The position numbers and the translations under genes were made by a program. Under the pieces are notes generated by a model. That model did no database searches, was not told the origin of the DNA, and saw nothing but the letters and a program-made list of their open reading frames with translations. From positions 54,135-118,134 of the forward strand of contig JAPLVZ010000011.1 of the NCBI GenBank assembly GCA_026396805.1: 64,000 bases of DNA. Direction: 5' to 3'. Positions 1 through 64,000 of this stretch are shown in pieces (positions within the stretch are counted from its first letter, which is position 1; the number at the start of each line of letters is the position of its first letter). The DNA is from Candidatus Falkowbacteria bacterium. Its GTDB lineage: Bacteria; Patescibacteriota; Patescibacteriia; Patescibacteriales; UBA12465.

Positions 1-2476
1 CGACGGCGCGATTTTTGCTCGTCCCGGCCGTGACCACGGTAAAGGTCCCGAATGATTCATTGATGTCCGGAGCCATAATCTTGATGCCCATATTACGGCA
101 TTCTTCAATCTCAATCGCTACGCGATCAGTGTCGCCCTGGTCCGAAGTTAAAAGCGCCGCCATGAATTCTACCGGCCAATGCGCTTTTAAATACGCAGTC
201 TGATAACCGATAAGGGCGTAGCAGGCGGCATGACTCCGGTTAAAGCCATAACCGGCGAAAGGTTCGATAAAAGAAAAGACTTTCTCGCCTAATTCTTTAT
301 AAACGCCATTTTTCACTCCGCCTTCGATAAATTTTTCTTTCTGTTCGGCCAGTAATGAAGGGATTTTCTTACCCATGGCTTTGCGTAAAATATCGGCCTG
401 ACCCATGGTAAAGCCGGCTAAATCTCTGGCGATCTGCATGACTTGTTCCTGATAAATCGCGACGCCGTAAGTCTTTTCCAAAATAGGCGCCAATTTCGGG
501 TGGAGATAGCTTACTTTCTTGGTTTGGTGCTTGCCGGCGATATAATCGGGAATCCATTCCATCGGTCCCGGACGGTATAAGGCGACCATGGCGATAATAT
601 CTTCAAAAACCGTCGGCTTCAGTTCGCGCAGACAGCGTTTCATGCCGGAAGATTCAAACTGGAAGACGCCGGTAGTTTCCCCGGTTTGAAATATTTTATA
701 CGTCTTGGCGTCGCCAAGCGGAATCTTATCAATATCTATTTCCAATCCGCGGGTATTTTTAATGATTTTTAGAGCCGATTCGATGATAGTCAGATTTTTT
801 AAGCCCAAAAAATCCATTTTTAACAGGCCCAAGTCTTCAACCGGATGAAGCGAATATTGCGAGATAACGCTCTTATCGGCGGAAGAAGCGTATTGGATGG
901 GCACGTATTCAGTTAAGGGTTCTTTGGTGATTAAAACGCCGCAAGCATGCGTTGAGGCGTGGCGCGCGACGCCTTCCAGCCGCTTCGCGTAGTCAAGAAT
1001 TTTCTTGGCGGCCGGTTCGCTGTTATACATTTCCTTTAATTCGGGAACGGTTTTGAGCGCTTCATCCAGCTTCATGAACATCGGAATGCTTTTGGAAATC
1101 TTATCGCAATATTCATACGGTTCGTCCAAAACGCGGCCGACATCGCGCACGGCCGCCCGAGCCGCCATCGTTCCGAAAGTGATAATTTGGGCGACATGAT
1201 TCTGGCCGTATTTCTTTTCCACGTATTTCAAAACTTCGCCACGCCGTGTATCGGCAAAATCCATATCGATATCGGGCATGGAAATACGATCAGGATTCAG
1301 GAAGCGCTCAAAAAGCAAGTCGTATTTAAGAGGGTCTAAATTAGTGATGCCGGTCAGATAGCAAACCAGCGATCCGGCGGCGCTGCCGCGGCCCGGACCG
1401 ACGACAATCTTATTGTCTTTCGCCCAATTGATAAAATCGGCGACAATCAAAAAATAAGACGGCCAACCCATTTTCGTTATCACCGCCAACTCATATTCTA
1501 AACGTTCCTGAATCTTGGCCGTTTCTTCGTCGCTCGCCTCGGGAAAACGTTTGCCAATTCCCCGCTCGCACCATTCTTTCAAGTAAGAAGCGCCGTCATA
1601 CCCGCTCGGAACTTCAAAATGCGGCAATTGGATATTACCCAATTCAATTTCCACATTGCACATCTCCGCGATTTTCAAGGTGTTGGCGATCGCTTCCGGC
1701 GTTTCTTCGAAGGCGGCAATCATTTCCGCGTTCGGGCGCAAAGAATAATCGCCGTGACCGAGCATTTTCATCCGATCGCTGTCGGTAATTTTTTTCTTAC
1801 TCTGCAGACATAAGAGGATATCCTGCGCTTCAGCGTCTTCTTTCTTAAAATAATGGACATCATTAGTCGCGACCAGAGGCACGCCTAATTCACGAGAGAA
1901 TTTAATCAGAGCCTGATTGACCTTATCCAAGTCCTCCAATTCCGGATGATCCATTATTTCCAAGTAAAAATTACCTTGCCCGAATAAATTATTATATTCA
2001 TTTATTCTGGTTTTGGCTTCTTCTAACTTATCGGCAATAATTAAACGCGGAATTTCTCCGGCCAGACAGGCCGTCGAAGCGATCAGACCTTCATGATGTT
2101 TTTGGAGTATTTCCCAGTCAATCCGCGGTTTATAATAAAACCCCTCGATATGAGCGTGGGAAACGAGTTTGATAAGGTTCTTATAGCCGACCAAATTCTT
2201 AGCCAATAAAAGCAAATGATAGCCGCGGCCGTCTTCACGCGTATTCTTATCAAAGCGAGAATTAGGGGCGACATAGGTCTCAACTCCTAAAATCGGCTTA
2301 ATTCCCGCCTTTTTAGCCTTCTGATAGAACTCTATGACTCCATACATGGTTCCGTGGTCGGTCAAGGCGATGGCCGGAGACCCTTGATCTTTAGCAAAAT
2401 TAACCATCTCGTCCAGCTTAGTTAAGCCGTCAAGCAAGGAATAATGACTATGATTGTGGAGATGGACAAAAGACAT
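1..2476 (-). CDS. dnaE: DNA polymerase III alpha subunit (N-terminal ~825 codons; remainder lies beyond window start)
   Basis: Absent from the ORF track because the frame is open to the window edge. Manual translation from ATG (complement of 2474-2476) gives MSFVHLHNHSHYSLLDGLTKLDEMVNFAKDQGSPAIALTDHGTMYG (PHP domain). Later motifs: GPGRGSAAGSLVCYLTGITNLDP, KMDFLGLKNLT, ALYRPGPM, GYGFNRSHAACYA. Confidence 0.93.
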   Translation of the reverse strand, partial: MSFVHLHNHSHYSLLDGLTKLDEMVNFAKDQGSPAIALTDHGTMYGVIEFYQKAKKAGIKPILGVETYVAPNSRFDKNTREDGRGYHLLLLAKNLVGYKNLIKLVSHAHIEGFYYKPRIDWEILQKHHEGLIASTACLAGEIPRLIIADKLEEAKTRINEYNNLFGQGNFYLEIMDHPELEDLDKVNQALIKFSRELGVPLVATNDVHYFKKEDAEAQDILLCLQSKKKITDSDRMKMLGHGDYSLRPNAEMIAAFEETPEAIANTLKIAEMCNVEIELGNIQLPHFEVPSGYDGASYLKEWCERGIGKRFPEASDEETAKIQERLEYELAVITKMGWPSYFLIVADFINWAKDNKIVVGPGRGSAAGSLVCYLTGITNLDPLKYDLLFERFLNPDRISMPDIDMDFADTRRGEVLKYVEKKYGQNHVAQIITFGTMAARAAVRDVGRVLDEPYEYCDKISKSIPMFMKLDEALKTVPELKEMYNSEPAAKKILDYAKRLEGVARHASTHACGVLITKEPLTEYVPIQYASSADKSVISQYSLHPVEDLGLLKMDFLGLKNLTIIESALKIIKNTRGLEIDIDKIPLGDAKTYKIFQTGETTGVFQFESSGMKRCLRELKPTVFEDIIAMVALYRPGPMEWIPDYIAGKHQTKKVSYLHPKLAPILEKTYGVAIYQEQVMQIARDLAGFTMGQADILRKAMGKKIPSLLAEQKEKFIEGGVKNGVYKELGEKVFSFIEPFAGYGFNRSHAACYALIGYQTAYLKAHWPVEFMAALLTSDQGDTDRVAIEIEECRNMGIKIMAPDINESFGTFTVVTAGTSKNRAV

Positions 2477-2514
2477 GGAGAAATACTTTAAAAAAAATTA
2501 AGTTTTCTCTTATC

Positions 2515-2543
2515 ATTCTAGTATAAGAAGCCTTGGCTGACAA
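2515..2543 (-). promoter_or_regulatory. sigma70-type promoter for dnaE (TTGTCA-17-TAGAAT)
   Basis: Minus strand: TTGTCA (2543-2538), 17-nt spacer, TAGAAT (2520-2515), 38 nt upstream of the dnaE ATG. Confidence 0.55.
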
Positions 2544-2544
2544 C

Positions 2545-2573
2545 TTGACACCATTTTATAAAAAATGTATAAT
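2545..2573 (+). promoter_or_regulatory. perfect-consensus sigma70 promoter (TTGACA-17-TATAAT) with no CDS downstream
   Basis: TTGACA 2545-2550, 17-nt spacer, TATAAT 2568-2573. Sits back-to-back with the dnaE promoter. Confidence 0.7.
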
Positions 2574-2579
2574 TGAAGT

Positions 2580-2760
2580 AGTTCTTCATTTTAACTAGGT
2601 TTAGAACTGAAACCCGGGACGGGATAGGCAGGTTAGTGTTGTATTCGTAATTCTCATTCACTCATTTTCCCTACCGGGAAGGCTTCTTTACATAGGAGCC
2701 TTTTTCATAAAAGGAGCCTTTTTTCTTATAAGAAGAGCCGGCGACCCGGCTCTTTTATTA
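2580..2760 (+). ncRNA. candidate ~180-nt small RNA, family unknown
   Basis: Bounded by the consensus promoter and an intrinsic terminator, with no ORF. Visible stems: AGTTCT/AGAACT, CCCGGGACGGGA/TCCCTACCGGG, AAGGCT/AGCCTT. Confidence 0.4.
2733..2760. terminator. intrinsic terminator between the convergent candidate sRNA and parB
   Basis: Stem GAGCCGG (2735-2741) / CCGGCTC (2746-2752), loop CGAC, followed by TTTTATT. Confidence 0.65.
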
Positions 2761-2792
2761 TATCTGTCTGGTTATTGGTTATCGCCATCTGT

Positions 2793-3677
2793 CTATAACT
2801 TGTTTATTTTTTTTAATATCGCTATTAATTCTTCTTCACTATAAAAATCAATCACTATCTGGCCGCGTTTGCCCCGTCTCTTTAATTCCACTTTCGTCCC
2901 CAAAAATTCGCCCAATTCGTTTTCTTGGGCGCGGTCGGAATAATCTTTTTCCTTTGTTTCTTTAGTGCCGGTCAATCTTTTGATCTCCGAACCGGTGGCC
3001 GCGACCGTCAGGTTCTGGCGCAAGATTTTCTTCAGCATGTTCAGCTGTTTCGCCTCGCTTTCCAAGCTTAATAAATATTTAGCATGCGCCTCGGAAATCT
3101 TGCCGTCAGCTAATGCCTCTTGAATCGCCGGCGGCAGAGCTAAAAGACGTAAAGCGTTGGCGACGCTCGAACGAGCCTTGCCGACTTTTTTGGCCGTCTC
3201 TTCTTGAGTAATATTAAATTCATCAATCAAACGCTGATAAGCTCGGGCGATTTCCAAGGGATTAAGATTTTCGCGCTGAAGGTTTTCTATCAAAGACAAT
3301 TCTAACTTCTTCTGATCCTTCTCCTCTCGGACTATCACCGGCACTTCTTTTAAGCCGATGAGTTTGGCGCTACGCAAACGGCGTTCGCCGGCGATAAGTT
3401 CGAACTTGTCCCCTTTCCTGGTAACGATTAAGGGCTGAATTATTCCGTGCTGTTTAATAGATTCCGCCAGATCATTTAAAGCGCTTTCAGAAAAATGCGT
3501 CCGCGGCTGTTGGGGATTAATATCTATCCTATCGGGACTTATTCTTAGGATTCTGTCGCCGTCGTTTAAAACCACGGTTTCCTCTTCCGAGCTGGCCGCT
3601 TTAAAAGGGTTTTGTCCGTAAGTAACGGTTTTTTTGGGGATTAAGGAGCCGAGTCCTCGGCCTAAACCTTGAGGCAT
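2793..3677 (-). CDS. parB: chromosome partitioning protein ParB/Spo0J
   Basis: 294-aa ORF with the ParB-box motif LIVTRKGDKFELIAGERRLRSAKLIG and HTH TQEETAKKVGKARSSVANALRLL. Confidence 0.93.
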   Translation of the reverse strand: MPQGLGRGLGSLIPKKTVTYGQNPFKAASSEEETVVLNDGDRILRISPDRIDINPQQPRTHFSESALNDLAESIKQHGIIQPLIVTRKGDKFELIAGERRLRSAKLIGLKEVPVIVREEKDQKKLELSLIENLQRENLNPLEIARAYQRLIDEFNITQEETAKKVGKARSSVANALRLLALPPAIQEALADGKISEAHAKYLLSLESEAKQLNMLKKILRQNLTVAATGSEIKRLTGTKETKEKDYSDRAQENELGEFLGTKVELKRRGKRGQIVIDFYSEEELIAILKKINKL

Positions 3678-3709
3678 ATATTATTTAAAAAAAATAAAGA
3701 ATTTAAAAA

Positions 3710-4474
3710 TTATTTTTCCAAGCTCAAAATTTCCCGCGCCAAACCTTCATAAGCCTTGCCGCCCTTGGATTTCGGATCGTAATGTAAAATAGAACGGCCG
3801 TAACTCGGCGCTTCCGCCAGACGGACGCTGCGCGGGATGACGGAACGGAAAATACGATTCGGGAAATATTGATACAATTCGCCCATGACCGATTCCGATA
3901 ATTTATTGCGGCGGTCAAACATAGTTATGACCGCGCCCATAATGCCTAGACCGGGCTTTAAATTATTTTGGACCAAGCCGATAGTTTCCAAGAGCTGGCT
4001 TAACCCCTCTAGGGCGTAATATTCGCTTTGGATAGGGATAAGAACTTCATCGGCCGCGACCAGACTGTTGACCGTCAAGAGCCCGAGCGAAGGCGGGCCG
4101 TCAATGATAATATAATCAAAATCTTTTTTAACTTCTTCTAAAATATTGGACAGGAGGAATTCGCGATTATCAAGACCAACCATTTCAACGCTGGCCCCGG
4201 CCAAAGATATGGTCGCCGGAGCGATATGAAGACCTTTTTGAACTGTCCTTTTTATGACTTCAAAGAGCGGCTTATTGCCGACCAGAGCCTCATAAATACC
4301 GACTTCTAAAGTACGATGATCGATTCCCAGTCCGGAAGTCGCGTTCGCTTGAGGATCAATATCGACTAAGAGAACCCGTTTGCCCAGGTGAGCCAAATAG
4401 GCGCTAAGATTGACGGAAGTTGTGGTTTTCCCGACCCCGCCTTTTTGGTTAACGATGGCAATTATTTTCCCCAT
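3710..4474 (-). CDS. parA: chromosome partitioning ATPase ParA/Soj
   Basis: 254-aa ORF. Deviant Walker A NQKGGVGKTTT, plus LLVDIDPQANATSG. Lies directly upstream of parB. Confidence 0.94.
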   Translation of the reverse strand: MGKIIAIVNQKGGVGKTTTSVNLSAYLAHLGKRVLLVDIDPQANATSGLGIDHRTLEVGIYEALVGNKPLFEVIKRTVQKGLHIAPATISLAGASVEMVGLDNREFLLSNILEEVKKDFDYIIIDGPPSLGLLTVNSLVAADEVLIPIQSEYYALEGLSQLLETIGLVQNNLKPGLGIMGAVITMFDRRNKLSESVMGELYQYFPNRIFRSVIPRSVRLAEAPSYGRSILHYDPKSKGGKAYEGLAREILSLEK

Positions 4475-4504
4475 ATACAGATATTATATAGCAAAGAATC
4501 CCTT

Positions 4505-4533
4505 TTGACAATTAATAATTTATTGATTATACT
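4505..4533 (+). promoter_or_regulatory. sigma70-type promoter for tRNA-Leu (TTGACA-17-TATACT)
   Basis: TTGACA 4505-4510, 17-nt spacer, TATACT 4528-4533. The tRNA starts 19 nt downstream. Confidence 0.65.
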
Positions 4534-4551
4534 AAACTCGTAATAATAATC

Positions 4552-4638
4552 GCCCGAGTGTCGAAACTGGTAGACGATCACGACTCAAAATCGTGCGGCC
4601 TCACGGCCATGAGGGTTCGACTCCCTCCTCGGGCACCA
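4552..4638 (+). tRNA. tRNA-Leu(CAA), class II long variable arm, CCA encoded
   Basis: Hand-folded. Acceptor GCCCGAG/CTCGGGC; anticodon arm CACGA-CTCAAAA-TCGTG; variable arm GGCC-TCAC-GGCC; T arm GAGGG-TTCGACT-CCCTC; 3' end ACCA. Confidence 0.92.
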
Positions 4639-4683
4639 AAACGGAACCAATCGGTTGGCAACTATTATTATCAATTAAATTTT

Positions 4684-5967
4684 ATGAATATAAAAAAATA
4701 TTTGAGTTTAGTTTTTGTTCTAACATTTCTAATCGTTGGTGCAAGAACAGTTAAAGCAGATGACGGAGGACCAAACAGCGCTTTTTGGGTAATCGATCAT
4801 AAAACAAATTGTGTAAGTGTAATCAATCCAGAGGCCACAGGCGCTAACGCTTTTCTTGTTTTTGATTATTCCGCTAAGGTAGGTCAAACTCGCGGCAAAC
4901 CTTGGACTATTGTTGAAAAAGGAAAATGTTATGAAGTCGATGACGGAACAGAAGATATGTATTTGATAAAAATTGTAAAAGGAAACGAACGAGATGTGTT
5001 CTCAAATTATACTTCTTATAATTCCACAGACAGTATTCCGCAAATATTTTGCAAAGATAACGCAAGTAATAATCAATATCATGATTATGATTACAGTACA
5101 ACTACACTTGGATATTCAATCACACCCATGCGTTTTTTGGGAGAAAATTCAGTAACCACAACCGCATCGGAATTAATACATTTCACTGGTATCACTGCTA
5201 ACGCCCTTTCCCCGACAAAATATGATTTTGGATTTCCTGTAACTAGTTTTAGTTCGATGATGCCAGAGGAATTAAAACCGATAGTGAATTATCCGTCTTT
5301 TGTTTCAGCAAGTAATTTATACATATCTCTCGCAAAACAATTAGTTAGCACACTCCAATCTTGTGATACTCGTGTTCGTGTTGAGCGTCAATATAATTTT
5401 TTTGATGTAAAAGGAGATTATTCATTTTTAGATGTGAAAAATATTGTTTGGAGACTTGCTAACAATAAAGATGTGATTGTTCAAACATCCAATCGCCAGT
5501 TTAATGATGGTGTTCCTTCAAATATTATAGAATCAAAACCAGATTTACTAAATGAAGTAGACCTTATGGGTTGCAAAACTGCGTTCAGTGGTTTTATACA
5601 AGCACATCAAACAGACTTCAGTACGATTGATCGTTTAGCGCAAGAAGTTATTGCAAAATATCCTAGTGCTTTGAAAAAAGGTGAAAATGATTATTTGTCG
5701 CCGATTAGTTTAAAAAATAGTGCTGAAACTTCAAAAATTCTTGCATTCGCAAATAATTCTAGTACTACATCAGGAATTGTCACAACACCACCAACACAAA
5801 CGCCACAAGTTGTTACGCCAACAGTTTTAGACGAACCAACACCAGAGAAAAAAATTGATCTACTTGTTAATTCTAAAAATCCGTTAATGCGGGCGTATGT
5901 CTATTTACCAATCCTTGCGCTTGTCGGAATAATTATTTTCTTCTTACTTAAAAAACGCCAGAAATAA
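4684..5967 (+). CDS. hypothetical secreted protein with C-terminal membrane anchor
   Basis: Start moved to ATG 4684 because the track start at 4558 overlaps tRNA-Leu. Signal peptide MNIKKYLSLVFVLTFLIVGARTVKA; Pro/Thr linker; C-terminal TM plus KKRQK tail. Confidence 0.75.
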   Translation: MNIKKYLSLVFVLTFLIVGARTVKADDGGPNSAFWVIDHKTNCVSVINPEATGANAFLVFDYSAKVGQTRGKPWTIVEKGKCYEVDDGTEDMYLIKIVKGNERDVFSNYTSYNSTDSIPQIFCKDNASNNQYHDYDYSTTTLGYSITPMRFLGENSVTTTASELIHFTGITANALSPTKYDFGFPVTSFSSMMPEELKPIVNYPSFVSASNLYISLAKQLVSTLQSCDTRVRVERQYNFFDVKGDYSFLDVKNIVWRLANNKDVIVQTSNRQFNDGVPSNIIESKPDLLNEVDLMGCKTAFSGFIQAHQTDFSTIDRLAQEVIAKYPSALKKGENDYLSPISLKNSAETSKILAFANNSSTTSGIVTTPPTQTPQVVTPTVLDEPTPEKKIDLLVNSKNPLMRAYVYLPILALVGIIIFFLLKKRQK

Positions 5968-6302
5968 TGTTTATCGAAAATGCAATTTTGCTCGCGTACG
6001 CCACAACAATCATTTCGGAAATCGCAATCATTCTCGCGATACAACGCCCGAGGGAAATTTGGCAGTGGATAGTTGCGATATTCCTTATTAACTCTTTAAC
6101 TCACCCTCTAGTCATATATCTGTTGCGTGTGCAAGGTGCGCCATATATTCCGGTTGAATTTGGAACATTCTTAATAGAAATGATTTGGTATAAATTGGCG
6201 TTTAATTTGAATTGGAAGCGCTCAATGATTGTTTCAGGGATAGCAAATGCTTTTTCAATTATTGTTGGCGTTGGTATAAGATTACTTTTTGGTTTACAAT
6301 AA
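5967..6302 (+). CDS. hypothetical small integral membrane protein
   Basis: 111-aa ORF with 3-4 hydrophobic segments. Its start overlaps the stop of the upstream gene (ATAATG coupling). Confidence 0.6.
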   Translation: MFIENAILLAYATTIISEIAIILAIQRPREIWQWIVAIFLINSLTHPLVIYLLRVQGAPYIPVEFGTFLIEMIWYKLAFNLNWKRSMIVSGIANAFSIIVGVGIRLLFGLQ

Positions 6303-6493
6303 ATAGGCGGCGCGCCAGTTTCACTGGCACGAAATTCGGCGGCGGCGGAAAGCGAGTGCGGGCAAAAATTCCTTCCCCCCAACCCCCTTCCTTTTTGCCC
6401 GCCCGAGCGTTCAGTTTTGGTTCTGCCGCGCGAAGCGCGGCAATCAGTCAGTTTCGTTCAAAATAGGTTCGAGCAGAGTTGTATAATTCCACC

Positions 6494-6530
6494 AAAAAAA
6501 GACGGGTACTTTCGGTCCCCGTCTTTTTTT
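6494..6530. terminator. bidirectional intrinsic terminator between convergent genes
   Basis: A-run, stem GACGGG (6501-6506) / CCCGTC (6518-6523), then T-run 6524-6530. Confidence 0.7.
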
Positions 6531-6575
6531 ATCCTAAAATTATGGCAATCGGAAATTATCACGTTTGAAAATTAA

Positions 6576-7709
6576 TTATTTTAAAGCGGCGATTATCCCT
6601 CCGCCCAAAACCCGCTTCTGATTATAGAAAACAACGCTCTGCCCCGGCGTCACCGCGCGCTGCGGTTTGGCGAAAGTAACCAGGTAATCCGTTTTATTTC
6701 GGGAGCCCGGCTTATTTTTTCGGCCGCTTTTATCATTTAAAGTCACGACGCAACTGACGGCCGGATGACCGTAGCGGATAACCACGCCGCATTTGAAAGA
6801 TTTTCTCGGCGTTCGGCCGGAGAGCCAATTGACTTTCTTGGCAATTAAACCCTTCTTATATAAAACGCGCTCATCCCAGTTCTTGACGACATAGAGGATA
6901 TTTTTCCGATAATCGAATTTCGCCGCGTAGTAAGGTCCGGTTCCGCCGACCAGACCGCGGCGCTGGCCGATAGTATAAAGCGGCAAGCCTTGATGCTCGC
7001 CGATTTTTTTGTCGGTGTCTAAGGTTCTGATATCGCCGGGGATGAGCTTCAGATATTTTTTTAAAAAATTATTATGGCTGCCGGACAAGAAACAAATATC
7101 CTGGCTTTCCGGCTTAGCCGCGACTTTTAAGCCGAATTTCGCGGCTAATTTTCGAACTTGCGGTTTGGTATAAGTTCCGAGCGGAAATAATAGATGCTTT
7201 AATTCAGCGGGCGTAAACGTATAGAGAAAATATGATTGATCTTTATTTTTGTCTTTAGCTTTAAATAATCGGAATTCCCGACCGACTTTCTTGATGTTCA
7301 AATAATGGCCGGAAGCGACATAATCAAAACCAAGGGCGCGGGCGTGTTTCAACAAAAGCCCTAGTTTAATCCGCTTATTGCAGACAACGCAAGGATTAGG
7401 CGTCCGGCCGGCTCCGTATTCGCTTAAGAAATTATCCACGACCGCCTTCTTAAAAGCGCCGGAAAAATTAAAAGTATAAAATGGAATGCCGATTTTACCC
7501 GCGACCGCGCGGGCGTCCAGAAGCGACTCCAGAGAACAACAGCGATTCTCCGCTTCTGAACCAAGCGTTTCATCTTTCCAAAAATGCAAAAAGACTCCGG
7601 AGACGTCATACCCTTGGTTTTTCAGAAGCTGGGCGGCGACGCTGGAGTCAACTCCGCCGGACATAGCGACCAGGACTTTTTTCCCGGAAAGAGATTTATC
7701 TGATTTCAT
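6576..7709 (-). CDS. mnmA: tRNA 2-thiouridine(34) synthase MnmA
   Basis: 377 aa. PP-loop VLVAMSGGVDSSVAA, plus NPCVVCN and SQDICF motifs typical of MnmA/TrmU. Confidence 0.92.
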   Translation of the reverse strand: MKSDKSLSGKKVLVAMSGGVDSSVAAQLLKNQGYDVSGVFLHFWKDETLGSEAENRCCSLESLLDARAVAGKIGIPFYTFNFSGAFKKAVVDNFLSEYGAGRTPNPCVVCNKRIKLGLLLKHARALGFDYVASGHYLNIKKVGREFRLFKAKDKNKDQSYFLYTFTPAELKHLLFPLGTYTKPQVRKLAAKFGLKVAAKPESQDICFLSGSHNNFLKKYLKLIPGDIRTLDTDKKIGEHQGLPLYTIGQRRGLVGGTGPYYAAKFDYRKNILYVVKNWDERVLYKKGLIAKKVNWLSGRTPRKSFKCGVVIRYGHPAVSCVVTLNDKSGRKNKPGSRNKTDYLVTFAKPQRAVTPGQSVVFYNQKRVLGGGIIAALK

Positions 7710-8871
7710 GTAATTCTTTAAATAATTCTAAATATTCTCCCGCGGTTTTATCCCAAGAAAACATCTGGGCCCGGGCATACCCCAGGGCTATCAAGCGGAC
7801 GCGTAATTTGGCGTCAGTTAAAACGAGTTTTATCGCCTCAAATATTTCTTCCGATTTATAGGGGTTGACCATTATTCCGGCGCCCGCGACTATTTCCGGA
7901 AGGCTGGAAACATTGGAGCAAACGACCGGCAGGCCGTAAGTCATCGCTTCTAAAGGCGGAAAACCGAAACCTTCGTAATAAGACGGATAAACGAAAACAG
8001 CGGCGCGTGAATATAAGATTTCTTTTACTTCTTCATCGATATAACCGAGAAATTTAATTTGATCTTTATAGGGCGAGGCCTGCCAATCGGCATAAATCGG
8101 CGCGTTCTTCCAGCCGGGAGCGCCGGCTAAAATCAGACCGAGATTTTTAAAATTATCCGCCGCCTCTTCGCTCTCGCGGCGCAATTTGTCGTAAGCTTTA
8201 ATCAGGCCGCTGATATTTTTGCGCGGCTCAATATTACCGACATAAAGAATAAAAGGTCCGCTGATGTTTAGTTTACTAAGACAAGTTTCAACTTTCTCCG
8301 CCACCCAGTCCTTTTTAACGACATTATTTCCGGAATAAATCACTTTTATTTTAGCGGCGCCAATGCCGGCTAATTCCATAATGTCATTTTTCGTATTGGC
8401 CGAAACCGCGATTATTTTATCGGCCTGCCTTAATATTCTTTTGACGCCCAGAGATTTATGCCAAAAATTCTTGCGCCAACTGAAAAATCGCGGATATCTT
8501 AAAAAAGATAAATCATGGACGGTAATAACTTTTTTCAACCCGGATTTTGAACCGCTTAGTTTCGTAAAATTAAAATGCGGCGACCAAAAAATATCCGCTC
8601 CTCCCAAAACTTTATCCAGACGCGGATAGCCAAAAACTTTCTGCAGACAATAATTAAAGATTTTATTCGGCCAGTGGAGGCCGATAACTTGAAAATTTTG
8701 GCTGTTCCATTTATTTAAACGCCCGCCAAGATCATGATAGGAATTATAGAATAACTTATATTCATTAATCTTATCGGCCTTCAATATGGCCGACAATAAA
8801 TTAGCGGTATATTCCGATATGCCGCTATAATGCTTATCCATTAAAACTCTGATATCGACCCCTATTTTCAT
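7696..8871 (-). CDS. glycosyltransferase family 4 (GT-B, GT1-type C-terminal domain)
   Basis: 391 aa with the C-terminal motif VFVYPSYYEGFGFPPLEAMTYGLPVVCS. Confidence 0.85.
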   Translation of the reverse strand: MKIGVDIRVLMDKHYSGISEYTANLLSAILKADKINEYKLFYNSYHDLGGRLNKWNSQNFQVIGLHWPNKIFNYCLQKVFGYPRLDKVLGGADIFWSPHFNFTKLSGSKSGLKKVITVHDLSFLRYPRFFSWRKNFWHKSLGVKRILRQADKIIAVSANTKNDIMELAGIGAAKIKVIYSGNNVVKKDWVAEKVETCLSKLNISGPFILYVGNIEPRKNISGLIKAYDKLRRESEEAADNFKNLGLILAGAPGWKNAPIYADWQASPYKDQIKFLGYIDEEVKEILYSRAAVFVYPSYYEGFGFPPLEAMTYGLPVVCSNVSSLPEIVAGAGIMVNPYKSEEIFEAIKLVLTDAKLRVRLIALGYARAQMFSWDKTAGEYLELFKELHEIR

Positions 8872-8896
8872 AGAAATTGGCTAGTATTTTAAGGGC

Positions 8897-8925
8897 TTGA
8901 CAATAATTAAAGAGAAGATTAAGAT
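8897..8925 (+). promoter_or_regulatory. promoter-like element TTGACA-17-TAAGAT (orphan, + strand)
   Basis: TTGACA 8897-8902, 17-nt spacer, TAAGAT 8920-8925. No + strand CDS follows; a terminator-like hairpin lies at ~9196-9236. Confidence 0.4.
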
Positions 8926-9195
8926 AGAAACTATCAAATTAAGGCTGAACGTGAAATGGGTCGGACATCAAAAGCTAGCAATAATTTTCTGAAATACTTA
9001 ACTAGTCAAACGTAAGCATACGTAAACTGACTAATAGTTAACTAAACGGAAAAAAATAAATTATTTGCACCCGGGTGCTGTAATCCCATTAAAAATCATC
9101 ACAATCAGCTTATTCTGACAAGATACCTTTTTAACCCCCCCGGCCAGCCGGAAGATGCTCATTTGGAGCATAAATCTTGATCAGAAAATTTTGGA

Positions 9196-9236
9196 GAGGC
9201 AGACACAATCGTTTGCCTCTCTTTTCTTTTTTAACA
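9196..9236. terminator. intrinsic terminator hairpin (usable on both strands)
   Basis: GAGAGGCA...TGCCTCTC stem followed by TTTTCTTTTTT. Lies just downstream of the stop of the 9250-10410 gene. Confidence 0.6.
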
Positions 9237-9249
9237 TCCGTTACTTTCT

Positions 9250-10410
9250 TTATTTAAAATTTTCAACTATACCTTTATCGTTCCGGCGACTGGCGATAAA
9301 CTCGCTCATCCGGCGCTTAAAATTCTCCACGGAATATTGACTAGCATGCGCGCGAATCTCTTCCGGATTATATGCCTCCGCTTTAAAATTTCTAATCGCC
9401 ATTTCCAGCGCTTCCGAAGTCTGAACATCAAAAAATACTCCCGTCTTCCCGGCCACGATAGTTTCGGTGGCGCCGCCTTTGCGGTAAGCGATAACCGGCC
9501 GGCCGCTGGCCATAGATTCCACGACAGTAATGCCAAAATCTTCTTCTTGAGGATTAATAAAAGCTTCGGCCCCGCGGTAAAGGCGGGCTTTTTTTTCTTC
9601 AGTTACCCGACCTAAAAATTCAATATTAGAACTCTCATTATCTTTGAGGGCGGTATTTTCACCGGCGATTTTTTTCAGTCTCTTCAAATCAACACCGTCG
9701 CCGAATATTTTCAACTTATAGCCCTGACCTAATTTCTTAAAAACTTCAATAACCAAATCAAGGCGCTTGTACGGCGCCAAGCGGCAGCCGGCCAAAAAAT
9801 ATTTTTCGCTTGTTGCCTTTTCAGCCGGAGAAATAATAGAAAACTTCTCGGTTTCTACCGGCGGATAAATGACGACGGACTCGCGCCGATAATATTTTCG
9901 GATACGTTTTTGAACGGTAACGGAATTGGCAATGAATAAATCAACCCGATCGGCGGCCGCCCGATCCCAAAGACGGATACGGGAAAGAACCAGAGAAATT
10001 ATCTTCTTGAACCATTTATTATACTTGAGCTCGTTGAGATACTCATGAGTATCGCTCCAAAGATAACGGGTCGGGGTATGGCAATAGCAGATATGGAGGC
10101 AATTGGGTTTAGTGATGACCCCTTTGGCGAAAGAGCTGGTGTCGGAAATAACCAGGTCATAAGCGCTTAAATCAAAAAATTCCACCGCAATCGGCATAAA
10201 AAAAAGATACCACTGATAATGCTTGACGCCGCCGGGCAATTTTTGGATAACGGAAGTCGCGATCTGGTGGCCGGCGTAACAATCAATATTTTTCTTCTCG
10301 TAAAGAAGCGTAAATATCGGCGCTTCCTTGAACATGTCCGCCAAGACCTGCAGCACCTTTTCGGCGCCGCCGTCCTGGGCTAAATGGTCATGGATTAAAG
10401 CGGTTGGCAT
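9250..10410 (-). CDS. glycosyltransferase family 4
   Basis: 386 aa. Motifs AFINPQEEDFGITVVESMASGRPVIA and GGATETI. Confidence 0.85.
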   Translation of the reverse strand: MPTALIHDHLAQDGGAEKVLQVLADMFKEAPIFTLLYEKKNIDCYAGHQIATSVIQKLPGGVKHYQWYLFFMPIAVEFFDLSAYDLVISDTSSFAKGVITKPNCLHICYCHTPTRYLWSDTHEYLNELKYNKWFKKIISLVLSRIRLWDRAAADRVDLFIANSVTVQKRIRKYYRRESVVIYPPVETEKFSIISPAEKATSEKYFLAGCRLAPYKRLDLVIEVFKKLGQGYKLKIFGDGVDLKRLKKIAGENTALKDNESSNIEFLGRVTEEKKARLYRGAEAFINPQEEDFGITVVESMASGRPVIAYRKGGATETIVAGKTGVFFDVQTSEALEMAIRNFKAEAYNPEEIRAHASQYSVENFKRRMSEFIASRRNDKGIVENFK

Positions 10411-10416
10411 GAGATT

Positions 10417-11832
10417 TTATTCCGCCGCGCGATGCTTCAGCACCGCGAAGGGCGTTCTTAATAGAATAGAAATGTCCAGGAGCATGGACCAATTTTCAAT
10501 ATAATAAATATCGAGCTTAGCTTCTTCTTCAAACAATAAATCGCTGCGTCCGGAAACTTGCGCCAGACCGGTAATCCCCGGCTTGATGGTCAAAGTCTTG
10601 CGATGATAATTTTCATATTTGGCGACTTCTTCCGGCAAATGCGGACGCGGACCGACTAAGCTCATGCGGCCGATGAAAACCAAAAATAATTCCGGCAATT
10701 CATCGATGGACCAGCGGCGAATTATTTTTCCGACGCGCATGATGCGCGGGTCGTTTTTAATCTTGACCATCGGACCGTCGGTGCGAATATTTCTCTCCGC
10801 GAGTTCATTATAACGCATGCTGTCGGAATTAGGAATCATGGAACGGAACTTAAAATATTTAAAAGGCACGCCGCCTTCGCCGACGCGAGTCACCGGCTGG
10901 CCGTCGTCGCGGCGCGAAAAAAAAATCGGTCCCCGGGAGTCAAGTTTGATAGCCAGCATGGTAATCAGGATGAGCGGCGAGAGGATAATTATCAGAAAAG
11001 AAGAAACAATTATGTCAAAACCGCGCTTTAAAATCCGACCCCAGCCTTCCAGCGTCGTCCGTTTGACTTCCACGACCGGAATACCGATGATTTCCGCGAC
11101 TTCCGTCCTTAACACTTTCACTTCCAGCAGATCGGCGACATATTTAAAAGTCAGGTGATTATCATTGGCGAAATCATAAAGACGCAAAGTTTCTATCTTG
11201 CTTAAGTTAGGATCGCTCTGGATAATCTCATCGATTTCCTTATCCTTGATAAATCCGGCCAGTTCCTGGGCGGTCTCCAAAGAAAAATCCCGAACTCGCT
11301 TGATAACTTCAAAACCGGCTTTCTTATTGCTGGAAAATTCCGTCATCAGATTATCGGTCGTCTTGGAATTGCCGACCAGAATAACTTTATGGATGCCGAT
11401 GCCAAAAACATATAAACGGCGTTGAATGAAACGGATGAGAATATGGGCGAAGCTGATATAGACGACGGCGAAAAGCCAGCCGGCTAAAACAATAAAACGC
11501 GAATCAAAAAGTTCGCGCTGGAAAAAAATCATTATCGCGATTAGAGCCAGACCGGTGGAACAAGCAAAAAATATTTTTTTCAGTTCCTGCGCCAATTGGC
11601 GCGCGCCCTTAATCTGATATAGGCCGGCGATTATAAAAATAATCGTCCACAAAACAGCGATCAGAACCACCGAACGAAAATATTCCGGAAAAGGCAAATT
11701 AAAAATAACCGGGCGGATACTATCCGACCAGTTTGAAAATCTTAAATAATAGGCGGAGAGACCGGCCGCAAGAACCATAATAAAATCCACCGGAATAAAA
11801 AGAACGGAAAAAAATGATTCAATTTTTTTCAT
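10417..11832 (-). CDS. polyprenyl-phosphate sugar phosphotransferase (WbaP/exopolysaccharide priming transferase family)
   Basis: 471 aa. N-terminal TM bundle plus the C-terminal bacterial sugar transferase motif DELPQ-like SIDELPELFLVFIGRMSLVGPRP. Confidence 0.88.
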   Translation of the reverse strand: MKKIESFFSVLFIPVDFIMVLAAGLSAYYLRFSNWSDSIRPVIFNLPFPEYFRSVVLIAVLWTIIFIIAGLYQIKGARQLAQELKKIFFACSTGLALIAIMIFFQRELFDSRFIVLAGWLFAVVYISFAHILIRFIQRRLYVFGIGIHKVILVGNSKTTDNLMTEFSSNKKAGFEVIKRVRDFSLETAQELAGFIKDKEIDEIIQSDPNLSKIETLRLYDFANDNHLTFKYVADLLEVKVLRTEVAEIIGIPVVEVKRTTLEGWGRILKRGFDIIVSSFLIIILSPLILITMLAIKLDSRGPIFFSRRDDGQPVTRVGEGGVPFKYFKFRSMIPNSDSMRYNELAERNIRTDGPMVKIKNDPRIMRVGKIIRRWSIDELPELFLVFIGRMSLVGPRPHLPEEVAKYENYHRKTLTIKPGITGLAQVSGRSDLLFEEEAKLDIYYIENWSMLLDISILLRTPFAVLKHRAAE

Positions 11833-11855
11833 ATGTAAATTTTTTGTTAACTGGT

Positions 11856-12292
11856 GTTATTAGAGCAGCCGTAAGCCGGATTCTGTTCTAGCGATCATTT
11901 ATCTAGGCGCGCCATTGCTGGCGAGCTCGAGCGAGCTACTTACCTTAACTCGTTCCGCCATCCGCCAACCGGCGGAGGCGGACGAGTTAGTTTGCTCTTG
12001 CTTCTGATAGGGTTTACCACGGCATCTCCGTCACTGGAGGCCGAAGCCGGTAGCCCCGAAGGGCATCCAGCCACTTTTCACCTTTGATTCTGTCAAAAAT
12101 TCCAGAATTAGTATTGTCTCTGTGGCACTTTCCCTAATCCATTTAGTCTTAAAACGAGACTAGCCCGTAAATTAAGAAAAATAGACCGGTGGGCGTTACC
12201 CACTATCATATTTGCTTATAAATAAACAAATTACGAAGTCCGGACTTTCCTCTCTATTAAAAATAGAGCAATCGCCCGCTTACTCTAATAAC
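11856..12292 (-). ncRNA. rnpB: RNase P RNA, bacterial type A
   Basis: Minus-strand read contains GAGGAAAGTCCGGACTTCG, GTGGGTAACGCCCAC, AGGGAAAGTGCCACAGAGA, GCCGTGGTAAACCC..AAGCAAGAGCAAA and CCTAGATAAATGATCGCTAGAACAGAATCCGGCTTACGG. P1 pairs GTTATTAGAG with CTCTAATAAC. Confidence 0.9.
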
Positions 12293-12298
12293 GTTTTT

Positions 12299-12327
12299 AT
12301 AATATAAGAAAAACCAAAAAAAAGCAA
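12299..12327 (-). promoter_or_regulatory. promoter for rnpB (TTGCTT-17-TATTAT)
   Basis: Minus strand: TTGCTT (12327-12322), 17-nt spacer, TATTAT (12304-12299). The predicted start coincides with the P1 5' end. Confidence 0.55.
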
Positions 12328-12330
12328 GAG

Positions 12331-12358
12331 AAAAGCCACCCGAAGGTGGCTTTTTTTA
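12331..12358 (-). terminator. intrinsic terminator of the 1298-aa gene
   Basis: Stem GCCACC-CGAA-GGTGGC (12335-12350) flanked by A/T runs. Overlaps the stop codon. Confidence 0.7.
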
Positions 12359-15300
12359 TTGATTATTAGCGTAAAGTTCTCTTACTTGATTGGGGCTCAA
12401 GGCGCCCTTCCAAAGGCTTAAACTGTCAATCTCCGCCTTTTCCCCATTGGTCATTATCTTTATCCCCCTGACTTTTTCCCCGTCAGGCATCCAGATTAAA
12501 GACGTGCTCGCCTTCTCTTCTCCGTCCACATAAAAGTTCAATTTATAACGATAGGAATCATAAACATAGGTCAAATAATGCCAATCGCAACCGCCGGGTA
12601 TGGCCTTATTAAGACCCTCCACTAAAACTCCGTAGCTATTGTTAAACCAATAATCCAGACGATAATTATCCGCCAATATGGCAAAAAGATTTTTTTCGTT
12701 ATTCGCCCCGCCGGTCAAATAAATATCGGCTTGGCCGTTATAAGGGTCGGAGCGATCGCGCCACCAGAAAGCCATAGACAAATCTTTAGTTTCCGGAAAA
12801 TTTTCCAGCGCGCCGGAGTGAGGACGACCGGTGATGCTCTTAATAGCGTAATTATTAGGACCGCGGCTAGTCCAAGAGTTGGCGGCTAAATTAAGCACGG
12901 CTCCGCCGACGCTATCTAGCGCCGTCAGACCAATATCTTCTTCAAAACTCCAAAAATGAAGAAGTTCGGCCGCCGTTTGCGCTTCGCGTACCGGCATCGG
13001 ACTGTATGGCGCGTCGGTTTCATAATCCGCTTTTATTTCCAAGGCCGTGAGCGGTCTGTTCCAAAGCCCCAGTTCATCAAACAAAACCGCGACGCTCTCG
13101 CTTCTAATTTCTAAATCAGTCATCACCGGCAAACGTTGCCAAAAAAATTCTTGGACGACCAGAAGCGAGTCGATATAAACTTCCCAATGACCCGCCGCCT
13201 GGTTTATCACTAGAGTCAATTTATGCCATTTATAATCATCGGGAATTCCTTGATAATACCGGAATTCAGAATCCGGCAAGCCTTCTATTTCTAGCATGCT
13301 GGCGTCGGTTCTAATCGAAAATCTTTCTCCCGCGGCGTTTGATAAAACGGTTTTTATGCTCGGCACATCCCATGACTTCTGATAATAGAAACTCAAAGAA
13401 AATCCGTTATTCATATCAACCGCCGGATCAAGAAAAATATTTAACGGCTGTTCGCCGCGATTGCCGAACTGACGCGCGCAATCCCATTTCCCGACCGCCC
13501 AAGTCCCCTCTCCGTAGCATTCGTTAAAATGCCAAATGTCGGTCAGGCCGGCGGAGACAATCGGAATCGGCGGAGAAAATAAATCTAAGTTGACGATCGG
13601 TTCAGGGCTAACTGCGTCAGGATCGTCGGAAGCAATCAGATTAAAATCGGTGGAATTATTATGAGTATCAGCCAGACGGTTTAAAATATAAGCATCCGGA
13701 ATTTCCAGCGCCGGTCCGTTACCTTCATAATAAAGAGCCGCGGAACCAAAGCCGACTAAATCAATAATATCCGGATCAGTACTGGAACTAATCGCGTCAC
13801 TCCCTAAATAAAAACTATATCCGTTCCCGTCCCAAACGAATTCTGTTCGTGTCGCAATCGCGTCCGCTTGGTCAAGATAATAACTATTGGCGTCATCTCG
13901 CGCTATCAGATAACTGTTATGCGCCTTAATTACCGTGCCTCCCGGATAAAAACCGTCACCGGCGTCTCCGAAGCGCATTAATATATTCGGATCTTGTGTG
14001 GAAACCGATTTTTCTAAGCGATAACCAGCAATCCCCAAGTCAAAATCGTTATCAGTCGGATTAAATAATTCTATCCAGTCATTATCGCCGGTACTATAAA
14101 TCTTCTGTATCAACAGTAATCGACCCCAATCAATATTTTCGGTTGAGGTCGCGGTTTCTGATTCATTAGGGTCCGTAGAAGTCGCGGTTTCCGAAGTTGA
14201 AGTCGCGGTTTCCGAAGTTGAAGTCGCGGTTTCCGACTCATTAAGGTTAGTTGAAGTGGCTGTCTCTGGAGTTGAGGTGGCGGTTTCCGAGGTATCGTTA
14301 ATATTAGTGTTTAAAGCAATAGACGGGTCATCGCTTAAAACTAATTCAAAATCTATGGCATTATCATCAGACGAACTGGCACGCCGCAAAATATAATTGT
14401 CCTTGATCTCCGGCGCCGGCCCGCTGCCTAAGAAATAAGTCGCGTCGGCGCCGAATCCGACCGCGTCAACGATATCCGGGCCTTGACTGGAGCTAATCGC
14501 CCCGGTACCTAAAAATAATGTATAACCCGAGCCGGGCCAACTAAATCCTTCTCGAATAACCAGAGCATCGGCCTTTTGCTTATAATAATCACTCGCGCCG
14601 CCGTTTACAATTAAATATGTGTCATGCGCCTTGATTATCGTTCCGCCGGGGTAAATTCCGTCATCAACATCGCCGACGCGAAATAATAAACTTGGATCAA
14701 CAGCGGTTTTCGCCCTTTCCAGACGATAACCGGACGCGGCCAAATCAAAATCATGGTCGGTCGGATTGATTAATTCTACCCAATCATTATCGCCGGTGCT
14801 ATAAATCCTATTGATAATCGCCAATTTCGGATAATTATCAGCCGCGACACTGGAAGAAGAACCACCGGAACTGCCGGAGGAAGAGCCGCCGGAGCCGCCG
14901 GAACCGCCGCTATGAACTGTAGCGGAACTGACGACGGGCGCGGCCGGACTGTAATAAGCCGGACTGGCTGTTTTAGTCTGACTGATCGTTTTAGCCTGAC
15001 TGGCGGCCACGGTCGTACTCGCTTTAGCGGCCGCGGGCGTGTTGGTTTTAGACGCGCTAATTTTAGACGCGCTAATTTTACTTGTGTTAGTTTTAACCGC
15101 AACGGCTTTAGTCCCGGTAGTCTGGTTAGTGCCGGTTCCAACACTTGAACTTTTTGTACTGCTGTTAATCGCCGTTTTTGCCGCCGTCGCTTTATTTACA
15201 GTCACGACTTTCTTAGTACCGCTCGCGGCGCCTGTCGACTGTAAATCATCATTAATTAAAGTCAAAGACGTTCCAGCTCCGGAATTAAAAATTTTCTGAC

Positions 15301-16252
15301 TTAAGTTTTTCGCTATTTCTTTAGTTTTTACGGCAACTTTCACGGCCGTTTCTTTAATGGCCGCGCCGACAATCTTTAATGAGGAAATCGGATTATTAAT
15401 CAGGCTCCAGCGCGCCACTAAGGCCTTGACGTTCAGCGGGCCATTAATCTCGGCGCGCGAAAAAGACGAAGAAATCTCCACATCCGCCGCCACCGCCGTC
15501 AAGGTAGGCTGAAGAAACTGGGTATAAGGCAGAAAAATATAGCGCTCCCCCTCGTGTTCCAAGCCGACATCATAACCGATAATTTCCGGAGCCGGAATTA
15601 AAATATCCGTCCGCCGCGCAATCTTGGAAAATTCCCGCTCCTTGGAAAAACAATCTCCGGAGGAATTAACGACGCTAGAATTATCAAAACCGTCGGGCGT
15701 AATATCGACGGCATAATAAGCCGGGTCATACTCCAGGGCTCCAAGATTATTGGGGTTATAGACATTCGCGCTTTCATATAATTTTTCCGTCAAACCGACG
15801 CAAGTCCATTCCTTATCGCCGGGACCTTTCTGATTGTGAAAATCAAAATCATAACCGAGATTTTTTCCGACTAAACTCTTGGCGAGAGCGACGACGCGCG
15901 CCTGTTGCAGGGCGCTGACAGAGCTGGGCATGCGCGCGCCGAGAAAAGTTTCGCCGTCGGCCCGATTAACGAAATATTTCGCCGGATTCTTGATTACGCC
16001 TCCGCTCATCGCCTCCACGATATAATCCTGCCCGTCCTCTTTACCGATATAAATGGCGACATGGCCGGAATAAATATTCCTGATTATACCTTTTTCCGAA
16101 TAAACTAGCGGGTCTTGGCTATAACCGAACATTTTTCCGTCGCCGGAAGTTCGGTATAATAAAGTTCCCGGCGGCATCGCTCGGCATAATTCCGGAAGAA
16201 AAAATAAACAAACCGCTAAAGCCAACGTAAATAATGATTTTTTATATTTCAT
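12356..16252 (-). CDS. giant secreted multidomain protein: permuted papain-like (YiiX/NlpC-P60-like) domain + 2x lamin-tail-like (LTD) + 2x LamG/ConA-like lectin domains
   Basis: - Signal peptide MKYKKSLFTLALAVCLFFLPELCRA.
- His..Cys pair: GHVAIYIG and EWTCVGLTEKLYE.
- S/T/A/G low-complexity linkers.
- LTD cores STGDNDWVELINPTDHDFDL and STGDNDWIELFNPTDNDFDL.
- LamG-like ends WHKLTLV..VYIDSLLV..DELGLWNRPLTALEI and WHYLTYV..FYVDGEE..IDSLSLWKGALSPNQV. Confidence 0.8.
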   Translation of the reverse strand: MKYKKSLFTLALAVCLFFLPELCRAMPPGTLLYRTSGDGKMFGYSQDPLVYSEKGIIRNIYSGHVAIYIGKEDGQDYIVEAMSGGVIKNPAKYFVNRADGETFLGARMPSSVSALQQARVVALAKSLVGKNLGYDFDFHNQKGPGDKEWTCVGLTEKLYESANVYNPNNLGALEYDPAYYAVDITPDGFDNSSVVNSSGDCFSKEREFSKIARRTDILIPAPEIIGYDVGLEHEGERYIFLPYTQFLQPTLTAVAADVEISSSFSRAEINGPLNVKALVARWSLINNPISSLKIVGAAIKETAVKVAVKTKEIAKNLSQKIFNSGAGTSLTLINDDLQSTGAASGTKKVVTVNKATAAKTAINSSTKSSSVGTGTNQTTGTKAVAVKTNTSKISASKISASKTNTPAAAKASTTVAASQAKTISQTKTASPAYYSPAAPVVSSATVHSGGSGGSGGSSSGSSGGSSSSVAADNYPKLAIINRIYSTGDNDWVELINPTDHDFDLAASGYRLERAKTAVDPSLLFRVGDVDDGIYPGGTIIKAHDTYLIVNGGASDYYKQKADALVIREGFSWPGSGYTLFLGTGAISSSQGPDIVDAVGFGADATYFLGSGPAPEIKDNYILRRASSSDDNAIDFELVLSDDPSIALNTNINDTSETATSTPETATSTNLNESETATSTSETATSTSETATSTDPNESETATSTENIDWGRLLLIQKIYSTGDNDWIELFNPTDNDFDLGIAGYRLEKSVSTQDPNILMRFGDAGDGFYPGGTVIKAHNSYLIARDDANSYYLDQADAIATRTEFVWDGNGYSFYLGSDAISSSTDPDIIDLVGFGSAALYYEGNGPALEIPDAYILNRLADTHNNSTDFNLIASDDPDAVSPEPIVNLDLFSPPIPIVSAGLTDIWHFNECYGEGTWAVGKWDCARQFGNRGEQPLNIFLDPAVDMNNGFSLSFYYQKSWDVPSIKTVLSNAAGERFSIRTDASMLEIEGLPDSEFRYYQGIPDDYKWHKLTLVINQAAGHWEVYIDSLLVVQEFFWQRLPVMTDLEIRSESVAVLFDELGLWNRPLTALEIKADYETDAPYSPMPVREAQTAAELLHFWSFEEDIGLTALDSVGGAVLNLAANSWTSRGPNNYAIKSITGRPHSGALENFPETKDLSMAFWWRDRSDPYNGQADIYLTGGANNEKNLFAILADNYRLDYWFNNSYGVLVEGLNKAIPGGCDWHYLTYVYDSYRYKLNFYVDGEEKASTSLIWMPDGEKVRGIKIMTNGEKAEIDSLSLWKGALSPNQVRELYANNQ
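14143..14292. repeat. in-frame 18/21-bp tandem repeats encoding (S)ETATST units
   Basis: GAAGTCGCGGTTTCCGAAGTT-type units repeated about 7 times between the two LTD modules. Confidence 0.85.
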
Positions 16253-16278
16253 ATTTTTAAACCTTAAGTTAAATAATC

Positions 16279-17112
16279 TTAATTATTATAATATTCATCC
16301 CATTCCGACGCGCTCACTTCCGGCACGATGAATTCCTCTCCTGCCAGCCGATTCAGGCTATCGGCGGCGAAGGCGCGGCTGATAGAATCGCCGCTGGATT
16401 CGGTCAGGTAATAGGCGGTCAAAATATTTTTTGTTTCAGCCGGTAAAACCGGATAATAATCACTTAGTAAAAGTATCAAGGGCTGGCGCAGGCGTTTATC
16501 GGTTCCGGAATTAAATATTATCTTCTTAATAAGTTCCAGTTGCCCGCTGTTAAAAAGATCCGACTTATCGGCCAACGAACTTAGAGCGTTTATCGCCGCC
16601 AGCTTAACGGCTAAATCATCATCACCGGTCAAAATCTCATAATAGTAATCAAGAGGGTTACTTCCCGCGCTTAGAGCCGGCGCGCTAAATGCCGTGAGTA
16701 TGGCGGCGCGAATCAAAGGATTATCCCCTTGAGCCATGAAATTTTTAATATAATCAGGGGGATTATCGGGTCCGTCCGCCTCTTTAATCATCCCGATTAA
16801 ATTTATCCGAAAATTAGTTTCATTTTTTTCATCCAAGAAATATTCCTTCAGGCGCCGAGCGCCCTTGGAATCGGGATGATCCCTTAACTCTTTAGTTATT
16901 TCCGACATGGCTGTTTCCCTTTCGGCGGCGCAAGTTTCATGGCAAATCAGATCTTCGCGCCAAGAGCGGCGCAATTTCTCTAAATTTATTTCTGTTGGAC
17001 TGACCAGGAGCACCGATAAAACGAAATAAAACAAAACGAACGAAAGCGCGGCGAGAGCAGCCAGAAGTCGTTTCTTCTTTAAGGCTAACAAGCGCCGAAA
17101 AAAATTTTTCAT
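16279..17112 (-). CDS. membrane-anchored HEAT/ARM-like repeat protein (hypothetical)
   Basis: 277 aa with an N-terminal TM (LLAALAALSFVLFYFVLSVLLV) followed by an alpha-helical repeat-like sequence. Confidence 0.6.
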   Translation of the reverse strand: MKNFFRRLLALKKKRLLAALAALSFVLFYFVLSVLLVSPTEINLEKLRRSWREDLICHETCAAERETAMSEITKELRDHPDSKGARRLKEYFLDEKNETNFRINLIGMIKEADGPDNPPDYIKNFMAQGDNPLIRAAILTAFSAPALSAGSNPLDYYYEILTGDDDLAVKLAAINALSSLADKSDLFNSGQLELIKKIIFNSGTDKRLRQPLILLLSDYYPVLPAETKNILTAYYLTESSGDSISRAFAADSLNRLAGEEFIVPEVSASEWDEYYNN

Positions 17113-17239
17113 ATTTTTGTTTGCGTTAATTAATTAGTTTCTCCACTATAGCAGAAGCGCCGTGATGGAATTTTTAATTTTTCTTAAAATGTTTTCCTGT
17201 TTTCCACCATAAAAACACCTGAATTAACAGGCGTTTTCA

Positions 17240-17275
17240 ATAAAAACAAAAATCAGACCCAGTGGGTCTGATTTC
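17240..17275 (-). terminator. intrinsic terminator downstream of the 771-aa gene
   Basis: Stem ATCAGACCC-AGT-GGGTCTGAT (17252-17272). The minus-strand read is followed by TTTTTGTTTTT. Confidence 0.6.
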
Positions 17276-17403
17276 TACAAAAAACATTTTAACTTTTTAT
17301 TTATCAATTCACGTTCTTTTTCTAATCGGAATTAACTCACACCCTTCTTTTAAAATCAATCAGCGCTATTTCTCAAATCAGATTCAGCCTCTTCTTTCTT
17401 GTC

Positions 17404-26304: not shown

Positions 26305-26505
26305 TTTAAAATGTTTTACAAATGCTAAAAAAACATTAAATGATTTTAACAAAAAATAACGGGAACTAATACGAGCCCGCCGCTATGCCTAATTATTTTT
26401 ATGGCTTTATCCTATCATAATAGAAATCCAAAGGCAAGAATAAAAACAGGTTTTACACGCCCGTTTATTATGAAGCCATCTTAAGTAATACGCCTAAAAC
26501 TCCTC

Positions 26506-26534
26506 TTGACTTTTAGATTAACAAGAATTAAAAT
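26506..26534 (+). promoter_or_regulatory. promoter TTGACT-17-TAAAAT (P1 of HTH gene)
   Basis: TTGACT 26506-26511, 17-nt spacer, TAAAAT 26529-26534. Immediately followed by operator A. Confidence 0.5.
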
Positions 26535-26542
26535 ATTATGAC

Positions 26543-26693
26543 TTAAGTCTAGTTATATATGGACTTAAAAATAATATTTGACATTTTTTAAATAAATAAC
26601 TATATTTAAGTCTAAACTAATATGGACTTAAATATTTTTTATTTTTTATTAGCTAATTTTCTAATTTAAGTCTAAGATATTATAGACTTAAAT
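26543..26693. promoter_or_regulatory. three phased inverted-repeat operators, core TTAAGTC-N12-GACTTAA
   Basis: - Site A: 26543-26568.
- Site B: 26602-26635, with 11-bp arms ATATTTAAGTC/GACTTAAATAT.
- Site C: 26664-26693, with 9-bp arms.
- Centre-to-centre spacing is 63 and 60 bp. Confidence 0.75.
26578..26606 (+). promoter_or_regulatory. promoter TTGACA-17-TATATT (P2 of HTH gene)
   Basis: TTGACA 26578-26583, 17-nt spacer, TATATT 26601-26606. The -10 overlaps the left arm of operator B. Confidence 0.55.
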
Positions 26694-26711
26694 ATTAAAA
26701 TAATAAAAAAA

Positions 26712-26975
26712 ATGGCCGACAAAATTATTTTACCATCTAAAGAAATAATAACCCCTATCTGGATTTCTGTTTCCGAGGCCGCCTCTTTGGGTGGGGTCGG
26801 AGGCAAGACTATCCGCCGCGCCATTAAAACTGACCCTAATTTACGTTTCCGCATAGTCAAGAATCGCTACCAGATAGAATTCGGCTCCCTGCTCTACTTT
26901 CTCCACAAGAACACCAAGCTCAAAAATAAGCTTAAAGACTTCGGCCTCGGCCAATATGTCAAAGAATGGAAATAA
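26712..26975 (+). CDS. small excisionase/MerR-type helix-turn-helix DNA-binding protein
   Basis: 87 aa. WISVSEAASLGGVGGKTIRRAIK..RFRIVKNRYQI resembles the HTH_17/excisionase-family fold pattern. Confidence 0.65.
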   Translation: MADKIILPSKEIITPIWISVSEAASLGGVGGKTIRRAIKTDPNLRFRIVKNRYQIEFGSLLYFLHKNTKLKNKLKDFGLGQYVKEWK

Positions 26976-27007
26976 TTTAACCAACGTATAATGAGCGTGT
27001 TAAGAAC

Positions 27008-27042
27008 AAAAAAACATCCCGGATTCCGACGGGATGTTTTTT
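27008..27042. terminator. bidirectional intrinsic terminator
   Basis: Stem ACATCCCG (27014-27021) / CGGGATGT (27030-27037), with an A-run before and a T-run after. Lies between convergent genes. Confidence 0.75.
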
Positions 27043-27069
27043 GTATTTGAGAAACTTACTTACTTACAA

Positions 27070-27351
27070 TTATAGAACGGTATCCTTAACCGCTTTCGCC
27101 AAGCGGAACTTAACTACAGTTTTAGCCGGGATATGGATAGTGGCTCCGGTCGCCGGATTGCGGCCTTCTCTCGCTTTTCTCTTCGCTTTCACTAATTTAC
27201 CGAAGCCAGGAACGATGCATTCACCGCTCTTCTTGACTTCTTTGTAAACGAAATCCGCTAGATTATCCATAAAAGTGGCGGTTTCCTTCTTGCTTAAACC
27301 GGCCGTTTCGGATAAAGCGGCGATCATCTGCGACTTTGTCATTTTTGACAT
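27070..27351 (-). CDS. hup: DNA-binding protein HU
   Basis: 93 aa. MTKSQMIAALSE..VPGFGKLVKAKRKAREGRNPATGATIHIPAKTVVKFRLAKAVKD is the classic HU/IHF fold signature. Confidence 0.93.
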   Translation of the reverse strand: MSKMTKSQMIAALSETAGLSKKETATFMDNLADFVYKEVKKSGECIVPGFGKLVKAKRKAREGRNPATGATIHIPAKTVVKFRLAKAVKDTVL

Positions 27352-27524
27352 AGTTTTTGTATGGGGATTATTATAAGCGCCATAGAGCGCTTATTAATAA
27401 TTTCCAAAAATTATTAAAATTAATTAATATTTCTAAATCTTTTTAAGGGACTCTTATTGAAAACTCAATAGATATAAGTATATTATAGCACACTTAATAA
27501 AAACATGCCAATATAAGGGGCTTT

Positions 27525-28271
27525 TTACGAACGAACGACAATTCTCCCATTAATTACCGCCAAAACTTTTAATCCAAGCTTTTTGAAATTTAACCTTCGT
27601 CCGCTGGCGCGTAAGCGTTTTCTTAATTCCTTGACTGAAGGTATTTTCCGATCATAATAATTTAGCGGCGCCGCTTTTAAGTTGACAAATAAATCAAAAA
27701 TACTGTTATCTTTTACCGCCGCCGGATATTTTTCCAGAGCGCCTAAAACTTGGCCGACCGGCAATAATTTAAATTTTTGACCCTTGGTTTCTTGGCGATA
27801 GAAAGAGCCGTAATGCTTTAGTCTGGCGACACTTGTATACATAGTTCCGCGGCAAAACGGGCTGTCGCAAAAACAAGGATAAAGGAATTCTTTCTTATCG
27901 CTATCATCCGGATCAAAGCCATAATCAATCGTTAATTCTTCGCCCGACCAAATACGACGGAGCGCAAAATATAAAGTATGGCCATAATAGAAATAAGCGT
28001 CGCAATTCGGCGCGCAGGAATGGTTGATTAGATGAACACCGGCGGCTTTTATATCCACGGGGAAAATAGACAAACCATTATTATTATAATCCATGGAATA
28101 ACAGGCATTGCCGTATCTTTTTTCCAGAATCTCCGCCTTGGCGTCCTCCATCAATAACCCGAGATAATCGCCGATAATCGTACCGGCGGGAATCTCCTGA
28201 CGAACAAAAACGCCGCGCCCTTTTTTCTTGGTTTTTTTAATTTGATAGTAACCGGGGGGTAATAAGAGCAT
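27525..28271 (-). CDS. SET-domain protein-lysine methyltransferase family protein (with C-terminal extension)
   Basis: 248 aa. Motifs GRGVFV, NHSCAPN, EELTIDYG, and post-SET Cys cluster CFCDSPFCRG. Confidence 0.85.
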   Translation of the reverse strand: MLLLPPGYYQIKKTKKKGRGVFVRQEIPAGTIIGDYLGLLMEDAKAEILEKRYGNACYSMDYNNNGLSIFPVDIKAAGVHLINHSCAPNCDAYFYYGHTLYFALRRIWSGEELTIDYGFDPDDSDKKEFLYPCFCDSPFCRGTMYTSVARLKHYGSFYRQETKGQKFKLLPVGQVLGALEKYPAAVKDNSIFDLFVNLKAAPLNYYDRKIPSVKELRKRLRASGRRLNFKKLGLKVLAVINGRIVVRS

Positions 28272-28272
28272 A

Positions 28273-28806
28273 TTATTTTTTAAGCGACGATTTCCTCAAT
28301 TCCGGCCACATCCGTTCCAGATTCTTTTTCCTGAATTCCGAATTAAGCGAATCTTGACCGGTCACCAGCCCCCGACAATTAGGCGCGCCGCAAGCGCACT
28401 TCATCTTAAATTTCTGATCGAACATCCAGCCATAGTCCAAAAATAATTCTTCATCCTTCTTAATGTTTCTGGCCGCCACGTAATTCCCCCTTTTGTCATA
28501 GGCCACATTAGGAGAACAGCTGTGATTAAAGTACCAGGACGTCCCGATGTTATTCAAATCAGCCGGCAGACAATATTCAGCATCCTCGTCAAGAACGGCG
28601 AAACTATTGATCTTTTTTTGAGTGATCTTATCCAGCTTTTTAAAATAACGCCGAGGTAAAATAACCGCTTCTTCCGGCGAATCAATGTCGGCGATAATAG
28701 CGCCTTTTTTAATATTACGAACCGCGAAAGTCGCTACTTCTCCGGGCAAAGCTTTAGACGGACGAATCTCAAACATAAGCCGGGGAATGGTTTTAACTTT
28801 TTTCAT
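28273..28806 (-). CDS. SET-domain methyltransferase family protein
   Basis: 177 aa. Motifs NHSCSPN, EELFLDYG, and post-SET CACGAPNCRG. Its stop is 1 nt from the start of the next SET gene. Confidence 0.85.
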   Translation of the reverse strand: MKKVKTIPRLMFEIRPSKALPGEVATFAVRNIKKGAIIADIDSPEEAVILPRRYFKKLDKITQKKINSFAVLDEDAEYCLPADLNNIGTSWYFNHSCSPNVAYDKRGNYVAARNIKKDEELFLDYGWMFDQKFKMKCACGAPNCRGLVTGQDSLNSEFRKKNLERMWPELRKSSLKK

Positions 28807-28841
28807 TATATAGTTAGTTAGTTTAATAAGTCGCCACTTAA

Positions 28842-31310
28842 CTACATCACGTTCGACTGGAGATGGTAATAAGGCGGATTGTCTTTATAGCGCTTAATGG
28901 CGAGACGAATAATTTCTTCCAAAAAATCGCCGTAATTCATCCCGATAACTTCAGCGGAAGCGGAAAATGTTCCTTCCACGTCCAGGGACGGATTCGGATT
29001 AAGCTCCAGCACGTAAGGATTATTATTCTTATCGACGCGGATTTCAATGCGGCCGTAGTCATGGCAGTCCAGGATATTATAAGTATCAAGCGCGATTTCT
29101 CCCAAGAGCTGTTCCAGTTTTTTGCCGATATTTTTCGGCGGTCTCTGCACGACTATCTTTTTATATTCCCCGCCGTCGGCATATTTCGCTTCAAACGGAT
29201 AAATATGCCATAAATTTGCCGGCAGATTATCAAAAATAGACCGCGCCAGAGGTAAGATGCGCAAATCATCTTCTTCCGAACCGATAATCGGAACATCATA
29301 CTCATCGCCGTCAATATACTCTTCAATCAAAGCCGGACGGCCGATTTCTTTCAAAACTATGGCCAGTTGACGGGTTAATTCCTCTTTGTTCCTGACGACG
29401 GAGTCATTAGTGATACCAATAGAATTATCGGTATTAGCCGGCTTGACGATGAGCGGATATTTCAAATCTTCGCGGATATCATCCTCCATGGAATAAACAT
29501 AATCCCATTCCGGCGTCGGAATTTTATGATAGCTTAATAATTTCTTGACGCGAATCTTATCAATGCATAAACCCAAAGTAAAAGGATTGGAGCCGGTATA
29601 AGGAATCTGAAGAGTGTCAAGAATTGAGGCGACGTGCGGCTCCAATAAACTGGAGTTATTGATGCGCTCGCAGACATTGAAAACGAGGTCAACGTCGCTA
29701 TTCTTCAGGTCGTTAAAAGCTTTCGGCAAATCGTTAAAATCAAAAAAACTGATCTTATAGCCTCTTTCTTTCAAGGTCTTCTCCACATCCATCCCGATAA
29801 CCGTCAGATCTTTTTCCACCACCGTTTCCTGGTCGGCGCCGCCTTCTTCGTACATATTACAGGCGATGCCGATATGAAGATTGCGCTGGTTGGAAATCGC
29901 CATTTTGCGGATTTTTTCAATCTTGGAACGGCGCTTGAGAATATCCACGTTAATCGCCGAAGCCGAGAACGGCGAGCGGCGCGTCGTCTTGCCGATGGAC
30001 GAGGCGGGATGAAATTTCGCGACTTCGTAATAAATCGCTTTTTCCGCCTCGCGCAGATTATCCTGGGCGTCCAGCGGATTATGGCCGGAAACCAGGACCC
30101 AGCCCAGATATTCATAGCCGTCTGGCGGTGAGAGAACCGAATCGCCTATTTTTTTCTCAAACTGGAATTCTTTAACAAAAGGGCGGCGTTTCAAATCTTC
30201 ATCAATGTTTAAATTAACGATGATGCCGGAGTAATCCGAAGAAAATGTTTCCGCCACCAAGTATTCATAGGGCCCGGCCGGAAATTCAAGTTTAGGAATA
30301 TAAATACCGCAAGCGATCTTAACCAGATTTTCCACCAAATCAACGTGCCAAGCGGCTTTAACGCTCGGATAAACCTCGTCGCCTCCCAGGCGCAGGTTTA
30401 CTTCTAAAGGAATAGGCCCGGTGGCGGTTGATTTAGCTTCAAAATGAATACAGCCGTTTAAGACACCGAGTTTTTCCAAGGTTTCGTCGGCCATGGCAAT
30501 CAGTTCGGCCTGATGCTTCGGCGGCAAACTGGACGGCGTCATGCGCGTCGTTTCAATAAAAAAAGGCTCCTTGGTCTTACCATTATCGGAAAGAGCGCAG
30601 AATTTTATCTTGCCGTTTTGAATCAGGATATCCAAATCAACCTCATCGCCGTCAATATATTCTTCCACAAAAACTTCCAAGCCATCAGCTAGGGCTGATT
30701 CTATCTTCGGAGAAATATTCTTCTTGATATAATCATAGCTTTCACGCAGTTCTTCTTCATTATTGACCTTAACGACAAAGGCGCTGGACGCGCCATAGGC
30801 CGGCTTAACGACTAAAGGAAAACTTAAAAGCTTCAGGGCTTCATCTAAGTCCTTATGACTCTTCAGAGCCCGAAACTTAAGCGCCGGCAGATTATTGACG
30901 GCGCAAAATTCACGAAAAGAGTATTTGTTTCTGACTTGAGCGGCAACCTTATAAGGGATATTGATCAAATGGTACTTATCGGCAATTTTAGCGGTCAACA
31001 AGACATCATCTTCCAGGAAAGTTAAAACTCCATCCATTTTAACGCTCGGATTATTGCTTAAGAATTTATCCAGCGCACCCAGCGATTCCGCGTAATTAGA
31101 GGTATCGGCCGAAAGAGAATGGTCCACATAAGGCTGAAAGCTATTCGCTTCCTTGCTTAGAATAATGATTTTTACCCCTAAATTCTTAACTTTCTTGATA
31201 AAAAGTTTTTTAGAATGGAGAGGATCGTTCGCTCCGGTCGTATTAACTATTAAAACCGTCTTACCGACTAAAGGACTACGGTTGGAATCCGAATTGCCAT
31301 TGCCGTTCAT
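28842..31310 (-). CDS. fusion of two ATP-grasp ligase modules (N: L-amino-acid-ligase/carnosine-synthase-like; C: D-Ala-D-Ala-ligase-like)
   Basis: 822 aa.
- N half: FPLVVKPAYGASSAFVVKV..VFVEEYIDGDEVDLDIL..HFEAK..PLEVNLRLGG.
- C half: YPLIVKPANTDNSIGIT..ALIEEYIDGDEYDVPIIG..GRIEIRVDKNNNPYVLELNPNPSL. Confidence 0.8.
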   Translation of the reverse strand: MNGNGNSDSNRSPLVGKTVLIVNTTGANDPLHSKKLFIKKVKNLGVKIIILSKEANSFQPYVDHSLSADTSNYAESLGALDKFLSNNPSVKMDGVLTFLEDDVLLTAKIADKYHLINIPYKVAAQVRNKYSFREFCAVNNLPALKFRALKSHKDLDEALKLLSFPLVVKPAYGASSAFVVKVNNEEELRESYDYIKKNISPKIESALADGLEVFVEEYIDGDEVDLDILIQNGKIKFCALSDNGKTKEPFFIETTRMTPSSLPPKHQAELIAMADETLEKLGVLNGCIHFEAKSTATGPIPLEVNLRLGGDEVYPSVKAAWHVDLVENLVKIACGIYIPKLEFPAGPYEYLVAETFSSDYSGIIVNLNIDEDLKRRPFVKEFQFEKKIGDSVLSPPDGYEYLGWVLVSGHNPLDAQDNLREAEKAIYYEVAKFHPASSIGKTTRRSPFSASAINVDILKRRSKIEKIRKMAISNQRNLHIGIACNMYEEGGADQETVVEKDLTVIGMDVEKTLKERGYKISFFDFNDLPKAFNDLKNSDVDLVFNVCERINNSSLLEPHVASILDTLQIPYTGSNPFTLGLCIDKIRVKKLLSYHKIPTPEWDYVYSMEDDIREDLKYPLIVKPANTDNSIGITNDSVVRNKEELTRQLAIVLKEIGRPALIEEYIDGDEYDVPIIGSEEDDLRILPLARSIFDNLPANLWHIYPFEAKYADGGEYKKIVVQRPPKNIGKKLEQLLGEIALDTYNILDCHDYGRIEIRVDKNNNPYVLELNPNPSLDVEGTFSASAEVIGMNYGDFLEEIIRLAIKRYKDNPPYYHLQSNVM

Positions 31311-31377
31311 AATTATTTGTTTTGTTTGAGGTTAAGCCGCGTTTTAAACCCGGACCGCCTGTTATATTATAATAAAT

Positions 31378-32223
31378 CTATTTAATGTTATAAGTCACGC
31401 CGATTTCCATAATCACTTCACGATCGCCGGCCGGAGTCTGCGGCGCCACCGTCCCGCCCGCGCCCATCCCGCCTTTGCCATAATCAGCGGTGTTGTAAAA
31501 TGACATCGGACTAACCATATTTTCATACCAACCGGTAATATCTTGCAGGTGGACGCCGGCGCTGTCGGCTAAAGCCGTGCTCTTCGCTTTCGCGTCGGCA
31601 ATCGCTTTAAGACGAGCTTCCTGCTTCAACTCATTCATATTGGAAGCGTCAAAAGACAAATTATTGACCTGATTGGCGCCGGCCTTGGAGGCGGCGGCGA
31701 TAACCTGGCTTAATTTATTTTGATCCTTGTCATAGCCGCTGACCTTAATCACTAATTGCTCGTTGGCGTTATAGCCGGAAACGGAAGAAACATTATCCTT
31801 ATAATCATACTGCGGATACAACGTATAATTCTGAGTCTGGATATCTTCCGGCGCGACGCCGACGGCTTTGACGGCCGTCATGATACTCGCGACTTTAGTA
31901 TTTAACTGGTTCAAGGCGTCTTCGGGCTTAGCGACCTTATCTATCTGAACGCCTAAATTCACGATCGCCAAATCCGGAGTATAAGTAACTTTCCCCTGGC
32001 CGGTAATGGTTACCGACTTAAATTGCTGATTAACTATTCTGTCGCGCAAAATCGCGGTGATAATTATCGCCGTAAGTAATACTAAGCCGATAATCAAGAG
32101 CGAGCCATGGCATTTATGGCCGTGACCGCCGCCGTGGCTACAACATTTTTTATCATTACAACAACCCTTGTCTCCGTTGCCGTTTTCATTAGCGTCGCAG
32201 CAACTCTCTTTTTCGTTTTCCAT
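31378..32223 (-). CDS. SIMPL (DUF541) domain protein with Cys/His-rich N-terminal tail
   Basis: 281 aa. N-terminus CCDANENGNGDKGCCNDKKCCSHGGGHGHKCHG, one TM, then SIMPL-like ITGQGKVTYTPDLAIVNLGV...AKAKSTALADSAGV. Confidence 0.75.
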   Translation of the reverse strand: MENEKESCCDANENGNGDKGCCNDKKCCSHGGGHGHKCHGSLLIIGLVLLTAIIITAILRDRIVNQQFKSVTITGQGKVTYTPDLAIVNLGVQIDKVAKPEDALNQLNTKVASIMTAVKAVGVAPEDIQTQNYTLYPQYDYKDNVSSVSGYNANEQLVIKVSGYDKDQNKLSQVIAAASKAGANQVNNLSFDASNMNELKQEARLKAIADAKAKSTALADSAGVHLQDITGWYENMVSPMSFYNTADYGKGGMGAGGTVAPQTPAGDREVIMEIGVTYNIK

Positions 32224-32318
32224 AAAAATATATTTAGTTTGTTATGAGCTTAATAATATTATACCACTCCTTTTAAAAACTACAATAAAAATTCGGGGAA
32301 TTTACAGACTAACGCGGC

Positions 32319-32756
32319 CTAAGCTTCCACCGCGACCGTTAAAGTCTTGGCCGCCTCTTTCACCGCTTGATCAATCAAGTCTTTATCCAAAAAAAATTTT
32401 TTCTCTCTGGCACTAGCCGCTAAAGCGGCCACGGTCTCATGAAAATCTAAATTATCGGCCAGCATTTTATTCTTAATCGCTTCCGGACTAAAAACTAAAC
32501 GAACATATTCCTCGCCTAATTTGCCGGGTAAAGCGCCCTGCTCGCGATTAAAATGTTCTAAAACCGATAAAACAATCTCTGATTCATTACTTCCGGATTC
32601 AGCGGCGAAGGCGGCGATTAAATCGCGAGCCCGATCATTTAAACAGTAATCGCGGCTGTTTAGAATTACCGGCTCCACCTTTTTGTAAAATTGGTTTTCT
32701 TGCCTGGCTTGCTTTACCTCATAGCTGTTTTTACTATTGTTTTCAAAATCAATCAT
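32319..32756 (-). CDS. hypothetical protein
   Basis: 145-aa ORF in an operon-like position, with no recognisable motif. Confidence 0.55.
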   Translation of the reverse strand: MIDFENNSKNSYEVKQARQENQFYKKVEPVILNSRDYCLNDRARDLIAAFAAESGSNESEIVLSVLEHFNREQGALPGKLGEEYVRLVFSPEAIKNKMLADNLDFHETVAALAASAREKKFFLDKDLIDQAVKEAAKTLTVAVEA

Positions 32757-32765
32757 AAATTTATT

Positions 32766-33488
32766 TTAATTTTTTGATAAATAATGTTTCCGATCTCGAG
32801 CGCTCAAGCGCTCCAGCGCGTAACGTAAAGTCAGACGCGACATTTTCTTGTAATGAATATCTAAAAATGCCCGCAGTTTATCGACTCCGCCGCGCTTCCC
32901 GGCTTCCCTTAACATCCAACCGACGGCTTTATGGATTAAATTATGTTTATCTTTTAATAACTTGACGGCGAGACGAAAAGTTTCTTCCGTCTTCCCGGAC
33001 TTGATAAAAGCGAAGGTAGAAACTATGGCCATACGCCTTTCCCAAATATTATCAGAAACAGCCATTTTATCAAGGATTTGCCGGGCCGGCTTTATTTTTT
33101 GCGCTACTAAAAAATCTCCTAAAATCTTATAGACCGATAAATCTACCAAGTCCCAATTATTAATCCTGTCGGTGTGGGCCAGATAAAAATCCACTATTTT
33201 TTTCTTCCGCGCCTTATGAGCGGATTTTTCGTATTGATCAACCAGAATAAACAAACCGATCAGTCTAAACTCATGGATTTTACTTTTTAGAAGCCCTTTA
33301 ATGTCTAAGAAGGATAAATGAGCGTATTTCCGGGCTAAAAGCCGCTGGAGAGGCACATAAAGGCCTAAAAACCGGTCTCCGGCGCCATATTGGCCCGGCC
33401 CGGTCTTAAAAAAGCGCCGCAAAACAGAAGCTTGCGGCTTATTTTCATGACTCTTAATTTCCTTGATTAATTTCTGCAAGTCAGACAT
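32766..33488 (-). CDS. DNA alkylation repair protein (AlkD/AlkC-like HEAT-repeat glycosylase family)
   Basis: 240 aa. RRFFKTGPGQYGAGDRFLGLYVP, NNWDLVD and GWMLRE motifs are typical of the family. Confidence 0.8.
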   Translation of the reverse strand: MSDLQKLIKEIKSHENKPQASVLRRFFKTGPGQYGAGDRFLGLYVPLQRLLARKYAHLSFLDIKGLLKSKIHEFRLIGLFILVDQYEKSAHKARKKKIVDFYLAHTDRINNWDLVDLSVYKILGDFLVAQKIKPARQILDKMAVSDNIWERRMAIVSTFAFIKSGKTEETFRLAVKLLKDKHNLIHKAVGWMLREAGKRGGVDKLRAFLDIHYKKMSRLTLRYALERLSARDRKHYLSKN

Positions 33489-33558
33489 ATCTTAACAAAA
33501 ATATCTTGACAAAAAGACTATGGTATATTAATATATTGTCAAACAAAACTGTATAGAG

Positions 33559-33927
33559 ATGAAAACGACAAGTGTTGAGCAAAAACTTAAAAGGTTCCTT
33601 CAAAAAGCAAAAAAATATTTAGAAGAGCCTGGAAAAAATGAAAGCAATTGCTATATGATATTATATCATATAGTTCATATCAGCGAAGGTTTGGCCGAAG
33701 GCGACGAGAATCTCGCCACTATCATCTCTTCCTGGATGAAAGACCATGAAGAAGAATTCCGCTTCTGTACGACCGAGGATGATTTTCATAAAATGACTAA
33801 TCAGGTAAAAAAGAATGCTGATCGGGTGATAGACCCGGAGATTCAAACCGGAGAAGGTAGCGGGACGAATCTTAATGAGCATCTCTTATCCATCGCCGAT
33901 CTTATTCCCAATAAAAAAGGAATTTAG
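33559..33927 (+). CDS. hypothetical protein
   Basis: 122-aa acidic helical ORF, followed by a terminator hairpin at ~33990-34016. Confidence 0.55.
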   Translation: MKTTSVEQKLKRFLQKAKKYLEEPGKNESNCYMILYHIVHISEGLAEGDENLATIISSWMKDHEEEFRFCTTEDDFHKMTNQVKKNADRVIDPEIQTGEGSGTNLNEHLLSIADLIPNKKGI

Positions 33928-34054
33928 GAAAAATACTAAGAGAAGAAACTGAAAAAAGCTAAAAGAAAAAAGCCCAACAGCTGAAAACAAAACCGAAGTA
34001 TGTACTCCGGTTTTTTATATCTTCAATAAATTATTTTGGAGCCGCGCCAATAAA

Positions 34055-34978
34055 TTACCAACTCCCCGACGAGCCGCCGCCGCCGGACATACCTCCGCCG
34101 AAACCGCCAAAACCGCCTCCTCCGCCTCCGCCGAAGCCGCCCTTGCCGCCGCCGCCAAAAAACCAGAGATTATTTCGCCCCTTCTTAATCAGCCCGGGCT
34201 GAGGAAGGACGCGAGAAACCAGGAAATCTAATAATAAACCAAATCCGCCTAAAATCACCGGTAAGATTATCAAGACCAGTAAAATTCTGAAGAAAATGAG
34301 AGCGATAATTAATCCAATAACCCCGCCGATAACCCCGCCCTGCCACCAGCTTTTACTCTTGGCTAAAAAGCGCCAGAGCGCCGATACCAAATAAAATAAA
34401 ATAAGAATAATAAAAAATACCGCGTCAAAACTTAAATGCTTCATAAATCCGAGAGCGGAGTTAGAAGCGCCGGCATCAGCCTCGGCGCTATATTCGCCCT
34501 TGGTCGCGGCGATTATCTCATCGGTCGCTTTATCAACCCCGCCGTAATAATCATTATTTAGGAAAGCCGGCTTTAAAGTTTTAGTGATAATCTGATTGGT
34601 GGTCGCATCCGGCAAAGCGCCTTCCAGACCATAACCGGTTTCAATGCGCATCCGCCGGTCGTCGGTCGCGATTAGCAATAAGACGCCGTTATCTTTTTTC
34701 TCCTTCCCGATACCCCAATCCGCGAATAATTTATTGGCGAAATTTTCAATCGTATCACCTTCCAAGCTCTTAATGATTACGACCGCGATTTCACTAGAAG
34801 TCGTGGCGTTAAACTGGCTTAATTTATTTTCCAAAGCGCTAACTTGAGTCGCGTCCAAAACTCCGGCATAATCACCAACAAAAGCGGCCGGTTTCCCCGG
34901 GTTATAATAAGCCCGAGCCGAAAAGCCGACCGCCAAAAATAAAGCTAAACTGAAGATTATCAGCGCGCGACGCCACAT
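34055..34978 (-). CDS. TPM-domain protein (YgcG-like) with Gly-rich C-terminus
   Basis: 307 aa. AVVIIKSLEGDTIENFANKLFADWGIGKEKKDNGVLLLIATDDRRMRIETGYGLEGALPD, TM segments, and a GGGGKGGFGGGGGGGFGGFGGG tail. Confidence 0.85.
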   Translation of the reverse strand: MWRRALIIFSLALFLAVGFSARAYYNPGKPAAFVGDYAGVLDATQVSALENKLSQFNATTSSEIAVVIIKSLEGDTIENFANKLFADWGIGKEKKDNGVLLLIATDDRRMRIETGYGLEGALPDATTNQIITKTLKPAFLNNDYYGGVDKATDEIIAATKGEYSAEADAGASNSALGFMKHLSFDAVFFIILILFYLVSALWRFLAKSKSWWQGGVIGGVIGLIIALIFFRILLVLIILPVILGGFGLLLDFLVSRVLPQPGLIKKGRNNLWFFGGGGKGGFGGGGGGGFGGFGGGMSGGGGSSGSW

Positions 34979-35036
34979 AAGCGGATAATAAATTTCTTTT
35001 TTATAAGTAGCTTTCTTCTTTACAATTAAGCCTTCT

Positions 35037-35606
35037 TTATATAGTCAAATCCAACTTAACCGGCGGGACAATAGCGGCGGCCGGCGCAACCTCAAAATAA
35101 GTCTTAGCCGAGAAACCGTACATACCGGCAATCAAATTAGTCGGTAAGCGTTTGATCAGCACGTTAAAGTTCTTAACCTCTTCATTAAAACGGCTGCGTT
35201 CCACGCTGATACGATTTTCCGTGCCCTCCAGCTGCACCATCAAAGTTTGAACGGTTTCAATGGATTTAAGCTGCGGATAATTTTCCATGATGGCCAATAA
35301 GCGTCCGAAAGCGCTTTCTACTTGAGTCGCGGCCGCGGCTTTTTCATTGACAGTCGTCGCGCCGCTATAATTCGCGCGCGCGTCGGCTAAAGCGCCGAAG
35401 ACGGACTGCTCTTGAGTCATCGCGCCTTTAACGGAACTGACGAGGTTAGGAATCAAATCAAAGCGTCTCTGATATTGGGTCTCGACTTGCGCCCATTGAT
35501 TATCTACTCCTTCATTCGCGGTTACCAGGCGATTATAAGAAGTCCAAAGCCAAACGCCGACTATCACGACGACGGCGATAATGATAAGCCAAATTGTTTT
35601 TTTCAT
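35037..35606 (-). CDS. lemA: LemA family protein
   Basis: 189 aa. N-terminal TM plus QWAQVETQYQRRFDLIPNLV..YPQLKS. Shows the conserved LemA-TPM gene pairing. Confidence 0.9.
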   Translation of the reverse strand: MKKTIWLIIIAVVVIVGVWLWTSYNRLVTANEGVDNQWAQVETQYQRRFDLIPNLVSSVKGAMTQEQSVFGALADARANYSGATTVNEKAAAATQVESAFGRLLAIMENYPQLKSIETVQTLMVQLEGTENRISVERSRFNEEVKNFNVLIKRLPTNLIAGMYGFSAKTYFEVAPAAAIVPPVKLDLTI

Positions 35607-35714
35607 ATCATTGTTGATTAAGTTAATAAAAAGCGTCTAACAACGCTTTTAAAGCTAAAAATATTATAGCACAAAAAACAGAAATTCACAATAATTAATT
35701 TAAGCGCGAGTACC

Positions 35715-37499
35715 TTAGCGCTTGGATCTGACGCGATCATTCTCCGTTAAAAACTGCTTGCGCAAGCGGATATTTTTAGGAGTAATTTCCAAGTATTCGT
35801 CCTCGTTCATAACACTTAAAGCGCGCTCTAAGCTTAACTCCAACGGCGGAGTGAGAATAATCGCTTCATCGGAGCCGGAGGCGCGGACATTGGTCAGTTG
35901 CTTTCCTTTGATCGGGTTGACGGTCATATCGTTACCCTTGGTAACATTACCGATAACCATGCCTTCATAAACTTCCACGTTCGGGGCGATATATAAACTG
36001 CCGCGGTCTTGTAAGTTCCATAAGGAAAAAGCCAAGGCCTTGCCGGTCATCATGGAAACCATGGAACCTAGGTGGCTCTTTTCAATTTCACCGGCGTAAG
36101 GCTTGAAACCGGCGAAATGCGTGCATAAAATTCCTTCACCGCGCGTATCCACTACGAATTCATTGCGGTAGCCGAGCAAACCGCGAGTCGGGATTTCAAA
36201 AATCAAACGCGCTTGGCCGTTGTGATTTCTCATATCCTCCAGTCGTCCTTTACGTTTTGAAATCTTCTCCATAACCACGCCGGTCTGGGCTTCCGGAATA
36301 TCAATCGTTATTTCTTCATACGGTTCAAGTTTCACGCCATTTTCTTCTCTGATAATAACCTGGGGCTGGGAAACCTGGAGTTCATAATTTTCCCGGCGCA
36401 AATTTTCCAAAAGGATGGCGATATGGAGTTCGCCGCGACCGAAAACTTTATAAGAATTAGTTTCGGAAAAATCAATTTTCAAACCGACATTAACTTCCAG
36501 TTCTTTCTCCAAGCGTTCCTTGATTTGGCGGTTAGTGACAAATTTCCCTTCCCGGCCCGCGAAGGGAGAATTGTTAATCAAAAAATTCAAGGAAATGGTC
36601 GGTTCATCTATCTTAATCGCCGGTAAAGGAGACTGCTCGGCCGCTTCGGCGATAGTTTCACCGATATAAATATCGGACAAACCCGCGACCATAACGATAT
36701 CGCCGGCTACGGCTTCGGTCACTTCCTGACGGCTGATACCTTTAAAGGTAAATAACTTGGTTGTTTTTCTCTGACGCGTTTCACCGCTGAGATTTTCAAT
36801 AAAGACGGTTTGCGCGGCCTTGATTTTTCCTTGATAAACGCGGCAAATCGCCAAACGTCCCAAAAAATTATCATAAGCCAGATTGAAGGGCTGGGCCAAT
36901 AATTGTTTGGTTTCCAACTCCGGGTTGGAGGCCGGACGGACATGCTCTAAAATCAAATCCAAAAGCGGAGACAGAGAATCGGATTCGTCGCTTAAATTGC
37001 GCTTGGCAAAACCTTTTTTCGCGGCGCCGTAGATAACCGGAAAATCTAGTTGTTCGTCGGTCGCTCCCAAATCCAAAAATAATTCATAAACCATTTCCGC
37101 CACCGCTTCACAACGCGCGGCCGGCTTATCGATTTTATTGATAACCACAATCGGTTTTAGCCCGAGTTCCAAAGATTTTTTCAAAACGAATTTAGTTTGC
37201 GGCATCGGCCCTTCCTGGGCGTCAACGAGCAACAGGACGCAATCAATGGAACGCAGGATGCGCTCCACTTCCGAACTGAAATCGGCATGTCCCGGAGTAT
37301 CAACGATATTGATTTTTGTTTCACGATAAAAGACCGAAGTATTTTTGGAATAAATCGTAATTCCCCGCTCTTTTTCCAGGTCATTACTGTCCATGCTGAC
37401 GCTGCCGTCGTTCATGCCGGTCTGGCGCATCAAAGCATCGGTCAAAGTTGTTTTGCCATGGTCAACGTGGGCGATAATGGCGATGTTTCTGATTTCCAT
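35715..37499 (-). CDS. typA: translational GTPase TypA/BipA
   Basis: 594 aa. [35 protein letters not shown]. Confidence 0.94.
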
Positions 37500-37616
37500 A
37501 TCAACAGGCTAAAATCTAATAAAATAAAAAAATTACGCACCCGACGTAATTTAAATTAGGTCTTTTTTGATATTACCTTATTTTTTGATAACAGTCAAGC
37601 GAAATTAATGAATTCT

Positions 37617-39071
37617 CTATAATTTTCCCAAATCCAGCTCCTCGGTTATCCGTATTTCCTTGACGAACTCCGGCATATGGCTGACCATAATTATCGGGCC
37701 GTGATAGGCGTTAATGGCCGCGGCGATAATCGGAATATGGCGGAAATTAATATGGTTAGTCGGCTCGTCTAAAATCAGGATTCCCGGCCGCATCAAGACC
37801 AAGCGCGCGAAGGCGAGCAGACCCTTCTGCCCTTCCGACAAATCCCCGACCTTATGGCCCATTAAATCGCCGGTAATTAAAAACCCCGCAGCCGTGGAAC
37901 GAAGTTCCTGTTCTCCTAGACCGTCCGCCAGCGCGCCTTTAAGCGAATTAAAAACCGTCTCCTCAAAATTAAGAGTGGAAAAATCCTGGCTGTAATAACC
38001 GACGCGAACATTCTTGGCAATGCTCTGCCCTTCCTGTTTTCCGCTGACCAGCGAGCGCAGGAGCGTGCTCTTGCCGATGCCGTTGGGTCCGACAACGAGC
38101 AGGCGATCTTTTTTGCGCAGCACTTTATCGATGTTTTTAAATATCGGCTCATGATTTTTAATGACCCGAATTTTTTTCAGAATCACGATTTCCCCGCTCA
38201 ATTCTTCTTGGACCGGAATCTCAAAATCTCTGATTGTCTTATCTTCCCGGCGGACATCAACCATATTTTCTTCCAGGTCTTCGGTTTCGTCTTTCAGTTT
38301 CTTCGCCAGCTTGCGCATCTTCCCGCCTTTATGAGCGAAAAAATTAACTTTTTCTTTGCGGTCCTGGATTTGTTTTTCCAGTTGCGCGTTCTCGCGCTGT
38401 TCGCGTTCCACGCGGCGGCCGATTTCTTCCACGACGGAATAATAATCGCCGACGTACATTTCGGTTTGATGGGTAAAATTATTGAGATAGATGACGCCTT
38501 CGGTAAAGCAGTTTAAAAAATCGGCGTCATGAGAAATAACCAAAACGGTTTTATCGTACATGACTAAAAAAGTAATGAGATGGTCAATGCCGTCCTTATC
38601 CAGATTATTGGTCGGTTCGTCCAGTAACAAAATATCCGGATCCTGAACCAGCGCGTAAGCCAATAGAAGGCGCGCTTGCTGGCCGCCGGAAAGGCCGCCA
38701 ACCCGGCGATCCAGAGGAATATTAAAATTAACCGCATCCAGAGCTTTGCTTATCCGACTTTTGATGTTTCCCGGCACGGGTGAAAAAGCCCGTGAAAAAT
38801 AGGCTTCCACGCTCAATTCAAAATATTCGCGCGCCATGGTCTGGCTGGCCGCGCCGATAGTCGCGTTGTTAGCGGCAGAAATCTGGCCGCTCTTCGGAGT
38901 CAGTTCTTTTTTTATCAACCCGAAAATCGTGCTCTTACCAGAACCGTTCTGGCCCATTAAGGTTATTTTCGCGCCTTTCCGCACGCTAAAACAAGCCTCA
39001 TTTAAAATCGGCGTCTTATGGAGATATTCAAATTTGACGTTATCAAATCTTAAAACTACTTCTTCGGCCAT
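37617..39071 (-). CDS. ABC-F family ATPase (two ABC domains, no TM domain)
   Basis: 484 aa. Walker A GQNGSGKST and GPNGIGKST; signatures LSGGQQARL and LSEGQKGLL; charged inter-domain linker. Confidence 0.88.
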   Translation of the reverse strand: MAEEVVLRFDNVKFEYLHKTPILNEACFSVRKGAKITLMGQNGSGKSTIFGLIKKELTPKSGQISAANNATIGAASQTMAREYFELSVEAYFSRAFSPVPGNIKSRISKALDAVNFNIPLDRRVGGLSGGQQARLLLAYALVQDPDILLLDEPTNNLDKDGIDHLITFLVMYDKTVLVISHDADFLNCFTEGVIYLNNFTHQTEMYVGDYYSVVEEIGRRVEREQRENAQLEKQIQDRKEKVNFFAHKGGKMRKLAKKLKDETEDLEENMVDVRREDKTIRDFEIPVQEELSGEIVILKKIRVIKNHEPIFKNIDKVLRKKDRLLVVGPNGIGKSTLLRSLVSGKQEGQSIAKNVRVGYYSQDFSTLNFEETVFNSLKGALADGLGEQELRSTAAGFLITGDLMGHKVGDLSEGQKGLLAFARLVLMRPGILILDEPTNHINFRHIPIIAAAINAYHGPIIMVSHMPEFVKEIRITEELDLGKL

Positions 39072-39168
39072 ACGGATAAGGGCTAATAAAAAAATAACAA
39101 TTAAATCTTATAAGAAAAAACCCCTGCTGTAAAGGCGAGGGGTTGTTAAGGATGGCAGGACGTCAATT

Positions 39169-39615
39169 TTATTTCTTCTTTCCCGGTTTCGAGTATTTCA
39201 TCCTACGGATGAATTTACGAACCCAGAGGGGGTTCGCTTCGGAAACAAGCCGGACGCCGTATTTTACTAGGTCTTCAGGATTTATTACACCGTCTCCATA
39301 ATAATGAGGACGAGTCTCGTCCTGTGCCCAGAACCAGTTTTGAGGCAAAACATTATTCAAGGTAATCGGGTCGGGAAAATGACCCAAATAAATAGCATAT
39401 GTCCCTGAATAAGCATTGTTATTAAGAATCATAAAATCGCCAAATTTTAATTTTAGAACTGGATTCTTTGTTTCTTCCGCGGTGATAATCGCAAAATCCT
39501 GATCTGACGTCTGAATTTTGAAACAATTTAAACCCTTTCGTTCTATCCGTTGAACAGCTATGTCCATTAGCGATTCATGAATCTTTTCTCTGGTGGTCTC
39601 TTCAGTTTTCTTCAT
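39169..39615 (-). CDS. hypothetical protein
   Basis: 148-aa ORF with no recognisable motif. Confidence 0.5.
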   Translation of the reverse strand: MKKTEETTREKIHESLMDIAVQRIERKGLNCFKIQTSDQDFAIITAEETKNPVLKLKFGDFMILNNNAYSGTYAIYLGHFPDPITLNNVLPQNWFWAQDETRPHYYGDGVINPEDLVKYGVRLVSEANPLWVRKFIRRMKYSKPGKKK

Positions 39616-39718
39616 CTTAGATCGATTTTTTTCGTGTTATTTAAGAACTATGGTTATATTAATACATATTATGGTATATGTCAATACACAGATTATTCGC
39701 TATTTTACGTGTTTTTTA

Positions 39719-39755
39719 ATAAAAAACCGTTTCTTTTAAAATTTAAGAAACGGTT
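39719..39755 (-). terminator. intrinsic terminator (perfect 11-bp stem)
   Basis: AACCGTTTCTT (39725-39735) / AAGAAACGGTT (39745-39755). The minus-strand read is followed by TTTTTTATT. Confidence 0.75.
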
Positions 39756-39783
39756 ACGACTTAAAAATTTATGCCTTAAAGAT

Positions 39784-40464
39784 TTACGTAGTAGAACTGG
39801 TCAAATTTTTCAACCGGCGCCTTTTCCGTTTCAGACGATTTAACATCGCGACATTGTTGGGTTTGCCGGCCCTTTTCCGACCCTCACGATATTTTCTCCT
39901 AACTTTGCGTCTCTTTTTCACAAACGCGAAAGCCTTTGGCGGCATACCGATATCCCAATCCTCAAAAATTGACTTATATGAATGGTGATTACTTCTGTAA
40001 TCACAGCGCCAATACCGAGATTTTATCGCCCAGCCATAGGCTATTTTCATATAACGCTGGCATTCCCGGCAAGTCGGACGATTAATAACCCGCCATCTAG
40101 CTATCCAGGCCAGACGAACCAACGTTATTAAAAAATTTTTGGTTCGCATTAGCGGATGCGCAAAATAGCGAGCTTGGCCGGCTTGAGTAATTAAGATCCA
40201 GCCAGAGGCGGTAGCGCGAGATTTTTGTTCTTGGCTCAAATAAGTCGTCCAGGCAAAAACTTTTAGATCATTCGGTTTGTCCGGCCTATCGGCGCTATAG
40301 ACAAAAGCTGTTGACCTGCCCGCGCTGGAACTCGACGGTTTAAAATCGGAGCGCTCGAGAGCCGCAGTAAATTCCTCGTTCGTGAGCTCTCTGAATTCTA
40401 AAGCAAGAATCTTTTCCTTAAAGTCGGCAAAAGACTTTTCATCAGGCAGTACTTGACGTGGCAT
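39784..40464 (-). CDS. hypothetical protein with Cys-cluster (zinc-ribbon-like) and highly basic C-terminal tail
   Basis: 226 aa. CRECQRYM..WRCDYRSNHH, and tail KKRRKVRRKYREGRKRAGK..KRKRRRLK. Confidence 0.55.
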   Translation of the reverse strand: MPRQVLPDEKSFADFKEKILALEFRELTNEEFTAALERSDFKPSSSSAGRSTAFVYSADRPDKPNDLKVFAWTTYLSQEQKSRATASGWILITQAGQARYFAHPLMRTKNFLITLVRLAWIARWRVINRPTCRECQRYMKIAYGWAIKSRYWRCDYRSNHHSYKSIFEDWDIGMPPKAFAFVKKRRKVRRKYREGRKRAGKPNNVAMLNRLKRKRRRLKNLTSSTT

Positions 40465-40609
40465 TACGCTGTCCCTCCTTAGACAATTTGTATATTTTAG
40501 TTAATACTATTTTTAAAGTTCAATGCGCTTATCTTAGGATAATTATTGTATTATGTCAATAGATTACTAAAGATTGATAAAAGCCTAAAATTAGCCTATT
40601 ATTAATAAT

Positions 40610-41110
40610 ATGCAAACTCCCTATCGAAAAAAAGAAACTTATATCCGGCCCAAAGCCGACCCGAATATCACGCCTGAAAAATTCGCGGCTTTAGGTGTGA
40701 AACTGAAGCGAATGAAAGAAATTGACCGCCCCCGCTTAAGTGAGGAAACTAAACGCTTAGCCGCAATGGGTGATTTCTCGGAAAATGCCGGTTATCAACT
40801 GGCTAAGAGTCGCTTGCGCGGTCTTAACCAGCGCATTTTAGACAGCGAAGATTTATTGAAACGAGCGGAAATAATCGCGCCTAATCCGGATAAAAATTCT
40901 ATCGGACTAGGCCATAGCGTGACGGTGGAAGTTAATGGCCGAATAAAAACTTATCAGATACTCGGTTCAACCGAAACCAATCCTATGAGCGGAGTCATCT
41001 CCTATAGTTCCCCGCTCGGCGCGGCCTTGCTCGGCCATAAAGTCGGCGATATCGTCTCCGTCGCCCTTAGCGACCGCGTCGCTCGGTATAAGATTATCGC
41101 GATTGATTGA
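40610..41110 (+). CDS. greA: transcription elongation factor GreA family
   Basis: 166 aa. GDFSENAGYQLAK in the coiled-coil and a C-terminal FKBP-like SYSSPLGAALLGHKVGDIVSV. Confidence 0.88.
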   Translation: MQTPYRKKETYIRPKADPNITPEKFAALGVKLKRMKEIDRPRLSEETKRLAAMGDFSENAGYQLAKSRLRGLNQRILDSEDLLKRAEIIAPNPDKNSIGLGHSVTVEVNGRIKTYQILGSTETNPMSGVISYSSPLGAALLGHKVGDIVSVALSDRVARYKIIAID

Positions 41111-41156
41111 GCTCCGCTCTTTCAATCATCTCTTTTAATCATCATTCCGATTTATA

Positions 41157-41184
41157 TTGACATAACCGGAGTATTTGCTAGAAT
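41157..41184 (+). promoter_or_regulatory. promoter TTGACA-16-TAGAAT upstream of the GIY-YIG/tRNA-Asn unit
   Basis: TTGACA 41157-41162, TAGAAT 41179-41184. Confidence 0.55.
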
Positions 41185-41249
41185 ATAAACATAAAATGTT
41201 TTTAAAGCATTTTTGTTTTTTGAAGGGAGCGCGGAAGCGTTTCCTAAAC

Positions 41250-41297
41250 AATTTAATATTCCCGGGTAGCGCTCCGCCAGCTGGCGGAGGTAGCGCA
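41250..41297 (+). repeat. upstream partial copy of tRNA-Asn 5' flank + acceptor/D-arm, interrupted by an 18-nt perfect palindrome
   Basis: AATTTAATA-TTCCCGGGTAGCGC-[CTCCGCCAGCTGGCGGAG]-GTAGCGCA. It matches 41537-41573, where the bracketed part is AGCG. Confidence 0.85.
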
Positions 41298-41302
41298 TTT
41301 AT

Positions 41303-41569
41303 ATGTATTATGTCTATGCTCTATACAACGAGCGCAATAATAAAATATATATAGGTCAAACCTGTGATTTAGAAAAGAGGCTGATTTTACATAATAGTAA
41401 AATTATAAAGAAATCATACACCTTTCGATTTAATGGTTCTTGGGATATAGTTTATAAAGAAGAGGTTAAAGATAGAACGTCCGCCTTAACTAGAGAAAAA
41501 CAATTAAAAAGTTATCAAGGCAGAATATTTATTAAAAATTTAATACATTCCCGGGTAGCGCAGCGGTAG
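41303..41569 (+). CDS. GIY-YIG nuclease family protein (stand-alone URI domain)
   Basis: 88 aa. YYVYALYNERNNKIYIGQTCDLEKRLILHN..REKQLK. The last 7 codons and the TAG stop lie inside the tRNA-Asn gene (41549-41569). Confidence 0.8.
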   Translation: MYYVYALYNERNNKIYIGQTCDLEKRLILHNSKIIKKSYTFRFNGSWDIVYKEEVKDRTSALTREKQLKSYQGRIFIKNLIHSRVAQR

Positions 41570-41860
41570 CGCAGTTGGCTGTGAACACATTAGTTCTAAA
41601 CGCAGCTTCCTCAAGTAATTGAGGTCGAATAACGAGGTGAATTGCTGGAAGTCTAAATCCGTGAGGATAAGATAATCAGCAGCCAAGCCCTGATTTTCAG
41701 GGAAGGTTCAGAGACTATCCCGTAAGGGAGTACTTCTCTAATTCTTAGAGCAGGAAGCGCCTCGCATCCATTTCAATGGATGATGATATAGTCCACCCCA
41801 CTTGGAAACTAGTGGATAAGTGTAACCAATTGGTCGTCGGTTCGAATCCGACCCCGGGAG
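41549..41860 (+). tRNA. tRNA-Asn(GUU) interrupted by a group I intron (exons 41549-41582 and 41823-41860)
   Basis: - Acceptor TCCCGGG/CCCGGGA, discriminator G.
- D arm GCGC-AGCGGTA-GCGC.
- Anticodon stem GTTGG/CCAAT; spliced loop CTGT|TAA.
- T arm GTCGG-TTCGAAT-CCGAC.
- CCA not encoded. Confidence 0.8.
41583..41822 (+). ncRNA. group I intron (240 nt, ORF-less) in the anticodon loop
   Basis: - Conserved core: GCAGCCAAGCCC (41679-41690), GTTCAGAGACTA (41706-41717), GATATAGTCC (41785-41794).
- IGS GCAGCT (41602-41607) pairs with exon GGCTGT, giving U.G at the splice site.
- The intron ends in G.
- GTAA-tetraloop hairpins are present. Confidence 0.85.
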
Positions 41861-42086
41861 CAAGCATAAAATAGGCTAATATTAGCCTATTTTTTGTTAT
41901 AAAAAAGTAAAATATACTGTCTAAAATATCAAAGTGTGACGTTATTGTGACATAAAATAGATATTTTTTAAGTGAATAAAAATATCTGTTAAATGAGTCA
42001 GGCGGGCTCTCTTGACAAAAAAGAATGCATATTGTATTATTTTTTGATAGTTAAAATCATATTGTTGAACCTTAAAAATATAGAAA

Positions 42087-42386
42087 ATGAAAAAATATTG
42101 TTTAGGCAATCAGCCAGAAGAATATGAGTTAAGGGAAGATTATTTGGGATGGCTTCCAGAGAATGATGAAGATTGGGGGGATCTGTGTTTGGAATTTATC
42201 AAAAATACAGAATTAATAATCGTTAATCCCCAAAAAACTAAGAAAACTCTTTTCTTTCATAATTTCATCATCAAAGATGCCTTTCCGATGAGTTTTTACG
42301 GAGAAGAGAGGTCAAAAAAATGGAATAATTTTGCCATCGTTTCGGAAACTGAAACTTCGGAAAAATTCATTATCCCCTTGTATTAA
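42087..42386 (+). CDS. hypothetical protein
   Basis: 99-aa ORF in a very AT-rich segment. Confidence 0.45.
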   Translation: MKKYCLGNQPEEYELREDYLGWLPENDEDWGDLCLEFIKNTELIIVNPQKTKKTLFFHNFIIKDAFPMSFYGEERSKKWNNFAIVSETETSEKFIIPLY

Positions 42387-42678
42387 AATCCTATTAAAAA
42401 ACTAAATAAGGAGAAAATACAAAAAACCCTGAAACTGTTTTAGTTCCGGGGTTTTTAATTTGTCTAAACTAATTCTTACAACAAAAAATACGTTAAACAG
42501 TTCGGTAAATATGTAATCCGCGGAGCGAAGCTTGACAGAAATATAGCTATTATGCTATATTTTTGTGTTATGCAGCACTTTAACAAAACTAACTTTTAGT
42601 TAATATTTGTTGGATTATCTAAACCTCTTTATTGGGGGTTAAGATAATCCAATCAATACTAATTTAAAAAATCAAAGA

Positions 42679-43140
42679 ATGAAAAATTTATTAATTGTTT
42701 TCGCAGTAGTGACGTTAAGCGCCTGCAACCAGCACTCCCCATCAAAATATCCGGCCGTTACTTCAGCCGATATGGATATCGTCGCAAGAAAAATGCAAGA
42801 TGGGAGTTTGCCCAAAGCATCCGGGTATGACGGCTCTATGTATTTTGCGAATTTACCGGATAATGTATTATCCGGGCCTTATTTGACTTTTCTAAGATCA
42901 AATAAGGGGGGCATTTTCCGTATTGAGGTAACGACCACCATTAAGGGTCCTGGTGCGGGAACAAGAATAGATGTTGACTCCGCCGGCAGAATAATAAGAG
43001 CCTGGGGTTATTCTAGGCCTTCTATGAATTATTACTCGGAAGTATGGCCAGAAAAGTCTTTCGCTAGCACAAAAGCTGTCAACTTTTATGTTGACCTGCA
43101 AAGAGCTGTAATTAATTATATTAAAAATTACAGCGAATAA
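42679..43140 (+). CDS. hypothetical lipoprotein
   Basis: 153 aa with a lipobox signal MKNLLIVFAVVTLSAC. Confidence 0.65.
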   Translation: MKNLLIVFAVVTLSACNQHSPSKYPAVTSADMDIVARKMQDGSLPKASGYDGSMYFANLPDNVLSGPYLTFLRSNKGGIFRIEVTTTIKGPGAGTRIDVDSAGRIIRAWGYSRPSMNYYSEVWPEKSFASTKAVNFYVDLQRAVINYIKNYSE

Positions 43141-43152
43141 ACAATATATTTT

Positions 43153-43183
43153 AAAAAGGGGAACAATTCTTCCCCTTTTTTTA
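43153..43183 (+). terminator. intrinsic terminator
   Basis: AGGGGAA-CAATTC-TTCCCCT followed by a T-run. Confidence 0.7.
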
Positions 43184-43212
43184 TTTTTATCATCTTAAAT
43201 GTAGCCGAACTA

Positions 43213-43887
43213 TCAATGCGGTTCGGTAAATAAGACACGTTTAGCGCCGGCGGTATAATCTTTATTAGCCAGGTAATCGTGTAAAGCCGTCATCAGCACC
43301 TCATAAGGATAACGATAACTTTCCCCCTCGTCCGTCCCCGGGTCATTAGTGATAAATTCACCGCTCGCATCGTCGTAACCGGTGATAACAATTACATGGT
43401 AGGCCGGACCGGGGCTCGTGTAGTTAGGGTTGCTCAACAAAGGCGCGTAAACCGGAGCGATAACCGGATGGTTGGCCGCCAGCTCACCCTTGATTGCGGT
43501 TAGATCGGGATTATCAACCACGCGCGCCTGCCAGTTTAAATCACCGCTGTTTATAATTTCCACAATCCGCTCGAGAGATTCATCTTTGGAGACCGGAGCG
43601 GTGGTTTTTTTTAATTTAAAAACAGCCAGAATCTGCTCACGGGCTTTTTCCGGAGTGAGCCCTTCGTCTTTGTAAAAATTCTGGATCATTACGATCGAAG
43701 CTTCTTCGCAAGCGTTCTGCCAAGGTTCTTGCCAATTGCCCCCCGGCGCCTGGCTGGTAAAAGGAACGACGATTTTTTTAGTTAGCGGTAATTCCGGTTT
43801 TAATTTAAATATCGCGGCGACAATCAAAAGGCCCAACAAAATTGCTGAACTACCAATAATAATCACTGTTTTTCTAGAAAAATGCAT
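43213..43887 (-). CDS. C39-like (Peptidase_C39_2 / YvpB-like) cysteine peptidase domain protein, membrane anchored
   Basis: Start moved to MHFSRK (43887) to avoid overlapping the murJ start. Has a TM anchor, VPFTSQAPGGNWQEPWQNACEEASIVM (Cys) and YHVIVITGYDDASGEFITNDPG (His). Confidence 0.7.
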   Translation of the reverse strand: MHFSRKTVIIIGSSAILLGLLIVAAIFKLKPELPLTKKIVVPFTSQAPGGNWQEPWQNACEEASIVMIQNFYKDEGLTPEKAREQILAVFKLKKTTAPVSKDESLERIVEIINSGDLNWQARVVDNPDLTAIKGELAANHPVIAPVYAPLLSNPNYTSPGPAYHVIVITGYDDASGEFITNDPGTDEGESYRYPYEVLMTALHDYLANKDYTAGAKRVLFTEPH

Positions 43888-43971
43888 ACTGTAATTTAAT
43901 TGTATCACAGCTGTTTTGTTTGTCAAAAATAGGTTATAATTTAGAATAATAAGCTGAAAAAATAAAAGTGT

Positions 43972-45330
43972 ATGAAGCAACGATTAGCAAAATTGATTCC
44001 GGCCGGCAGCCTAGTTTTGGGAATTACCATCTTAATCTCCTATCTGTTAGGCTTAGTCCGCGATCATTATTTCGCTCAAGTCTTTGGCGCGACTAGAGCC
44101 CTTGACGCTTATAACGCCGCTTTTTTAATTCCTGATCTATTGTTTAATATTCTAGTGGCGAGCGGGATTGCGGCGGCTTTTATCCCGATTTTGACCGAGC
44201 TTTTAAAACTTGACGTTAAACGGGCCAACAAATACGCCAACTCCGTTATTACCGCCGCCATTGGATCAATGATCATCACTTCGATAATCATTATTATTTT
44301 TGCCGACCCGATCAGCGCTCTGGTAGTCCCGGGATTTAATCCGGAGGATCGCGCTCTGGTGGCTAAAATTCTTCGCCTCTTATCTCTCTCACCCATATTT
44401 TTTGGAATCTCCAACGCCATCGGCGCCATGCTCGTAACTAAGCGGCGCTTTCTTTTTTATGGTCTGTCGCCGATTTTATATAATTTAGGAATAATCGGCG
44501 GAACAATTCTGCTCGCACCGCGTTTTGGAATTACGGGCGTAGCCCTAGGCACTGTCGGCGGCGCTCTTTTACATTTCGCCGTCAGATTTTGGGACGCGCG
44601 GCGGTCCGGTTTTATTTTCAGTTTGAACTGTTCTTTCAGGACCGCGGAGTTTAAACAAACTCTCAAATTAATGCTGCCGAAAATGCTTGGCCATCCGATT
44701 GAGCTCGCTACTTTTTGGGCGTTTACGGCTATTAGTTCCACTTTAGTCCCCGGTTCGGTGGCGGTTATGAGTTTCGCCAGAAATTTCGAGAGTGTTCCGG
44801 TCAGTTTAATCGGTATTACTATCGCCACCACCACTTTTCCGATTTTAGCGCTGGCGATTGTGGATCGTTCGATTGACCGTTTTCGCAAAATTTTAAAAAA
44901 TTCTTTTTTGTTGATATTTTTTACCAGTATCGCCGCCGCCCTGGTTACTTTTTGGATTAAAGAGCCTTTAGTGCGAATCGCTTTGGGGGGCGGAGCGTTT
45001 ACAACCAGTGATATCGCCAGAACCGCGGCGACCTTAGGAATGTTTACTCTGGCGATACCGACCGAAGCCTCCATCCAGCTTTTGGCGCGCGCTTTTTATG
45101 CCACAAAAAACACGATTATTCCGGTCGCGTTAAGTGTCGTGGGCTTTGTTATCGCCGTCGGCGGCGCCTATTTATTAGTTCCGCGCTATGATATTTTAGC
45201 TCTGCCTTTAGGATTTTTTATCGGCAGCGCCGTGGAATTAATTTTTCTGGCCGTTTTGATTTCTGCCAGGACGCGGCGATTGTTTAGTTCCGTTTCCAAA
45301 AATGAACAAAGTTGTTATGAGCGGTTTTAG
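43972..45330 (+). CDS. murJ: lipid II flippase MurJ (MviN)
   Basis: 452 aa, polytopic. LGLVRDHYFAQVFGATRALDAYNAAFLIPDLLFNIL is typical of the MurJ N-terminus. Confidence 0.88.
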   Translation: MKQRLAKLIPAGSLVLGITILISYLLGLVRDHYFAQVFGATRALDAYNAAFLIPDLLFNILVASGIAAAFIPILTELLKLDVKRANKYANSVITAAIGSMIITSIIIIIFADPISALVVPGFNPEDRALVAKILRLLSLSPIFFGISNAIGAMLVTKRRFLFYGLSPILYNLGIIGGTILLAPRFGITGVALGTVGGALLHFAVRFWDARRSGFIFSLNCSFRTAEFKQTLKLMLPKMLGHPIELATFWAFTAISSTLVPGSVAVMSFARNFESVPVSLIGITIATTTFPILALAIVDRSIDRFRKILKNSFLLIFFTSIAAALVTFWIKEPLVRIALGGGAFTTSDIARTAATLGMFTLAIPTEASIQLLARAFYATKNTIIPVALSVVGFVIAVGGAYLLVPRYDILALPLGFFIGSAVELIFLAVLISARTRRLFSSVSKNEQSCYERF

Positions 45331-46187
45331 TTCGGATAAACGACGATAATGGCTTTACGGCCGGTGGGAATATCTTTTTCTAACCCGATATCATTTAATT
45401 CGCCGCCGCCATAGGGCGCGTCATGAATGGCGTCATATAAAACATTCGCGTCGTAAACATAATTATTACCTCTCTTTGTACCGACATCATTAGTAATAAA
45501 ATCACCGTCTTTAGTCAGGCCTTTGATCACGAGCATGTGATAAATCGGTCCGGGTTGGCGATAATACGGGTTACCGATCAGGCGGCCGGCTAAGGGGACG
45601 ATAACGGGTCGTCCGGCCATTATTTGCGCTTTAATGTCGGCCAGCGAAATATCATAATTAACATCCACCCGTTTATAATTAAAATATTCTTTTAGAATTC
45701 GTCCGGTTTCTTTGGCTGTGGTGTGTTCATAATAGCCGAAGGTTTTATTTTCCCAATCTACTATTTTAAGAATTTCTTGTTTAACTATTTCCGGAGTCAG
45801 CTCGGCGCCGGTGTAAAAGCGGTCGACTAAAAGAGCTGAAGCCTCTTCGCAGGCTTCCGCGTACGGCAAACTCCAATCTCCATAAGGCGCTTGAGCCGAA
45901 AAGGGTACCGCTAAGTTGAGGCCGGCAAATTTATTGGCGGCGGCGGTCGGGGACGGCGTGGCTACATTAACGGACGGCGTGGCTACATTAACGGACGGCG
46001 TGGCCGCGTTAACGGACGGCGTGGCCGCATCTTTAACGGTCACATCTTTAACTTCGGTTGGTAATTGCCGTTTCTCTAATTCTAAAGTAACGTCGCGAAT
46101 ATTACCGCGAAGAAAAAAAGCGGAAATTCCGATAATTAGTAAAACCCCGACGGCTATTAGTATTTTTTTCATACTTTTATTATACAA
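45327..46187 (-). CDS. C39-like cysteine peptidase domain protein (paralog of 43213-43887)
   Basis: 286 aa. TM anchor, ATPSVN repeats, VPFSAQAPYGDWSLPYAEACEEASALL and YHMLVIKGLTKDGDFITNDVG. Confidence 0.7.
   Translation of the reverse strand: MYNKSMKKILIAVGVLLIIGISAFFLRGNIRDVTLELEKRQLPTEVKDVTVKDAATPSVNAATPSVNVATPSVNVATPSPTAAANKFAGLNLAVPFSAQAPYGDWSLPYAEACEEASALLVDRFYTGAELTPEIVKQEILKIVDWENKTFGYYEHTTAKETGRILKEYFNYKRVDVNYDISLADIKAQIMAGRPVIVPLAGRLIGNPYYRQPGPIYHMLVIKGLTKDGDFITNDVGTKRGNNYVYDANVLYDAIHDAPYGGGELNDIGLEKDIPTGRKAIIVVYPN
45951..46037. repeat. 21-bp in-frame tandem repeat (about 4 copies)
   Basis: GGACGGCGTGGCTACATTAAC appears twice, then 2 diverged copies. Encodes (A/V)ATPSVN. Confidence 0.85.
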
Positions 46188-46304
46188 ATTTATTCAATAT
46201 TAGGCAATACTTACGGCTCGGACATTGGCCGTCCCTCTAAGGGAGCCAAAAAAATTCCTCGTCATTTGACGGGGAATTTTTCTTTTATTTAGGCTGTTTA
46301 ATTT

Positions 46305-46553
46305 TTAATTCCGCAGAGCTTTAACAATCCAAATAAGGACTACCGCTCCAAGCAACGCCACCAGAAAGCTGTACAAATTAAAACCACCCACCCCGCTCTT
46401 TCCGATTAAACTCATTATCCAGCCGCCGAGCACCGCGCCGATGATACCAACTATAATGTTTAGCACAAAGCCTTGCTGGGCATTGGTTTTCATAATCATC
46501 GAAGCAATCCAGCCGACCAAGCCTCCGAAAATTATCCACAGAATGATTCCCAT
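46305..46553 (-). CDS. GlsB/YeaQ/YmgE (transglycosylase-associated) family membrane protein
   Basis: 82 aa. MGIILWIIFGGLVGWIASMIM...GAVLGGW pattern. Confidence 0.85.
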   Translation of the reverse strand: MGIILWIIFGGLVGWIASMIMKTNAQQGFVLNIIVGIIGAVLGGWIMSLIGKSGVGGFNLYSFLVALLGAVVLIWIVKALRN

Positions 46554-46614
46554 AAATTTTGTTTTAATTAATAAAAATAAGCACTTATCAGAATGACTTT
46601 TATCAGAATGATTT

Positions 46615-46971
46615 TTACTTATCCTCTTCGTCTAACTTAGCCGCCGCTTCCGGCGTCGACACTGTTTTGCTCATAAAAAATATCTTAACAATGCCCCAAG
46701 CAATCAATAAGTAGACTAACATCGCTAAAAGCGTAGTCCACTCGAAAACACTGCCTTCGACCTTGGTAGCCCGGAAGACGTTAAGAAACGGAGTGGCAAA
46801 AGGATAACTGACCGTGTAAATAAAATTACTGAAACCGGCGGAAGCATTAGCCGCGAGCAGCTTTAAGATAAAACGAAAAGCTAATAACACCTCGAGCAGA
46901 CCAATAATATACCAGACAATTTGCGTACCGCGATAAAGCGGCTTGGTTGAGGGAGAATTATACGAATCCAT
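46615..46971 (-). CDS. YggT family membrane protein
   Basis: 118 aa. LLEVLLAFRFILKLL...PFLNVFR pattern. Confidence 0.75.
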   Translation of the reverse strand: MDSYNSPSTKPLYRGTQIVWYIIGLLEVLLAFRFILKLLAANASAGFSNFIYTVSYPFATPFLNVFRATKVEGSVFEWTTLLAMLVYLLIAWGIVKIFFMSKTVSTPEAAAKLDEEDK

Positions 46972-47066
46972 ATATTTTTAGATTGATTAATTTTTTAGAC
47001 TTAACACGTGGTTACGACCATGACCGCGCGTTTATTAATTATGATTTAATTCTAATACTTAAATTA

Positions 47067-48128
47067 TCAGTTGCTCACCGGGTTGCCGATTTTATAGTTG
47101 GTGAAAAAAGTGTCAGGAATATCGGCGACGTTTTTTGCCCATAAGGCTCCGTAATATTTCGTGGCGATAGCCGGATTTATCATCAAGCGAAGCGTGCCGT
47201 TACGATCAACAGCATAGACCTTGGAGTCGGTTTGGATTTTTACTAATTTGACGCCCGGGCGATAAGTAACATTTCCGCCCAAGAGGATTTTACTCAAATC
47301 TTCAGGCGCGATTATCTTAACAGTGGAAAAATCTTTATACCAAGTGGCGTAAGTTTGGGCGTTCGGGAAGACGTAGCGCTTGCCGTCTGAACCGCAATAA
47401 TAGACCGAGGAAATCGAAGGAGTGCGTATCAGTGAACCGGGCGCGCAATAAACCGTCGCTCCCGGAGTCACAACCAATCCTTTATCGGAATTAATAGTCG
47501 GGCTGGCGGCCTTGGCGGCGGCGACATCATAAGCGGAGATTTTCAGGGCGGCGTTTAAATATGGATACGGATCAATAGCGCTATCATCCGGCAAACGAAT
47601 TTCAAAATGGAGATGCGAGACGGTCGCCTCGGCGTTCCCGGAATCGCCGACCCAGGCGATATGCTGGCCTTGAATAACCTGTACGCCCCTTTCAATACCC
47701 GGCGCGTAGGCGTACTGCAATCCGCCGTTACCGTCATCCGTCCCCGGCGTGTCGTTATTGATGTGAAGATAATTGTACTTGTAGCCGTCGTCGCCGGCAA
47801 TCGAAAGCATATAGCCGTAACTCGGTTCAGTCAGCGACGCGGAAACTATCCTCCCGCCCCGGGCGGCCACAATGAGCGTCATCTTTGGCGCTATCAGATC
47901 ATTGCCTTCATGGATGCGGCCGCCGCTGCGCCCATCGCCGAAATCATCGGTAAAGCTCGCTCCTCCCTGAACGGGAAAAACAATGTCGGGCGGCCCGGAT
48001 GGTGTGATGGTCAAAGACTCGTACCAATCGTTATGCCAGCCGTTATCAGAATAGACCTGCGCACTCGCTAGAGATGGCGCTAACAGAGTCGCGACGATTA
48101 GCACCGATAGGGCGAGGCGGCTGTTCAT
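47067..48128 (-). CDS. M23 family metallopeptidase with C-terminal ~120-aa module shared with the S-layer-like protein
   Basis: 353 aa. Signal peptide; HEGNDLIAP (HxxxD) and GDSGNAEATVSHLHFEI (HxH). The C-terminus SVYYCGSDGKRYVFP..LGGNVTYRPGVKLVKIQTDSKVYAV..FFTNY is the shared module. Confidence 0.88.
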   Translation of the reverse strand: MNSRLALSVLIVATLLAPSLASAQVYSDNGWHNDWYESLTITPSGPPDIVFPVQGGASFTDDFGDGRSGGRIHEGNDLIAPKMTLIVAARGGRIVSASLTEPSYGYMLSIAGDDGYKYNYLHINNDTPGTDDGNGGLQYAYAPGIERGVQVIQGQHIAWVGDSGNAEATVSHLHFEIRLPDDSAIDPYPYLNAALKISAYDVAAAKAASPTINSDKGLVVTPGATVYCAPGSLIRTPSISSVYYCGSDGKRYVFPNAQTYATWYKDFSTVKIIAPEDLSKILLGGNVTYRPGVKLVKIQTDSKVYAVDRNGTLRLMINPAIATKYYGALWAKNVADIPDTFFTNYKIGNPVSN

Positions 48129-48206
48129 ATTTTATTAATCATACCATTTTCTCGGAAAATTTGACAAGTTCTTGAATTATTTTTTAAACCATGTTATCAT
48201 AATTAT

Positions 48207-48340
48207 ATGGTTTCAAATAAATTCCAAACAGCAAGTCAGAATTGGCGGACTGCCTATAATATTGGGTAGCTGGTTTTTTGTTTAAAATTTATTTTTTAAA
48301 ACTACCCGATATATGATTTATTGGGTAGTTTTTATTTATT
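48207..48340 (+). promoter_or_regulatory. transcription attenuator candidate: 20-codon mini-ORF with one Trp codon + mutually exclusive antiterminator/terminator hairpins
   Basis: - Mini-ORF MVSNKFQTASQNWRTAYNIG* spans 48207-48269, with TGG at 48243-48245.
- GGGTAG (48264-48269) or GGGTAGTTTT (48323-48332) can pair with AAAACTACCC (48298-48307).
- The second hairpin is followed by TATTTATT. Confidence 0.5.
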
Positions 48341-48442
48341 AAAGCTTTATCTTATGTATTATTATTTTCACAATCGATCCACCCAGCCTTGGCGACTCGG
48401 TTTGGCGCGCTGATTTATTTATTAATTATAAATTTAAATTAT

Positions 48443-49642
48443 ATGAAAAATTCCTTAAAATTATCACCCGATCAGACCGGTTATTTCGGCGAATACGGCG
48501 GACAAATTATCCCGCCGGCCTTAAAGCCGATTTTCGATGAGATTGCCGTGGCCTATAAAAACGCTCAAGCCGATCCTAATTTCCGAGCCGAATATGAGAG
48601 CCTGCTGAAAAATTATGTGGGCCGACCGTCGCCCCTATATTACGCCCGTAACTTGTCGGAGAAATTAGGGGGCGCGAAAATCTATTTCAAGCGCGAAGAT
48701 TTAAACCATACCGGGGCGCATAAAATCAATCATACTTTAGGCGAGGCCTTACTGGCTAAAAGGATGGGCAAGACTAAACTGCTCGCGGAAACCGGCGCCG
48801 GTCAGCACGGCGTCGCTTTGGCGACAGCCGCGGCCTTGGTCGGTCTGGCCTGTGAAATTCATATGGGCGAGATTGATATTGTCAAACAGCATCCCAATGT
48901 TATCCGCATGCAACTGCTGGGAGCGAAAGTAGTGACTGTAAAATCCGGCGGCCGCTGCTTGAAAGACGCGGTTGATAGCGCTTTTGAGGCTTTCGTCAAA
49001 GATCCGCAGAATATCTTTTTCGGCATCGGCTCGGTTGTCGGCCCGCATCCCTTTCCGATGATGGTCAGAGATTTCCAATCCATAGTCGGCAAAGAAACCC
49101 GGGTTCAAATCTTAGAACAAGCCGGCCGACTGCCCGATTATCTGGTTGCCTGTGTCGGCGGCGGTTCCAACGCCATCGGTTTATTCCATGAGTTTTTAGA
49201 CGACCGGGACGTAAAAATGATCGGGGTTGAACCGAGCGGCAGAAGTTTTAAGCCGGGCGACCACGCCGCGACTTTAACTTTAGGAAGACCGGGCAATATT
49301 CATGGAATGTTCACTTACCTGTTGCAGGATGATAAAGGCCAGCCATTACCGGTCCATTCTATCGCTTCGGGCTTGGACTATCCCGGCGTCGGACCGGTTC
49401 ACTCGGATTTAAAAGATAAGGGCCGAGTAACTTATGAGACTATTAATGATGCCGAGGCACTGGAAGCTTTTCAGGTTTTGACTAAAATTGAAGGAATAAT
49501 TCCGGCGCTGGAAAGTTCTCATGCCGTGGCCCAGGCCATCAAACTCGCGCCCAAGCTAAACTCCGATAAAATTATCATCGTCAATTTATCCGGTCGGGGA
49601 GACAAGGATGTTGATTATGTGGCGGAGAGATTGAAGTTATAA
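48443..49642 (+). CDS. trpB: tryptophan synthase beta chain (stand-alone)
   Basis: Start set at MKNSLKL (48443). [27 protein letters not shown] (PLP lysine), GGGSNAIG. Confidence 0.92.
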
Positions 49643-49656
49643 ACGCTTTTCCCTCT

Positions 49657-50913
49657 TTAATAATCCCTTAACTTTTCCAGCCCCTTGAACTTCCGAATCT
49701 TCTCTAGAGATTTAGATTCTATCTGGCGGATGCGTTCGCGCGTAACCTCAAACTCCCGTCCCACTTCTTCCAGAGTATGGGCCACTCCGTCAATCAGCCC
49801 GAAACGCATCTCTAAAATCTTCTGTTCGCGCGGCGAGAGCTGAGCGACGATATTTTTCACGTAATCTTTTAATAATTGCAAAGCGGCCGCCCGATCCGGC
49901 GTCACATTCTTTATGTCTTCGATAAAATCTTCCAGAGTCGAATCCTCGTCGTCATCGCCGATAGTCGTTTCCAAAGAAATCGTATCCTGGGAAATTTTCA
50001 TGATGTATCGCACCTTCTCTATATCTTCTCCCATTTCCGAAGCGATTTCATCGGCCAAGGGTTCGCGGCCCAGTTCTTGAATCAGATTGCGCTGGACCTG
50101 CTGGAATTTATTGATGGTTTCCACCATATGAACCGGAATCCGGATGGTTCGGGACTGATCGGCTAAAGCGCGGGTAATCGCCTGGCGGATCCACCAGGTC
50201 GCGTAAGTGGAAAACTTATAACCCTTGCGATATTCGAATTTTTCCACGGCGCGGAATAAGCCGATATTCCCTTCTTGGATAAGATCCAATAAGCTCATGC
50301 CTTTGGCGCCGGCAAACTTCTTGGCGATAGAAACGACGAGGCGCAAATTCGCTTCAATAATCCTCTTTTCCGCTTCTTTATCGCCTTTCTCTTTCCGCTT
50401 CGCCAGTTCCACTTCTTCGTCGCCGCTTAGCAAGGCGACCTTGCCGATTTCTTTCAAATACATTTGGATGGAATCGGCGCTTAATTTTGATAAATCAATA
50501 TTTAAGGCGTTCTGATGCGCCAGGGCTTTTCCGGTTAACGGCGGTTCCTGGGCTTTCTTCTCGACGGTATCTAAAATGCGACCGGAATCTTCCATAATTC
50601 TGACTCCGCTTTTCTGAAGGTCGCCCAAAAAGACATCATACTCATAAACATACTCTTCCACTTCCGGAAAAAGATATAATAATTCGGTTTCCGTGATAAA
50701 ACCGCGCAGCCGCCCCTTCTCAATCAGTTTTTTCAACTGCTCTTCGGTCGGTTTGACGACCGGTTTTGGTTCCCTTTTAGGCGCACCGGAAGCGTTTTTT
50801 TTCGAAGCCGCTTTCCCGGCCGTTCTGAATTTCGACTTAACCGTTGATTTGGGCGCTGATTTCGATGTTGTTTTTTTAGTTTTTAGCTTGGTATTTTTTA
50901 CCATATGTGACAA
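49657..50913 (-). CDS. rpoD: primary RNA polymerase sigma factor RpoD
   Basis: 418 aa. [68 protein letters not shown]. Confidence 0.94.
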
Positions 50914-50972
50914 AATGGTTATTTTTTTTAGCCAGCGGCTATTTATAAAGCAGTTATTTATGAAATAATTAT

Positions 50973-52814
50973 TTATGAAGCGGTTATTTTTCTTAATTCA
51001 TCCATCAAGACGTTGAGCCGCTCGTTGTCGCCGGCAGATTCGGCGGCGGCGATTTCGCGCTGGAGACTATGCACTTGCCGCTGACGGCTATATTTCTTAA
51101 GTTCAACGATGATATTAATTATTTCGGCTTTAACAGACTCGACGCCATAATCATAAAAATCTTTTTCTCCCAGCAGCACGAGTTTATCCAAAGTTTTTTC
51201 CGAACCGCCTCCGTCTTCAGTCAAATAGGCGCGAAAACTTTCATAATTCAAAGAGGCAGATTTATTATAATAGATAATTAAATCTCTGTAAAACTTAGCC
51301 AAAGCTTCGTTGTTTAAGATATCAGGGTCAAGATTGTCGACACTATAGGAAATAAACTCCGGAAATTTAATAAGTAAGGACATTAAAAGCTCGACCAATT
51401 TATCATCGCGACTCATCTCGGGCGCCAAGAACTCTTTTTTAGCCTCATTTTTGTCAGGCTTGGTGTTTCTGACGCCTCCGGCTTTTAAGACGCCGTGTTT
51501 TGATTGCCACTTCACAAATTCTTCGCGGGTATCAGTCTCGGAAAACCCGAGCTCCTCGCTTATTTTTTTCAGCCAATGCCCCTGTTCCATCTTACTGACA
51601 ACCAAATCTATCATCGCGAACATTTTTAAACTCACCGCGCGCTTATTGTCGAGGATGTTTAAATCCAGGCCGGCGCTCACTTTCTCAAAATAATATTCCA
51701 GCATCGGCTTAGCGCTCGCGACCGCAGTTTTGAATTCTTCGGGATTATTTTTCAAACATTCATCGGGGTCCTTACCCGAACTTAAAACGATTATTTTCAG
51801 ATTCATTTCTTGAGCCAACGCTTCCTTGATTCCCCGGTCGGCGGCCATTTGACCGGCGGCATCCATATCAAAGAGCAAAGCGACATTAGGCGTAAATCTT
51901 TTTATTAAAGCGACCTGCTCGGATGTTAAGGCGGTTCCCGACGACGCGACTACGTTCTTAAAGCCGTGATTATGGCAAGAAATGGCGTCCATTTGGCCCT
52001 CCACGACGATTGCCAGATCATCAGCCCTAATCGCGCTCTTGGCCTTATTTAGGGCAAATAAAACCCGGCTTTTATCATAAACCTTGGTCTGCGGGCTATT
52101 GATATACTTCCCCATTTTTTCGGTCTTTTCTTTATTCGGGTTAACTCGAGCCGTGAAAGCGATTAAGTTATCATTGACGTCAAAAATCGGAAACATTATC
52201 CGATCGCGAAAACGGTCGTAATAGCCGCTCCGCCGTCCGGCGGACGCCGCCACCGGCTCTTTCTTGATAGTCAGGCCGGCCAAAAATATTTCTTCATCCG
52301 TATATTTTTTCCCGGTTAAAGGTCGAGCTTTTAAGAAATCATATAAGCCGCTCCAGGAATCAAGACTATAGCCCAGATGCCAATCGGAAATATTTTCGTC
52401 GCTTAAACCGCGCTTCAATAAGTATTCGCGCGCGACCAGACCGGTCGGCGTCGTCAAAATATGAGCATAATATTTTCCGGCTAATTCCAAAATATCTAAG
52501 ATCCGGTTGCGCTCGGAATAGTCCTGCTGATTTTCATATTGCAAAATCACGCCGGCTTTCGGAGCGAGTAAACGCAGAGTTTCCATGAATCCCAGTCCTT
52601 CCTTTTCCATAATGAAAGAGAAAACGTCGCCGCCGCGGCCGCAGCCGAAGCAATGCCAAATCTGTTTTTCCGGAGAAATGACAAAAGACGGGGACTTCTC
52701 GTTATGAAACGGACAGAGCGCTTGAAAATTAGCGCCGACCGTCTTAACGGTAATATATTCCCTGATGACCTCCACGATATCCAGTTTTGATTTTATTTCT
52801 TCCGCCTGGTTCAT
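50973..52814 (-). CDS. dnaG: DNA primase DnaG
   Basis: 613 aa. Zinc ribbon [34 protein letters not shown] and TOPRIM VVEGQMD. Confidence 0.93.
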
Positions 52815-52898
52815 ATAAAATCATTTTCTATTAAAATCAGCTTTTATTTTTGTCGTTTGCTCTTATTAAAATCGCCGGCTCTATTTAAATTGTTTCGG

Positions 52899-53228
52899 TT
52901 AAACGAATAAATCCGTTGACAAGAAAGTTTTCAGCCGTTCCATCTCCGTTTCCACAACTTCCCCATCATATTCGGCGTTATGGCGGTTGAAGCCTTGATA
53001 GCCCGGACGCTTCTGGTCTAAATGTAAATTAAAGGTAATTATTTCCCGCCCGTCCTTATCCCGACTCTCCGTAAAATAAATATGAAAACGCGGGTAAAAA
53101 TCCCGGCTCAAGCGGCGCGCGAAACTGGCCTGCCCGTCCTCGCGTTCGGGAATGAAAGCGTAGCCGGCCCGGCGCAACCAAATGGCCGGCGCGCCTCCTA
53201 ATTGTTTAGCACTAGCAAGCAATTTCAT
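52899..53228 (-). CDS. hypothetical protein
   Basis: 109-aa ORF with no recognisable motif. Confidence 0.5.
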   Translation of the reverse strand: MKLLASAKQLGGAPAIWLRRAGYAFIPEREDGQASFARRLSRDFYPRFHIYFTESRDKDGREIITFNLHLDQKRPGYQGFNRHNAEYDGEVVETEMERLKTFLSTDLFV

Positions 53229-53285
53229 TTTTAAATAAAAAATTATTTAACGACCGATTACTCGAATTTATTTTATCCGGATTTA

Positions 53286-54155
53286 TTATCTGATCCAATT
53301 ATAGTTGGCAAACACCCAATTCGCCAAATTTCTGCTGTCTCGGAAACGGCCGTTCTTATCTTGGCTGTTTAAGACGACGGAAATCACTTCCCGACCCGCC
53401 TCGTCTTTTAAACGACCGACAAAGCAATACCCGGCCTGCTCGGTATAACCGGTCTTCCCGCCCAAGACAGTCAACGTTTTCTCTCCCGAATCGAAAAGAA
53501 GGTAATCGGTGGATTCTATTTTCTTCTCGCGGCCGCCTCCGGTCGTAAATTGATAATCCGATCTGGAGGTCGCGTCGCTTATCTCCGGCCGCTTAAAGGC
53601 GGCCTGGGCTAGAAGCGCGACCTCGCGCGCCGTGGATAAATTATATTCGCTCAGCCCCACCGGATCTTTAAAAGAAGTTTTTGTCAGTCCCAGCTCCTCC
53701 GCTCGACTGTTCATTCTGGCGACGAACTCGGTTTCGCTCAAGCCGCTGGCGTGGACCAGAGCCAGAGTCGCGCCGTTATCCGAAGCGACTAAGCTGACAT
53801 AGAATAAATCTTTGACGGTCACTTCATCGCCCAAAAAAAGATTCAAGCGCCCGCCCTCAACCTTGTCCGCTTCGGTAATCATATAAGCCTTATCCCAGCC
53901 CGGATTATTATCCAAAAAAACTAAGGCGGTCATGAGCTTAGTGATGCTCGCGATCGGTTGCGGCTCGTCCGCGTTTTCTTCAAATAGGAAAAAATGATCA
54001 TTCGCCATCAAAACCGCGCCTTTCCCCGCGGCCATTTCCACCGACTGCGCCACCGGATTAAGAATCAGGCTCTCCGCCTCACCAGTAACGGCCGGAACGC
54101 CCAGGAGCCCAAAAAATAAGGTGGTGATTATATTAACGATTGCTGTCCAAAACAT
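53286..54155 (-). CDS. D-alanyl-D-alanine carboxypeptidase (S11, PBP5-like low-MW PBP)
   Basis: 289 aa. SxxK (ASITKLMTA), SxN (ASDNGA), KTG (GKTGYT). Confidence 0.88.
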   Translation of the reverse strand: MFWTAIVNIITTLFFGLLGVPAVTGEAESLILNPVAQSVEMAAGKGAVLMANDHFFLFEENADEPQPIASITKLMTALVFLDNNPGWDKAYMITEADKVEGGRLNLFLGDEVTVKDLFYVSLVASDNGATLALVHASGLSETEFVARMNSRAEELGLTKTSFKDPVGLSEYNLSTAREVALLAQAAFKRPEISDATSRSDYQFTTGGGREKKIESTDYLLFDSGEKTLTVLGGKTGYTEQAGYCFVGRLKDEAGREVISVVLNSQDKNGRFRDSRNLANWVFANYNWIR

Positions 54156-54166
54156 TTTGTTATGTG

Positions 54167-54715
54167 TTAGTTCTGCTCTTCCGTCGCGGCTAAGACCGCG
54201 TTGAGAGATTCCATCTGATTAAGCTTCTGATAATCCGGCAGTTCGGCCACGCTCCCCAGTCCGAGAAAACGAACAAAATCATGAGTGACGGTATAATAAT
54301 TTTCATTTTTCACTTTGGAAAATTTTTCTTCTATCAAACCGCGCAAAAGAAGGTTACGGATAATCAGACTGCAATTAACGCCCCTGATCCTGTCTAACTC
54401 CAATTTGGCTATCGGCCCGCGGTAAGCGATGATGGTCAGAGCCTCTAAACTCGGCTGAGATAATTCCCCGCTCGTTTCGTCTTTTAAAAACTCCCGGACC
54501 AGAGGCCCGTTATCGGCCGCGGTCGTCAACTGGTATTGCTCGTTATTTTTGATAATAGCCAAACCGCGATCGTTCTTATTATAATCAGCCGTCAATTCCA
54601 CCAAAACTTCTTCCAGTTCTTTACTTTTCGCCTTCAAAAACGTCGCCAACTCTTTTAAAGACAGGGGCTTAAGGGAGATAAATAACAATGATTCTACTTG
54701 TGATTTTAGAGACAT
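54167..54715 (-). CDS. scpB: segregation and condensation protein B
   Basis: Start set at MSLKSQVESLLFIS (54715). EALTIIAYRGPIAKLELDRIRGVNCSLIIRNLLLRGLI. Confidence 0.88.
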   Translation of the reverse strand: MSLKSQVESLLFISLKPLSLKELATFLKAKSKELEEVLVELTADYNKNDRGLAIIKNNEQYQLTTAADNGPLVREFLKDETSGELSQPSLEALTIIAYRGPIAKLELDRIRGVNCSLIIRNLLLRGLIEEKFSKVKNENYYTVTHDFVRFLGLGSVAELPDYQKLNQMESLNAVLAATEEQN

Positions 54716-54731
54716 AATTTTAAATGGGAAT

Positions 54732-55460
54732 TTAAAGTTTACTGATATAAATTTCACCAAACAGCCCGTCTTGCTCAAAAAATAATTCTTTTTGTTTCAC
54801 CAGTTCCAGGATAGCCAGAAAACTCACGATTGCTTCCATTCTGGTCGCGGCGGAAGCGAGCAGTTTTGAAAAATTGACTTTAATTTTATCCAGGAGCATC
54901 TGTTTAATGGCCAAGATCTTATCGTCAATATTTATCTTCGGCTCCAGAGTTCTTTCCGATAATACTTCTTCCGCCTGCCGCGCCAATTGTCTGGCCAGAT
55001 TATCAAGCAGAATCAGGAAGCGTTCCTGAAGCAAAGCGATATTTACTTTCGCGGGCGGACAGAAAACCGGCAGATTAAACCCGCCCCGGCGATTCTTGGT
55101 TAAGGGCGGCAGGAATAAACGACGGCCGGACAGGACTAATTCTTTGACTTTTTGACTGGCGACGACAAATTCCTTATACATCTTCAATTGCCGTTCCAGA
55201 TCGTCAATTTCCTCCTCGGCTTCGCCGGCATAGAGATACGGGAGGAGCGCCTTGGATTTGATGAATAATAATTTGGCGGCGATGACTAAAAAATCAGCCA
55301 GTTCTTCCGGATCGATTCCCTGGTTGGCGCGGATATAAGCGACGTATTCGTCAGCGATTTTCGCCAAGGCGATTTCGGTTATATCCATTTCCTCGCTCTC
55401 AATCAAGCTAAGTAATAAGCCGAGCGGACCGGAAAATTTTTCAGTCGTGAAATCCATCAT
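54732..55460 (-). CDS. scpA: segregation and condensation protein A
   Basis: 242 aa. FSGPLGLLLSLIESEEMDITEIALAKIADEY and C-terminal VSFLAILELVKQKEL. Confidence 0.88.
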   Translation of the reverse strand: MMDFTTEKFSGPLGLLLSLIESEEMDITEIALAKIADEYVAYIRANQGIDPEELADFLVIAAKLLFIKSKALLPYLYAGEAEEEIDDLERQLKMYKEFVVASQKVKELVLSGRRLFLPPLTKNRRGGFNLPVFCPPAKVNIALLQERFLILLDNLARQLARQAEEVLSERTLEPKINIDDKILAIKQMLLDKIKVNFSKLLASAATRMEAIVSFLAILELVKQKELFFEQDGLFGEIYISKL

Positions 55461-55493
55461 AATTATTTTTTTGTCTGATTACTGCTGCGCTGA

Positions 55494-56540
55494 TTATAAT
55501 CTTATAGGTAGCGCCTCAATCGTCTTCGCGGAATAAAGGTTGCCGCGCAAACATTGATAACCGGCCAGATGTTCCTTGTTATTCATATCCGGACCGATAT
55601 ACGCGGTAGATGAATTCTTGACGGCCTCCGCGATCGAGTCTGTCCGAAAAGTCGCGCATAATTCAAATTCCTTATCGCTAATCTTATTATAAGCTATCGG
55701 CGCCTTGGTTTCCGGGTCCACTAAGGCGCTCGCGTTCATATAAAAATCATTACCAGCCTTGAATTCCTCCAGATTGGCCGGCAATTTCTTGTTGCGGTCG
55801 TAATAACTGTTCATCGCGTTCTCAATATTATAAATATTCTGAACCAAGGCTTGATCTAAACGGCGATTGCGCGCTGTCTTCGGCGATTCCACGAAAAACC
55901 AAGCGGCGACAAAGACGGCGATAACCAAAGCCAAGGTTGCAAAGAAAAAAATCTTTACAATCTTATCGGCCTTGTCCGGATTCTCACGCTTGATATCATA
56001 AAAATAAAAAGAAAAAGTGACGCCGGAAATAAATAGCATGGTCAGAGCCTTAAAAATAAAGCGTCCGGTCAGTTCGCCCGACAAGAAATTATTGATGACG
56101 CCGATAAAGACGCCGAGAATTATCATCGCCGAGACGAGAATAATAAAATAAGTCAGCCAACGGCGAATACCGGAATCCTTTTCCAGCTCGCCTTTATGCA
56201 GTCCCCGATTAATAAGACCGGACATAAAATAGAAAATCGGCGCGGCGATAAAAAGCGCGGAAATCGCGAATTTCAATTGGCCGTCGACATTGCTGTAGCT
56301 ATTTAAAACATCGGGAATAATCCTGTCGATGATACTGAAAATTATCATTCCGAAAGACAACGCCGTAAAAATGAGCGCGACGAGCGAGAGCAGATAGTAA
56401 AAGGCGTACTTGGCGTTGTGTTGGTTATTCATATGATTATTATTCCCTTCCCGAAGCGCTAAGATAATCGAGATTATCAGAAGCGCGGGAAGGGGTAAAA
56501 TTATAAAAGCGAATAGCATAAAGCTTGGTGCCCATATCAT
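55494..56540 (-). CDS. polytopic membrane protein with extracytoplasmic C-terminal domain (hypothetical)
   Basis: 348-aa ORF with 5-6 TM segments. An alternative start at MNNQHNAKY (56432) is possible. Confidence 0.6.
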   Translation of the reverse strand: MIWAPSFMLFAFIILPLPALLIISIILALREGNNNHMNNQHNAKYAFYYLLSLVALIFTALSFGMIIFSIIDRIIPDVLNSYSNVDGQLKFAISALFIAAPIFYFMSGLINRGLHKGELEKDSGIRRWLTYFIILVSAMIILGVFIGVINNFLSGELTGRFIFKALTMLFISGVTFSFYFYDIKRENPDKADKIVKIFFFATLALVIAVFVAAWFFVESPKTARNRRLDQALVQNIYNIENAMNSYYDRNKKLPANLEEFKAGNDFYMNASALVDPETKAPIAYNKISDKEFELCATFRTDSIAEAVKNSSTAYIGPDMNNKEHLAGYQCLRGNLYSAKTIEALPIRL

Positions 56541-56545
56541 ACGGC

Positions 56546-57937
56546 TTAAAATTCGGCGTTCTTAGGCGTGCGCGGGAACGAGATGACGTCACGGATATTG
56601 GCCAGGCCGGAGAAATACATAATCATCCGTTCAAAACCTAAACCGAAACCGGCGTGCTTAACCGAACCGAAGCGGCGCAAATCCAGATACCATTCATAAT
56701 CCTCTTTCTTCAAACCCATCTCGGCCATGCGCTTGATCAGATTATCCAGACGCTCTTCTCTCTGGCTGCCGCCGATTATTTCGCCAACGCCCGGAACGAG
56801 CAAATCCATGGCGGCGACGGTTTTACCGTCTTCGTTCAAGCGCATATAAAAAGCTTTGATTTCTTTGGGGTAATCAGTGACAAAAACCGGTTTTTTATAA
56901 ACCTTGTCCGTCAGATAACGTTCATGCTCGGTCTGAAGATCTATTCCCCATTTCACCGGCCAAACGAATTTCTCGCCGGACTTGGTTAAAATTTCAATCG
57001 CTTCGGTATAAGTGACGCGGCCGAAATCGGAATTAACGATATTATTCAAACGTTCCAAAAGGCCGGTATCAATAAATTTATTGAAGAATTCCATTTCTTC
57101 CGGCAATTCTTTTAAGACATAAGTAATTAAATATTTCAGCATCTTTTCCGCGAGCGCCATATCGTCGTTAAGGTCGGCGAAAGCCATTTCCGGTTCCATC
57201 ATCCAAAATTCGGAAACGTGGCGGGTCGTATTGGAATTTTCCGCGCGGAAAGTCGGACCGAAAGTATAAACCTTATTCAATCCCATCACTAAAGCCTCGG
57301 CGTTAAGCTGGCCGCTGACGGTCAGCCCCGCTTTCTTACCGAAAAAATCGGCGCTGTAATCAACCTCCCCGTTCTTATTTTTGGCGATGTTCTTTAGATC
57401 CAAAGTCGTCACCTGAAACATTTCCCCGGCGCCTTCGGCGTCGCTTGTGGAAATTATCGGAGTCTGGATATAAGAAAAGCCTTCCTCTTGAAAAAATTTA
57501 TGAATCGCGTAGCTTAAAACCGAACGCAGGCGGAAAACCGCGGAAAAAGTATTGCTGCGGCCGCGCAGATGCGCGATCTCGCGTAAGAATTCAAAACTAT
57601 GTTTCTTTTTTTGGAGCGGATAGTCTTCCGACGCTTGATTAAGAATAATGATTTTTTTGGCCTTGAGTTCGAAGGCCTGACCGGCCGCCGGCGATTTCAC
57701 GAGCTCGCCCTCAATTTCCAAAGACGAGCCGACGCTGATATTTTCCACTTCGGAAAAATTATTCAAATCGCTTCCGAAAACTATTTGCAGGCTTTTGAAA
57801 AATGAACCGTCATTTAATTCAATGAAGCCGAATTCCTTGGAAGAACGCGCCGTCCGAACCCAGCCGGCGACGCTTATCTTCTTATTCAGATAGCGGCCAG
57901 TATCTTTGTATAATGATTTTACGAGAATGTGAAGCAT
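56546..57937 (-). CDS. asnS: asparaginyl-tRNA synthetase
   Basis: 463 aa, class IIb. N-terminal OB fold ([23 protein letters not shown]), [30 protein letters not shown]. Confidence 0.9.
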
Positions 57938-57987
57938 AGAGAATAAATGATATTTATATTACGAAATTTCCCTTATGAAACCAGGGG

Positions 57988-59289
57988 TTACGGAGTCAGT
58001 CTCTTGACGTCTCGGGGCAGGAAGCAAGCTTCCTTGACGTTTCCCAGATTTAACATTTTCATCACGATGCGTCCCGGTCCCATGCCGATACCGCTATGGC
58101 TCGGGCAACCGTAACGGAAAAAGTTTAAATAATCTTTTAATTCTTCAAGATTCATCCCTTTTTCAACAGCCTGTTTTTCTAGAATCTCAATCCGATGCTC
58201 ACGCTGCGAGCCGGTCGTAATTTCCAAACCGCGATATAATAAGTCAAAACTCTTGGTCAGCCCGGGATTATCCTGATGGCGCATATGATAAAAGGGTCGG
58301 GCCGCAATCGGATAATCAATCACGAAAACAAAATCATGCCCGGTTTCTTTCTTGATAATGATACCCAGTTCTTTTTCTTCTTCCGTGGAAAAATCATAAT
58401 CCTTTTCGCTCCTGATGCCGGCCGCTTTTAATTTTTTCTTAGCCGCCGCCAAGCTTATTTTCGGGAAAGGTTTAGTCGGAACCTCTATATTGAGCCCTAA
58501 ATCTTCTTTAACTTTTTTAAAACCGTTAATCAATAAATCTTCTTCAATGCCCATCACGTCGTTATAATCGGAAAATGAAACTTCAAGATCCCAGCCGGTG
58601 AACTCGGTGACATGGCGGGTGGTAAAAGACGGCTCGGCGCGAAAAACCGTTCCGACCATAAAAACTTTCTCCAGGCCGGCCGCCATGGCCATTTGTTTAT
58701 AAAATTGAGGAGACTGGGCCAAATATGCCGGGCGGTCAAAATACTTTACCTCAAAAACCTCCGAACCGCTTTCCGAAGCGGTGCTCATAAAACAGGGGGT
58801 ATAAATCTGGATAAAATTATTCTTCAGCCAATATTCACGGCAACCGGCTTCCAGTTTCGTCCAGACTTTAAAAATAAGCTGATGTTCCGCCTGGCGTAAA
58901 TCCAGCCAGCGCCAATCAAGGCGATTTTCCAAATTTGCCTCATTATCCGCTTTTGTTAAAACAGGAATAGGTAAATTTTCATTAGCTAAAGAAATCAGTT
59001 CCGCTTGCGTGGCCGCCAATTCAAAATCCTTGTTCGGGTTAGGATCATTTTTCTTGGCCGGTTTTTCCTGCAAGGTCCCGGTAACTTTAATGACACTTTC
59101 CAGGGTCAGTTTTTCCGCCAAATCATAGCCCCCTTGGCCGGACACGAAAACGACTTGCATTGATCCGGAAATATCGCATAAATCTATAAAGACTAAATCT
59201 TTATGAGCGCGTAAATTTCTCACCCAGCCGCCGACAGTCACTTCCCCGACACCTTGTTTTTTCGCGTCGACAATTAAAATTCTTGACAT
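57988..59289 (-). CDS. aspS: aspartyl-tRNA synthetase, archaeal/eukaryal-type (short form)
   Basis: 433 aa. VGGWVRNLRAHKDLVFIDLCDISG, FRAEPSFTTRHVTEF, GIGMGPGRIVM. Lacks the bacterial insertion domain, judged by length. Confidence 0.88.
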   Translation of the reverse strand: MSRILIVDAKKQGVGEVTVGGWVRNLRAHKDLVFIDLCDISGSMQVVFVSGQGGYDLAEKLTLESVIKVTGTLQEKPAKKNDPNPNKDFELAATQAELISLANENLPIPVLTKADNEANLENRLDWRWLDLRQAEHQLIFKVWTKLEAGCREYWLKNNFIQIYTPCFMSTASESGSEVFEVKYFDRPAYLAQSPQFYKQMAMAAGLEKVFMVGTVFRAEPSFTTRHVTEFTGWDLEVSFSDYNDVMGIEEDLLINGFKKVKEDLGLNIEVPTKPFPKISLAAAKKKLKAAGIRSEKDYDFSTEEEKELGIIIKKETGHDFVFVIDYPIAARPFYHMRHQDNPGLTKSFDLLYRGLEITTGSQREHRIEILEKQAVEKGMNLEELKDYLNFFRYGCPSHSGIGMGPGRIVMKMLNLGNVKEACFLPRDVKRLTP

Positions 59290-59428
59290 AAATAAAAATA
59301 GTTTTTAATTTGAGATTTCAAATTAAAACTTAAATTATGTTTATTCTTTTATACTTAAATATTAACTGATTTTCGAGATTTTAGCAAGAAAAAACAGCCT
59401 TCTTCCGGCTGTTTTTTGTCAAATATTT

Positions 59429-60184
59429 TTAAAAATGAAATAAGATAAACTTGTCCAACAGGCCGCTAAACTCCTTAAGAGTCTTATTGTTTATTTTTAA
59501 TTTTTCTGCTGATTTGAAGCGGTTATCCACCATAAAACGCATTAATTTGATACAATTATCAGATATTGTCAATAATTCGGTTCTAAAGGCGCCTCCGCCT
59601 CCGCCTCCGGCTAAGCGATTTTTTTCAAAACAGCCGGCGCAGACAAGGCCGCCGTTAAGTAAATTAAAATAATTTAGACCTGGACTGATTGAGCTGGAGC
59701 ACCCCAGACATCGATACATTTCCGGTTGGTACCCTAATTCCGCCAAAAATTTAATCGTAAAAAAAGCCAAGACCAGTTCCCCGCATTCGCGCGTAAATAA
59801 ACAAAAATCATTCAAGATTTCCAGCCACGTTACCAATAAAAAAAACAAGTGTTCGTCGCTCTGATTTTCTTTAGTCAGCCGGTTAAAAAGATTAATGGCT
59901 CGGCCGGCGTAATAAAGCTTGTTCAAATCTTCTCTGATTCCTAAGTAAGCGGCGCGCGTAATGGCGCTGCCGATATAATCAAAACCTTTACCCCTGATAA
60001 TCAGGAGATCGGCCAAAGTCAGGGGCTCGATATGACCGGCTAATTTAGAGCTTAATTTTTTTGTCCCGCGCGCGACCAGCGTCAATTTGCCGAAGCAGGG
60101 AGTATAAACCGTCACCAAGCTGTCATTCTCCTTATAATCTTGGCGATTTAGTATTAACGCGGGAGTATTTTTTGTTTCATCCAT
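59429..60184 (-). CDS. recO: DNA repair protein RecO
   Basis: 251 aa. N-terminal OB (ALILNRQDYKENDSLVTVYT) and zinc motif CLGCSS..GGLVCAGC. Confidence 0.85.
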   Translation of the reverse strand: MDETKNTPALILNRQDYKENDSLVTVYTPCFGKLTLVARGTKKLSSKLAGHIEPLTLADLLIIRGKGFDYIGSAITRAAYLGIREDLNKLYYAGRAINLFNRLTKENQSDEHLFFLLVTWLEILNDFCLFTRECGELVLAFFTIKFLAELGYQPEMYRCLGCSSSISPGLNYFNLLNGGLVCAGCFEKNRLAGGGGGGAFRTELLTISDNCIKLMRFMVDNRFKSAEKLKINNKTLKEFSGLLDKFILFHF

Positions 60185-60566
60185 TTAATTTATCAAGATA
60201 ACTCTGCAATATTATCGAGGCCGCGATTTCATCCCGTCCGGCCGTCTCCTTATCTTCGCCTCCCAAGGCGTCCGCGGCCAAACTGCTTAAACGCTCATCG
60301 ACGGTCTCAACCAATAAGCCGCTTTTTCCCCTTAATTGCGCGACAAAACTGACCCAGGCCGGATTGTCGGCGGCTTCTCCGCTCATTTTCTGCGGCGCGC
60401 CGATAACTATGACATTGGTTTCCTCCTCTTTGAGAACGCTTAAAACTTCCGCCAGATTCGCCACGGTTTTTAGGGGTAGAGCCAGTCTCACTTCACTGTC
60501 GGCCGTCGCCAACCCGATTCGCTTCTCACCCCAGTCTAAGCCGAGATAATTCAAGATCTTATTCAT
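60177..60566 (-). CDS. ruvX: Holliday junction resolvase-like nuclease RuvX/YqgF
   Basis: 129 aa. LGLDWGEKRIGLATAD..DERLSS. Confidence 0.88.
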   Translation of the reverse strand: MNKILNYLGLDWGEKRIGLATADSEVRLALPLKTVANLAEVLSVLKEEETNVIVIGAPQKMSGEAADNPAWVSFVAQLRGKSGLLVETVDERLSSLAADALGGEDKETAGRDEIAASIILQSYLDKLNG

Positions 60567-60573
60567 ATGGATT

Positions 60574-61404
60574 TTACTTAGTTAAAACCTCGCAGCCATC
60601 TTCAGTCACCGCGACCGTATGCTCAAAATGAGCGCTTAAAGAGCCGTCGGCCGTCAGGATAGTATAATCATTATCCGCCATTTTTACGCGCCAATCGCCC
60701 TCGTTTATCATCGGCTCAACCGCTATGACCATGCCCGGGCGCAGAACGATATTTTCCCAGCTGCGCTCGCTAATTTCAAAATTGAAAACATCCGGCTTTT
60801 CATGAGAAAAATAACCGACGCCATGTCCGACCAAGTCGCGCACGACGCCATAACCATGGCTTTCGGCGCAACTAGAAACCGCGCGCGCGATATCGTTGAT
60901 GGTCTTCCCCGGCTTAACGGCTTTAAGCGCTAATTCCAAACATTTATAGGACACCTGCAATAATTTCTTGGCGTCAGAGCTTATCTTGCCGACGCCGCCA
61001 GTCGCGCACGTATCGGTGAAAAAACCGCCGTTTTTAGAATGCGAATTAATCGGCAATTTATATTTTTCTCTTAATTCCGCGTCAACCGGCCATTCCATGC
61101 CGATATCAAGATCAACAATATCGCCGCTCTTTAGTGTTCTAACAGGATAAGCCGCGCCATGGACGACTTCATCGTTAAGGGAAACGCATAAAGTTGACGG
61201 GAAAAACGCGCCGCCGGCCATCGGGTAATTCTTGAAAGCGGAGCGTCCGCCCGCTTTAGCGATTAGATCATTGGCTAAATCCTCAAGATAACCGGTATCT
61301 ACCCCCGGCTTTATCTCTGATAATAATCTTTTTAGGATTACCGCCAGGCGCCGGCCGCCCTCTCTTATCGCTCTTATCTCTTCGGCCGATTTTATGTAAA
61401 CCAT
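60574..61404 (-). CDS. map: type I methionine aminopeptidase
   Basis: 276 aa. VVHGAAY..GDIVDLDIG..GHGVG..VIAVEPMI..HFEHTV metal-ligand pattern. Confidence 0.92.
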   Translation of the reverse strand: MVYIKSAEEIRAIREGGRRLAVILKRLLSEIKPGVDTGYLEDLANDLIAKAGGRSAFKNYPMAGGAFFPSTLCVSLNDEVVHGAAYPVRTLKSGDIVDLDIGMEWPVDAELREKYKLPINSHSKNGGFFTDTCATGGVGKISSDAKKLLQVSYKCLELALKAVKPGKTINDIARAVSSCAESHGYGVVRDLVGHGVGYFSHEKPDVFNFEISERSWENIVLRPGMVIAVEPMINEGDWRVKMADNDYTILTADGSLSAHFEHTVAVTEDGCEVLTK

Positions 61405-61409
61405 ATTTT

Positions 61410-62336
61410 TTATTTAACAGCGTTCACCTTCTTCTTGTTGACGCGGATTGACATAATCAGGAATAAACCTAAAAATACGACCATACTTAAAGGCGCGATC
61501 CAAAACGGAAATTCATGGCCAAAACTTTCTAAAGTCATAATAGCGCCCAAGACGCCGATAGCGTACATGGCGCCGTTTTTAAGATAGGCGAACTTAGTAA
61601 TTATATCGATACCTCTGATAGTCATTTCTCGCACAACAAAAGCGCCTAAACCATTACCTAAAATAATCAGGGGGACGCTAACGGTAAAAGCGAAGGCGCC
61701 GATGACGCCGTCAATGGAAAAAGATGCATCTAAAACTTCCAAATAAATAATCTTACTCCAAGCGCTCATGGAAGAACCGAGTAATTTCTTTTCTTGCTCT
61801 TCGGAATTTTTTTTAAAGCCATCGGTGATAAAAAAGGCGCTGACGCCGATAGTCGCGGCTAAAGCCAAAGTCGGGTTTTGGCGCAGAGCGAAATAAACTA
61901 TCGCGGTCGTGAAGAGCGAAGCGAGCGCGTAGAACCAAACGCCTTGGCGGTGGATAAAACCTTCAACCAAGAAAGCGTATTTTTTCTCTTCCAAGAACAG
62001 CCAGGATAAGAAGACGAGAAACAGATAAATGCCGCCGCCTAAAAGGAGGAGCGGTTTTGAGGCGTCCAGATAATTCCTTATTTCCGGATTATTGGAAAAA
62101 GCGGCGGACACAACTTGAATAACAGATAAATCCGGATTCGCTATCCAGACGATAATAAAAGGAAGGACGCCTCTGACTACGAAAACCGCGAATAATAAGC
62201 CCCAAAATAAAAAAATCTTCCGATATTTTTCGGACATGGTCTTGAGGACATGGGCGTTAACGACCGCGTTATCGACGCTGCTAATAATTTCAAAGATGCA
62301 TAACCCGATAATAATGACAAGCAGGCTCCAGAACAT
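61410..62336 (-). CDS. TerC/DUF475-family integral membrane protein
   Basis: 308 aa, polytopic. FEIISSVDNAVVNAHVL and VLDASFSIDGVIGAFA motifs. Confidence 0.65.
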   Translation of the reverse strand: MFWSLLVIIIGLCIFEIISSVDNAVVNAHVLKTMSEKYRKIFLFWGLLFAVFVVRGVLPFIIVWIANPDLSVIQVVSAAFSNNPEIRNYLDASKPLLLLGGGIYLFLVFLSWLFLEEKKYAFLVEGFIHRQGVWFYALASLFTTAIVYFALRQNPTLALAATIGVSAFFITDGFKKNSEEQEKKLLGSSMSAWSKIIYLEVLDASFSIDGVIGAFAFTVSVPLIILGNGLGAFVVREMTIRGIDIITKFAYLKNGAMYAIGVLGAIMTLESFGHEFPFWIAPLSMVVFLGLFLIMSIRVNKKKVNAVK

Positions 62337-62357
62337 AGAAATATAAATAAAAAATAA

Positions 62358-62999
62358 TTAAATATTGCCAACCTGATGACCGACGGGCCGATGGACGTCT
62401 TTGGCTCCCAAACCTTTATCAGAGGTTTCGCCGCGATTCGCGGCGACGTTATAGTGGTTGCTGGCAAGGATGCTACCGGAAGCCAGACCAGTCCCATGAT
62501 CCTTCCCTGTATCAACATTCAGATAATCCAGATCGCGATTAATCCTGGCCACGCTCGGACGCGCCTTTTTAATTTCGGTCAGTTTAGCGGCGCCCCTCAT
62601 TTCGGCGGCCGTAATCGCTTTCTGTAAGGATGATTCATTGCCCTCACCCGATGCGTTGAGATCGATGCCGGCCTTAGCGGCCGCTTCGGTTTTCTTATCG
62701 CGAGCGTAATTATTAAGTAATTCTTTTATCTTATATTTGTCCTGTTTAGTTATCGTCTCGTCATTATGAAGTATTTCCAAAAGAGCGCTCTTGCGCTGCA
62801 ATCGGCTTAGCCCGCCGTATTTTCGAATCATCTCCTTACGCTCGTCAATCGCCTCGACAATCGCTTTTTTATTATTCTTGAGCATGCCGAATTCTCCGGC
62901 CTCGCGATAAGTTAACTTTGTCAGGCGTTTATTAAAATTGCCAAAGCCTGATTTAGAACGAAACCCAATTCCGCCCTTAGGCAAGATATCTAAACCCAT
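62358..62999 (-). CDS. hypothetical protein
   Basis: 213-aa ORF starting 5 nt after the upstream stop. No recognisable motif and no P-loop. Confidence 0.5.
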   Translation of the reverse strand: MGLDILPKGGIGFRSKSGFGNFNKRLTKLTYREAGEFGMLKNNKKAIVEAIDERKEMIRKYGGLSRLQRKSALLEILHNDETITKQDKYKIKELLNNYARDKKTEAAAKAGIDLNASGEGNESSLQKAITAAEMRGAAKLTEIKKARPSVARINRDLDYLNVDTGKDHGTGLASGSILASNHYNVAANRGETSDKGLGAKDVHRPVGHQVGNI

Positions 63000-63003
63000 A
63001 TTT

Positions 63004-63300
63004 TTATTCTTTAAAACTGTCTAATAAATTATTAATCTGTTCTAAATCATAATGCGTCAACCCGAGCTTAACCCGATTCTCATACAGGTAATATTTATCT
63101 TCCTTAACGGTTAAGCGCGAAGGTTTGAGGCCGTGCCTGATTTTTTCCTTATACTTCTTAATCAAATCCATGATCACTCCCCGATTCGCCTCGTCTAAAT
63201 TCCTATAATTAGGATTAGTCCGCATCATTTCTTCCATCCTTTGAGTAATCCGGTAATTGGTCTGACTGGTTAAATCTTTAGTAATGTCTTGTAAGTCCAT
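63004..63300 (-). CDS. hypothetical protein
   Basis: 98-aa ORF, helical and charged. Confidence 0.5.
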   Translation of the reverse strand: MDLQDITKDLTSQTNYRITQRMEEMMRTNPNYRNLDEANRGVIMDLIKKYKEKIRHGLKPSRLTVKEDKYYLYENRVKLGLTHYDLEQINNLLDSFKE

Positions 63301-63459
63301 AAATTTATATTATAACTATTTATTTTCGCTTATCTTAAAAATCAGCTCACATTTTAAGGATGCCGACAGCCCTTATATTCACTAATAATCATTATACCAT
63401 ACAAAAAACCGGCCTTAAAGCCAGTTTTTTTAATCTATTATTAGCTAAATATCCTTAAA

Positions 63460-64000
63460 TTAAAGGCTATCATACTCGCGCATGGTCATTTGGGCTTCTA
63501 TTTGCTTAACGGTTTCAATAACCACGGAAACAACGATGAGCAAGCTCGTACCGCCGATGGCGAAAGCTTGCATCCCCGTATAATAGCGCATGATAAGCGG
63601 CAAAACGGCAATCAGGCCCAAGAATAAAGCGCCGGCCAGAATGATTTTATGGGTCGTATAAGATAAATAATCACTGGTCGGTTTGCCGGGACGGATACCG
63701 GGAATAAATCCGCCCTGCTTCTGAAGATTTTCCGCGATTTGAGCGGGATGAAAAATAACTTCGGTATAAAAATAAGTAAAAGCAAAAACCAGAAGAAAGT
63801 AAACGATTCCGTAGAAAAGCTGGTTATTGAATAGGCTGATTGTCCCGGCCGCTATATTCGCGATCCAAGCGGTCTTGGCGTGGATCAAGAATTGAGCGAT
63901 CATGGACGGAAATAAAACGACGGAAATAGCGAAGATAATCGGGATAACGCCGGCCATATTCACGCGCAGGGGCAAGTGAGTGCTGGTGCCGCCAAAGGTG
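63460..64000 (-). CDS. secY: preprotein translocase subunit SecY (C-terminal ~180 codons; 5' part beyond window end)
   Basis: The frame stays open to position 64000 (..TFGGTSTHLPLRVNMAGVIPIIFA..), so the track 'start' at 63975 is an internal TTG. Also contains FIPGIRPGKPT. Confidence 0.92.
   Translation of the reverse strand, partial: TFGGTSTHLPLRVNMAGVIPIIFAISVVLFPSMIAQFLIHAKTAWIANIAAGTISLFNNQLFYGIVYFLLVFAFTYFYTEVIFHPAQIAENLQKQGGFIPGIRPGKPTSDYLSYTTHKIILAGALFLGLIAVLPLIMRYYTGMQAFAIGGTSLLIVVSVVIETVKQIEAQMTMREYDSL

Follow-up and report, generated by a model that had tools for sequence, protein, structure and literature searches.

The parB–dnaE locus

The window, that is, the whole 64,000-nucleotide stretch of DNA analysed here, was derived from a genome of Candidatus Falkowbacteria (Patescibacteria/CPR), and the ParB that it encodes was identical to NCBI MCX6794829.1. 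Runs ERR15302170, ERR15302214 and SRR20698651 are example samples rich in this organism. Between the 5' part of dnaE and parB lay a spacer of 316 nt (2477-2792); as both genes are on the minus strand, this spacer separates co-directional genes. A sequence-only reading that preceded this analysis had rightly placed a promoter between dnaE and parB, and its gene layout was corrected, parB and dnaE being co-directional on the minus strand. The candidate RNA encoded in the spacer was oriented antisense to the parB/dnaE pair, with dnaE, parB and parA as its neighbours. The genes and predicted elements of the locus were as follows.

1-2476, minus strand: 5' part of dnaE (DNA polymerase III alpha); the start codon, read in reverse complement, is at 2474-2476 and the translation begins MSFVHLHNHSHYSLLDG
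2515-2543, minus strand: dnaE promoter, with -35 TTGTCA (2543-2538), 17 nt and -10 TAGAAT (2520-2515); 10/12 consensus positions in the promoter scan
2545-2573, plus strand: candidate sRNA promoter, with -35 TTGACA (2545-2550), a 17-nt spacer and -10 TATAAT (2568-2573); 12/12 consensus positions
2580-2589, plus strand: predicted start A2580 (7th nt past the -10) and the 5' motif AGTTCTTCAT, conserved as AGTTC[A/T]T among relatives
2580-2608, plus strand: hairpin P1, AGUUCU...AGAACU, in the MFE fold and in the window variant only
2613-2678, plus strand: hairpin P2, with arms CCCGGGACGGGAT (2613-2625) and TCCCTACCGGG (2668-2678) and a variable apical region of ~40 nt, in the MFE and centroid folds
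2679-2705, plus strand: T1, a dedicated intrinsic terminator, with stem AAGGCUUCU/AGGAGCCUU (2679-2702) and U-run 2701-2705
2694-2705 and 2712-2723, plus strand: two copies of the direct repeat AGGAGCCTTTTT, from the repeat search
2731-2759, both strands: T2, a bidirectional hairpin, AGAAGAGCCGG-cgac-CCGGCUCUUUU, positive in the terminator scan on both strands
2793-3677, minus strand: parB, an ORF of 294 aa, with Pfam ParB_N, HTH_ParB and ParB_C on the identical protein P0001

At NCBI, P0001 (the same protein as the window ParB) is named ParB/RepB/Spo0J family partition protein of Candidatus Falkowbacteria. The loci compared are given L numbers below; the dnaE orthologue in L083-L085 carried Pfam PHP, DNA_pol3_alpha and DNA_pol3_finger domains. 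The dnaE promoter had an equivalent (TTGCCA/TTGTCA ... TAAAAT/TAGAAT) in nearly all Falkowbacteria spacers, and its region was 97% identical between the window and L002, a locus whose ParB was 96% identical to that of the window. The -35 hexamers of the dnaE promoter and of the candidate promoter stood back to back on opposite strands, 1 bp apart.

Two further short sequences recurred in the spacer. TATAAGAAG was found once between the hexamers of the dnaE promoter (2522-2530) and once just ahead of T2 (2727-2735), and AAGAAGCCTT (2525-2534) was the exact complement of the 5' arm of T1 (2679-2688).

Candidate promoter and predicted start

The perfect TTGACA-17-TATAAT reported by the sequence-only reading was present on the plus strand as described, and was the sole 12/12 site in the 64-kb window. 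Promoter sites with at most one mismatch numbered 6 in the window compared with 0.45 expected from shuffled sequences, an enrichment of about 13-fold, and none of 100 shuffles reached 6 such sites, which implies that promoters of this kind are truly used by the organism. One near-consensus promoter (4505-4533, plus strand) lay directly ahead of a tRNA-Leu gene (4552-4638), so such promoters are plausibly real and tied to stable RNA genes here. The abundance proposed for the candidate RNA is predicted from promoter quality only.

Transcription would start at A2580. A general role of AGTTC at +1 as an initiator of strong promoters was rejected, as just one other of ~33 strong promoter-like sites in the window carried it (39684, minus strand). 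At that site (39615-39684, minus strand), TTGACA-17-TAATAT and 6 nt were followed by AGTTCTTAAATAAC, near-identical to the 5' sequence of the L002 candidate RNA, AGTTCTTAATAAC; the site led into an ORF of 148 aa (39169-39615) with no Pfam match. The likeness to the L002 RNA 5' end may reflect chance or a shared 5' element.

Terminators and length of the predicted RNA

The GC-rich hairpin with T-run that the sequence-only reading had seen at the end of the segment was found at 2731-2759 and is here called T2. Its stem (2731-2756) had 11 pairs, 6 of them GC, and a stability of -17.4 kcal/mol, far more stable than shuffles, and was followed by UUUUAUU. T2 was 100% identical to its counterpart in L002 and 97% identical to that in L082; it is mainly the terminator of parB on the minus strand, and a plus-strand backstop for the candidate. 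A second terminator, T1, lay 50 nt upstream of T2, with a T-run on the plus strand only, and was likewise far more stable than shuffles (-13.1 kcal/mol, z = -4.4). Because T1 precedes T2, the main predicted RNA is ~127 nt long (2580-~2706), and a product of ~180 nt (to ~2759) would represent read-through. The length of ~180 nt proposed earlier was revised accordingly.

Pairing in T1 was preserved despite changes on both arms, which read GGCTTCT/AGGAGCC in the window, GGCTTCTT/AAGAAGCC in L082 and GGCTCTTT/AAAGAGCC in L002. Other variants had GGGGTCTC...GAGACCCC and then T5-T8 in the place of T1 (-15 to -21.5 kcal/mol).

The direct repeat noted earlier was present as two copies of AGGAGCCTTTTT, the first of which was the 3' arm of T1 plus the U-run. 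The second copy was degenerate in L002 (AGGAGATTTTTT) and in L082 (AATAAACCTTTTT), indicating a local duplication rather than a conserved element. Between T1 and T2, L002 had three tandem units of ~18 nt (CATAAAAGAGCCTTTTT-like). Together with the recurrence of TATAAGAAG and the complementarity of AAGAAGCCTT to the T1 5' arm, these units suggest that T1 itself originated when the flank of T2 was duplicated locally.

Coding potential and predicted fold

No plus-strand ORF of at least 20 aa was found downstream of the candidate promoter and none was conserved in relatives, in agreement with the earlier description of the segment as ORF-less; the sole listed plus-strand ORF (2533-2598, 21 aa) overlapped the promoter itself. 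On the minus strand there were just two ORFs, one of 20 aa and one of 47 aa that spans both promoters (2518-2661); these were not preserved in relatives because the indels were not multiples of three. A coding role was rejected on both strands, since no ORF was conserved and the short ORFs differed between variants; the 47-aa minus-strand ORF and an ORF of 23 aa starting at ATGAAGAAC were interrupted in L094 and L089.

The MFE fold of the RNA from A2580 comprised P1, P2, T1 and T2 (-55.2 kcal/mol, z = -3.5), and in both the MFE and the centroid structure these elements formed a row of four or five local hairpins. The outer stem of P1 was absent from L002 and L082, and all that they shared of it with the window was a short TAGTT/AACTA hairpin. 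The arms of P2 were 100% identical in the window, L002 and L082, with 24 nt invariant across the window clade, and the region that they enclose differed among these three by indels of 5-12 nt. P2 offered no covariation because its arms never vary, and none was found in the other helices apart from the terminator among the three window-clade variants. Consensus folding of these three recovered P2, T1 and T2, with pair counts that are unreliable because MAFFT misaligned the L002 arm, three sequences also being too few for statistics.

The body of the window RNA was rich in G and U and poor in C (e.g., GGUUAGUGUUGUAUU). It contained GGTTAGT at 2631-2637, inside the apical region of P2, and GGTTTAG upstream at 2598-2604. 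By prediction, the GGUUAG positions were no more accessible than other parts of the RNA.

Conservation of the module among relatives

Synteny of parB and dnaE was observed in ~40 Falkowbacteria loci, with spacers ranging from -1 to ~2700 nt. The spacer contents varied as well: some spacers contained nothing, and others had small hydrophobic ORFs encoded on the same strand as parB, a protein gene in plus orientation (L006) or an ORF-less insert (L014). The protein gene of L006 was driven from the same divergent promoter position as the candidate. The spacer is an insertion hot spot; together with L006, the cases noted were L015, L020, L021, L023, L028, L029, L033, L034 and L036-L038, many of which had an apparent short ORF on the parB strand, hydrophobic by eye, followed by a terminator of its own. 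The parB-dnaE spacer of L014 contained a different perfect TTGACA-17-TATAAT (1094-1644, reverse, equivalent to the plus orientation of the window), followed by an ORF-poor segment of ~400 nt with two terminators and an 11-bp long-range closing helix (z = -2.9). The L014 segment had no Rfam match, and no similarity to other loci beyond the first ~55 nt beside dnaE.

Before relatives were looked up by ParB, the insert of the window had been found only in L002. Relatives were then gathered by ParB identity (87-100%) and represented one Falkowbacteria subclade, in which the module recurred in eight distinct, species-level variants: that of the window (= L083-L088), L002 (= L081), L082, L089/90, L092/93, L094/95, L097 and L100. 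All eight variants had TTGACA-17-TAT[A/T/C][A/G]T at the same position, with an invariant -35 and a C-poor body (10-20% C). Each ended in a stable hairpin, of between -13 and -21.5 kcal/mol, that had a run of 5-8 T behind it on the plus strand only, and the parB terminator came next. Unit length varied from ~75 to 165 nt, L100 being the shortest (73 nt). The motifs GGTTAG, GGTTTAG and GGGTTAA occurred one to eight times per body, with only one or two in L100 and L002, and, across 788 kb of related DNA, clusters of GGTTAG-type motifs hardly occurred outside the module.

At the 5' end, AGTTC started exactly 6 nt past the -10 in six of the eight variants, in each of them as AGTTC[A/T]T, and the 6-nt discriminator itself varied. 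The two forms of the 5' motif, AGUUCAU vs AGUUCUUCAU, differed by 3 nt, and the first 10 nt of the RNA were predicted to be mostly unpaired in 6/8 variants. Between clades, identity was 82% in the promoter and 71% in positions +1 to +7; third positions of parB codons reached 58%, and the discriminator 38%. The RNA body changed faster than synonymous sites: compared with L082, the body showed 81% substitution identity and many indels, while third positions were 89-90% identical, and compared with L002 the values were roughly 60-75% and 83-86%. The conservation of the candidate promoter could partly be explained if it acted as an A/T-rich upstream region for the dnaE promoter on the opposite strand.

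The module was present once per locus, and no second copy was found in the window or in 100 loci; a repeated or mobile element was rejected on this basis. A scan of metagenomes with both conserved P2 arms recovered only the L002-type locus.

Upstream of parA, an ORF of LAGLIDADG type (weak Pfam match) was observed beside a tRNA gene in L082 (684-1340), L092 (1-506) and L093 (1-593). In the window-identical loci L083 and L084, the same position was occupied by ORFs of 469 aa and 111 aa with no Pfam match.

Loss of the module

At this locus the module was absent from L001, L003, L091, L096 and L099, and from the spacers of more distant Falkowbacteria that were read. In the ParB tree these five loci, together with L098, which retained a remnant, were nested in the module-bearing clade next to L100, indicating that the module is ancestral to the subclade and dispensable. 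In the five loci TTGACA was joined directly to a hairpin homologous to T2, all between them being gone, and in L098 the -10 had decayed to TAGAAA, with neither body nor T1. Since the -10 was decayed in L098 and both -10 and body were missing from the module-less loci, conservation of the promoter tracks the presence of the body.

Comparison with known RNA families and systems

The sequence-only reading had proposed an RNA that was 6S-like, SRP-like or novel, and had named an Rfam search (6S RF00013 and the SRP models) as a check. This search gave no family at gathering threshold in the spacer, its only matches in the window being RNase P RNA (bacterial class A, 164 bits, 11856-12288, minus strand) and a group I intron (41602-41815, plus strand, 86 bits), around which ARAGORN called no tRNA. 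No match to 6S or SRP RNA was obtained between 2400 and 2900 even at E≤10, and matches at E 0.2-10 were weak, terminator-like only, and to unrelated sRNA families. The modules of five other variants gave no Rfam match at E≤0.01.

Resemblance to 6S and SRP RNA had been argued from the size range and from the strong promoter expected of such genes. Those RNAs are near-universal, whereas the candidate was confined at this locus to one Falkowbacteria subclade and was lost within it. 6S RNA (RF00013) was rejected because the MFE and centroid folds were local hairpins rather than a closed rod, with neither a 5'-3' closing helix nor a central bubble, and likewise in the other variants. SRP RNA was rejected because the bacterial models had no match at gathering threshold anywhere in the window, in addition to the negative search of 2400-2900. 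A novel small RNA, the third option, is plausible.

RybB and OmrA/B are encoded by intergenic sRNA genes that have their own sigma-70 promoter, a Rho-independent terminator and a conserved 5' seed. The candidate resembled genes of this type in being an ORF-less promoter-to-terminator unit, most conserved at the 5' end and terminator, and lineage-restricted; it differed in having no sequence relation to any Rfam family and in its host, an uncultivated CPR bacterium. GcvB uses a G/U-rich single-stranded region to pair with C/A-rich sites in mRNAs. The candidate body is likewise G/U-rich and C-poor, but it had no match to the Rfam model, its G/U stretch was neither conserved in sequence nor predicted to be preferentially unpaired, and its complementarity to the window's start regions was not enriched.

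CsrB/CsrC, RsmX/Y/Z and CrcZ are decoy RNAs built of repeated motifs. Similarly, the candidate carried a short motif in variable copy number (1-8), poorly conserved between copies, together with a strong promoter and terminator and a rapid turnover between species. Its motif was GGUUAG/GGGUUAA, however, and not GGA or A-rich, and was not predicted to lie in accessible loops. Membership of the CsrB/Rsm type, recognised by GGA in loops, was rejected: GGA occurred in the window RNA, and none in the L094 body.

TIGR-Tas RNA-guided systems have been reported in CPR bacteria and phages, and their arrays lie adjacent to a Nop-domain Tas protein and consist of two-spacer repeat units processed into 36-nt guides (PMC12045711). 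The candidate shared with TIGR arrays the short tandem repeats in a presumed transcribed non-coding stretch of a CPR genome, but it lacked UG...CCA box motifs and repeat units with two 8-12-nt spacers, the repeats of the module being 8-21 nt without interspaced spacers. A TIGR array was rejected because there was no adjacent Nop-domain protein and there were no dual-spacer units giving 36-nt guides. A full-text literature search found no paper on regulatory RNAs or sRNAs of CPR/Patescibacteria.

Interpretation of the module

In keeping with what is generally expected of sRNA genes, the segment had its own promoter and, on that strand, an intrinsic terminator; these two were conserved along with the start motif. 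It had no conserved coding potential on either strand and no match in Rfam. The best explanation for a conserved shell of promoter, start motif and terminator, which surrounds a non-coding interior that bears motifs and changes fast, is an sRNA gene. On balance, and with modest confidence, the comparative evidence points to a real, dispensable, independently transcribed and lineage-restricted non-coding sRNA gene of one Falkowbacteria subclade; the RNA family that it would represent is probably lineage-specific and so far undescribed.

From these features we infer that a sigma-70-type consensus promoter starts the RNA at A2580, that the RNA ends ~127 nt on at T1 (~2705), and that read-through past T1 would be stopped at the parB terminator T2 (~2759), giving ~180 nt. 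The RNA would consist of a mostly unpaired conserved 5' end (AGUUC[A/U]U), a C-poor body bearing GGUUAG, GGUUUAG and GGGUUAA in variable number, and a strong terminator hairpin, and in the window clade the conserved P2 stem would enclose the motif-bearing body. It would act in trans as a regulatory RNA, and for its mechanism we prefer base pairing between mRNA and the conserved 5' end, which is predicted to be free. This end is complementary to AUGAAC / AUGAAGAAC, a start codon with one or two codons after it. The terminator and the motif-rich body would then form a scaffold or a platform for protein binding. A role of the RNA as a motif-repeat decoy ranks a close second behind pairing by the 5' end. 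A search for duplexes with 55 translation-initiation regions of the window did not set the RNA apart from its shuffled controls, as 14 of the 40 did equally well.

Several observations count against the sRNA reading: the fast-changing body, the lack of covariation beyond the terminator, the loss in a nested lineage, the single copy, the motifs not being exposed, the null target search in the window, and the possible role as a dnaE upstream region. A rival reading is a functionless transcript, whose strong divergent promoter would matter only for the adjacent dnaE promoter through RNA polymerase competition, supercoiling coupling or a block to parB read-through, with T1/T2 kept to stop antisense transcription into parB. 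The back-to-back -35 hexamers, 1 bp apart, fit such a coupling, as do the conservation of promoter and terminator around a body that exceeds the rate of synonymous sites and undergoes duplication and deletion of short units, the use of the same divergent promoter position for a protein gene in L006, and the dispensability of the module. A promoter-terminator cassette, however, has no need of AGTTC[A/T]T held at a fixed spacing, of the 24 invariant nt of the P2 arms in the window clade, or of a C-poor, motif-rich composition in all eight bodies, and the body-less lineages lost the -10 too, yet keep dnaE and its promoter. We regard promoter coupling as unlikely, and as the strongest of the alternatives.

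It seems quite improbable that the segment is a relic in decay, left by an earlier gene or by a small insertion into a hypervariable spacer, with its promoter and terminator owed to chance or recency. Survival of the promoter, the start spacing and the terminator in eight variants would not be expected of a relic at a parB third-position identity of 58%, and neither similarity to the cargo of other relatives nor a remnant of an ORF was found. Such decay would agree with the spacer being an insertion hot spot (-1 to ~2700 nt) that in one relative or another carries a protein gene, an ORF-less insert or small hydrophobic ORFs, with a body evolving at or above the neutral rate, and with the reduction series within the clade from L100 (73 nt) through the remnant of L098 to no module at all. 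Highly improbable is the proposal that the short repeats, rich in G and T, work at the DNA level as iterons or as operator or centromere-like sites for a DNA-binding protein acting on dnaE or par, with promoter and terminator incidental: short direct repeats in variable numbers do lie beside parB and upstream of the dnaE promoter, and the window has no canonical parS anywhere (TGTTTCACGTGAAACA, ≤3 mismatches), but repeat spacing is irregular (8-21 nt) without helical phasing, the promoter strand is the C-poor one in all variants, one or two motifs are all that L100 and L002 have, and the proposal gives no role to plus-strand-only terminators or a conserved promoter.

If the segment is an sRNA gene, a more far-reaching version can be formulated, in which a Patescibacteria lineage would here show its first recognisable family of regulatory sRNAs, a highly expressed RNA whose conserved 5' end and GGUUAG repeats, variable in number, titrate an RNA-binding protein or a set of mRNAs and whose position beside dnaE/parAB is functionally meaningful; we consider this version distinctly unlikely. 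Taken alone, it is one more lineage-specific sRNA candidate, useful and not surprising. CPR/Patescibacteria are mostly uncultivated, and a unit that sequence alone suffices to define is a concrete target for metatranscriptomes. Near-consensus sigma-70 promoters are also a usable signal for non-coding genes in these genomes.

Other features of the window

Overlapping divergent near-consensus promoters were also observed at 4483-4638, one of them ahead of parA (4511-4483, minus strand) and the other being the plus-strand promoter at 4505-4533, directly downstream of which lies the tRNA gene, a tRNA-Leu(CAA). A listed ORF of 469 aa (GTG at 4558) overlaps this tRNA gene, so its true start must be further downstream. 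Between 26500 and 26975, three copies of an inverted repeat (TTAAGTCTA-N9-11-T[A/G]GACTTAA) lay over two tandem near-consensus promoters (26506 and 26578); downstream of them, a small plus-strand ORF begins at 26713. This arrangement looks like that of a multi-operator, autoregulated small regulator.

Follow-up and report, generated by a model that had tools for sequence, protein, structure and literature searches.

Two successive ATP-dependent ligations can be carried out by one polypeptide, as in the bifunctional glutathione synthetase GshF (GshAB), which makes a tripeptide with a first module that is a gamma-glutamylcysteine ligase, and not an ATP-grasp L-amino-acid ligase (LAL), and a second module that is an ATP-grasp enzyme resembling D-Ala-D-Ala ligase (Ddl). 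The large subunit of carbamoyl-phosphate synthetase (CPS) has two ATP-grasp modules per chain, which represent an internal duplication of one type. The LALs BL00235 (PDB 3vot), BacD/YwfE (3vmm), and RizA (4wd3) have a three-part architecture and no second ligase fused on. Our analysis of a locus from Candidatus Falkowbacteria, a tiny bacterium that is uncultured, supports a genuine fusion of a module of the LAL/carnosine-synthase type with a Ddl-like module; like CPS, this ligase combines two ATP-grasp modules in a single chain, but its halves come from different subfamilies. The fusion is uncharacterized, yet mechanistically it is an unsurprising member of the ATP-grasp ligases. The features discussed below lie in a window of 64,000 nucleotides, the whole stretch of DNA that was analyzed:

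28842..31310, minus strand: fused two-module ATP-grasp ligase, coding sequence for 822 aa (open reading frame, domains, exact database match)
30009..31262, minus strand: N module of the ligase, aa 17 to 434 (Pfam, PDB 3vot, Foldseek, residue conservation)
29877..30008, minus strand: inter-module linker, aa 435 to 478 (AlphaFold2 confidence, alignment)
28875..29876, minus strand: C module of the ligase, aa 479 to 812 (Pfam, NCBIfam, PDB, Foldseek, residue conservation)
28273..28806, minus strand: SET1, SET-domain methyltransferase MCX6794847.1, 177 aa (Pfam SET, 1.1e-12)
27525..28271, minus strand: SET2, SET-domain protein-lysine N-methyltransferase MCX6794846.1, 248 aa (Pfam SET, 1.6e-17)

The ligase reading frame is uninterrupted, and its product is identical to NCBI MCX6794848.1 from a Candidatus Falkowbacteria metagenome-assembled genome, where it is named only "ATP-grasp domain-containing protein." The initial annotation had proposed two dissimilar ATP-grasp modules in one polypeptide, and this was confirmed by Pfam, by sequence searches of the PDB, and by comparison of an AlphaFold2 model (pLDDT 81) with the PDB by Foldseek; the two halves share 27% identity, and this over 134 aa only. 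The module limits that it gave (about residues 1 to 440 and 470 to 822) and its junction near 29.9 kb agree with the position of the linker. All six motifs that it quoted are found in the protein, in the N half PLVVKPAYGASSAFVVKV (aa 165 to 182), EEYIDGDEVDLD (aa 216 to 227), and LEVNLRLGG (aa 302 to 310), and in the C half PLIVKPANTDNSIGI (aa 619 to 633), EEYIDGDEYDVP (aa 663 to 674), and LELNPNPSL (aa 768 to 776). Both halves have the hallmarks of the ATP-grasp superfamily, namely, the fold, the ATP-binding lysine, the hinge of the form E-x-aromatic-aliphatic, the Mg ligands (an acidic residue and, farther on, E-x-N), and the catalytic arginine.

The linker is modeled with low confidence (pLDDT of <50 at aa 436 to 440 and 448 to 461). 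Its residues S437, S438, G440, T442, and S449 are invariant in an alignment of 44 sequences, S437 and G440 being unchanged in remote relatives too, and over 80 genomes its mean identity to the window protein (67%) equals or exceeds that of the N half (65%), the C half being at 78%. The motif EEYIDGDE is indeed kept in both halves, as had been pointed out, but it is the generic adenine-hinge motif of ATP-grasp enzymes, aligned to EKWLSGPE of Ddl, and is uninformative on whether the two halves have substrates in common. Its two copies are alike at 23 of 24 nucleotides in the window and at just 16 to 24 of 24 in relatives, which led us to reject gene conversion between the two sites; selection maintains the motif independently in either half.

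The N module consists of a Rossmann-like pre-ATP-grasp domain followed by ATP-grasp_4 (aa 163 to 311; 8.5e-30; 103.9 bits versus a cut-off of 27) and LAL_C2 (aa 356 to 430; 3.5e-12; 46.9 bits versus a cut-off of 29.4), and thus has both the ATP-grasp_4 core and the LAL-specific C-terminal domain 2 that mark a LAL. The match to BL00235 in the PDB sequence search (3vot; 2.4e-27) and the template modeling (TM) score of 0.82 to 0.85 against this nearest structure bear out the earlier assignment to the LAL/carnosine-synthase type. The key residues are K129, K169, E216-I219, E223, H289, E291, E303, N305, R307, and G309-G310, among which the catalytic set K169, E216-I219, E291, E303, N305, and R307 is retained. 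With BL00235, BacD, and RizA the module shares the three-part architecture, LAL_C2, and the catalytic motif E-x-N/A-x-R-x-G-G, but identity in the structural alignments is merely 17 to 22%. An acidic pair, D311-E312, directly follows G309-G310, and the position of BacD W332 is occupied by an invariant Asp (D311). The module scores 58.6 bits against the alanine-anticapsin ligase BacD equivalog NF053745, under the cut-off of 850.

The C half was described from the outset as Ddl-like, and we agree: Dala_Dala_lig_C matches aa 608 to 801 above the gathering score (6.5e-37), the PDB sequence match is a Ddl (3r23; 2e-26), and the nearest structure is Ddl 3r5x (TM 0.84 to 0.87). Is this module then a housekeeping D-Ala-D-Ala ligase, or a close variant of it, that supplies the dipeptide used by MurF and happens to be fused to a LAL of separate function? 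The top family and structure matches of the C half invite this reading, as does the comparison with DdlB (4zqi) and 3r5x, with which it has in common the fold, the ATP lysines (K97 and K144 of DdlB, equivalent to K585 and K623), the hinge (E180-L183, equivalent to E663-I666, with E187 equivalent to E670), the omega-loop Lys-Tyr pair (K215-Y216, equivalent to K709-Y710), and the equivalents of R255 (R754), E270 (E769), and N272 (N771), with E756 in place of D257. The catalytic and ATP-binding residues expected of a Ddl (K585, K623, E663-I666, K709, R754, E756, E769, and N771) are all present, and they are invariant in 44 relatives. In addition, the C half is the better-conserved half, and E499, the equivalent of E15, is mostly, although not always, Glu across the family. 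A standalone relative with 36 to 37% identity (P0178) shares its contig with a Mur ligase and MurB, and it scores 181.7 bits against the Ddl models, no better than the C half, so divergent Ddls of the candidate phyla radiation (CPR) could miss the cut-offs.

However, the C half stays under both curated Ddl cut-offs of NCBIfam (193.6 versus 243 bits for PRK01372 and 157.2 versus 245.65 bits for TIGR01205), and no part of the ligase matches Dala_Dala_lig_N in Pfam. The full set of D-Ala-binding residues of Ddl (E15, S150, and Y216; S281 and L282; and the HGxxGEDG loop) is not found in the C module: S150 is replaced by Asn (N629) and G276 by Ser (S775), the equivalents of S281 and L282 in the D-Ala2 site (positions 780 and 781) vary across the family, and an invariant NVCERINNSSLLEPH (NVCER..LLEPH) stands in place of HGxxGEDG. 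P0178 itself carries this non-Ddl motif, and standalone relatives of the C-half subfamily likewise fall under the Ddl cut-offs; elsewhere, members of this subfamily, which carries the NVCER..EPH motif, occur as fusions with GNAT, lysine-2,3-aminomutase, or further ATP-grasp domains. Moreover, R754, E769, and N771 are lost from the C half in several fused lineages, the window encodes no homolog of a Mur ligase or of MurB, and no mur or dcw genes are among the recurrent neighbors of the ligase in 80 loci. With scores below the cut-offs and both the D-Ala2 pocket and the HGxxGEDG loop replaced, the C half is, as far as its sequence tells, not demonstrably a Ddl, and we consider a housekeeping role unlikely.

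The initial annotation recognized the fusion but overlooked the genomic context, that is, the SET genes downstream in the window and a GNAT gene in relatives, although this is the main clue to function. SET1 begins 35 nt after the stop codon of the ligase gene and SET2 begins 1 nt after that of SET1, with no terminator-like site between the three genes, and the two SET genes are translationally coupled. SET1 carries the NHSCxPN and ELxLDY motifs and the post-SET CxCxxxxC cluster. Behind SET2, both the window and loci of the Falkowbacteria type carry an HU gene. It has its own strong promoter-like site and terminator and adjoins the ligase-SET genes in only one close syntenic clade; on these grounds we rejected HU as a conserved partner.

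We surveyed the neighbors in 80 loci bearing the ligase. The commonest is a GNAT of the Acetyltransf_6 type (FemAB/CelD-like), which is present in 38 of the 80 loci, in 35 of them 3 to 32 bp downstream of the ligase, and which also directly follows a ligase relative with only 39% identity; the window has lost it. The profile of this GNAT family gave chance-level matches only in the PDB, and against NCBIfam a weak FemAB/PEP-CTERM match was seen in 2 of 11 members. SET genes occur in 19 of 80 loci, including the distant L037, L075, and L080. A MurL-like gene abuts the ligase in nine loci and lies ≤1.3 kb away in a tenth, and the six MurL-like proteins tested all match NF041275 (best E value, 3.6e-8; about 23 bits versus a cut-off of 700); the window has no such gene. 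A gene for an enolase-superfamily enzyme resembling L-Ala-D/L-Glu epimerase (3.7e-49) lies directly downstream in one locus (L072) and in the same cluster in another (L077), which also has an LPG_synthase_C-like aminoacyl-transferase domain. Seven loci have an ATP-grasp_3 ligase and six a lysA-like decarboxylase. The neighbor matches to MurL, lysA, and the epimerase are all far under the curated family cut-offs. On a contig labeled Bdellovibrionales, a relative with 28% identity lies in an operon of ligase, ATP-grasp_3, PLP decarboxylase, LAL, SET, and GNAT/CN_hydrolase genes.

Partner genes recur across deep lineages, and in relatives the ligase usually has peptide-tailoring genes at its side. 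About half of the distant loci have no recognizable partner gene, which indicates that the pathway is a mosaic. Tailoring genes are dispensable, since the window lacks the GNAT and a locus with 97% identity (L032) keeps the GNAT and lacks both SET genes, and SET may be tied to the ligase less tightly than supposed. SET1 homologs of greater distance (32 to 49% identity) stand in unrelated contexts, and as none of P0340, P0343, and P0347 adjoins a ligase, the link cannot be generalized from the SET side. The context of P0145, a standalone relative of the N half, was uninformative.

The known role of SET domains is protein methylation and not small-molecule chemistry. One could therefore imagine a protein-modifying system, in which the two modules add amino acids to the C terminus or side chains of a protein, as RimK and TTL do, while lysines of this target would be substrates of the SET enzymes; HU, encoded just behind SET2 as noted above, is one candidate. 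The co-occurrence of SET and ATP-grasp (TTL) domains in eukaryotic TTLL12 (PMC3520985) is consistent with such a pairing. Yet both modules belong to families that ligate free amino acids (LAL and Ddl), with matches to RimK and TTL that are sub-cut-off or marginal, and the other partners of the ligase are small-molecule enzymes (PLP decarboxylase, dipeptide-epimerase-like, and MurL-like). HU has a promoter-like site and a terminator of its own and is absent from the SET-linked loci L037, L075, L080, and L083, and no conserved small neighbor or candidate target gene travels with the ligase in the 80 loci. We regard protein modification as quite unlikely.

The fused ligase is widespread: we found >120 full-length homologs among the matches listed, and a relative turns up in 514 GTDB species genomes, most of them labeled Patescibacteria (Falkow-, Komeili-, Roizman-, Jackson-, Peregrini-, and Gracilibacteria and Paceibacterota). 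A degenerate half that has lost its ATP-binding Lys, Glu, or Asn, which the initial annotation had named as evidence against its reading, is not what we observed; the Lys, the hinge Glu, the Mg-ligand Glu and Asn, and the catalytic Arg are present in both halves, and these sets are invariant in 44 relatives with 62 to 91% identity. Could one module nevertheless be the sole catalyst in vivo, with the other serving as a structural or regulatory pseudo-enzyme or as a substrate-binding domain? In remote fused relatives, Mg-ligand and catalytic residues have been lost from the C half (P0126, P0127, P0129, P0132, P0144/P0275, and P0272) or from the N half (P0131), and the fusion persists. A second module can therefore be kept without catalysis, and two intact sites are no proof of sequential action. 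However, the window protein has the ATP, Mg, and catalytic residues of its two halves fully intact, and so do its counterparts in 77 of 80 species genomes, the three exceptions being two genes truncated at contig ends and one conservative E756D change; such retention is unexpected for a pseudo-enzyme and makes the idea very doubtful. That the fusion is an artifact of assembly or gene calling is refuted for practical purposes, because the same fusion with a conserved linker recurs in hundreds of independent assemblies (an architecture of 805 to 836 aa in >120 protein clusters listed from NCBI, JGI, ENA, and Logan assemblies, besides the 514 species genomes) and the GC content is even across the junction.

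Our preferred reading, to which we assign a probability of about 0.55, is that the ligase is the two-site core of an uncharacterized, mainly Patescibacteria pathway whose product would be a short non-ribosomal peptide, or a pseudopeptide, with tailoring. By the chemistry of the LAL and Ddl families, each ATP-grasp module would act as a carboxylate-amine ligase that binds Mg-ATP and phosphorylates the carboxylate of its substrate to an acyl-phosphate, which is then attacked by an amine. Two free amino acids would be the substrates that the LAL-type N module couples, and the task of the Ddl-like C module would be to attach one more residue, or to make another amide, within that pathway. In the window, the co-transcribed methyltransferases SET1 and SET2 may follow with N-methylation of the product. 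In relatives, the FemAB/CelD-like GNAT could acylate the product or supply a third amide bond, an enzyme resembling MurL or L-Ala-D/L-Glu epimerase could turn a C-terminal L residue into the D form, and the third ATP-grasp ligase and the LysA-like PLP decarboxylase may be further tailoring enzymes. We infer the sequential action of the two sites on one product, such as the tripeptide that the initial annotation had suggested, and the methylation of that product; given the set of neighbors, a small-molecule peptide is favored over a protein tag, and the product is most plausibly of the cell-envelope or peptidoglycan-side-chain type. The suggestion that a tandem ligase might make an iterative polymer found nothing in its favor.

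A bolder and rather improbable version would make the ligase the hub of an unrecognized, mainly Patescibacteria route to a cell-wall-type peptide with D residues that dispenses with free-amino-acid racemases. Here, the LAL module would join L-amino acids, a MurL-like enzyme or dipeptide epimerase would invert the C-terminal residue as in the MurD2/MurL bypass, the Ddl-like module and the Fem-like GNAT would extend the peptide, and the SET enzymes would N-methylate a non-ribosomal product.

Patescibacteria have very small genomes and little biosynthetic capacity. That hundreds of species keep the double ligase, with a mean identity of 78% in the C module over 80 loci, implies that its product is important. 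A literature search for the fusion or for a link between SET and ATP-grasp proteins in Patescibacteria returned nothing relevant. If the product is a cell-envelope or methylated peptide, a gap would be closed in our picture of how the surface of these episymbionts is built or decorated, and with a methylated peptide metabolite, bacterial SET-domain enzymes would gain their first role in small-molecule chemistry. The protein could also be of biocatalytic use as a ready-made two-step peptide ligase.

How does the ligase compare with other known systems? Of the PDB structures, those of CPS alone were aligned by Foldseek over the two halves together, but they superpose poorly (rmsd, about 25 A), CPSaseII scores 52.6 bits versus a cut-off of 1027, and the halves of the ligase resemble each other little; we rejected this identity on domain content. 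Cyanophycin synthetase was rejected as well, for want of a Mur_ligase domain and with 55.7 bits versus a cut-off of 850 for TIGR02068. A graspetide (MdnB/MdnC) ligase of ribosomally made peptides does not fit, as the protein has no significant RimK stretch and the 67-nt and 35-nt flanks of its gene leave no room for a precursor gene. MurL uses ATP to convert the C-terminal Glu of a peptide from L to D, and in the MurD2/MurL route of Xanthomonas an L-amino acid is ligated first and the C-terminal residue of the peptide is then epimerized (PMC5808125). The MurL-like genes that abut the fused ligase in nine lineages parallel this order of events; however, they encode only remote relatives of MurL, and the ligase is an ATP-grasp enzyme and not a Mur ligase. 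Pfam detects no gamma-glutamylcysteine-ligase domain of the GshF kind in the 822-aa ligase. For the two-step logic that we propose, GshF/GshAB would still be the best functional analogy.

The fused ligase is encoded by one uninterrupted reading frame, and its product exactly matches the database entry NCBI MCX6794848.1 ("ATP-grasp domain-containing protein," from a Candidatus Falkowbacteria MAG). The genes and Pfam domains considered here are as follows.

28842..31310, minus strand: fused ATP-grasp ligase, 822 aa
Ligase aa 163-311, N half: ATP-grasp_4 (8.5e-30)
Ligase aa 356-430, N half: LAL_C2 (3.5e-12)
Ligase aa 608-801, C half: Dala_Dala_lig_C (6.5e-37)
28273..28806, minus strand: SET1, SET-domain methyltransferase, 177 aa, starting 35 nt after the ligase
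27525..28271, minus strand: SET2, SET-domain methyltransferase, 248 aa, 1 nt after SET1
27070-27351: HU, the next gene, downstream of SET2

All six peptide motifs quoted in the initial annotation lie where it placed them, and its reading of two dissimilar ATP-grasp modules in one chain is borne out by Pfam, PDB searches, model superposition, and the similarity between the halves, 27% identity over just 134 aa. The N half (aa 17 to 434) is of the L-amino-acid ligase (LAL) type, as proposed: besides its two Pfam domains, a PDB sequence search returned Bacillus licheniformis L-amino-acid ligase BL00235 at the top (3vot; 2.4e-27), followed by BacD. The same search with the C half (aa 479 to 812) returned 30-odd D-Ala-D-Ala ligases (Ddl), headed by 3r23 at 2e-26. 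In an AlphaFold2 model built from an alignment of 44 relatives (mean pLDDT, 81), the N half superposes on 3vot with TM scores of 0.82 to 0.85 and the C half on the Ddl 3r5x with 0.84 to 0.87; the sole structure aligned across both halves was carbamoyl-phosphate synthetase (CPS), poorly, with an rmsd of ~25 Å. The linker (aa 435 to 478; window 29877-30008) has very low model confidence, yet its sequence is conserved (FHPASSIGKTxRK..FSxSA): S437, S438, G440, T442, and S449 never vary among the 44 aligned sequences, and S437 and G440 do not vary in the remote relatives either. Its role may be that of a lid, docking element, or modification site.

The fusion is genuine, and the assembly chimera against which the initial annotation had warned is excluded. 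Full-length homologs (805 to 836 aa; 62 to 94% identity) form >120 clusters drawn from NCBI, JGI, ENA, and Logan assemblies, a scan with a single genome for each species found 514 that encode a relative, and GC content is even across the module junction. Informative record titles among the relatives name Falkow-, Komeili-, Roizman-, Jackson-, Peregrini-, and Gracilibacteria and Paceibacterota; the proteins themselves are called "ATP-grasp domain-containing protein," "D-alanine-D-alanine ligase," "carnosine synthase," or "hypothetical protein."

Neither half is degenerate. Alignment of the C half to Yersinia Ddl, which has DdlB numbering, equates K97 with K585, K144 with K623, E180-L183 with E663-I666, E187 with E670, K215-Y216 with K709-Y710, R255 with R754, D257 with E756, E270 with E769, and N272 with N771. 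In the 44 relatives these C-half residues are invariant except Y710 (Tyr, Trp, or Phe), as are K129, K169, E216, E223, H289, E291, E303, N305, R307, and G310 of the N half, with G309 nearly so. The E303-G310 region is the LAL motif E-x-N-x-R-x-G-G, aligned with BacD E324 and R328. Of the 80 species genomes fetched, 77 keep all 17 checked catalytic residues; in two others the gene is cut short at the end of a contig, and in the last the only difference is a conservative replacement, E756D. Invariant acidic residues at the positions of BacD W332 (D311-E312) and of Ddl H63 and G149 (E548 and D628) might reflect a basic substrate, and such a substrate would fit a lysine-type methyltransferase.

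The EEYIDGDE motif does occur in both halves, as the general ATP-grasp hinge that aligns with EKWLSGPE of Ddl. Its two coding stretches (window 30642-30665 and 29301-29324) are identical at 23 of 24 nt. The corresponding stretches in relatives share 16 to 24 of 24 nt, which rules out gene conversion and indicates that each copy is held by selection on the protein; the likeness in the window is coincidence plus codon bias.

Is the C half then a true Ddl? Its likeness to Ddl holds for Pfam, PDB hits, and fold and fails for curated membership: it scores 193.6 and 157.2 bits against two Ddl subfamily models with cutoffs of 243 and 245.65. Ddl S150 and G276 are replaced by Asn and Ser, the positions of S281 and L282 (the D-Ala2 site) vary across the ligase family, and an invariant NVCERINNSSLLEPH stands in place of the HGxxGEDG loop. 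These features make a true Ddl unlikely, even as the most plausible of the three alternatives that we ranked, and despite P0178, a standalone C-half-type protein that shares the NVCER..EPH motif and whose gene is close to those for a Mur ligase and MurB. Among 1.84 billion cluster representatives, each half has standalone relatives at 35 to 48% identity, and those of the C-half type also score below the Ddl cutoffs. In other proteins, similar modules are joined to GNAT domains, a radical-SAM lysine-2,3-aminomutase, or a further ATP-grasp domain. Judged by sequence, the C half does not look like a housekeeping Ddl but like a member of a Ddl-resembling subfamily of ligases for amino acids or peptides, with varied partners.

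Among such fusions, the uncharacterised proteins P0244 (lysine-2,3-aminomutase), P0197/P0218 (Acetyltransf_3 GNAT domains), and P0264 (ATP-grasp_3 module) point tentatively to lysine or beta-lysine chemistry. Two loci carry an extra standalone NVCER-type Ddl-like gene, overlapping the start of the fused ligase (L050:5743-6873) or 2.9 kb upstream of it (L075:2042-3091).

Neighbor genes were clustered over 80 loci. The most constant partner is a GNAT of ~300 aa (Acetyltransf_6, FemAB/CelD-like, with a weak FemAB-family match), present in 38 loci, distant ones included. In 35 loci it follows the ligase after 3 to 32 bp, and it follows even a relative with just 39% identity, after 2 bp. The entire 64-kb window lacks it: where L001 and L032 carry a ~900-bp GNAT gene, the window has the 35-nt gap between ligase and SET1 (28807-28841), from which the gene is cleanly missing. 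L001 (95% identity) has GNAT, SET1, and SET2, L032 (97%) has GNAT and neither SET gene, and L012 and L016 lack GNAT; hence, the tailoring genes behind the ligase turn over quickly. SET1 and SET2 share NHSCxPN, ELxxDY, and post-SET Cys motifs, and no terminator-like site was found between the ligase and the two genes. Of the 80 loci, 19 have SET genes with the ligase, among them the distant L037, L075, and L080. Such genes also occur in L083, a six-gene operon on a Bdellovibrionales-labelled MAG (JAGRAO010000088.1, 1-8531) that encodes the fused ligase, an ATP-grasp_3 protein, a PLP decarboxylase, a LAL, a SET protein, and a GNAT/CN_hydrolase, so the SET-ligase link is old.

Other partners recur less often. 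A ~455-aa family that has a Cys cluster and a PP-loop-like motif, SFGKDS, directly adjoins the ligase in nine loci and is no more than 1.3 kb away in one more; each of the six members tested gave a remote match to MurL model NF041275 (best E value, 3.6e-8). MurL itself is an ATP-dependent enzyme that epimerises the C-terminal Glu of a peptide from L to D (PMC5808125). Directly downstream in L072 is an enolase-superfamily gene whose best match, L-Ala-D/L-Glu epimerase (3.7e-49), is below the cutoff; L077 has a cluster-mate of it and, directly downstream of the ligase, an LPG_synthase_C-like protein (aminoacyl-tRNA transferase fold). ATP-grasp_3 ligases occur in seven loci, lysA-like PLP decarboxylases in six, and Peptidase_M29 near two relatives; about half of the distant loci have no recognisable partner gene.

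Could the system instead tag a protein, HU or another? We consider this improbable, somewhat more so than a true Ddl, as no conserved candidate target travels with the ligase in the 80 loci, and HU has a near-consensus promoter-like site with an extended -10 (TTGGCA, 18 nt, TG-TATAAT; 27482-27511) and a strong terminator (13-bp stem; 27009-27042). HU looks like an independent unit and is probably highly expressed.

Divergent from HU, an 87-aa frame without a Pfam match (26712-26975, plus strand) is conserved, position included, in 21 related loci (cluster c6). Very large minus-strand frames occupy 20759-24274 (1,171 aa) and 12356-16252 (1,298 aa); the former, Ser/Thr/Ala-rich with a signal-peptide-like N terminus, probably encodes a surface protein.

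Fused proteins at 28 to 47% identity exist, one on a Bdellovibrionales-labelled contig. In HMM alignments, P0126, P0127, P0129, P0132, P0144/P0275, and P0272 have lost C-half R754, E769, and N771, some also K585, K623, and E670; P0131 has instead lost N-half E303, N305, R307, and G309-G310. The fusion can thus outlast catalysis by one module, a warning not to take the activity of both sites for granted, and in L083, where the C half is degenerate, separate ligase genes appear to make up for it. That one module is non-catalytic in the window's own ligase is the most doubtful alternative, given the 77 genomes with every checked residue; the strict upkeep of both sites in this clade gains meaning from the remote losses.

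We favor a ligase that acts on small molecules, because every recurrent partner is an amino-acid or short-peptide enzyme (amide formation, C-terminal epimerisation, decarboxylation, aminopeptidase action, N-methylation) and no target protein accompanies it. We hypothesize that the fused ligase would be the two-site core of a mosaic pathway that makes a short tailored peptide, with each module using the standard acyl-phosphate mechanism of its own family. Characterised relatives of several of the partners (MurL, AE epimerase, FemX-type transferases, and LysA) act on peptidoglycan precursors or turnover products, which makes a cell-envelope peptide the most plausible product class, as far as sub-threshold homologies can indicate.

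A literature search found no description of the fusion or of its SET, GNAT, and MurL-like neighborhood. At the domain level the ligase qualifies as an ATP-grasp protein with LAL architecture, but it lies outside the curated families of BacD, Ddl, CPS, and cyanophycin synthetase; the fusion is uncharacterised and widely conserved, and its enzyme superfamily is well understood. Although its chemistry is unsurprising, the ligase deserves experimental study for its conservation in minimal genomes and its repeated link to SET methyltransferases and peptide epimerases. Among known proteins, its N module comes nearest to the LALs BL00235, BacD, and RizA and its C module to Ddl. In logic, the closest analogues are, for the ligase, GshF, which carries out two ligations in one chain that ends with a Ddl-like module, and, for its pathway, the MurD2/MurL scheme, which ligates first and epimerises afterwards.

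Follow-up and report, generated by a model that had tools for sequence, protein, structure and literature searches.

The stretch of DNA analysed here (the window, 64,000 nucleotides) contains a tRNA-Asn(GUU) gene on the forward strand, which is preceded by an ORF for a GIY-YIG nuclease, the only GIY-YIG ORF detected in the window. The native tRNA-Asn promoter (41157-41184), comprising TTGACA and TGcTAGAAT with a spacing of 16 nucleotides, was identified in a promoter scan with 11 of 12 matches and a TG extension. It is followed by a leader of approximately 75 nucleotides (41185-41259), which consists of an AT-rich hairpin with a T-run, a GC hairpin and then ACAATTTAATAT. Further downstream, the nuclease ORF (88 amino acids) spans positions 41303-41569. 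Exon 1 of the functional tRNA-Asn (41549-41582, tRNA positions 1-35) was read off the sequence, and ARAGORN assigns the intron-less orthologue at locus L007 to tRNA-Asn GTT. A group I intron of 240 nucleotides without ORF is located in the anticodon loop (41583-41822; Rfam RF00028, 86.2 bits), and exon 2 (41823-41860, positions 36-73), likewise read off the sequence, does not encode CCA; its acceptor 3′-strand CCCGGGA pairs with TCCCGGG. An intrinsic terminator follows on the same strand at 41868-41893. The tRNA-Asn gene was missed by ARAGORN because of the intron.

The 5′-region of this tRNA is present twice, at 41250-41297 and at 41537-41573, as already described in the initial annotation. 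The upstream copy comprises AATTTAATA (41250-41258), followed by block A, TCCCGGGTAGCGC (41260-41272), which corresponds to tRNA positions 1-13 and is identical to 41549-41561, and by block B, GGTAGCGCA (41289-41297), which corresponds to positions 18-26 and matches 41565-41573. The two blocks are separated by the palindrome TCCGCCAGCTGGCGGA (HP1, 41273-41288) in place of the three D-loop nucleotides AGC; the perfect 18-nucleotide palindrome CTCCGCCAGCTGGCGGAG that had been reported in this D-loop was found at 41272-41289. In the functional copy, AATTTAATA is located at 41537-41545 and followed by CAT, and tRNA position 1 corresponds to nucleotide 41549. The initial annotation had also placed the last seven codons and the TAG stop of the 88-aa ORF within the tRNA. 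The ORF and its stop codon (41567-41569) are indeed as described; however, the tail within the tRNA comprises six codons (S R V A Q R) instead of seven. The preceding codons K-N-L-I (41534-41545) look like native leader, for which the reading favoured below offers no account and which counts against it.

Window positions 41157-41259 show a base-by-base alignment with uninterrupted tRNA-Asn genes over promoter and leader, which reaches as far as the upstream copy. The promoter aligns with those of the uninterrupted loci L147, L180, L149, L178 and others, the leader runs collinear with that of 13 empty loci, and block A is located exactly where the tRNA begins in the empty alleles. Judged by this comparison with uninterrupted alleles that share promoter and leader, positions 41273-41561 are a 289-bp insert in tRNA-Asn(GUU) between tRNA positions 13 and 14, with HP1 at its left edge and a regenerated copy of positions 1-13 (41549-41561) at its right end. 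The upstream copy is the original tRNA start, which retains positions 1-13 and 18-26 with HP1 standing where the D-loop was, and the downstream 5′-part is the new one. The old 5′-part remains at the native promoter, disabled by the 16-nucleotide palindrome. As the insert ends in a fresh tRNA 5′-end, an intact tRNA is left, co-transcribed behind the ORF.

The presence or absence of the insert at orthologous loci, proposed earlier as a check, was followed in metagenome loci with an identical tRNA-Asn 5′ 43-mer, 112 of which were informative, while 8 more were too short to score. Both states were observed: 97 of the 112 loci are empty, i.e., without the GIY-YIG ORF, and 15 are filled. The gene order GreA-tRNA-Asn without the cassette was found at 8 loci. 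An empty site within the same species was not found, all 19 contigs with identical GreA carrying the cassette; the filled/empty difference was seen between lineages only, a point that weighs against the homing reading favoured below. The cassette is patchily distributed among lineages with identical tRNA-Asn sequence. Taken together, the filled and empty loci and the collinear flanks support the earlier suggestion of a small selfish nuclease cassette in a tRNA gene that restores the 5′-end.

To place the locus in a wider context, the loci of the 80 best relatives were fetched, all from bacteria of the candidate phyla radiation (CPR). The same layout is present in 80 of 80, at 78 tRNA-Asn, one tRNA-His and one tRNA-Thr gene, with the ORF abutting or overlapping the tRNA. 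A conserved gene order without the duplication, which would have spoken for an ancestral arrangement, is not what the relatives display. Since the same arrangement recurs in all 80 related loci, the 5′-duplication is not a chance event. GreA synteny among these genome loci is common to L007 only.

Of 74 loci, 54 have the exact 13-mer of their own tRNA on the 5′-side of the ORF, and the displaced 13-mer deviates on average by 0.64 mismatches from the own tRNA as compared to 3.04 from foreign tRNAs (32 distinct 13-mers). The displaced copy thus follows the genome's own tRNA, which points to concerted evolution, and at the His, Thr, Arg and Leu tRNAs both copies always derive from the local tRNA. 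An element that carries its own Asn-derived tRNA piece was rejected, as the cassettes at His, Thr, Arg and Leu tRNAs hold copies of the local tRNA. Likewise, simple strand-annealing repair from a donor cassette was dismissed, because chimeric tRNAs would be expected and none was seen. Some loci deviate from the common layout: the displaced copy at L061 is of foreign origin, in others it has decayed while the ORF persists, L160 and L215 are ORF-less remnants, and L073 and L262 contain tandem arrays. Nuclease identity and tRNA identity are hardly correlated (Spearman 0.09), and L007 and L072 have identical tRNAs with nucleases only 58% identical; a tRNA is, however, a poor clock. The remnants, the tandem arrays and the foreign copy at L061 are signs of a homing-endonuclease life cycle, and the mismatch between nuclease and tRNA similarity may be a further one.

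The nuclease matches the Pfam profile PF01541 over residues 1-70 with 58.1 bits (cut-off 22.6; E=1.1e-15). The residues Y5, Y16, G18, R26 and E65 are invariant among 30 homologues and H30 is conserved in at least 90%, so that the catalytic GIY..YIG..R..E residues, the lack of which would have argued against the initial annotation, are in place. As counted from the alignment, Y5, Y16, G18, R26 and H30 align with residues 6, 17, 19, 27 and 31 of I-TevI. However, the I-TevI type family NCBIfam TIGR01453 yielded 24.3 bits against a cut-off of 56, with residues 4-37 alone matching instead of the full length with linker and DNA-binding domain, and NCBIfam and PDB sequence searches revealed nothing beyond weak similarity to the I-TevI N-terminus. 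A search of 50,697 phage protein records yielded no relative of the window protein. The AlphaFold2 model of the 88-aa protein (pLDDT 92) consists of a single domain, and the top Foldseek matches (probability 0.98-1.00) were 1zg2 (UPF0213), the Slx1 entries 6seh, 7cq3 and 4xm5, and also 7wme and 1ywl, whereas I-TevI ranked lower (0.63-0.75). SLX1 and the UPF0213 proteins (BH0048, EF2693, YhbQ-like) are hence the best structural matches; they share the minimal beta-beta-alpha-beta-alpha core and the catalytic residues with the cassette protein. SLX1 is a structure-dependent nuclease of branched and stem-loop DNA; it has a RING/zinc domain and needs SLX4. The C-terminal RING/zinc domain of SLX1 proper is absent from the single-domain protein. 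Based on the model, the protein is best described as a minimal SLX1/UPF0213-like nuclease without DNA-binding domain, belonging to a family of 81-88 amino acids. To our knowledge, neither SLX1 nor UPF0213 has been described in such a tRNA/palindrome context.

As the cassette and the group I intron share one tRNA gene in the window, we asked whether the GIY-YIG protein might be the trans-acting homing endonuclease of this intron, an alternative that the initial annotation had left open. HP1 is located 22 nucleotides upstream of the intron insertion site, a distance that resembles the cleavage distance of I-TevI. However, the nuclease ORF lies upstream of the tRNA and not inside the intron, which does not conform to an I-TevI-type intron endonuclease. 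Moreover, about 66 of the 80 cassettes flank intron-less tRNA-Asn genes, several tRNA-Asn loci having a group I intron in the anticodon loop, and cassettes also occur at other tRNAs without introns. The intron is present or absent within populations in which the cassette is constant; it is missing from L007, where the nuclease is 99% identical, and from L230. The intron of L060 carries an HNH ORF of its own. This distribution contradicts a trans-acting intron enzyme, to which we assign next to no probability, and it bears out the earlier view that cassette and intron are two independent selfish elements.

HP1 was found in exact form in 55 of the 77 type-1 loci, the others having near variants; in 79 of the 80 fetched loci, either HP1 itself or a variant that is compensated or nested is present upstream. 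No match to the palindrome at up to 3 mismatches occurred in 100 dinucleotide shuffles of the window, and the predicted energy of the RNA hairpin is -19.1 kcal/mol. An Rfam search (gathering and E-value thresholds) revealed no family at the displaced copy and palindrome, either in the window or at the Bacteroidota loci. Other GIY-YIG clades occupy the same tRNA-Asn site with different palindromes. Type 2 nucleases pair with CCTGCCTGCCGGCAGGCAGG, at tRNA-Asn in CPR, at tRNA-Arg(CCT) in Bacteroidota and at tRNA-Leu(GAG) on a metagenome contig without assigned taxon; this palindrome was not found in the window. At type-2 loci, 9 over-extended gene calls run across CCTGCCTGCCGGCAGGCAGG. Nucleases of types 3 and 4 are associated with other palindromes, though in small numbers. 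Each nuclease clade thus has its own palindrome, which is also present elsewhere in the genome. A literature search for the tRNA/nuclease arrangement and for the palindrome found no description of either, and the design, found at tRNA genes in several bacterial phyla, was apparently undescribed before.

The hairpin flanks always match the resident tRNA and the hairpin sequence co-varies with the nuclease clade, as in guide-RNA systems. The transcript of the displaced copy might therefore be a guide that directs the mini-nuclease to uninterrupted tRNA alleles, with the hairpin as a protein-binding handle between 13 nucleotides and ~10-20 nucleotides matching the tRNA gene. However, the flanks have tRNA sense and match the resident functional gene, so that an RNA-guided system would target itself. 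In addition, the protein is a bare catalytic domain of 81 amino acids, the ORF is kept in loci in which the displaced copy decays, and we know of no precedent for a GIY-YIG ribonucleoprotein. An RNA-guided nuclease is thus highly improbable.

The palindrome is not confined to the displaced copy. In the window, a nested double HP1 (UCCGCC-UCCGCC-GGU-UGGCGGA-UGGCGGA) forms a hairpin tip of the RNase P RNA gene (11954-11982, reverse strand) with a fold energy of -38 kcal/mol (z = -5), and the same nested architecture was observed in the displaced copy of L014. A further copy, TCCGCCAACTGGCGGA (24642-24657), lies in an unannotated intergenic region of 506 nucleotides (24275-24780) without an Rfam match, and its centre variant is the same as in 7 cassettes. 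The HP1-like palindrome TCCGCCGTCCGGCGGA inside dnaG (52229-52244) is possibly an in-frame insertion, although this assignment is uncertain. HP1 further occurs in the loops of group I introns, in one displaced tRNA copy on the 3′-side and within a coding gene. Outside cassettes, we counted 6 exact copies of HP1 in ~390 kb of type-1 genomes versus none in 662 kb of empty-site genomes, with a binomial estimate of p ~0.003 that is based on small numbers and on two genome sets from different clades. In the sequence sampled, hairpin-tip palindromes outside cassettes occur only in genomes with the cognate nuclease. A scan of viral contigs resulted in 55 matches to HP1, mostly chance in high-GC coding DNA; in ~15 low-GC viral contigs HP1 is located at hairpin tips, with the nuclease not found nearby.

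The position of the palindrome inside the displaced copy varies among loci, and a simple insertion-site scar thus fails to account for HP1. A fixed operator or -35 element was rejected because the distance to the ATG is too variable, and a sequestered ribosome-binding site in view of a spacing of 12-28 nucleotides. P-type nucleotides from the repair of a broken DNA end were discarded likewise, since the sequence is not palindromic relative to its flanks.

This dispersal is reminiscent of REP/RAYT systems, in which the nuclease gene is present once and has its cognate GC-rich palindrome on its flanks, the palindrome being scattered in the genome as well, with one palindrome class per protein clade. 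The cassette resembles them in that a nuclease clade has its own palindrome also elsewhere in the genome, with few cases for types 3 and 4. RAYTs are HUH/Y1 transposases, and REPs are extragenic and number in the hundreds, without link to tRNAs or gene-half duplication; the cassette protein, in contrast, is a GIY-YIG domain. By analogy, the nuclease could, as its main activity, recognise its cognate palindrome and copy it into DNA hairpin tips without targeting tRNA genes as such, an explanation that overlaps with the one favoured below. The tRNA location would then be a safe, well-transcribed niche, originating from a palindrome insertion rescued by partial duplication. A specific palindrome for each nuclease clade across phyla, palindromes that are scattered and nested at hairpin tips, the failure to find HP1 in the 662 kb of nuclease-free genomes and a fold of the structure-specific nuclease type all fit such a mobiliser, as do units of displaced copy, palindrome and tRNA without intervening ORF (L160, L215 and the 3′-copy of L071). 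However, the palindrome copy number is low (~1 per 30-60 kb), and neither the precise abutment of the ORF on tRNA +1 at five different tRNAs nor the end of the duplication at the anticodon loop is accounted for. Moreover, palindrome insertions in RNase P RNA and introns come without duplication, and we know of no mechanism by which a hydrolytic GIY-YIG nuclease inserts DNA. On balance, we regard a mobiliser of this kind as unlikely, though it deserves serious consideration.

The family proteins show high conservation, with a mean identity of 59% across phyla, and an intact one is present at 80 of 80 loci, which were chosen as best matches; conservation and intactness would also be expected of a gene that benefits the host. 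The relative with 99% identity offers no more than 5 differences for distinguishing synonymous from non-synonymous changes. We also considered a small SLX1/UPF0213-like repair or structure-resolving nuclease that serves the host and is co-transcribed with tRNA-Asn, the tRNA-like leader and hairpin acting as cis-regulatory RNA or operator for the nuclease, e.g., in autorepression or RNase P coupling. Besides the strong sequence conservation with intact catalytic residues, the arrangement itself is suggestive: the displaced copy and palindrome are located behind the tRNA promoter, predicted to be transcribed, and just 5′ of the start codon, and a TATAAT box, placed 6-7 nucleotides before the ATG and right after the displaced copy, was found in 15 of 80 loci. 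Furthermore, I-TevI represses its own promoter via an operator that resembles its homing site. However, the gene is missing from 87% of the loci that have this tRNA, the site is shared by several unrelated nuclease clades and palindromes, and the distance between palindrome and ATG ranges from 5 to ~50 nucleotides, which leaves no fixed operator geometry. In addition, RNase P RNA and introns contain this palindrome as well, and ORF-less remnants and tandem arrays exist. A host-serving gene is thus rather improbable.

Taken together, we favour with moderate confidence the interpretation that we are dealing with a mobile cassette of homing-endonuclease-like type that resides in tRNA genes and has a cognate palindrome, for which we infer cleavage, targeting and the mechanism of duplication as follows. 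The nuclease would be specific for structure and not for sequence. It would break the DNA of tRNA genes or else its own palindrome in extruded form (hairpin or cruciform). Recombinational repair would then copy the cassette into empty tRNA-Asn alleles (homing), gene conversion in the course of repair would keep both tRNA copies identical, and repair may occasionally make new insertions with de novo duplication of the tRNA 5′-half. The duplication would extend from about +1 to the anticodon loop (37/38), as expected of staggered breaks. The palindrome, as cognate element of the nuclease, may itself be copied to other hairpin tips; by splitting the direct repeat it could make it harder for the ORF to be deleted and for the displaced copy to be cut again. 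The end of the ORF inside the tRNA might tie expression to the unprocessed precursor and hence keep it low. Against this homing cassette it has to be held that the regenerated tRNA restores any target wholly within the tRNA, which leaves self-cutting without explanation. Likewise, proteins of 81-88 amino acids without DNA-binding domain give no reason for the near-exclusive tRNA-Asn site of type 1, a specificity that may reflect descent and homologous recombination rather than targeting.

A more far-reaching version can be put forward only tentatively, and we are inclined to doubt it: the cassettes could represent a previously unrecognised class of bacterial mobile elements without transposase, integrase or reverse transcriptase. 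In this version, the DNA of the tRNA gene would be extruded as a cloverleaf and cut by a mini GIY-YIG nuclease with structure specificity, at +1 as well as in the anticodon loop (37/38). The tRNA 5′-half of ~37 bp would thereby be duplicated around the nuclease gene, and the enzyme would also spread its cognate perfect palindrome into hairpin tips genome-wide, including those of essential RNA genes such as RNase P RNA, as a two-component selfish system in CPR, Bacteroidota and probably beyond.

Several known systems share parts of this design. The phage protein SegB is a GIY-YIG homing endonuclease in the tRNA clusters of T4-like phages that cuts inside tRNA genes; its gene is passed on preferentially together with adjacent tRNA DNA, and the enzyme promotes tandem amplification of segB and tRNA by way of recombination (PMC2330249; PMC13096335). 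As in the cassette, a GIY-YIG nuclease gene adjoins tRNA genes; however, SegB is larger than the 88-aa protein, phage-borne, and located between complete tRNA genes, with neither a displaced tRNA half nor a cognate palindrome. SegB also has a C-terminal DNA-binding region. Fungal mitochondrial mORFs with duplicated gene termini have been described in Allomyces atp6 and in Glomus atp6, atp9, cox2 and nad3 (PMC3630166). Here, too, an endonuclease ORF in an essential gene brings a replacement gene end, the native end becomes a pseudo-copy, and filled and empty alleles occur. The mORFs reside in protein-coding genes of organelles, duplicate the 3′-end and encode LAGLIDADG or full-size GIY-YIG enzymes, whereas the cassette resides in a bacterial tRNA gene, duplicates the 5′-half with copies from the local tRNA and has a specific palindrome in the displaced copy.

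Integrative elements that target tRNA genes are kilobases long and encode recombinases of the tyrosine or serine type; it is the 3′-end that they duplicate, a partial tRNA copy restoring the gene. The cassette shares the insertion in a tRNA gene with a gene-restoring partial copy, but the 289-bp insert contains the GIY-YIG ORF only, no recombinase, and it is the 5′-half of the tRNA that is duplicated. Yeast mitochondrial GC clusters, Allomyces double-hairpin elements and Rickettsia palindromic elements are GC-rich mobile palindromes of ~30-150 nucleotides. Like HP1, they occur at tolerated sites, both within genes for structural RNAs and, in frame, within protein genes, and some of them are nested; they are, however, larger, with no tie to an adjacent nuclease clade or displaced tRNA halves.

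If the homing cassette is the right reading, thousands of small CPR and Bacteroidota genes annotated as 'GIY-YIG nuclease family protein' would be cassettes in tRNA genes, and a selfish gene would be seen to settle in an essential RNA gene without lethal effect by regenerating the 5′-half, a strategy that would be new. The reading would likewise link a nuclease without DNA-binding domain to a specific palindrome, which suggests that the target is chosen by DNA structure, a property relevant both to SLX1-like enzyme biology and to the development of tools. With nuclease-palindrome pairs and filled and empty alleles at hand, the hypothesis is directly testable in vitro. Moreover, the cassettes would be a source for unexplained hairpin insertions in structured RNAs of small-genome bacteria, as well as for assembly breaks and tRNA mis-annotation at cassette loci.

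The tRNA-Asn(GUU) gene of the window consists of exon 1 (41549-41582, the gene starting at 41549) and exon 2 (41823-41860), separated by a 240-nt group I intron in the anticodon loop (41583-41822; Rfam RF00028, 86 bits), because of which ARAGORN misses the gene. In its intron mode, the program calls intron-bearing tRNA-Asn genes Tyr, Asp or Thr. A GIY-YIG ORF of 88 aa (41303-41569; Pfam E=1.1e-15) overlaps the tRNA, and the duplication of the tRNA 5′ region on either side of this ORF, reported in the initial annotation, was confirmed: the displaced upstream copy comprises tRNA positions 1-13 (41260-41272) and 18-26 (41289-41297). Between these blocks, from 41273 onward, the palindrome TCCGCCAGCTGGCGGA, termed HP1, stands in place of three D-loop nucleotides, AGC and not AGCG as initially read. 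Together with a flanking C and G, HP1 does form a perfect 18-nt palindrome, which was reproduced in no shuffle of the window sequence. Likewise, the end of the ORF is read from the tRNA, although six and not seven codons, together with the TAG stop, are drawn from tRNA positions 1-21. In the window, the native tRNA-Asn leader resembles codons at the 3′ end of the ORF.

The presence or absence of the cassette at tRNA-Asn loci was determined by scanning metagenome contigs for the intron-less 5′ 43-mer of the window tRNA-Asn. Of the 120 loci obtained, 97 were empty, with no GIY-YIG ORF in the 700 nt upstream, 15 were filled and eight were too short. Thirteen empty loci are collinear base by base with window positions 41157-41259, and the alignment continues directly into the upstream copy; therefore, the displaced copy sits at the native tRNA start. 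The promoter TTGACA-16-TGcTAGAAT and a leader of ~75 nt with the 3′ end ACAATTTAATA are common to these empty loci and the window. Relative to the empty alleles, the insert spans 289 bp (41273-41561) between tRNA positions 13 and 14, with HP1 at its left end and a fresh copy of tRNA positions 1-13 at its right end. These alignments document that a segment was inserted, where it begins and ends, that the tRNA was regenerated and that the cassette is patchily distributed among lineages; the proposal that a cassette entered the tRNA gene and restored its 5′ end thus stands, with the length corrected from 288 bp. Moreover, GreA is encoded immediately upstream of tRNA-Asn in eight empty loci (GreA identity 49-58%), indicating that the two genes were ancestrally arranged in this way in the clade. 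In the window's own species, the cassette is present in 19/19 contigs with the identical GreA. The ~75-nt leader (41185-41259) is conserved in L147, L149, L163, L178, L180, L186, L245, L246, L258 and other loci, and includes an AT-rich hairpin with a T-run behind it (CATAAAATGTTTTTAAAGCATTTTTGTTTTTTG), resembling an attenuator or terminator upstream of the tRNA.

Homologues of the ORF are proteins of 81-88 aa, and all organism-named records belong to CPR (Patescibacteria) groups. Their C-termini (IPR, IPL, IPG, SPVAQW and SRVAQR, each directly before the stop) are translated tRNA 5′ ends, and over-extended gene calls start with FPGSAPPAGGGSA or SPIALRQLAEAERQ, the translation of the displaced copy and HP1. 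Scanning a single genome for each species yielded at least 498 relatives, the best 80 loci of which were analysed; these cover Microgenomates, Parcubacteria, Saccharibacteria and WWE3. Among these 80, the ORF abuts or overlaps tRNA-Asn in 78 cases, tRNA-His in one (L055) and tRNA-Thr in one (L074). In 75/80 loci, HP1 precedes the start codon by 29-60 nt, and variants are found upstream in four further loci, compensated (CCGGC...GCCGG) in L031, L043 and L069 and nested in L071, leaving L080 as the sole locus of the 80 with neither HP1 nor a variant upstream of the ORF. Of 77 loci scored, 55 have the exact HP1 sequence.

Sequence comparison further reveals concerted evolution of the two tRNA copies. 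The first 13 nt of the own tRNA occur exactly in the displaced copy at 54 of 74 loci, and the displaced copies differ by 0.64 mismatches on average from their own tRNA, as opposed to 3.04 from the tRNAs of other loci (32 different 13-mers). The cassettes have also been re-targeted to other tRNAs with local duplication, since the sequences on either side of HP1 in the cassettes at tRNA-His and tRNA-Thr come from the local tRNA; thus, the duplication is copied from the target and not brought from Asn. The least eroded displaced copies (L043, L044, L057) extend as far as the anticodon loop and end on its 3′ side, at approximately position 37. In addition, a perfect TATAAT ends 6-7 nt upstream of the ATG in 15/80 cassettes, compared with 0.3% of random positions, which suggests that at some of the loci the nuclease gene is transcribed without a leader; the TATAAT is absent from the window cassette.

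Different nuclease clades carry different palindromes. Four of the 15 filled loci (L165, L183, L195, L230) are of the window type (type 1), each with HP1, and seven encode a type 2 nuclease, which is 37% identical to type 1. In the type 2 displaced copy, tRNA positions 1-9 are followed by CCTGCCTGCCGGCAGGCAGG (HP2) and then by positions 10 onward. HP2 occurs without HP1 in type 2 loci and HP1 without HP2 in type 1 loci, and types 3 and 4 contain further different palindromes at different positions, showing a pairing of nuclease and palindrome. Nine over-extended type 2 gene calls likewise show a tRNA-like peptide followed by HP2 in translation. The relatives of type 2 include Bacteroidota proteins, and an identical HP2 lies inside a displaced 5′ copy of tRNA-Arg(CCT) at loci encoding the Olivibacter protein P0179 and in one Bacteroidia MAG; in these cassettes the ORF follows the displaced copy and its stop lies 1-3 nt ahead of the intact tRNA. 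The metagenome contig L273 shows the type 2 design at tRNA-Leu(GAG), with a displaced copy reaching the anticodon loop. The position of the palindrome varies between tRNAs, and type 1 is nearly always at tRNA-Asn. The initial annotation proposed searching the genome for other GIY-YIG ORFs at tRNA genes; in relatives, such ORFs are present at Asn, His, Thr, Arg and Leu tRNAs.

At two loci (L160, L215), displaced 5′ copies of tRNA-Asn that contain palindromes, HP2 in the former and other hairpins in the latter, lie ~70-120 nt upstream of tRNA-Asn and the nuclease ORF is missing; these units are probably decayed cassettes. Tandem cassette arrays were found in L073 and L262, a second displaced copy between ORF and tRNA at ~10 loci, and an acceptor sequence from another lineage in the displaced copy of L061. 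Such remnants, arrays and copies fit the homing-endonuclease-gene cycle of invasion, decay and loss. Nuclease identity and tRNA identity are hardly correlated (Spearman 0.09), although a tRNA is a weak marker of host relatedness; L007 and L072, for example, have identical tRNAs and nucleases that are just 58% identical.

The nuclease could alternatively have served as the trans-acting homing enzyme of the group I intron with which it shares the tRNA. A group I intron is present in at least six of the 78 tRNA-Asn genes beside the ORF. However, the majority of cassettes adjoin intron-less tRNAs, and the intron is polymorphic in tRNA-Asn (41583-41822; loci L001-L006, L142-L144, L007, L230), with none in L007 and L230, where the nuclease shares 99% identity with the window protein. 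Short-read contigs of the window species break precisely after GGCTGT, some running into the intron and one into intron-less sequence. Moreover, the tRNA-Asn intron of L060 contains a 124-aa ORF (2812-3186) with an HNH-type CxxC...HH...CxxCH pattern, judging by which it is the intron's own homing endonuclease; L084 may have an expanded intron too. The nuclease is therefore not the homing enzyme of the intron, and the initial view of two independent elements in one tRNA holds.

The GIY-YIG catalytic residues, on which the first reading depended, are conserved in the alignment. In the AlphaFold2 model of the 88-aa protein, which is of high confidence (pLDDT 92), the closest structures are UPF0213 (1zg2, 1ywl), the Slx1 nuclease domain and At-HIGLE, with the I-TevI catalytic domain behind; the I-TevI family model matched below the cut-off and to residues 4-37 alone. 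The protein is too small to hold a DNA-binding domain. It therefore stands nearer to structure-specific nucleases than to homing enzymes that read sequence.

HP1 has also dispersed away from the cassettes. In the window, a nested double HP1 (UCCGCC-UCCGCC-GGU-UGGCGGA-UGGCGGA; 11954-11982, minus strand) forms the tip of a hairpin AACUCG...CGAGUU in the RNase P RNA gene (11856-12288, minus strand) and explains part of the insertions in its Rfam alignment; the same architecture occurs in displaced copies of L014, L039 and L079, and a triple one in L067. Another copy, TCCGCCAACTGGCGGA (24642-24657), lies in a 506-nt gene-free stretch (24275-24780) between two minus-strand genes, which is without an Rfam match and might belong to a long 5′-UTR or encode an undescribed RNA. 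An HP1-like palindrome, TCCGCCGTCCGGCGGA (52229-52244), is in frame in dnaG (50973..52814, minus strand), encoding ..AASAGRRSG.. directly ahead of a conserved motif, and has the appearance of a palindrome insertion that was tolerated. In relatives, HP1 is found within the tRNA-Asn intron, in its terminal loops (L063, ~2838; L066, ~1147), in place of the T-loop GTT in a displaced tRNA-Asn 3′ half downstream of the intact tRNA (L071, ~2851), in structured regions (L021, ~2885; L076, ~2006, with a T-loop-like motif) and, as an exact copy with the putative translation IRQLAD, within an apparent coding sequence (L062, ~1063). Exact HP1 outside cassettes was counted six times in ~390 kb of type 1 genomes versus zero times in 662 kb of empty-site genomes (p ~0.003, our binomial estimate). 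Most matches in viral contigs are chance matches in GC-rich coding DNA, and in ~15 low-GC contigs classed as viral HP1 caps a longer hairpin. The IMG/VR contigs in which exact HP1 shows this pattern are L089, L093, L096, L098-L100, L102, L104, L106 and L114, and further L115, L118, L133, L134, L140 and L141; a GIY-YIG gene was not found in their fetched flanks.

We propose that the nuclease would cut tRNA-gene DNA or its own extruded palindrome, and that recombinational repair would carry the cassette into empty alleles and homogenise the two tRNA copies. New insertions might arise from staggered breaks near positions +1 and 37/38, giving the 5′-half duplication. The palindrome would be the cognate element of the nuclease, dividing the direct repeat and spreading to other hairpin tips. 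As the ORF ends inside the tRNA, RNase P processing would remove its stop codon, and expression should therefore be confined to the unprocessed precursor.

The cassette resembles free-standing homing endonuclease cassettes in duplicating part of its host gene, as endonuclease ORFs of fungal mitochondria enter genes along with a duplicated gene terminus (PMC3630166). Its association with tRNA genes is reminiscent of SegB, a GIY-YIG enzyme of the T4/T6 tRNA cluster that cleaves within tRNA genes and causes recombination-dependent tandem amplification of segB and a tRNA (PMC2330249; PMC13096335). The fungal ORFs and SegB supply experimental precedents for the mechanism proposed here. New are a chromosomal bacterial tRNA gene as host, the regeneration of the 5′ half of the host gene, a nuclease without a DNA-binding domain, and a clade-specific palindrome that is also scattered in structured-RNA genes. 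On a more radical reading, the cassette may be a transposable element of a new, structure-targeting class. Full-text literature searches revealed no description of the arrangement, HP1 or HP2, and no Rfam family matches the displaced copy with palindrome. NCBI labels these proteins solely 'GIY-YIG nuclease family protein', and many contigs that by their content are clearly CPR (L007-L011, L018, L028, L029 and others) bear public titles such as 'uncultured Gammaproteobacteria', 'Bdellovibrionales' and 'Pseudomonadales'.

Follow-up and report, generated by a model that had tools for sequence, protein, structure and literature searches.

The tRNA-Asn gene of this locus is interrupted in its anticodon loop by 240 nt, and a small open reading frame on the same strand runs into its first nucleotides. 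This raises the question of what the insert is, whether the gene can still give rise to a functional tRNA, and how the open reading frame relates to both. The locus was analyzed within the whole stretch of 64 kb (64,000 nucleotides), here termed the window. The host is, judged from protein identities, probably a Patescibacteria of the Parcubacteria group, Candidatus Falkowbacteria; the protein encoded upstream of the tRNA is 100% identical to one named Candidatus Falkowbacteria at NCBI, while neighbouring proteins share 97% and 84% identity with those of the Patescibacteria MAG JBAZTY01.

The features of the locus are:

41157..41184, + strand: sigma-70-like promoter (TTGACA, 16 nt, TG-TAGAAT), putative
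41260..41297, + strand: tRNA-Asn 5' remnant, consisting of nt 1-13 (41260-41272), a palindrome and the D-stem 3' strand TAGCGCA (41291-41297)
41303..41569, + strand: open reading frame for an 88-aa stand-alone GIY-YIG nuclease (Pfam PF01541, 58.1 bits)
41549..41582, + strand: tRNA-Asn exon 1, 34 nt
41583..41822, + strand: group I intron, 240 nt, no open reading frame, IA architecture, omega-G at 41822
41823..41860, + strand: tRNA-Asn exon 2, 38 nt, U36 to discriminator G73
41868..41900, + strand: intrinsic-terminator-like hairpin and T run directly 3' of the tRNA, putative

The split tRNA-Asn gene

Exon 1 comprises tRNA nt 1-35, i.e., the acceptor 5' strand, the D arm, the anticodon stem 5' strand and C32, U33, G34, and U35. 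When the exons were joined in silico (41549-41582 + 41823-41860) ARAGORN called the product tRNA-Asn(gtt), with a 7-nt loop CTGTTAA, a U1:A72 pair and a discriminator G, in agreement with the canonical cloverleaf described in the first-pass annotation. The U1:A72 pair and G73 match tRNA-Asn, as known from E. coli. The anticodon stem pairs across the intron, and compensatory changes were found at 5/5 of its pairs (1 to 17 sequences per pair). Both exons were 100% identical to those of the closest orthologue, L039, and of 5 other Patescibacteria loci, and locus L138 carries an intron-less tRNA-Asn(GTT) gene with exactly the same exons. The 3' CCA is absent from the gene, the bases after exon 2 being CAA.

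ARAGORN with intron detection had been proposed as a check, and it gave a divided answer. With default settings the split gene was missed in the raw 64-kb window, and in intron mode it was called tRNA-Tyr(gta) with a 223-nt intron and a bogus long variable arm, a call that we rejected; only the joined exons were called tRNA-Asn. The splice sites were instead chosen by enumerating all U/G splice pairs. Because default tRNA finders miss the gene, the genome would be scored as being without tRNA-Asn, which would lower its completeness estimate. Elsewhere in the window ARAGORN detected only a tRNA-Leu. A second, intron-less copy with the same anticodon is rare within one genome (Nakagawa et al., 2026).

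The promoter matches the consensus at 11 of 12 positions, has an extended -10, and is kept upstream of L039, which lacks the open reading frame and the remnant (together termed the cassette). It may serve the whole unit of remnant, GIY-YIG open reading frame and split tRNA-Asn. The hairpin at 41868-41900 is the sole terminator-like site within 41050-42000. The window also contains an RNase P RNA gene. The window was also searched for a second copy of the tRNA 3' end in direct orientation, which would be a sign of a genomic island, and none was found.

Structure and subgroup of the intron

The insert was confirmed, at the level of sequence, to be a group I intron in tRNA-Asn(GUU). The Rfam model RF00028 (Intron_gpI) matched 41602-41815 on the + strand over its full length (model positions 1-253/253) with 86.2 bits (gathering score 50) and an E-value of 1.5e-20, as the annotation had anticipated. 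All three core elements that it had claimed were located, i.e., GCAGCCAAGCCC at 41679, GTTCAGAGACTA at 41706, and GATATAGTCC at 41785. An independent Logan assembly, from another run, agreed with the window at all 550 nt of 41303-41852 (0 mismatches), and the sequence is therefore no assembly artefact. Folded as a single sequence the intron had a z-score of -3.57. No endonuclease open reading frame was found inside the 240 nt.

Covariation was analyzed in 38 homologous tRNA-Asn introns from public genomes aligned with MAFFT, the alignment being unreliable in the length-variable hairpins (tips of P5a, P7.2, and P8). The following helices were found:

41579..41605, + strand: P1, exon C32-U35 and intron nt 1 (41579-41583) with guide CGCAG (41601-41605)
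41609..41624, + strand: P2 hairpin CCUCAA-GUAA-UUGAGG with a GNRA loop, 98.7% of cells paired
41633..41764, + strand: P3, CGAGGUG (41633-41639) with CGCCUCG (41758-41764), enclosing P4-P6 and P7.1/P7.2
41643..41706, + strand: P4-P5-P5a and P6-P6a domain
41643-48/41676-81, + strand: P4
41651-54/41670-73, + strand: P5
41657-60/41665-68, + strand: P5a, GUGA loop
41683-84/41705-06, + strand: P6
41688-93/41697-41702, + strand: P6a
41713..41793, + strand: P7, the guanosine-binding helix, GACUA (41713-41717) with UAGUC (41789-41793), pseudoknotted with P3
41718-41729, + strand: P7.1, UCCC-GUAA-GGGA, 96.9% paired, 3/4 pairs changed on both sides
41733-41741 with 41745-41754, + strand: P7.2, one bulged C, exact pairing read by eye
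41766..41781, + strand: P8 hairpin AUCCAU-UUCA-AUGGAU, compensatory changes at 5/6 pairs
41798..41815, + strand: P9 hairpin with a GAAA tetraloop, 6/7 pairs compensatory, 81.6% of cells paired

Over the 38 homologues 86.2% of cells in the P1-P9 model were paired, compared to 33-44% when the partners were slid. Changes on both sides were seen at 44 of the 73 model pairs, and 0 of 500 shuffles reached any of these measures. RNAalifold independently recovered the anticodon stem, P1, P2, P3, P4, P5, P6, P6a, and P8. In P2 all pairs (6/6) had changes on both sides; P3 was paired in 97% of cells with compensatory changes at 3/7 pairs, and P6a had such changes at 5/5 pairs. Within P4 the pair 41646/41678 (alignment columns 120/159) covaries, being UA in 29 sequences and GC in 9. 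P7 pairs perfectly and belongs to the conserved core of RF00028; its invariance is uninformative, since the homologue search pattern fixed both strands. Every core position that is invariant in the 38 homologues is intact in the window intron.

The intron of L039 is 92% identical to that of the window. The 22 differing columns are compensatory, pair-preserving or located in loops, the sole exception being an indel by which P7.2 loses its terminal pair. Four double compensatory changes separate the two introns; among the changes relative to L039 are U-A to C-G in P5, C-G to G-C in P6a and A-U to G-C in P8.

P1 forms from anticodon-loop nucleotides, and its loop holds a small GAAC/GUUC hairpin. 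The exon pairs CG, UA, GC, and UG are invariant in 38/38 homologues; the last of them, the U35.G41602 wobble, marks the 5' splice site. Covariation was also seen between intron nt 1 and the base that precedes the guide (GC 19, AU 7, CG 7). The first-pass annotation had proposed a 6-bp guide pairing of GCAGCT, located at 41602, with exon GGCTGT. The four pairs of CUGU/GCAG, the wobble among them, stood up to comparison, being conserved in 38/38; the two outer pairs did not. These are unpaired in 13 and 15 of the 38 sequences, and their bases are also claimed by the anticodon stem, which covaries across the intron. The terminal G that it had noted, G41822, is invariant in 38/38 homologues, and together with the wobble it supports the claimed split between nt 35 and 36 of tRNA-Asn(GUU). 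We also looked for P10, a conserved pairing of the P1 loop with the 3' exon; the window allows at most 3 bp (GUU/AAC), P10 is impossible in homologues with P1 loops of 3-5 nt, and it was left out of the model. P10 is thus weak, and it is presumably the anticodon stem that keeps the exons aligned.

Relative to the RF00028 consensus the intron has a 38-nt insertion at the junction between P7 and P3', which forms the two hairpins P7.1 and P7.2 (41718-41754). P7.2 is length-variable and was poorly aligned by MAFFT. A first version with an outer stem CUUC/GAAG was dropped, being paired in 43% across homologues; the adopted pairing is CUUCUCUAA/UUAGAG(C)AGG with the conserved AAG as junction, which is a reading of the alignment and not a count. 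Two such hairpins between P7 and P3' define subgroup IA. The insertion thus rules out IC3, which has a compact core without P7.1 and P7.2, and the tentative IC3 assignment made earlier was abandoned. In agreement with this, Nakagawa et al. (2026) placed 25 of 28 introns at position 35/36 in IA and assigned no tRNA intron of Patescibacteria to IC. Our assignment to subgroup IA is based on the helix architecture of the intron and on published classifications.

Published introns, alternative readings and splicing route

The first-pass annotation knew of no described tRNA-Asn case. Such introns were in fact published between 2020 and 2026: group I introns at tRNA-Asn(GUU) 35/36 are termed Asn.4Ug (Williams, 2020, bioRxiv 10.1101/2020.01.27.920355), and 15 of them were listed from 95 complete Patescibacteria genomes (Nakagawa et al., 2026, mSystems, PMC13011429). 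The family is enriched in Patescibacteria (Williams, 2020; Nakagawa et al., 2026). Precise self-splicing in vitro was shown for tRNA-Asn 35/36 introns, where sequencing of the ligated tRNA gave the 35/36 junction and a terminal-G-to-C change served as negative control (Nakagawa et al., 2026). With the intron of GCA_016700035.1, for which splicing was shown by experiment, the window intron shares 71% identity, and with that of GCA_016699245.1 74%; global identity to four introns of Table S3 of that study was 64-74%.

By sequence, the window intron is thus a further example of the described Patescibacteria tRNA-Asn 35/36 family and not a discovery. It shares with the published members host tRNA, insertion site, phylum and IA-type architecture; most members lack an open reading frame, and they too are missed or miscalled by ARAGORN. 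The size is also close, 240 bp compared to a mean of 257 bp. It differs in its source, a draft MAG and thus none of the complete genomes that gave the 15 listed cases, and in having the GIY-YIG cassette at the 5' end of the tRNA gene. Nakagawa et al. (2026) do not mention such a cassette ('GIY' occurs 0 times). The family extends far beyond the 15 complete-genome cases, as we found at least 48 homologous tRNA-Asn 35/36 introns in GTDB species-representative genomes, mostly of Patescibacteria. The intron itself opens no new question.

The classical bacterial cases are the introns of tRNA-Leu(UAA) at 34/35 and tRNA-fMet at 33/34 in cyanobacteria, and the IC3 introns at 36/37 in tRNA-Ile(CAU) of Azoarcus and tRNA-Arg(CCU) of Agrobacterium. 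Like these, the window intron is a small ribozyme without an open reading frame in the anticodon loop, with P1 drawn from anticodon-loop nucleotides, a U.G wobble, a terminal G and the anticodon stem retained in the precursor. In contrast to the classical IC3 introns it is of subgroup IA with P7.1/P7.2, and site (35/36), isotype and host phylum are different.

We consider it very likely that the locus is a functional tRNA-Asn(GUU) gene, split between U35 and U36 by a 240-nt self-splicing IA intron of the described family. The same stretch could be read with both boundaries 2 nt upstream, i.e., with the 5' splice after U33 and the intron ending at G41820; the gene would then be one for tRNA-Thr(UGU), interrupted at 33/34. 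As the window has both U33 and a G two bases ahead of G41822, the rule of a U before the intron and a G at its end cannot decide alone. Our splice enumeration also yielded Thr(tgt) 33/34 as a product acceptable to ARAGORN; ARAGORN and tFind often call Thr for this family, and the ambiguity appears in Table 1 and Fig. 3 of Nakagawa et al. (2026). However, U33 pairs with an A (Watson-Crick) in P1 while U35 forms the invariant wobble by which group I 5' splice sites are defined, and the covarying pair at intron nt 1 makes sense only if P1 extends beyond U35. At the alternative intron end 8/38 homologues have an A, whereas the accepted one is never anything but G. Against a tRNA-Thr also speak the intron-less gene of L138, the tRNA body, which has U1:A72 and G73 as in tRNA-Asn, and the 35/36 junction sequenced in a family member. 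On the wobble at U35 and the conserved terminal G we rejected the threonine identity, which we regard as very improbable.

A decaying intron that no longer splices, in a tRNA-Asn pseudogene backed by a functional intron-less copy elsewhere in the genome, appears just as improbable. The 64 kb in view leave room for a second copy, and there is no homing endonuclease to maintain the intron. Against decay argue the intact invariant core, the 100% conserved exons and the predicted promoter and terminator that flank the gene. The comparison with L039 points the same way, since the helices are kept save for one terminal pair of P7.2 and include the four double compensatory changes.

For the functional split gene we propose the following route, in which the chemistry of the window copy is extrapolated from the in vitro splicing of the 71%-identical family member (Nakagawa et al., 2026). 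The unit would be transcribed from the promoter at 41157-41184, after which the tRNA body including the anticodon stem would fold, as would the intron into P2-P9. C32-U35 and intron nt 1 would pair with the guide CGCAG, a step backed by conservation and covariation, and bring the U35.G wobble into the active site. P7 would then bind a free guanosine, which would attack after U35. The terminal G41822 would take the same site and the 3'-OH of U35 attack after G41822, joining U35 to U36 and giving the GUU anticodon. Finally, RNase P would remove the 5' leader, and CCA would be added enzymatically as it is not encoded. Should the genome have no other tRNA-Asn gene, all Asn codons would depend on ribozyme activity for their translation.

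The GIY-YIG cassette

The last six codons and the TAG stop of the GIY-YIG open reading frame coincide with tRNA-Asn nt 1-21. Residues Y5, Y16, G18, R26, and E65 are invariant in 39 homologues and H30 is nearly so (>=90%). The protein is a single domain, and no separate DNA-binding domain was recognisable in its 88 aa. Weak similarity to PHROG and TIGR01453 families covers the GIY-YIG motif (TIGR01453: 24.3 bits, below the cut-off of 56, residues 4-37 only), and a search of PDB sequences with the GIY-YIG profile gave no match at an E-value of 1e-3 or better. Where the D loop would lie, the remnant has a perfect 18-nt palindrome, TCCGCCAGCTGGCGGAGG (41273-41290). Remnant architecture and palindrome were the same upstream of the open reading frame in all 45 of 45 analysable homologous cassettes.

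Compared to L039, with its identical exons, the cassette is a 289-bp insertion or duplication unit with a formal insertion point at tRNA nt 13/14. We found 266 homologues of the open reading frame, almost all adjoining a tRNA-Asn gene, and one locus has the cassette in tandem copies. Among 80 cassette loci, 54 abut an intron-less tRNA-Asn and 4 an intron-containing tRNA gene; 3 of these 4 were confirmed as tRNA-Asn 35/36, and the fourth is cut by a contig end. A search of the literature for a GIY-YIG cassette at tRNA-Asn or in Patescibacteria, and for the palindrome, gave nothing relevant beyond T4 SegB. The cassette, recurring across Patescibacteria upstream of mostly intron-less tRNA-Asn genes, is apparently undescribed and more novel than the intron.

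T4 SegB, a free-standing homing endonuclease of the GIY-YIG type, is encoded within a cluster of tRNA genes and spreads with those that flank it (PMC2330249). Both genes lie outside any intron and are embedded among tRNA genes. The window gene is, however, cellular and not from a phage, it encodes 88 aa of catalytic domain alone with an activity predicted from sequence, and unlike SegB it has its stop codon inside the tRNA and is preceded by a duplicated tRNA 5' fragment with a conserved palindrome.

The nuclease could be imagined to drive collaborative homing by cutting intron-less, cassette-less tRNA-Asn genes near the D loop, with repair co-converting the intron 22 bp away. The position directly upstream and the insertion point at nt 13/14 would fit this, and so would the alleles with identical exons: intron and cassette in the window, intron only in L039, cassette only in L138. 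SegB, which recognises a conserved tRNA-gene motif, is a precedent (PMC2330249). The distribution of the two elements argues against it. The 4/80 cassettes at intron-containing tRNA genes are no higher than the 15/95 genomes of Nakagawa et al. (2026), a cassette is found at only ~5 of 49 intron loci, and linkage between the two, tested on the 80 cassette and 49 intron loci, showed no enrichment. As the protein is moreover a bare catalytic domain, we consider homing of the intron by this nuclease improbable, though less so than the two alternatives for the intron above.

A different reading, to which we give somewhat less than even odds, is that in Patescibacteria two independent selfish elements have settled in the tRNA-Asn gene, namely the IA intron and a mobile cassette of ~290 bp with a minimal GIY-YIG nuclease of 81-90 aa. 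The cassette would enter at the D loop (formally tRNA nt 13/14), and what stays behind would be a dead 5' piece of the tRNA with the conserved palindrome (T/G)CCGCCAGCTGGCGG where its D loop had been. It would regenerate an intact tRNA 5' end, borrow the tRNA promoter and take its stop codon from conserved tRNA nucleotides, either U8-A9-G10 or the TAG at nt 19-21. Occasionally it might co-convert the nearby intron.

The tRNA introns of Patescibacteria were argued to be largely immobile, as they are without homing endonucleases, and endonuclease genes were found only in introns >500 bp (Nakagawa et al., 2026). Here, a family of nuclease genes is built into one of these tRNA genes throughout the phylum. 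If the nuclease cuts DNA, the cassette would be a new minimal mobile element targeting tRNA genes and the protein a candidate compact sequence-specific nuclease. The tRNA sequence itself may act as homology arms of the cassette, which would explain its occasional jumps to tRNA-Lys and tRNA-Thr; in the tRNA-Lys cassette the remnant was found to match the new host tRNA.

The split tRNA-Asn(GUU) gene

The tRNA-Asn(GUU) gene interrupted by a group I intron is real, and the first-pass annotation, which described it from the sequence alone, was correct in its essentials. The features of the region are as follows.

41260-41297, + strand: tRNA 5' remnant (copy of tRNA nt 1-13, then the palindrome TCCGCCAGCTGGCGGAGG, then the D-stem 3' strand)
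41303-41569, + strand: stand-alone GIY-YIG nuclease ORF, 88 aa, a bare catalytic domain (Pfam, 58.1 bits)
41549-41582, + strand: tRNA-Asn exon 1, 34 nt
41583-41822, + strand: group I intron, 240 nt
41823-41860, + strand: tRNA-Asn exon 2, 38 nt

When the two exons were spliced in silico, ARAGORN called tRNA-Asn(gtt) with the 7-nt anticodon loop CTGTTAA, the discriminator G and the U1:A72 pair that had been claimed. The three group I core motifs were located at 41679, 41706 and 41785 and the guide GCAGCT at 41602, and the Rfam model Intron_gpI (RF00028, gathering score 50) matched at full length at 41602-41815 (+) with 86.2 bits (E 1.5e-20). A contig from an independent Logan assembly of another sequencing run (L214) matched window positions 41303-41852 over all 550 nt (0 mismatches), and a chimeric assembly is thereby excluded.

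ARAGORN with intron detection mis-called the locus as tRNA-Tyr, and without intron mode the only tRNA it reported in the window was tRNA-Leu(CAA) at 4552-4638. This agrees with the published escape of this intron class from annotation (PMC13011429). A second tRNA-Asn gene was not found by ARAGORN in the 64-kb window. The only other match in the whole-window Rfam scan was RNase P RNA. The tRNA-Leu(CAA) gene (+ strand) scored 50.5 bits against RF00005 in a local scan and was missing from the whole-window scan at gathering threshold; fast filters can thus lose real tRNAs, and that scan is unreliable as a tRNA census.

Fold and splice sites of the intron

Homologous introns were collected by running a P7-strand pattern (GTTCAGAGACTA, 50-80 nt, GATATAGTC) on one genome per GTDB species, which returned at least 119 stretches. 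Matches were spliced at every U/G combination, and those giving an ARAGORN-valid tRNA with the junction inside the anticodon loop were kept. The helices P1-P9 were drawn on the window sequence and their pairs counted in 38 homologues whose introns are no longer than 262 nt, aligned with MAFFT. In this alignment 86.2% of the cells were paired, compared to 33-44% when the 3' partners were slid by 1-3 columns, and 44 of the 73 model pairs had both-sided changes. The covariation score was 0.371 compared to 0.133 for shuffled alignments, and none of 500 shuffles attained any of the measures.

Compensatory changes and pairing by helix
P2: compensatory changes in 6/6 pairs; 98.7% paired
P3: 97% paired
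P4: pair 41646/41678 (alignment columns 120/159) changed from UA to GC in 9 sequences
P6a: 5/5 pairs
P7: perfect pairing, invariant
P7.1: 96.9% paired
P8: 5/6 pairs
P9: 6/7 pairs

The invariance of P7 follows from the search, since both of its strands were fixed by the pattern. RNAalifold independently found P1, P2, P3, P4, P5, P6, P6a and P8 as well as the tRNA anticodon stem across the intron, all five pairs of which had compensatory changes (1 to 17 sequences each). The minimum-free-energy fold of the single sequence gave the same helices (z = -3.57). The intron of L039, an orthologous locus lacking the GIY-YIG ORF, differs from the window intron in 22 columns. These include four double compensatory changes, in P5, P6a, P8 and P9; the remaining differences were three pair-preserving single changes and loop changes, and the sole loss of pairing was one terminal P7.2 pair, through an indel. 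Such a pattern is the signature of selection on the fold.

The 6-bp guide pairing proposed earlier held only in part. The inner pairs between C32-U33-G34-U35 and GCAG, including the U35.G wobble, were invariant, whereas the outer two failed: G30 and G31 are required by the anticodon stem, and their P1 pairs were broken in 13/38 and 15/38 homologues, respectively, so both were dropped from P1. An extra P1 pair between intron nucleotide 1 and the base 5' of the guide was found to covary (GC 19, AU 7, CG 7). No conserved P10 was found in the 38 aligned homologues.

Moving both boundaries 2 nt upstream would turn the gene into a tRNA-Thr(UGU) with an intron at 33/34, a reading that is a documented mis-annotation (PMC13011429). 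We reject it. The P1 partner of U33 would be A instead of G, the covarying pair at intron nucleotide 1 extends P1 past U35, and the terminal intron base would be A in 8/38 homologues, whereas the G proposed in the first-pass annotation (G41822) is kept in 38/38. An intron-less tRNA-Asn with exactly the window exons exists (metagenome locus L138), and published product sequencing shows the 35/36 junction (PMC13011429). The P1 wobble and the terminal G both uphold the original placement of the intron between nucleotides 35 and 36.

With these boundaries, an exogenous G held in P7 would attack after U35, G41822 would then swap into the guanosine site, and U35 would be ligated to U36 to give the GUU anticodon. 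The pairing is shown by the alignment; for the chemistry of the window copy we infer this standard group I pathway.

Subgroup and published relatives

The intron carries 38 nt that RF00028 lacks between P7 (5' strand) and P3', and these form the two hairpins P7.1 (UCCC-GUAA-GGGA) and P7.2. Subgroup IA was reportedly defined by Michel and Westhof in 1990 through such a two-hairpin insertion. Nakagawa et al. (2026) classed 25 of 28 introns at 35/36 as IA and placed no Patescibacteria tRNA intron in IC (PMC13011429). The earlier tentative assignment to IC3 is thus unsupported, and the window intron is best placed in IA on architecture and literature.

Neither does the view that a tRNA-Asn case was undescribed stand. 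Williams (2020) raised the bacterial tRNA intron types from four classical ones to 21 (bioRxiv 10.1101/2020.01.27.920355), the tRNA-Asn type being Asn.4Ug as cited by Nakagawa et al. (PMC13011429). In 95 complete Patescibacteria genomes the latter found 35/36 introns in 15 tRNA-Asn(GUU) and 3 tRNA-Asp genes, and they showed strong enrichment of this site in the phylum. They also demonstrated in vitro that self-splicing is accurate, using a terminal-G-to-C control and sequencing the product (mSystems 2026, PMC13011429). The window intron shares 71% identity with the intron of GCA_016700035.1, whose splicing was shown experimentally, and 74% with a Paceibacteria member (both Table S3, PMC13011429). 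All defining features tested were found in it, and it therefore belongs to this published family. The phenomenon is already known and explained; only the individual sequence is new to the list.

Our scan of GTDB species genomes gave at least 48 further loci with the same intron after nucleotide 35 of tRNA-Asn(GTT). Among the matches listed, these are titled Saccharibacteria, Parcubacteria/Paceibacterota, Uhr-, Kaiser-, Doudna-, Peribacteria and others, and some third-party bins carry a Gammaproteobacteria label. About half of the matches had no identifiable tRNA host. Also among the matches listed, the same P7 core and spacing occur with a 36/37 junction in tRNA(CAU), probably Ile2, of Vibrio, Photobacterium and other Gammaproteobacteria (L010, L033, L072, L079, L089, L122), and one match lies at 35/36 in a Campbellbacteria tRNA-Asp (GTC) (L070). 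Such hosts agree with the close phylogenetic relationship published for these IA introns. The closest relative among the matches listed was L039 (JBAZTY010000001.1, Patescibacteria group bacterium), with 92% intron and 100% exon identity; two of its proteins show 97% and 84% identity to those encoded at window 49657-52814.

The GIY-YIG cassette 5' of the tRNA gene

Probably the most interesting thing at the locus is the cassette preceding the tRNA. The last six codons and TAG stop of the GIY-YIG ORF are tRNA-Asn nucleotides 1-21, and in the upstream remnant the D loop is replaced by TCCGCCAGCTGGCGGAGG, a perfect 18-nt palindrome. L039 lacks the whole arrangement, a 289-bp unit: its sequence aligns to the window on either side, and about 23 nt of it align twice. 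The protein matches one from a Candidatus Falkowbacteria MAG in NCBI (Parcubacteria group, Patescibacteria group) at 100% identity; with the two proteins similar to those of L039, this shows the window to be patescibacterial. A search at E 1e-5 gave 266 homologues of the GIY-YIG protein, almost all 81-90 aa long with conserved catalytic residues, and the C-termini ...I-P-R/L or ...S-x-V-A-Q-R are the translated tRNA-Asn 5' end. No recognisable DNA-binding domain was found in domain-model searches, and no homologous solved structure was found by sequence.

Further cassettes were examined at L126, L128-L133 and L134-L213. The genomic context was surveyed at 80 metagenome loci encoding a relative.

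Context of the ORF at 80 metagenome loci
54/80: intron-less tRNA-Asn(GTT) directly abutting
8/80: tRNA-Lys, tRNA-Thr or tRNA-Phe directly abutting
4/80: group I intron immediately downstream (3 confirmed tRNA-Asn 35/36; the fourth runs off the contig end)
Remaining loci: contig ends, or tRNA further downstream

The palindrome (at most 2 mismatches) was present 5' of the ORF in 45/45 analysable cassettes, and in 40 of these the remnant agreed in sequence with the start of the cognate tRNA downstream, including 5/5 analysable tRNA-Lys cassettes. Tandem units were found in L069 (three, from -835 to 0 relative to the tRNA) and at tRNA-Lys in L213 (two), while L047 has one unit with a different palindrome. 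In L143, L146 and L151 the palindromes are nested, a 16-nt TCCGCCAG(C/T)TGGCGGA unit lying at the centre of another copy. Nesting and tandem arrays suggest repeated insertion or cleavage-and-repair at one spot.

Judged by this organization, the cassette would be a homing-endonuclease-like mobile element specific for tRNA-Asn genes, which regenerates the tRNA 5' end and rides on the tRNA promoter. The nearest precedent is T4 SegB, and no description of the cassette was found in the searchable literature. RNase P would cut the GIY-YIG leader off tRNA-Asn at its 5' end. The window encodes a bacterial class A RNase P RNA (11856-12288, - strand, 164.2 bits), which at 433 nt compared to 367 for the model has several large insertions relative to the consensus.

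Identical exons were found in three states: with intron and cassette (window 41549-41860), with intron only (L039, 6075-6385 (-)) and with cassette only (L138, 1394-1465). The two elements were therefore gained or lost independently of each other in a single lineage of tRNA alleles, and no intron-cassette enrichment was seen at the 80 metagenome loci.

The tRNA-Asn 3' side may be an integration hotspot as well. About 7.8 kb separate tRNA-Asn from the conserved downstream genes in the window (41900-49650), compared to about 3.1 kb in L039, and a large serine recombinase gene lies directly 3' of tRNA-Asn in two other lineages (L129, 1829-3258; L131, 1809-3258). The window showed no second, directly repeated copy of the tRNA 3' end. 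Six Logan contigs from six runs (L001-L006) all break off about 3 nt inside the intron, which is about 16 nt beyond the stop codon of the GIY-YIG ORF. This common end suggests an assembly-graph branch, possibly caused by co-occurring strains with the same exon 1 and different intron variants.
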